Part shown: in pieces, positions 1 to 12,705 of the stretch
Numbering within the stretch: the stretch's first letter is position 1
Layout of the letters: each line of letters opens with the position of its first letter
Source: Thermoanaerobaculia bacterium
GTDB lineage: Bacteria > Acidobacteriota > Thermoanaerobaculia > Multivoradales > UBA5704
Assembly: GCA_044226625.1 (NCBI GenBank)
Contig: JBGAGQ010000111.1
Span: 1 to 12,705, forward strand
DNA length: 12,705 nt
Direction: 5' to 3'
The notes under the pieces: generated by a model
What the model saw: the letters and a program-made list of their open reading frames with translations, nothing else
Database searches by the model: none
What the model was told of the DNA's origin: nothing
Made by a program: the position numbers and the translations under genes

Positions 1-128
1 GTCCGCGGGTTCCCGGCGGCTTGAAGCTGCCGGCCTATGGAGAGCCCAGGTTATCTGCGGAAGGGCTCTTATAGAATGCCCGTAAACGTTCCGCGCTTTC
101 AATGCCGAAGGGATGAAGGACGCTTCCG

Positions 129-395
129 ATGCCGCCAATCCTGTTGCTGCACCTGTCGGATCTGCATTTCGGTAAGCACAGCCGGTTTCAAGGGGAGAAG
201 CCCGAGGCACTCGGGAAGAGCTTTTTCCGCTCGCTCGCCGAAGCGAGAAAGAGCCTCCCGATCGACCCTGAGAAGAAGGTGGATCTGGTGTTTGTCACCG
301 GGGAAGTGGCGGAGGCGGGAAAGAAATCCGAGTTCGAGCAGGGGCGGGCTTCGCGCCCGACGGAGGTGGTTGCTAATGGACACAGCTTGGCGTGA
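129..395 (+). pseudogene. Truncated N-terminal fragment of a calcineurin-like metallophosphoesterase
   Basis: 88-aa ORF with motif I (LLHLSDLHFG) and a degenerate motif II (DLVFVTGEVA, where the GD Asp is Glu). The GNH(D/E) and later His motifs are not in a normal context because the ORF stops early. AAGGA lies upstream. The 3' end overlaps the next gene. Confidence 0.7.
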
Positions 396-1593
396 GGCAG
401 CTCGTCAATATTCTCAGCAAGGTGAGGCTGATAAGACTCGTTACTGGGCCGGGCTTGGTCCGCGCCAACAGGCCATGCTAAAGAGTTCACTCAAGGAAAT
501 CAAAGCGGTTGGCCCGCACCCAACGCCCGAGGCTGGGAACAAGCCAAGACCGAGCGGCTGCGGCCGAGGTTGTGCCAAACTGCTCGGGCGTGGCTGCCTG
601 GTCACATTCGCGGCAATCGCAATGGTCACGCTTTGGAGCAACTTTCCGTGGCTCAGTAAGCCGGCGACCGACCGGTTCGCCTTGTGGCCCGCCAGTACAC
701 GAGACGCAATGGCCTCCAAGGGCTTTGTTGAACAATTTCTACAGAAGGTAGAGCTGCGGAAACAGTACGCCGAAGATGGCTATTTCCCAATCCACGTACT
801 TAGAAAGTGGCTGGAGAATGCGCGCATTAAGAAATCAGATGTGACTGCGGTCAGTATCTTAGATACGGTCCAAGACGGCGGAGGCTGGTGGTTTGATGCC
901 AAAAAACTAGAGGGTGACTATAACGAGATTTCGTCGGCGGTAGCGATTGTGGAACTCTCGGCTGCAGCGCCGGAGGTCTCCTCGCGGCTTCCAATGTCGG
1001 AAGGCACCTTCGAAATACTCCACGGTACGCGGGCCTTCGGGTTCGACCAACCCGTTCGCGTACAGGCCCGTGACCGCGGACCCGCCGTGGAACGTTGGTA
1101 TTTAGCTATGCCAAAGGATACAGTGCTCATTATTGGTGGCCGCACAGGGGTGGAGCAAGTTCTAGCGACGGCAGCTGGCGAACGAGACGGAATCAGAACC
1201 CGACGCGTGATGAGGCCACTGCTCAAAACTATTGAGGATGGCGACGAAATCTATTTTCATAGTGTTTCAATGACCCAGGAGCGATCAATCCCTGTTGTTT
1301 CATGGTTACTTTCTCGGATACCAGGGATTGACCTCCTGTACTCATATCGTGCACAGGCTCGAGTGCTGATTCGGCTTCCCGATGAAAGCTGCATCCGAAC
1401 CGTCGCTTTCCAGTACAAAACTCGAGCATCTGCACAGTTTCATAGGATCGCCCTCTGGGCGGTCAGCTTGACCGCAGGCCCAGATGACGTGGGCTATGAA
1501 GTGAGTGGCGGCCCAGGGCTTGCGGCCTTCACGGAGTCGGCGCCGTGCTCTGGCGCTGCGACATCTTGGGAGAGCCTTCGTTCCTCAAAGTAA
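376..1593 (+). CDS. Hypothetical protein (405 aa) with a single predicted N-proximal transmembrane helix
   Basis: Part of ORF 37..1593. The ATG at 376 has GGAGGT at 362-367. A hydrophobic segment GCLVTFAAIAMVTLWSNFPWL follows a basic G/C-rich linker. The region is visibly less GC-rich than the arg operon. No family recognised. Confidence 0.7.
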   Translation: MDTAWREAARQYSQQGEADKTRYWAGLGPRQQAMLKSSLKEIKAVGPHPTPEAGNKPRPSGCGRGCAKLLGRGCLVTFAAIAMVTLWSNFPWLSKPATDRFALWPASTRDAMASKGFVEQFLQKVELRKQYAEDGYFPIHVLRKWLENARIKKSDVTAVSILDTVQDGGGWWFDAKKLEGDYNEISSAVAIVELSAAAPEVSSRLPMSEGTFEILHGTRAFGFDQPVRVQARDRGPAVERWYLAMPKDTVLIIGGRTGVEQVLATAAGERDGIRTRRVMRPLLKTIEDGDEIYFHSVSMTQERSIPVVSWLLSRIPGIDLLYSYRAQARVLIRLPDESCIRTVAFQYKTRASAQFHRIALWAVSLTAGPDDVGYEVSGGPGLAAFTESAPCSGAATSWESLRSSK

Positions 1594-2001
1594 CCACCCA
1601 CACTCTCACAGCGCCAAAGGAACTTGTGCCAGGCAAATGGCAATGCGAAGCCTTGAGCCACTCCAGAACCGGTAGTTCGAGGCAGGGTGGCGCGGCGTCC
1701 GTATCGCGAAGAGAGGACAGCAGTTGGAGGTCGATTGGGATCCTGAGGAGGAAGATCGCGCCGATGGTCGCGCCGATACCTTCCCCTTCTCGCAGTTCGA
1801 TGGCCGAACGAAGTTCAACGCTCTAGCTAGGCCGTATCTCTAAGAGATGGAGCCCGACCTGGAAGTGGATCGAGACGCCAAGGACTAAACTGTCGATCCT
1901 TGAAACCGTTGTGCGCACAGTAAAGTGAAGCGGCAACGCCAGTTAGCGGCTTTCGGAGGCACAACTTCGCTGCACGGCGTCGATGACCGTTCGGCACGGC
2001 G

Positions 2002-2260
2002 GATAGCCGCTAGGTTCCGCCGAGGGTGGCGATTCTTCCGCGTAAAGCGGCCATCCAGCGCAGATAGTCGTTTTGCGCCGCTGGATAGCCGCTATCCAGC
2101 TTGGATATTCATTATTTCGCTCCGTAAAGCCGCTATACGGCGCAGATAGCCGCTATACGCGCCAGACAAACCGCTATCCAGCGCAGATAGCCGCTATCCG
2201 AGCCAGATAATCCGCTATCGGTCGGCGATAGCCGCTTTACGCGCCGTATAGCAGCTTTAC
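2002..2260. repeat. Tandem array of about 12 degenerate 20-21 bp units, each with the near-palindrome GATAGC-C-GCTATC
   Basis: Unit starts at about 2002, 2043, 2063, 2084, 2104, 2125, 2145, 2165, 2186, 2206, 2227 and 2247. Exact GATAGCCGCTATC occurs at 2084-2096 and 2186-2198. Linkers are 7-8 bp and GC-rich. Confidence 0.9.
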
Positions 2261-2367
2261 GGTGCCGGATCCGCGCTGAATCGCCCGCCGCTACGTTTGC
2301 AACGTCGACGCGGATCTTGAAGGCTGCCCGGGCTTATTCCTGGGACCGCGTTGTCACTCTGCCTTCC

Positions 2368-3555
2368 TTAGACCCCTAGCCGCTCCGCCACGCGCCGGTA
2401 CGCTTCGCGGAACGGGATCCCCTCTTCCATCACCAGCCGATACGCCTCCTCGGCCGCCGAGAGCTCCGGGTCGAGGTGGATCTTTTCCGGGAGGAAGCGG
2501 ACGCCCGGTAGGGCGTGGGCGAGGATCGCCGCGGTTTCGAGCCCCAGGTCGATGCCGCGGAAGAGGGGGGCTTTGAGCAGCTGGAGATCGCGGTGGTAGC
2601 CGGAGGGGAGCTTCGCAGGGATCGCGAGAGCTTCGAGGAGGACCGCGTGCCCGGCGGCGGTGCGGGCGCGGATCAGCTCGAAGACGTCCGGGTTCCGCTT
2701 CTGCGGCATGATCGAGGAACCGGTCGTCATCTCCGCCGGGAGGCTCGCGAAGCCGAGCTCTTTCATCGAAAAGAGGACGAGGTCTGCGGCGAGGCGGCCG
2801 CAGTCTTGGAGGAGGAGGGCGACCTCGAACAGCACGTGCGCTTCGGCCTTGCCGCGGGAGAGCTGGACCGCCGTCACCGGCTCGTGGACGGTGCGGAAGC
2901 CGAGGGCGGCGCGGGTCGATTCACGGTCGATCGGCAGGATCGCCGGAACGCCATAGCCCGCGGCCGAGCCCAGGGGGTTCTTCTCGATCCGGCGGAGCGC
3001 GGCTTCGAATCCTTCCGCGTCGTCGGAAAGCTCGCTCGAAAAGCCGCCGGCCCAGAGCGCCACGGAGCTCGGCATCGCCGGTTGGAGATGCGTGTAGCCC
3101 GGGAGCGGCAGGTCCGGATGCCGCGCGGAGAGATCGTCGAGCGCGGCGGCCACGGCGCGCGCGCCCGCGGCGAGATCGGTCACCGCGTCGCGCAGGTAGA
3201 GCCGGAGGGCGGCGAGCACCTGGTCGTTGCGGGACCGGCCGAGGTGGATGCGGGCGCCCGCTTCGCCGATGCGCTCGGTGAGCCGCCGTTCGAGCGCGGT
3301 GTGGCAGTCCTCGTCGGCCAGCTCGATCCTCCAGGCACCCGCGGCGTGCTCCTCGGCGAGCGCGAGCAGACCGGCGCGGATCGCTTCGAGGTCGGTGGCG
3401 GAGAGGAGGTTTTGCGCCGCGAGCATCTCCGCATGGGCGATCGAGGCGCGGACGTCGTAGGCGACGAGGCGCTCGTCGAGCGCGTGGTCCTCTCCCGCCG
3501 TGTAGCGCAGCACCAGTTCGTCGAGCGGCGTCCCCTTGTCCCAGAGGCGAGTCAC
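2368..3555 (-). CDS. argH: Argininosuccinate lyase (395 aa)
   Basis: GTG at 3555 with AGGAG upstream. N-terminus TRLWDKG, plus HLGRSRNDQV, PGYTHLQPAMP, the fumarate-lyase signature TGSSIMPQKRNPD, SGYHRDLQ and GIPFREAY. Confidence 0.96.
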   Translation of the reverse strand: MTRLWDKGTPLDELVLRYTAGEDHALDERLVAYDVRASIAHAEMLAAQNLLSATDLEAIRAGLLALAEEHAAGAWRIELADEDCHTALERRLTERIGEAGARIHLGRSRNDQVLAALRLYLRDAVTDLAAGARAVAAALDDLSARHPDLPLPGYTHLQPAMPSSVALWAGGFSSELSDDAEGFEAALRRIEKNPLGSAAGYGVPAILPIDRESTRAALGFRTVHEPVTAVQLSRGKAEAHVLFEVALLLQDCGRLAADLVLFSMKELGFASLPAEMTTGSSIMPQKRNPDVFELIRARTAAGHAVLLEALAIPAKLPSGYHRDLQLLKAPLFRGIDLGLETAAILAHALPGVRFLPEKIHLDPELSAAEEAYRLVMEEGIPFREAYRRVAERLGV

Positions 3556-3986
3556 AGCTCGGTCTCCTGGCGGATGGCGAGAGCCCCCCTCCTGTCCTCC
3601 CCCCGTCGAACGACGGGGGGAGGGACCCTCCGCACGCCTCCGGGGAGGATCGGGTGCTGGATGGGTTCCTCCCCGATGCGTCGCGGGGGACCACACTCCG
3701 ACGCCCCGGGCCTATTGTTCGCCCACCCGGCCACCATTACCGCGCCGAAGGCTCCCTTCCCGAAGTCGCTCCGAAGGGGACCAAACGTCGACGTCCCAGG
3801 CTGGCTGCCTGACGACCCAACCACCAACCCCAAGCTGAAAGCTCCCTCCCCGATGTCGCCACGAAGCGGACCGAATACCGACGCCCCGGGCCGCCCATCC
3901 GCCCGCCTAACCACCAACCCCAAGGCGAAGCGTCCCTCCCCCCCTTGCGGGGGGAGGACAGGAGGGGGGGTCTCCTTCCCCCTCAC
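3552..3986 (-). CDS. Possible 144-codon ORF with three 30-aa repeats, bridging argE' and argH
   Basis: The GTG at 3986 overlaps the argE' TGA (GTGA) and has GGAGG 7 nt upstream. Its TGA (3552-3554) overlaps the argH GTG (GTGA). Repeat consensus is roughly GEGxFxLGLVVxxxxxxPGxSxFGPLRxDx. It may be a non-coding repeat that happens to be open. Confidence 0.35.
   Translation of the reverse strand: MRGKETPPPVLPPQGGEGRFALGLVVRRADGRPGASVFGPLRGDIGEGAFSLGLVVGSSGSQPGTSTFGPLRSDFGKGAFGAVMVAGWANNRPGASECGPPRRIGEEPIQHPILPGGVRRVPPPVVRRGEDRRGALAIRQETEL
3584..3970. repeat. Inverted pair of REP/BoxC-like hairpins (3584-3625 and 3933-3970) enclosing three degenerate 90-bp tandem repeats
   Basis: CCCCCCTCCTGTCCTCCCCCC (3584-3604) is the reverse complement of GGGGGGAGGACAGGAGGGGGG (3949-3969). 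Each end has its own CCTCCCCCC-loop-GGGGGGAGG stem. Internal GGACC anchors at 3688, 3778 and 3868 give a 90-bp period. Confidence 0.88.
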
Positions 3987-5059
3987 GCCAACGCCTCCAC
4001 CAACGACAAATAGAACCGCGCCCCCGCGAGGATCTCCTCCTCCTCGACGAACTCGTCGACGCGGTGCGAGCGCTCCGAGCGGCCGGGGCCGCATTTGATC
4101 GCCGGAGCGTCGATCAGCGCCCAGTCCGACAACGTGGGTGACCCGTAAAGCCGCGAGACCGGGCGCACCGAGAGGGCGGCGGTGAGGAGGGGCGAATCGA
4201 CGGGGGTCGAGCGGGGCCGAAGCCGGTCGGAGAGGACGCGCACCTCGGCGCCTACCGCGCAGCCGACCGCGAGGGCTACCTCCTCGGGCTCGACCGCGGG
4301 GGTCGTGCGAACGTCGAGCAGCGCGGACGCCTCGGCCGGCAGGACGTTGCGGGCCGTGCCGGCGCGCAGCTGGGTCGGCTCGAGGGTCACCGGACCGAGC
4401 ATCGAATCGGTGGGGAAATCGAGCGACTCGAGCGCGAGCAGGTCGCGCGCGATCTCGCGCGCGGCGTTCCGGGCGCCGAGCGAGCGGGCGTGCGCGGCGT
4501 GACAAGCGTCGCCCCGGGCGACCAGCTCGAGGACCAGGAGCCCTTTCTGCGCCACCGCGACGTCGAGACCCGTGGGCTCTCCGACCACCGCTCCGGCGAG
4601 CGTCCGCCCGCGCTCGTGGAGCGCGGCGAGCACCTTCTCGGTGCCGAGCCCTTTGGTCTCCTCCTGCTCGACCAGGGCGAGCGCCAAGGCGAACGGGAAC
4701 TGCCGGTCGAGGCAGGCGACGAACGCCGCGGACATCGCGGCCACCGAGGCCTTGGCGTCGTTCGAACCGAGGCCGTAGACCCGCCCTTCTTCGACCGTCG
4801 CGGCGAACGGATCGTGCGACCAGCCCGGCGCCGGGGGGACCGTGTCGAGGTGGGTGTCGAAGAGGAGCACCGGCGCGTCCGGCACCGCGCCTTCGTGCAC
4901 CGCGAGGATCGTATGGCCGAGCCGCTCGACCCGGGCGCCGCGCGCGCCGAGCCACTCGGCCATCGCGAGAGAGAGCGCACCCTCTTCGCCCGATACCGAC
5001 GGGGTCGCGACCGCCAGGCGATGGAGCGCGAGGATCTCCTGCGGGGTGGGGGGCGTCAT
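3983..5059 (-). CDS. argE: M20-family N-acyl-citrulline/ornithine deacylase (ArgE-like), probably N-succinylcitrulline desuccinylase (358 aa)
   Basis: M20 metal-binding motifs THLDTV, YGLGSNDAKAS, EQEETKG, GEPT and RSHRVDEFV. GLGSNDA and GSPTLSDWAL...KCGPGRSERSH match the pattern I recall for Bacteroidota ArgE'. Arg operon context. Confidence 0.88.
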   Translation of the reverse strand: MTPPTPQEILALHRLAVATPSVSGEEGALSLAMAEWLGARGARVERLGHTILAVHEGAVPDAPVLLFDTHLDTVPPAPGWSHDPFAATVEEGRVYGLGSNDAKASVAAMSAAFVACLDRQFPFALALALVEQEETKGLGTEKVLAALHERGRTLAGAVVGEPTGLDVAVAQKGLLVLELVARGDACHAAHARSLGARNAAREIARDLLALESLDFPTDSMLGPVTLEPTQLRAGTARNVLPAEASALLDVRTTPAVEPEEVALAVGCAVGAEVRVLSDRLRPRSTPVDSPLLTAALSVRPVSRLYGSPTLSDWALIDAPAIKCGPGRSERSHRVDEFVEEEEILAGARFYLSLVEALA

Positions 5060-5132
5060 CTTGAAAACCCTCCCACGCCCCCAACCTCGACCCCGGGTCG
5101 AGCCGATCGCGGCGTGCTGGTCATCGGCGGCC

Positions 5133-6056
5133 TCAACCCGCCGCCGCCAGCTCAGCGGGGGAAAGCGCGTGAACGTCGGCTACCACCAGCGTGCCGCTCC
5201 CCTCGTTGGTGAACACCTCGCGAAGCAGCGCGTCCGCCGCGGTCTGCGAGATCACGTGGACCCGCCGCACGCCGTCGCGGAGCGCCTGCTCGATCGCCGC
5301 CGCCTTGGGGCGCATGCCGGCGCCGAGGGCGCCTTTCCGGTTCAGCTCGGCGAGCCCCGCGAGGTCGGTGTAGGAGATTCGCGAGCCGGGATCGTCCTCT
5401 CGTTCGAGGATGCCCGCCGCCCCGGTGAGAACGATCAGCTTCTCGGCCGAGAGCGCCGCGGCGAGACGCGCGGCCACCGTGTCGGCGTTCACGTTCAGGA
5501 GGCCCCCCGCCTCGTCGGCGGAGATCGGGCTCACGACCGGGACGAGCCCCGCGTCGAGCTGGGCGATCACGACCCGCGGATCGACGCGGATCACGTCGCC
5601 CACCAGCCCGTAGTCGACCGTCTCGCCATCGACCTCGACGGGCGGCCGGCGCTTCGCGACGATCAGCCCGGCGTCCACTCCCGAGAGGCCCACGGCGGGC
5701 ACGCCCGCGCGGCGGCAAAGCGCGAGGACGTGGGTGTTCACCTGGCCGTTCAGGACCATCGTCGCCGCTTCGAGCGAAATCGGATCGGTCACCCGCCGGC
5801 CGGCTTTGAACTCGACTTTGGCGCCCAGGGTACCGGCCAAGGCAGAGGCCTGCGGACCGCCGCCGTGGACGAGCACCACGCGCACGCCGAGGCGGTTCAG
5901 GATCTCCACCTGCTCGAGCAGGGCGAGCGTGGTCTTCTCGTCGGAAAACGCGCCGCCGCCCGCTTTCAAGACGAAGGTCTTCCCCTGGTAGAGGCGGATG
6001 TAAGGGATCGCGAGCTTGAGCCCGGCGACCTCCAGGTTCGAATCGTGATGGTCCAT
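5133..6056 (-). CDS. argB: N-acylglutamate kinase (307 aa), arginine-sensitive type, with no fused acetyltransferase domain
   Basis: ATG at 6056 with a GGGGGA RBS. Motifs AIPYIRLYQGKTFVLKAGG, VHGGGPQ, GRRVTD, NVNADTVA, GMRPK and C-terminal LLREVFTNEGSGT. Confidence 0.93.
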   Translation of the reverse strand: MDHHDSNLEVAGLKLAIPYIRLYQGKTFVLKAGGGAFSDEKTTLALLEQVEILNRLGVRVVLVHGGGPQASALAGTLGAKVEFKAGRRVTDPISLEAATMVLNGQVNTHVLALCRRAGVPAVGLSGVDAGLIVAKRRPPVEVDGETVDYGLVGDVIRVDPRVVIAQLDAGLVPVVSPISADEAGGLLNVNADTVAARLAAALSAEKLIVLTGAAGILEREDDPGSRISYTDLAGLAELNRKGALGAGMRPKAAAIEQALRDGVRRVHVISQTAADALLREVFTNEGSGTLVVADVHALSPAELAAAG

Positions 6057-6076
6057 GCGCTTCCCCCTTGCCGATC

Positions 6077-7099
6077 TCAAGCCAACAGGCGGTGCAACAC
6101 CGCCATCTGCGCCCACATTCGGTTGTGCGCCTGCGGCAGCACGGCGCTGCGCGGCCCGTCGAGCACCTCGTCGGCGACGACGACGTTGCGCCGCACCGGC
6201 AGGCAGTGGAAGAACCGCGCGCCGGCCGCCGCGGGGCGGAACCAGGGCTCGGCGATCGTCCAGTCCGCGTAGCGCGCGCGCAGCTCGGTTTCCGCCGCGA
6301 GATCACCGTAGTGCGCGGCAGACGCCCACGACTTGCCGTAGACGACGTGCGCGCCCGAGATCGCCGCCTCGCGGTCGGCGGTCTCGGTGACCGATCCGCC
6401 CGCGATCGCCGCCGCGGCGCGAGCCCGCGCCATCAGCGGCTCGGGGAGCGCGTACTCGTCGGGGCGGAGGACGACGACCTCCATGCCACGCGCCGCCGCC
6501 ATCTGGACGACGGTCGCGGGGACGGCGAGCGGCAGCGGCTTCGGATGCCGCGCCCAGGAGAGGACGAGCTTGCCGCCGTGGGCGGGAATCCCGAGGTCGT
6601 CGAGCGTCTTCCAGTCGCCGAGCGCTTGGCACGGGTGGTCGATCGCCGATTCGAGGTTGATCAGCGGGACGGGATAGCTCTCTTCGAGCGTCCGCGCCAT
6701 CGCGGCGAACGTCGCGTCCGAGAGATCCTCGGCCAGATCGCTCCCTCCCGCGAACGAGCGGATGCCGAGCGCGTGGGCGTAGCCCGCGAGCACGGGGATC
6801 GCCTCGCGCACGTGCTCGGCCGCCGCGCCGTCCATCACCGCGCCGAGGCGCGTCTCGAGCTGCCAGCTCCCCTGGCCGGGCGAGACGACGAAGCACGAGC
6901 CACCGAGCCGCGCCATCCCGGCCTGAAAGCTCGAAAGCGTGCGGAGCGACGGGTTGAAGAACAGCAGCCCGAGGACCTTGCCCGGAAGCGCCCGCGCGAG
7001 GGCCGCCGGGTCGGGATGCTTTTCGAACCGCGCGGCGAGCGCGAGCAGCTCGGCGATCTCCTCCGCCGAGTGCTCCGAGAGTGAGACGAAGCGCTTCAC
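6077..7099 (-). CDS. argF': N-acylornithine carbamoyltransferase (ArgF'), probably N-succinylornithine-specific (340 aa)
   Basis: The GTG at 7099 overlaps the argD stop (GTGA), with GGAGG upstream. FFNPSLRT (not the OTCase STRT), WQLE, MDGAAAEH, HPCQAL, WARHPKPLP, KSW and HCLPVRRN are AOTCase/SOTCase signatures. Confidence 0.92.
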   Translation of the reverse strand: MKRFVSLSEHSAEEIAELLALAARFEKHPDPAALARALPGKVLGLLFFNPSLRTLSSFQAGMARLGGSCFVVSPGQGSWQLETRLGAVMDGAAAEHVREAIPVLAGYAHALGIRSFAGGSDLAEDLSDATFAAMARTLEESYPVPLINLESAIDHPCQALGDWKTLDDLGIPAHGGKLVLSWARHPKPLPLAVPATVVQMAAARGMEVVVLRPDEYALPEPLMARARAAAAIAGGSVTETADREAAISGAHVVYGKSWASAAHYGDLAAETELRARYADWTIAEPWFRPAAAGARFFHCLPVRRNVVVADEVLDGPRSAVLPQAHNRMWAQMAVLHRLLA

Positions 7100-8316
7100 C
7101 CCGCGCCTCCCGGCAGATCCTGAAGAGCGGAAACGAGCGCGTCCACGTGGGAATCTTCGAGCACCAGCGGCGGCAGCAGGCGCAGAACCGCGGGATCGGC
7201 GCTCGTCCCGGCGAGCAGGCCGCGATCGAGCAGCTCCTTCTGCACCGCGCTCGCCGGCCGCGCGCAGCGCAGCCCGAGCAGGAACCCTGCGCCCTGGACG
7301 CCGGTGACCACGCCGCCCACGCCCTCCTCGGCGATCCGCTTCGAGAGCCGGCGCACGCGAGCGAGCAGATCCTCCTCCTCGATCGCCGTGATCGTCGCTT
7401 CGATCAACGCGCAGGCGAGCGGGCCTCCGCCGAACGTCGTGCCGAGGTCTCCCTTCTTCAAGCCCGCGGCGAGATCGTCCGAGACCATCACCGCGGCGGC
7501 CGGAAAGCCCCCGGCGAGCCCTTTGGCGGTCGTCAGCAGGTCGGGGGTGACGCCGTAGAGCTGCGCCGCGAACGGCTGGCCGGTCCGCCCCATGCCGCAC
7601 TGGACCTCGTCGAAGATCAGCGCCGCGCCGGCTTCGCGCGTCAGCTCGCGCGCCACCGAGAGATACGAGGCACCCAGATCGACCGCGCCGGCCATCCCCT
7701 GCACCGGCTCGAGGATCAGCGCCGCGGCGCCCTGGTCGTCGCCGCCCCGCGAGGCGAGCGCGCCGGCGAGCGCCTCGAGATCGCCCGGCGGCACGAACTC
7801 GACGTCGAACGGATGGCGCGGAAACGCCGCCCACTTCTCGGCGCCCCAGGTCACCGCCGCCGCCGCCGCGGTGCGGCCGTGGAAGCTCCCTTTCAGGGCG
7901 ACCACGCGCTTCCGCCCGGTCTTTCGGAACGCCAGCCGGAGCGCATTCTCGTTCGCCTCGGCGCCGCTGTTGACCAGGAACGCCCGGGAGAGCCCGGCCG
8001 GCGCGAAGCTCGCCAGCTTTTCCGCGGCGCGGGCCCGCACCTCGAGCGGCACGAGATTGCTCTGGAAGAACATCGCTTTCGCCTGGGCGGAGAGCGCCTC
8101 GAGCAACCGCGGATGGCCGTAGCCCAAGAGCGCCACGGCGTGGCCGCCGTAGAAATCGATCAGCTCGCGCCCGTCGCGGGTGAAGAGCTTCACGCCGTCG
8201 CCGCGCACCGGCTCGACCGGCAGCTGGGCATAGACGGGAAGCGTCCAACGCGCCTCGTGCGCCGCGGCGTCCGTCGCGGGAGCGATCTCCTTCGGTGCCA
8301 TCACGACCTGCGGCAT
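7096..8316 (-). CDS. argD: Acyl-ornithine aminotransferase, class III PLP enzyme (406 aa)
   Basis: GGAGG RBS before the ATG at 8316. Motifs NSGAEANE, SFHGRT, EPVQG, LIFDEVQCGMGRTG, AKGLAGG (PLP Lys), GTTFGGGP and LRLLPPL. Confidence 0.92.
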   Translation of the reverse strand: MPQVVMAPKEIAPATDAAAHEARWTLPVYAQLPVEPVRGDGVKLFTRDGRELIDFYGGHAVALLGYGHPRLLEALSAQAKAMFFQSNLVPLEVRARAAEKLASFAPAGLSRAFLVNSGAEANENALRLAFRKTGRKRVVALKGSFHGRTAAAAAVTWGAEKWAAFPRHPFDVEFVPPGDLEALAGALASRGGDDQGAAALILEPVQGMAGAVDLGASYLSVARELTREAGAALIFDEVQCGMGRTGQPFAAQLYGVTPDLLTTAKGLAGGFPAAAVMVSDDLAAGLKKGDLGTTFGGGPLACALIEATITAIEEEDLLARVRRLSKRIAEEGVGGVVTGVQGAGFLLGLRCARPASAVQKELLDRGLLAGTSADPAVLRLLPPLVLEDSHVDALVSALQDLPGGAG

Positions 8317-8367
8317 GTCTCGCCTCCTGGGTGACCCACTTTCGATGCTTCGCTGCTCCGACCTTCG

Positions 8368-8450
8368 CCCTCAAGCCCCTTTCCCAAGGAGAGGGGAACC
8401 GCCTCCATCAATCTGTCGTTCTCCCCTCTCCCCCCGGGAGAGGGCTTGGG
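8368..8450. repeat. Inverted pair of REP/BoxC-like hairpins in the argC-argD spacer
   Basis: CCCTCAAGCCCCTTTCCCAAGGAGAGGGGA (8368-8397) resembles the reverse complement of 8422-8450 (CCCAAGCCCTCTCCCGGGGGGAGAGGGGA). Same architecture as the 3584/3933 elements. Confidence 0.8.
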
Positions 8451-8451
8451 A

Positions 8452-9546
8452 TCAAATCCAGCCCAGCCCCGGCTGTGCGAGCCCCGCCACCTCGGGCAGG
8501 TCGAGTAGCCGGTTCATCCATTGCACCGCGCCGCCGGCCGCCCCTTTGACCAGGTTGTCGATCGTCGAGAAGGCGACCAGGTCGCTTCCCCGCACGGCAA
8601 ACGAGAGCAGCGCGCGGTTCGTGCCGACGACGTCCTGGAGGCGCGGCGGCTTGCCACCCTGCGCGGTGGCGACCTTCACGAACGGCGAGCCGGCGTAGAA
8701 GCGCGCAACCCCTTCCGCCACCTCTTCGAGGTCGACCGGCTTCGCGAGCCGGGCGTGGATCGTCGCGTAGATGCCGCGCGCGTACGGCCCCGACTGCGGC
8801 ACGAACGCGATCTCGACCGGCCCACCCGCGGCGCGCCCGGTGTGCAGGCGCATCTCCGGCTCGTGCCGGTGGGCGAGCGGGTTGTAGGCGAACAGGTTGC
8901 TCCGCCGCTCCGGGTGGTGCGTCGTCGCGGTGGGCGTCCGACCGGCGCCGGTGCTCCCCGTGACGGCCACCACGGTGAAGCGCGGCTCGATCAGGCCGAG
9001 CGAAAGGAGCGGCACCGAGGCGAGCAGCACCGAGGTGGTGAAGCAACCGGGATGAGCGACCCGGCCGTGCGGCGCCGAGGCGAGATGCTCCGGAACGGCC
9101 GAGACGAACTCCGGCAGGCGGGCCGGCGCGCCGTGCGGATGGCCGTAGACCGCCTCGTACGCCGCCGCGTCGGGAAAACGGAAGTCCGCCGACAGGTCGA
9201 CCAGCTTGACCCGCGCCCCGGCGTGCTCGGCGTTCTCGAGCAGCTCATCGATCAACCGCGCCGAGGCGCCGTGCGGGGCGGCCGAAAAGACGGCGACTGT
9301 CTCGTTCTCGGAAAACAGCCGCGGCAGTGCGTCCGTGCCGAGGAACTTGAGGCCCGGGTACGCCCCTTCGAGATGGGGAAACGCCTCCTCGACGAGAGAG
9401 CCCGGCTTGCTCTCGGAGATCGGCGCGAGATCGCGCAGGAACGGATGAACGGCGAGCAGCCGGAGGAGCTCCCCCGCGATGTAACCCGATCCGCCGATCA
9501 CCACCGTGCGGGCGGTGCCGTGGCCTCCAACTCCCGAGCCGCTCAA
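8452..9546 (-). CDS. argC: N-acyl-gamma-glutamyl-phosphate reductase (364 aa)
   Basis: The TTG start overlaps the upstream stop (TTGA, 9543-9546), with a GGGGAG RBS. Rossmann motif IGGSGYIAGELLRLL, VDLSADFR, catalytic HPGCF, TGSTGAGR, HRHEPEM and IDNLVKGAAGGAVQ. Confidence 0.94.
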   Translation of the reverse strand: MSGSGVGGHGTARTVVIGGSGYIAGELLRLLAVHPFLRDLAPISESKPGSLVEEAFPHLEGAYPGLKFLGTDALPRLFSENETVAVFSAAPHGASARLIDELLENAEHAGARVKLVDLSADFRFPDAAAYEAVYGHPHGAPARLPEFVSAVPEHLASAPHGRVAHPGCFTTSVLLASVPLLSLGLIEPRFTVVAVTGSTGAGRTPTATTHHPERRSNLFAYNPLAHRHEPEMRLHTGRAAGGPVEIAFVPQSGPYARGIYATIHARLAKPVDLEEVAEGVARFYAGSPFVKVATAQGGKPPRLQDVVGTNRALLSFAVRGSDLVAFSTIDNLVKGAAGGAVQWMNRLLDLPEVAGLAQPGLGWI

Positions 9547-10628
9547 CTCGCGAGCTCCCCGCCCGCGACGTGCGCGGGGGACAACGACATCAGGCGCGAG
9601 CGGACCAGCTTGGCGAGCCGCTCCCCGTCGGTCCGGGCGTTGATCGCCGGGACACCCACGGTCTCTTCGATGATCCGCGTCCCCACCAGGTTGTCGGTCG
9701 CCGGGCCGGTGACGGCGACCGGCTCGACGCCGAAGCGCTCGCGCAGCAGGCGCACGCCGCCCCAGGCGGCGACCGGGTCGTTCGCCGCGAGGACGACCGC
9801 CGTGAACGCCTTCTTGACCTCGTCGTCATCGAGGATCGCGTCGACCCCGTAGGCTCCGAGCAGGCCGTCGCCGAGCTCCACCATGATCGCCTCGGGCTTG
9901 CCCGCGGCGAGCTGGGTGAGCAGCGTGCGGGTGAGCGCCGCGGCGTTGACCGCCGAGGTCGAGACGATGCCGAGATCGGTGAAGATCGCCGTCGTCCGCG
10001 CGCCCGCGTCCTCCATCGCCAGGATGTCGCGGCGGAGCGATACGCCGGTCGCCTTGAACGCGTCGACCGTGTACCCGGCGTGGGAGAGCTGGCGGACCAG
10101 CGTACAGGCCGCCGCGGTCTTGCCGCTGTTCATGCACGAGCCGACGAGCGCGATCACCGGCACGCCGGCCGCGTCGAGCGGCGCCGAGAGGTCGAGCGGC
10201 CGCTCGCCGATCCGCGCCGGAACGCCGACCCGCTCGCCGAGGAACGGAAACGAAAGCACGGCTCCGATCACCTCCGCCTCGAACGGCGGCCCGAGGTCGG
10301 GGTTGATCGAATCGCAGATACCGACCACTCCGCCGATGTTCAACAGGTTCACCTTGTCGCCCGGCACCAGGTGGTCGGGGATGTGGCCCGAATAGCCGAA
10401 CAGCGCCTGCCGATGGCCGAGCGCTCCGGCGAGGACGTCGCCTTTCTTGACCAGCGCCATCCGCCCGCTCGGCAGCTCGAGCTGGTTATAGGTCGACTTG
10501 TCGGTGAGCACCCGCACGGCGACCACGATCCCTTCGCGGCAGGGGATCTCCGCGCTGGTGAGCACCTCCCGCTTCAAGCGGCAGGTCTTGGTCACCGACG
10601 CGATCTTGTCGAGCACGACGGCTTTCAT
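9543..10628 (-). CDS. Uncharacterised P-loop protein (361 aa), DUF1611/DgcN-like and BioD-like; candidate N-acylglutamate synthase
   Basis: The ATG at 10628 overlaps the argG TGA (ATGA), with a GGAGGA RBS. Its stop overlaps the argC start. Walker A-like VGSCMNSGKT (10116-10142), FKATG, RRD and MVELGDGLL (9864-9878). The CDS is secure, the function is inferred. Confidence 0.85.
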   Translation of the reverse strand: MKAVVLDKIASVTKTCRLKREVLTSAEIPCREGIVVAVRVLTDKSTYNQLELPSGRMALVKKGDVLAGALGHRQALFGYSGHIPDHLVPGDKVNLLNIGGVVGICDSINPDLGPPFEAEVIGAVLSFPFLGERVGVPARIGERPLDLSAPLDAAGVPVIALVGSCMNSGKTAAACTLVRQLSHAGYTVDAFKATGVSLRRDILAMEDAGARTTAIFTDLGIVSTSAVNAAALTRTLLTQLAAGKPEAIMVELGDGLLGAYGVDAILDDDEVKKAFTAVVLAANDPVAAWGGVRLLRERFGVEPVAVTGPATDNLVGTRIIEETVGVPAINARTDGERLAKLVRSRLMSLSPAHVAGGELAS

Positions 10629-11887
10629 ACGGATTCCTCCAGACCAGCCCGCTGATGGAGCATGCCGGGAAGCGCGGCCAGCCGCGACATCCCCCGGGCA
10701 TCCTCCGAAGTCCACTCCCCCGCCGCCTCACCGTAGACGCCGCGCGTCGCGGCGAGCAGCGAATGAGGCGACGTCACCCCTTCGACGAACAGGTTCCCCG
10801 GCCGGAAGCGGAGCCGGACCTCGCCGGTCACCCGCTCCTGGCTCCGGAGCAACAGCGCCTCGATGTCGCGGCAGACCGGATCGAGATGCTGCCCCTCGTG
10901 GACGAGATCGCCGTAGGTCTGGGCGACGCCCTCCTTCACCCGCTGCTGCCGGCCGGTGAGGGTGAGCTTCTCGAGCTCGCGATGCGCCGTGAGCAACACC
11001 TCGGCCGCCGGCGCCTCGAACGCGACGCGTCCCTTGGTACCGAGGATCGTGTCGCCGAGATGAATGCCGCGACCGATCGCGTAGGGCGCCGCCTCGCGCT
11101 CGATCCGCTCGATCAGCTCGACGGGCGCGAGCGCCTCGCCGTCCCAGGAGGTCGGAATTCCGCGCGTGAAACCGAGCCGGTGGACCACCGTCGGCCGCGG
11201 ATCGTCGAACGCGCCGCGGGAGAGCACCCACGCCTCCTCCGGGATCGTCCCCTCGCTGGTGAGCGTCTCCTTGCCGCCGATCGTCGTCCCCCAGAGCCCC
11301 CGGTTGATCGAATAGGCGGCGCCGAACGGCGGGACAGGCAGCTCCTTCGCCTGGAGATAGGCCACCTGGGCCGCCCGCGGGCGCGGATAGTCGCGCACCG
11401 GGGCGAGGATCTCGAGCCCGGGCGCGAGCGTGCGGAGGGCGACCTCGAAACGCACCTGGTCGTTGCCCGCGGCGGTGCAGCCGTGGGCCACCGTGCGCGA
11501 GCCGAGCGACGCCGCGGCGCGCGCGACCTCCTGCGCCTGGATCGACCGCTCGGCCCCGACCGAGAGCGGATAGAGCTGGCCGCGGCGGACGTTGCCGAGG
11601 ATCAGGAAGCGGAGCACCTGATCGAAGAAGCGCTCGCGCGCCTCGATCCGATGGTGGGCGATCGCCCCGAGCGCCCGCGAGCGCTCGGCGAGCTCCTCGA
11701 CCGCGGCCGGATCGAGCCCGCCGGTGTCGACCGTCACCGTCACCACCGGCCGGCCGTAGGTCTCGGCGAGCCACGGGATGCAGTACGACGTGTCGAGCCC
11801 GCCCGAAAACGCGAGGACGATCGGCTCGCCGGGGTCCGAGGCCGTAACCGGTCCGGTAGAACCGACGTTCGATGCGAGGTCAGCCAT
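10625..11887 (-). CDS. argG: Argininosuccinate synthase (420 aa)
   Basis: Motifs VLAFSGGLDTS, AHGCTAAGNDQVRF, YSINRGLWG and GTKGRVAFEAPAA. GAGGAG RBS. 8-bp overlap with the argR stop. Confidence 0.96.
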   Translation of the reverse strand: MADLASNVGSTGPVTASDPGEPIVLAFSGGLDTSYCIPWLAETYGRPVVTVTVDTGGLDPAAVEELAERSRALGAIAHHRIEARERFFDQVLRFLILGNVRRGQLYPLSVGAERSIQAQEVARAAASLGSRTVAHGCTAAGNDQVRFEVALRTLAPGLEILAPVRDYPRPRAAQVAYLQAKELPVPPFGAAYSINRGLWGTTIGGKETLTSEGTIPEEAWVLSRGAFDDPRPTVVHRLGFTRGIPTSWDGEALAPVELIERIEREAAPYAIGRGIHLGDTILGTKGRVAFEAPAAEVLLTAHRELEKLTLTGRQQRVKEGVAQTYGDLVHEGQHLDPVCRDIEALLLRSQERVTGEVRLRFRPGNLFVEGVTSPHSLLAATRGVYGEAAGEWTSEDARGMSRLAALPGMLHQRAGLEESV

Positions 11888-12344
11888 CTACGTGCTCCTC
11901 CCGCAAGAGATCCAGATGACGCAGGAACCGCTGTTGATCCCGGGCGTTCGCCGTGGCGACGAAGATCGTGTCGTCCCCCGCGAGCGTGCCCACCACCTCC
12001 GACCATCCGGCACGGTCGATCGCGATCGCGACCGTCTGCGCCGTACCCACGGCCGTCTCGAGCACGACCAGATTCGCGCCGGCCTTCCGCGCTCCGCGGA
12101 CGAACCGGCCGATCGGCCCAAAATCGGCACCCGCCGTCGCCTCCGCCGCGGGAGCCACGTAATGCCCCGCGACCTTCGCCACGCCGAGGAAACGGAGATC
12201 CCGGCTCACGCTCGACTGCGTCGCTTCGATCCCGTGCTCTCCGAGGAGGTCCACCAGCTCCAGCTGGTTCGCCACCCGGCGCGCCCGGAGCAGATCCAAG
12301 ATCACTCGTCGTCGGTCTCGATGCAGATCGTCTTCCGGCGTCAT
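11880..12344 (-). CDS. argR: Arginine repressor (154 aa)
   Basis: ATG at 12344 with AGGGAG upstream. Winged-HTH NQLELVDLL...ATQSSVSRDL and arginine-binding VGTLAGDDTIFV. Confidence 0.95.
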   Translation of the reverse strand: MTPEDDLHRDRRRVILDLLRARRVANQLELVDLLGEHGIEATQSSVSRDLRFLGVAKVAGHYVAPAAEATAGADFGPIGRFVRGARKAGANLVVLETAVGTAQTVAIAIDRAGWSEVVGTLAGDDTIFVATANARDQQRFLRHLDLLREEHVDG

Positions 12345-12412
12345 GTCTTCGGCTCTCCCTCGCGCGCCCGCATCCACCGCTCGACGCCGCGGCGCGCAAA
12401 AGAATGCGGCGG

Positions 12413-12441
12413 ATACTGCATGATGATGCATGAATAGTCAA
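12413..12441 (-). promoter_or_regulatory. Putative sigma70-type promoter of the arg operon, overlapped by ARG boxes
   Basis: On the minus strand: TTGACT (12441-12436), 17 bp, CAGTAT (12418-12413). Palindrome TGCAT-GATG-ATGCA at 12417-12430, and a second box TGCAT-GAAT-AGTCA at 12427-12440, both fitting TG(A/C)AT-N4-AT(G/T)CA. This is an AT-rich patch in GC-rich DNA, directly upstream of argR. Confidence 0.75.
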
Positions 12442-12474
12442 GCGGAGAAGGCGCGGATTTGGGATGTCCGCAGA

Positions 12475-12705
12475 GTCGGGCTCTAGCGGCCTTTCAGGCC
12501 GCGCTCCATTCCCCCTGCCTACCCAGGGCATCGGCCTTCGGCCTCAGCCCTGGGCTGGAATCTACCGGCCCGTTGGGCCGGCAGGAAAGGCAGCTCCCAA
12601 CCGCGTCCCGAAAGGCCGGCAGTCAAAGATTGTCTCCAACCCACGGCCGAAGCGGCACGCATGCCCGCGGCCTGAAAGGCCGCCAGAACCCAGCCCAGGG
12701 CTGAG
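12475..12705. repeat. Cluster of REP-like palindromes of a second family, in inverted arrangement, running off the window end
   Basis: GCGGCCTTTCAGGCCGC (12486-12502) has an exact reverse complement at 12667-12683. CTCAGCCCTGGGCTG (12544-12558) has its reverse complement at 12691-12705. Further hairpins are CCCAGGGC...GCCCTGGG (12522-12554) and CCGGCCC-GTT-GGGCCGG (12565-12581). Confidence 0.85.

Follow-up and report, generated by a model that had tools for sequence, protein, structure and literature searches.

In Bacteroides thetaiotaomicron the N-succinylglutamate synthase BT3761, an enzyme of the GNAT type, is encoded in a succinyl-type arginine operon similar to the one described here, and its gene adjoins argG and argC, as stated in PMC8121099. 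A role in the same step has been predicted for the Steroidobacter protein ACG33_RS14135 in a preprint (GapMind 2026; bioRxiv 10.1101/2024.10.14.618325; section 11, Appendix 2), and the original prediction made for the gene studied here had cautioned that a similar proposal might exist. The idea that relatives of this gene replace ArgA is already published, as a prediction. The gene, called X below, lies in a window of 12,705 nucleotides (the whole stretch of DNA analysed) from a Thermoanaerobaculia bacterium. From its computed linkage, distribution and fold we infer that X probably makes N-succinyl-L-glutamate as the first committed reaction of an arginine pathway that is linear and of the succinyl type, taking the place of ArgA or ArgJ.

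Gene X and its operon

The operon reads argR-argG-X-argC-argD-argF'-argB-argE-argH, with X inside it and every gene on the minus strand (Pfam and NCBIfam identification). The repressor gene argR is the first of the cluster (11880..12431) and is followed by argG, encoding argininosuccinate synthase (10625..11887), and by X (9543..10628). Then come argC (8452..9546; TIGR01850, 287 bits, over the cut-off), argD for the acyl-ornithine aminotransferase (7096..8316), argF' for the N-acylornithine carbamoyltransferase (6077..7051; NF003384, 330 bits with a cut-off of 288) and argB for the N-acylglutamate kinase (5133..6116), which consists of the kinase domain only, with no fused acetyltransferase, and whose true start is probably downstream of its longest-ORF start. 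The last two genes encode a deacylase of the M20 ArgE/DapE family, a candidate N-succinylcitrulline desuccinylase (3983..5059), and argininosuccinate lyase (argH, 2368..3576; TIGR00838, over the cut-off). Every gene leading from N-acylglutamate to arginine, together with argR, is therefore identified as had been claimed. The operon had also been said to lack argA, argJ, any GNAT domain and lysX/lysW. No GNAT domain was found on any operon gene with Pfam and NCBIfam, and the absence of the other genes extends to the genome to which the window belongs (6.6 Mb, 97.9% complete, 133 contigs), where ArgJ, the LysX pre-ATP-grasp domain and LysW were not found and the classical ArgA model matched the kinase part of argB only. 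Rfam gave no family match within the window.

X encodes 361 amino acids in translation (P0001) and is present in a single copy in its genome. Its start codon (10628-10626) shares ATGA with the argG stop, its stop codon (9545-9543) shares TTGA with the TTG start of argC (longest ORF), and a GGAGGA ribosome-binding site can be read on the minus strand 6 nt 5' of the ATG (10635..10640), so that both overlaps and the strong ribosome-binding site reported earlier are found. An alignment of 21 orthologue N-termini supports this start codon, M1 being almost invariant in it (at least 90%). The AlphaFold2 model (pLDDT 95.3) agrees with the initial reading of two domains, one N-terminal and rich in beta structure, the other of P-loop type. 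The former covers residues 1-150 (10179..10628, minus strand; model and alignment A1) and the latter, of SIMIBI type, residues about 155-350 (9579..10166, minus strand; VIA and hhalign). All three motifs that had been named are present in the translation, on the minus strand: the Walker A sequence GSCMNSGKT (residues 163-171, 10116..10142; sequence and alignment), FKATG (191-195) with the invariant K192 (10053..10055; alignment and hhalign), and the Walker-B-like VELGDG (250-255, 9864..9881; alignment and hhalign), extending to VELGDGLL at residue 257. In alignment A1, G169, K170 and E251 are invariant and T171 nearly so, and in the N-domain P84 is invariant while R73, G71 and G81 are nearly invariant. 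The isolated N-domain, which is all-beta, folds at a pLDDT of 73.7 and has a best VIA Z of 3.7 (LexA C-domain, Tudor); it gives no Pfam match and, judged from the model, appears to have no clear known fold.

No family of Pfam or NCBIfam is matched by X over its threshold, and neither database gives a match to ArgA (AAK+GNAT), ArgJ or a GNAT/NAT domain. The homologues of X at E <= 0.001, clustered at 90% identity, make up more than 7000 clusters and are without Pfam annotation. The ESM Atlas matches are to clusters of its own type only, some of them automatically named 'DUF1611 domain-containing'; in one cluster PF07755 is carried by only 16% of the members.

Linkage, distribution and proposed role

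The homologues cluster with arg genes in 80 of 80 loci, these being the loci retained from 592 confirmed relatives. Neighbours were counted at E <= 1e-10 and a coverage of at least 50%, and comprise argC (74), argG (70), argR (68), argB (60), argD (56), argF' (55) and argH (51), absences falling mostly at contig ends. Carriers include soil Acidobacteriota, Steroidobacteraceae, Woeseiaceae and Chromatiales. The Steroidobacteraceae loci (more than 20 by title) have the same gene order and encode orthologues whose identity to X is 60-67% across some 340 residues. When one of these orthologues was used as query, the 120 matches listed were MAG proteins only. One representative, P0194 (626 aa), is a fusion of X to an ArgB-like kinase, which is 33% identical to the ArgB of the window over 278 aa.

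In no surveyed genome does the X orthologue occur together with ArgJ (Acidobacteriota) or classical ArgA (Acidobacteriota and Gammaproteobacteria). A high-scoring X orthologue is present in 49 of 201 Acidobacteriota genomes (48 full-length, 1 partial) and ArgJ in 47, and no genome has both; ArgC is found in all 96 genomes with either one. Classical ArgA is over the cut-off in a single acidobacterial genome (G059), which has no X orthologue. ArgA is present in 91 of 151 sampled gammaproteobacterial genomes and in none of the four X carriers of that sample; three further gammaproteobacterial carriers (G202-G204) also lack it, giving none of seven. The genomes are related and not independent, so that fewer independent events lie behind the exclusion than these counts suggest; the anticorrelation that had been anticipated is complete in the carriers surveyed, with argA in both groups and with argJ in Acidobacteriota. 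A separate observation concerns the '1 TGA' flags on several argC matches in ArgJ-type genomes: a selenoprotein ArgC was considered and rejected, as the three genes checked have the normal catalytic Cys and no internal stop in the aligned gene.

Sixteen of the 112 ArgC-positive Acidobacteriota genomes have neither X nor ArgJ, and six of these were looked at. G004 is no counter-example, as its cluster is a Pfam-confirmed lysine cluster of the LysX/LysW type, and the gene pattern of G010, G025 and G162 is the same. In G048 argC-argB was seen and nothing further of the cluster. G181 has argC-argD-argF'-argB in a genome that is 98% complete, X is not found anywhere in it, and another synthase must therefore exist there; its arg cluster holds no GNAT replacement in situ, the neighbours being Mla transport and glycolysis genes. 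The family is also wider than the arg-linked group. Orthologues from arg clusters score at least 364 bits, compared with about 200-228 bits for a paralogue subfamily that sits outside arg clusters and shares the genome with ArgJ in two of eight cases and with ArgA in seven of seven. This co-occurrence implies that an ArgA-like role does not extend to the wider family throughout.

The acyl group handled by the pathway can be read from ArgF'. In an alignment with the Xanthomonas campestris AOTCase (PDB 3kzc and the E92 mutants 3l02, 3l05 and 3l06), the position of E92 is taken by Ala in the ArgF' of the window (codon 6818-6820), and by Ala in 53 and Ser in 3 of 56 X-bearing loci. A, P, S or V at this position marks the succinyl type (Shi et al., 2007, cited after bioRxiv 10.1101/2024.10.14.618325), and the Ala therefore places the ArgF' of the window in this type. 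The role of X in place of ArgA is drawn from the linkage to arg genes, the exclusion of ArgJ and ArgA, the succinyl-type ArgF' and the ArgB-like fusion, so that all comparative tests run speak for what was originally proposed. In the pathway envisaged, X would convert L-glutamate to N-succinyl-L-glutamate, ArgB, ArgC and ArgD would carry this on to N-succinylornithine, and ArgF' would carbamoylate the latter; the M20 deacylase would then release citrulline and succinate, and ArgG and ArgH would complete arginine.

It is conceivable that the pathway is not linear, and that X is an ArgJ-like transacylase which takes its succinyl group from N-succinylornithine or N-succinylcitrulline, passes it to glutamate and so closes a cycle. 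The strict separation of X from ArgJ would suit such an enzyme, as would the finding that the M20 ArgE gene is absent from all 55 clusters titled Gammaproteobacteria or other Pseudomonadota, in-cluster M20 genes occurring in acidobacterial-type loci only; the preprint likewise describes S. denitrificans as having no recognisable ArgE (bioRxiv 10.1101/2024.10.14.618325). On the other hand, the M20 deacylase, superfluous in a cycle, is kept next to argB and argH in 19 of the 19 acidobacterial-type loci long enough to show it, and a de novo synthase is needed even with a cycle. Furthermore, we know of no P-loop enzyme that carries out transacylation free of nucleotide. Recycling by X is thus very improbable, and synthesis of N-succinylglutamate de novo is the reading pursued below.

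Fold and possible chemistry

The P-loop domain of X was compared by VIA with the DUF1611 structures 2g0t (Z 17.4) and 2obn (Z 16.9), with BioD (1a82, Z 16.1) and with DgcN (7xrj, Z 15.8). The DUF1611 structures superpose with an rmsd of 2.7-3.0 over 182-188 residues (7xrj: 3.0 over 182 aligned residues). DUF1611, BioD, HypB, CTP synthase and SRP GTPases all fall at Z 14-17, and the fold does not single out an acyltransferase. In hhalign, X matches DUF1611 with 87.4% probability (E 3.7e-6; P-loop half only, A1 columns 135-343) and BioD with 94.1% (E 1.3e-7; 172 columns), with a small gap between two runs that used shallow profiles of 9 and 5 sequences. VELGDG aligns with EGAGG of BioD and EGQGS of DUF1611, and K192 with the Lys that is conserved in the 'KP' motif of BioD, in a column where the DUF1611 profile has no Lys. 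The GKT / K / hhEGxGG pattern that had been named for BioD is accordingly seen, K170, K192 and E251 standing in matching columns.

X has no match to PF07755 (DUF1611) at E <= 0.01, and 32 of 53 X relatives match it at E <= 1 (best 1.3e-5). The BioD models TIGR00347 and PF13500 give no match over threshold for X, PF13500 being reached at E <= 1 by 11 of the 53 relatives, and weak MobB matches occur among X and its relatives in Pfam. A single-sequence search of the PDB returned nothing beyond a chance match to L7/L12 (E 0.35); a profile search returned short P-loop matches to BioD, FtsY and MobB (E >= 2e-4) and no DUF1611 chain. Foldseek against the PDB listed SRP GTPases, BioD and HypB at E about 1e-6, and 7XRJ was not among the matches listed. 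The P-loop domain is about equally far from BioD and from DUF1611/DgcN, and X is a remote relative of DUF1611, not a member. The suggested link to DUF1611/DgcN thus holds for the P-loop fold (Z 15.8-17.4) and fails for family membership and for the N-domains, which do not align; profile and structure comparison find both DUF1611 and BioD remotely and favour neither.

DgcN, by the title of its PDB entry and by the preprint's citation of Yu et al. (2023), reportedly N-acylates D-glutamate, which is the chemistry proposed for X on the D isomer of the same substrate, and its cosubstrate is reported to be acetyl-CoA. By analogy we tentatively suggest succinyl-CoA as the acyl donor of X, a donor that seems quite possible. 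The P-loop domain, of the BioD/DUF1611 clade, would hold the phosphate-bearing cosubstrate, and the family-specific beta-rich N-domain, with the invariant P84 and the nearly invariant R73, would probably supply the glutamate site. DgcN and the other DUF1611 proteins (PF07755 with PF17396; 7XRJ, 2G0T, 2OBN) resemble X in the fold of the P-loop domain. They differ from it in having no equivalent of K192 and in their N-domain, which is Rossmann-like in DUF1611, whereas that of X is beta-rich and cannot be aligned with it. G089 has X plus a true DUF1611 protein, and both can thus share one genome.

BioD, CobQ, CTP synthase and formyl-THF synthetase activate carboxyl or carbonyl groups by phosphorylation, and X might similarly be an ATP- (or GTP-) dependent succinate:L-glutamate ligase that works through succinyl phosphate, independently of CoA. 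Its P-loop would phosphorylate succinate and the acyl group would then pass to the amine of glutamate, so that succinate freed by ArgE could be re-attached directly at the cost of one ATP, with no CoA thioester. The slightly better hhalign match to BioD points this way, as do K192, missing from the DUF1611 profile and matching a Lys which in BioD contacts the gamma-phosphate, the conservation of G169, K170, T171 and E251 that phosphoryl transfer would predict, and the similarity in fold to ATP-dependent amidoligases and to formyl-THF synthetase (7dpt, Z 15.2; 4ioj, Z 13.5). However, the Walker A Lys/Thr and the Glu of EGQGS are also kept in DUF1611, the family of DgcN, for which an acetyltransferase activity is described, so that their conservation cannot tell the donor chemistries apart, and the advantage of BioD in hhalign is small. 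Every characterised N-acylglutamate synthase, to our knowledge, takes acyl-CoA or an acyl-amino acid. We regard the ligase as rather unlikely. BioD shares with X the P-loop clade, the Walker A pattern GxxxxGKT, a Lys that follows the second strand and the motif hhE-G-x-G, but it consists of one domain (about 225 aa) where X has an extra N-domain of 150 aa, its Walker A carries the Asp of GTD that X lacks, and its reaction is a ureido ring closure, not acyl transfer.

The same fold comparison includes HypB, UreG and MeaB-type GTPases and MinD/ParA ATPases (Z 12-15). Together with the weak MobB matches, this would agree with X being an accessory NTPase, e.g., a metallochaperone of the G3E-like kind that serves the M20 deacylase, or else a factor in regulation or assembly, the first step then falling to an unrecognised GNAT enzyme elsewhere; the GNAT check covers the operon genes and leaves room for such an enzyme in the genome, and the arg cluster of G181 manages without X. 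If X were a chaperone of the M20 enzyme, its retention in gammaproteobacterial clusters lacking an M20 gene would be left unexplained, as would the exact exclusion of ArgJ and ArgA, and the fusion partner is ArgB, which would take the product of X. Such a role is improbable, and we retain that of N-succinylglutamate synthase.

Comparison with predicted and known synthases

If X is an N-succinylglutamate synthase, it would fill a step that is scored as missing in many genomes (more than 7000 homologue clusters at 90% identity), and auxotrophy would be predicted more accurately in uncultured bacteria of soils and sediments. N-acylglutamate synthesis would then have arisen independently once more, on a P-loop scaffold, besides the ArgA, ArgJ and GNAT/NAT types; a ligase would in addition bring a new chemistry to the start of arginine synthesis and a reaction class new to this P-loop clade.

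A literature search for DUF1611 together with arginine biosynthesis found nothing. ACG33_RS14135 is, like X, a hypothetical protein in an arg cluster with argF', and the preprint gives for it the same absence of ArgA from carriers, succinyl-type ArgF' and weak structural similarity to DgcN (7XRJ). Orthology between the two was judged at the family level, through Steroidobacteraceae relatives, and is thus probable. The two groups of clusters differ in the M20 ArgE-like gene, which is present in the acidobacterial and absent from the gammaproteobacterial ones. In the cited sections of the preprint exclusion was tested against ArgA only, and in the present survey also against ArgJ. What is added here is independent support, drawn from another phylum and from ArgJ as a second displaced enzyme, the distinction of true orthologues from a paralogue subfamily outside arg clusters, and the BioD-like features of X, which keep an ATP-dependent mechanism possible. 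Finally, BT3761 is assigned the reaction proposed for X, but with an unrelated fold, GNAT as opposed to P-loop; its role comes, according to PMC8121099, from fitness data (arginine auxotrophy), whereas the predicted role of X comes from comparison.

The X gene and its genomic setting

X, a 361-aa P-loop protein (P0001), is encoded at positions 9543-10628 on the minus strand and is a real gene. Its ATG (10628-10626) shares ATGA with the argG stop, its TGA (9545-9543) shares TTGA with the TTG start of the longest argC reading frame, and a GGAGGA motif precedes the ATG by 6 nt on the same strand. These overlaps, the ribosome binding site and the motifs first noted (residues 163-171, 191-195, and 250-257) are all seen in the window sequence or its translation, and in an alignment of 21 orthologue N-termini M1 hardly varies (at least 90% conserved). 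According to Pfam and NCBIfam, X is surrounded by argR, argG, argC, argD, argF' (N-acylornithine carbamoyltransferase; NF003384, 330 bits against a cut-off of 288), argB (kinase domain only), an M20 ArgE/DapE-type deacylase gene (M20 argE) and argH, all on the minus strand, and neither database placed a GNAT domain in these neighbors. The sole Pfam match of X itself is sub-threshold (MobB, E 0.0019).

In the gap between argE and argH, the two 27-nt arms of an inverted repeat (3579-3605 and 3948-3974, 96% complementary) enclose three tandem 90-nt direct repeats (3686-3955; relative to the first copy, the others have 70 and 61% identity). No Rfam family was matched by these repeats (3579-3974), which may be a MITE-like or repeat element within the operon. 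Downstream of argH the longest open reading frame (37-1593, plus strand, 518 aa) lacks a Pfam match, has a compositionally odd translation and may not be a real gene.

The lack of argA, argJ, and lysX/lysW that the original prediction noted in the operon extends to the genome (6.6 Mb, 133 contigs, 97.9% complete), where ArgJ, the LysX pre-ATP-grasp domain and LysW gave no match, the classical ArgA model matched just the kinase part of argB, and X is single copy. A PF04768 search of the genome gave no match, and neither did its control.

Linkage to arg genes and exclusion of ArgJ and ArgA

A gene-context scan with one genome per species confirmed 592 relatives, and the best 80 of these loci were searched by tblastn with the window's own arg proteins. 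The expected clustering was found: the best 80 of 592 loci contain X among arg genes (X 80, argC 74, argG 70, argR 68, argB 60, argD 56, argF' 55, argH 51, M20 argE 19), with argR-argG-X-argC-argD-argF'-argB-(argE)-argH as the recurrent order. Absent genes reflect contig ends in most cases, and a few Steroidobacteraceae loci have X-argC-argB and nothing else of the cluster. X is 66-93% identical to that of the window in acidobacterial-type loci (one titled Planctomycetota) and 60-67% identical in gammaproteobacterial ones (Steroidobacteraceae, Woeseiaceae, Chromatiales). M20 argE is present in 19/19 acidobacterial-type loci of sufficient length and was detected by tblastn in 0/55 others (L027-L082 except L050, mostly Gammaproteobacteria); DapE is an obvious candidate for the succinyl-pathway deacylase in such carriers. 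One cluster of the representative library (P0194, 626 aa) joins an X homologue to a following amino-acid-kinase domain 33% identical to the window ArgB over 278 residues, and thereby connects X with the enzyme expected to act on its product. About 40 N-terminal residues of X are missing from P0194, which may derive from a contig end, and two apparent X-ArgC fusions (P0150, P0284) may have been created in gene calling, where the stop of one gene overlaps the start of the next.

The predicted anticorrelation with argA and argJ was also observed. Among 201 genomes evenly spread over the Acidobacteriota, the X profile (E ≤ 1e-10) matched 57 with bimodal scores: 49 carry an orthologue (48 full-length at 364-471 bits, one partial) and eight only a lower-scoring form (197-222 bits). 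ArgJ is found in 47 genomes, classical ArgA in one and ArgC (E ≤ 1e-40) in 112, including all 49 orthologue carriers and all 47 ArgJ genomes; X orthologue and ArgJ never co-occur (0/201). The partial copy (G053:C29:4974-6176) matches X residues 1-75 only, within a single 723-aa reading frame that also includes argC, and may be decayed or mis-assembled; a congener has the full gene. Sixteen ArgC-positive genomes have neither X orthologue nor ArgJ, and six of these were examined. One (G004) has a Pfam-confirmed LysX/LysY/LysZ-type cluster, three (G010, G025, G162) share its argC-argB-argD pattern, and in G048 argC-argB alone was seen. The sixth, G181 (98% complete), is a real exception to the X-or-ArgJ pattern: argC-argD-argF'-argB adjoins MlaE/F/D and glycolysis genes (L110, G181:C1:333000-350000), no X, ArgJ, or classical ArgA was found in the genome, and X adjoins argC in four genomes of the same genus.

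In 151 genomes from the class of a Steroidobacteraceae carrier, ArgA occurs in 91 overall, in 0/4 orthologue carriers and in 7/7 genomes with the lower-scoring form; it is absent from three additional orthologue carriers as well. These samples include genomes flagged unpublished (G024, G049, and G152 from the phylum, G243 and G345 from the class), and leaving them out gives 47 orthologue carriers, ArgA in 89/149 and still zero overlap. As kin are not independent, all these figures are counts, not statistics.

The lower-scoring form (about 200-228 bits to the family profile) is a paralogue subfamily with a substrate other than that of X. Three of its loci (L084 8256-9524, minus; L085 8240-9472, minus; L087 7889-8896, plus) lie outside arg clusters, among cytochrome oxidase, FMN reductase, YheC/D-type ATP-grasp (adjoining the paralogue in one locus), M50 peptidase and other unrelated genes, with no arg genes, and it co-occurs with ArgJ in G038 and the flagged G152. 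The ArgA-like reading should be confined to the arg-cluster clade.

Proposed reaction and earlier proposals

That X replaces ArgA, as originally predicted, is well supported by linkage, exclusion and fold relationships, from which we infer that X would turn L-glutamate into N-succinyl-L-glutamate; X is probably the first-step synthase of the pathway. A role as accessory NTPase is improbable, and one as ArgJ-like transacylase still more so. The succinyl group is suggested by ArgF'. PDB chains of the Xanthomonas campestris N-acetylornithine carbamoyltransferase vary at one residue (wild type Glu, 3l02 Ala, 3l05 Ser, 3l06 Val), and the window ArgF' aligns Ala there, as do 53 of 56 loci, the other three having Ser. 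Ala, Ser, or Val at this position reportedly confers N-succinylornithine specificity (Shi et al., 2007, as told in the available text of bioRxiv 10.1101/2024.10.14.618325).

The original prediction allowed for a similar proposal, and the idea is indeed already published as a prediction. The same preprint (version 2026-07-02), in its available text, predicts this role for Steroidobacter ACG33_RS14135 with no assay of the protein, on the grounds of arg-cluster linkage, exclusion with Pseudomonas aeruginosa-type ArgA, a weak Foldseek match to 7XRJ and ArgF' residue 92. X is very probably an orthologue of that protein, because Steroidobacteraceae orthologues share its family, context and the missing ArgE. 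Literature searches on DUF1611 with arginine biosynthesis found no further proposal, and those on the succinyl route returned GapMind papers and unrelated work only. The window adds an acidobacterial family member, an independent ArgJ exclusion test, the boundary with the paralogue subfamily and a testable question, the acyl source of X.

Relation to BioD, DUF1611, and known synthases

X is matched by over 7000 clusters (90% identity), nearly all "hypothetical protein" without Pfam domains, the best of them labelled Thermoanaerobaculia; of representatives at 50% identity 1481 match at E ≤ 0.001 and 194 at E ≤ 1e-30. P84, G169, K170, K192, E251, and D284 are invariant, and R73 and T171 nearly so, in 53 diverse members. 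In an AlphaFold2 model built from the family alignment (pLDDT 95.3), residues 1 to about 130 form a beta-rich domain that a linker joins to a Rossmann-like P-loop domain. Foldseek with the whole model ranked SRP GTPases, BioD, and HypB on top (E about 1e-6), and an all-against-representatives structural search DUF1611 proteins (2g0t, Z 17.4; 2obn, Z 16.9). BioD (1a82, Z 16.1) and DgcN (7xrj, Z 15.8, rmsd 3.0, 182 residues) score alike to within roughly one Z unit, and the matches to DUF1611, BioD, and DgcN span essentially the P-loop half only. Folded alone (pLDDT 73.7), the N-domain had no structural match above Z 3.7. Profile comparison linked X to DUF1611 (87.4%, E 3.7e-6, 192 columns) and BioD (94.1%, E 1.3e-7, 172 columns), and these two to each other (94.3%), while PF07755 was touched at E ≤ 1 by only 32/53 X relatives. 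The proposed kinship thus stands for the P-loop domain, related to both, but not as DUF1611 membership: by structural model and profile, X stands as a third line within the BioD/DUF1611 clade.

The conserved Lys of the BioD "KP" motif aligns with K192, whereas DUF1611 has no Lys in this column; the Glu of BioD EGAGG and of DUF1611 EGQGS both align with E251. An ATP-dependent ligase acting via succinyl phosphate would fit three features of X, namely the Lys it shares with BioD, its intact Walker A and B residues and a profile match slightly stronger to BioD than to DUF1611. DUF1611 conserves the same P-loop residues, so that sequence alone cannot choose the donor chemistry, and we consider a ligase possible but less likely than a succinyl-CoA-dependent enzyme. 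Succinyl-CoA is tentatively favored as donor, by analogy, because of the DgcN precedent. The known analogue of the proposed activity is BT3761, a GNAT-type Bacteroides enzyme, according to the available text of PMC8121099.
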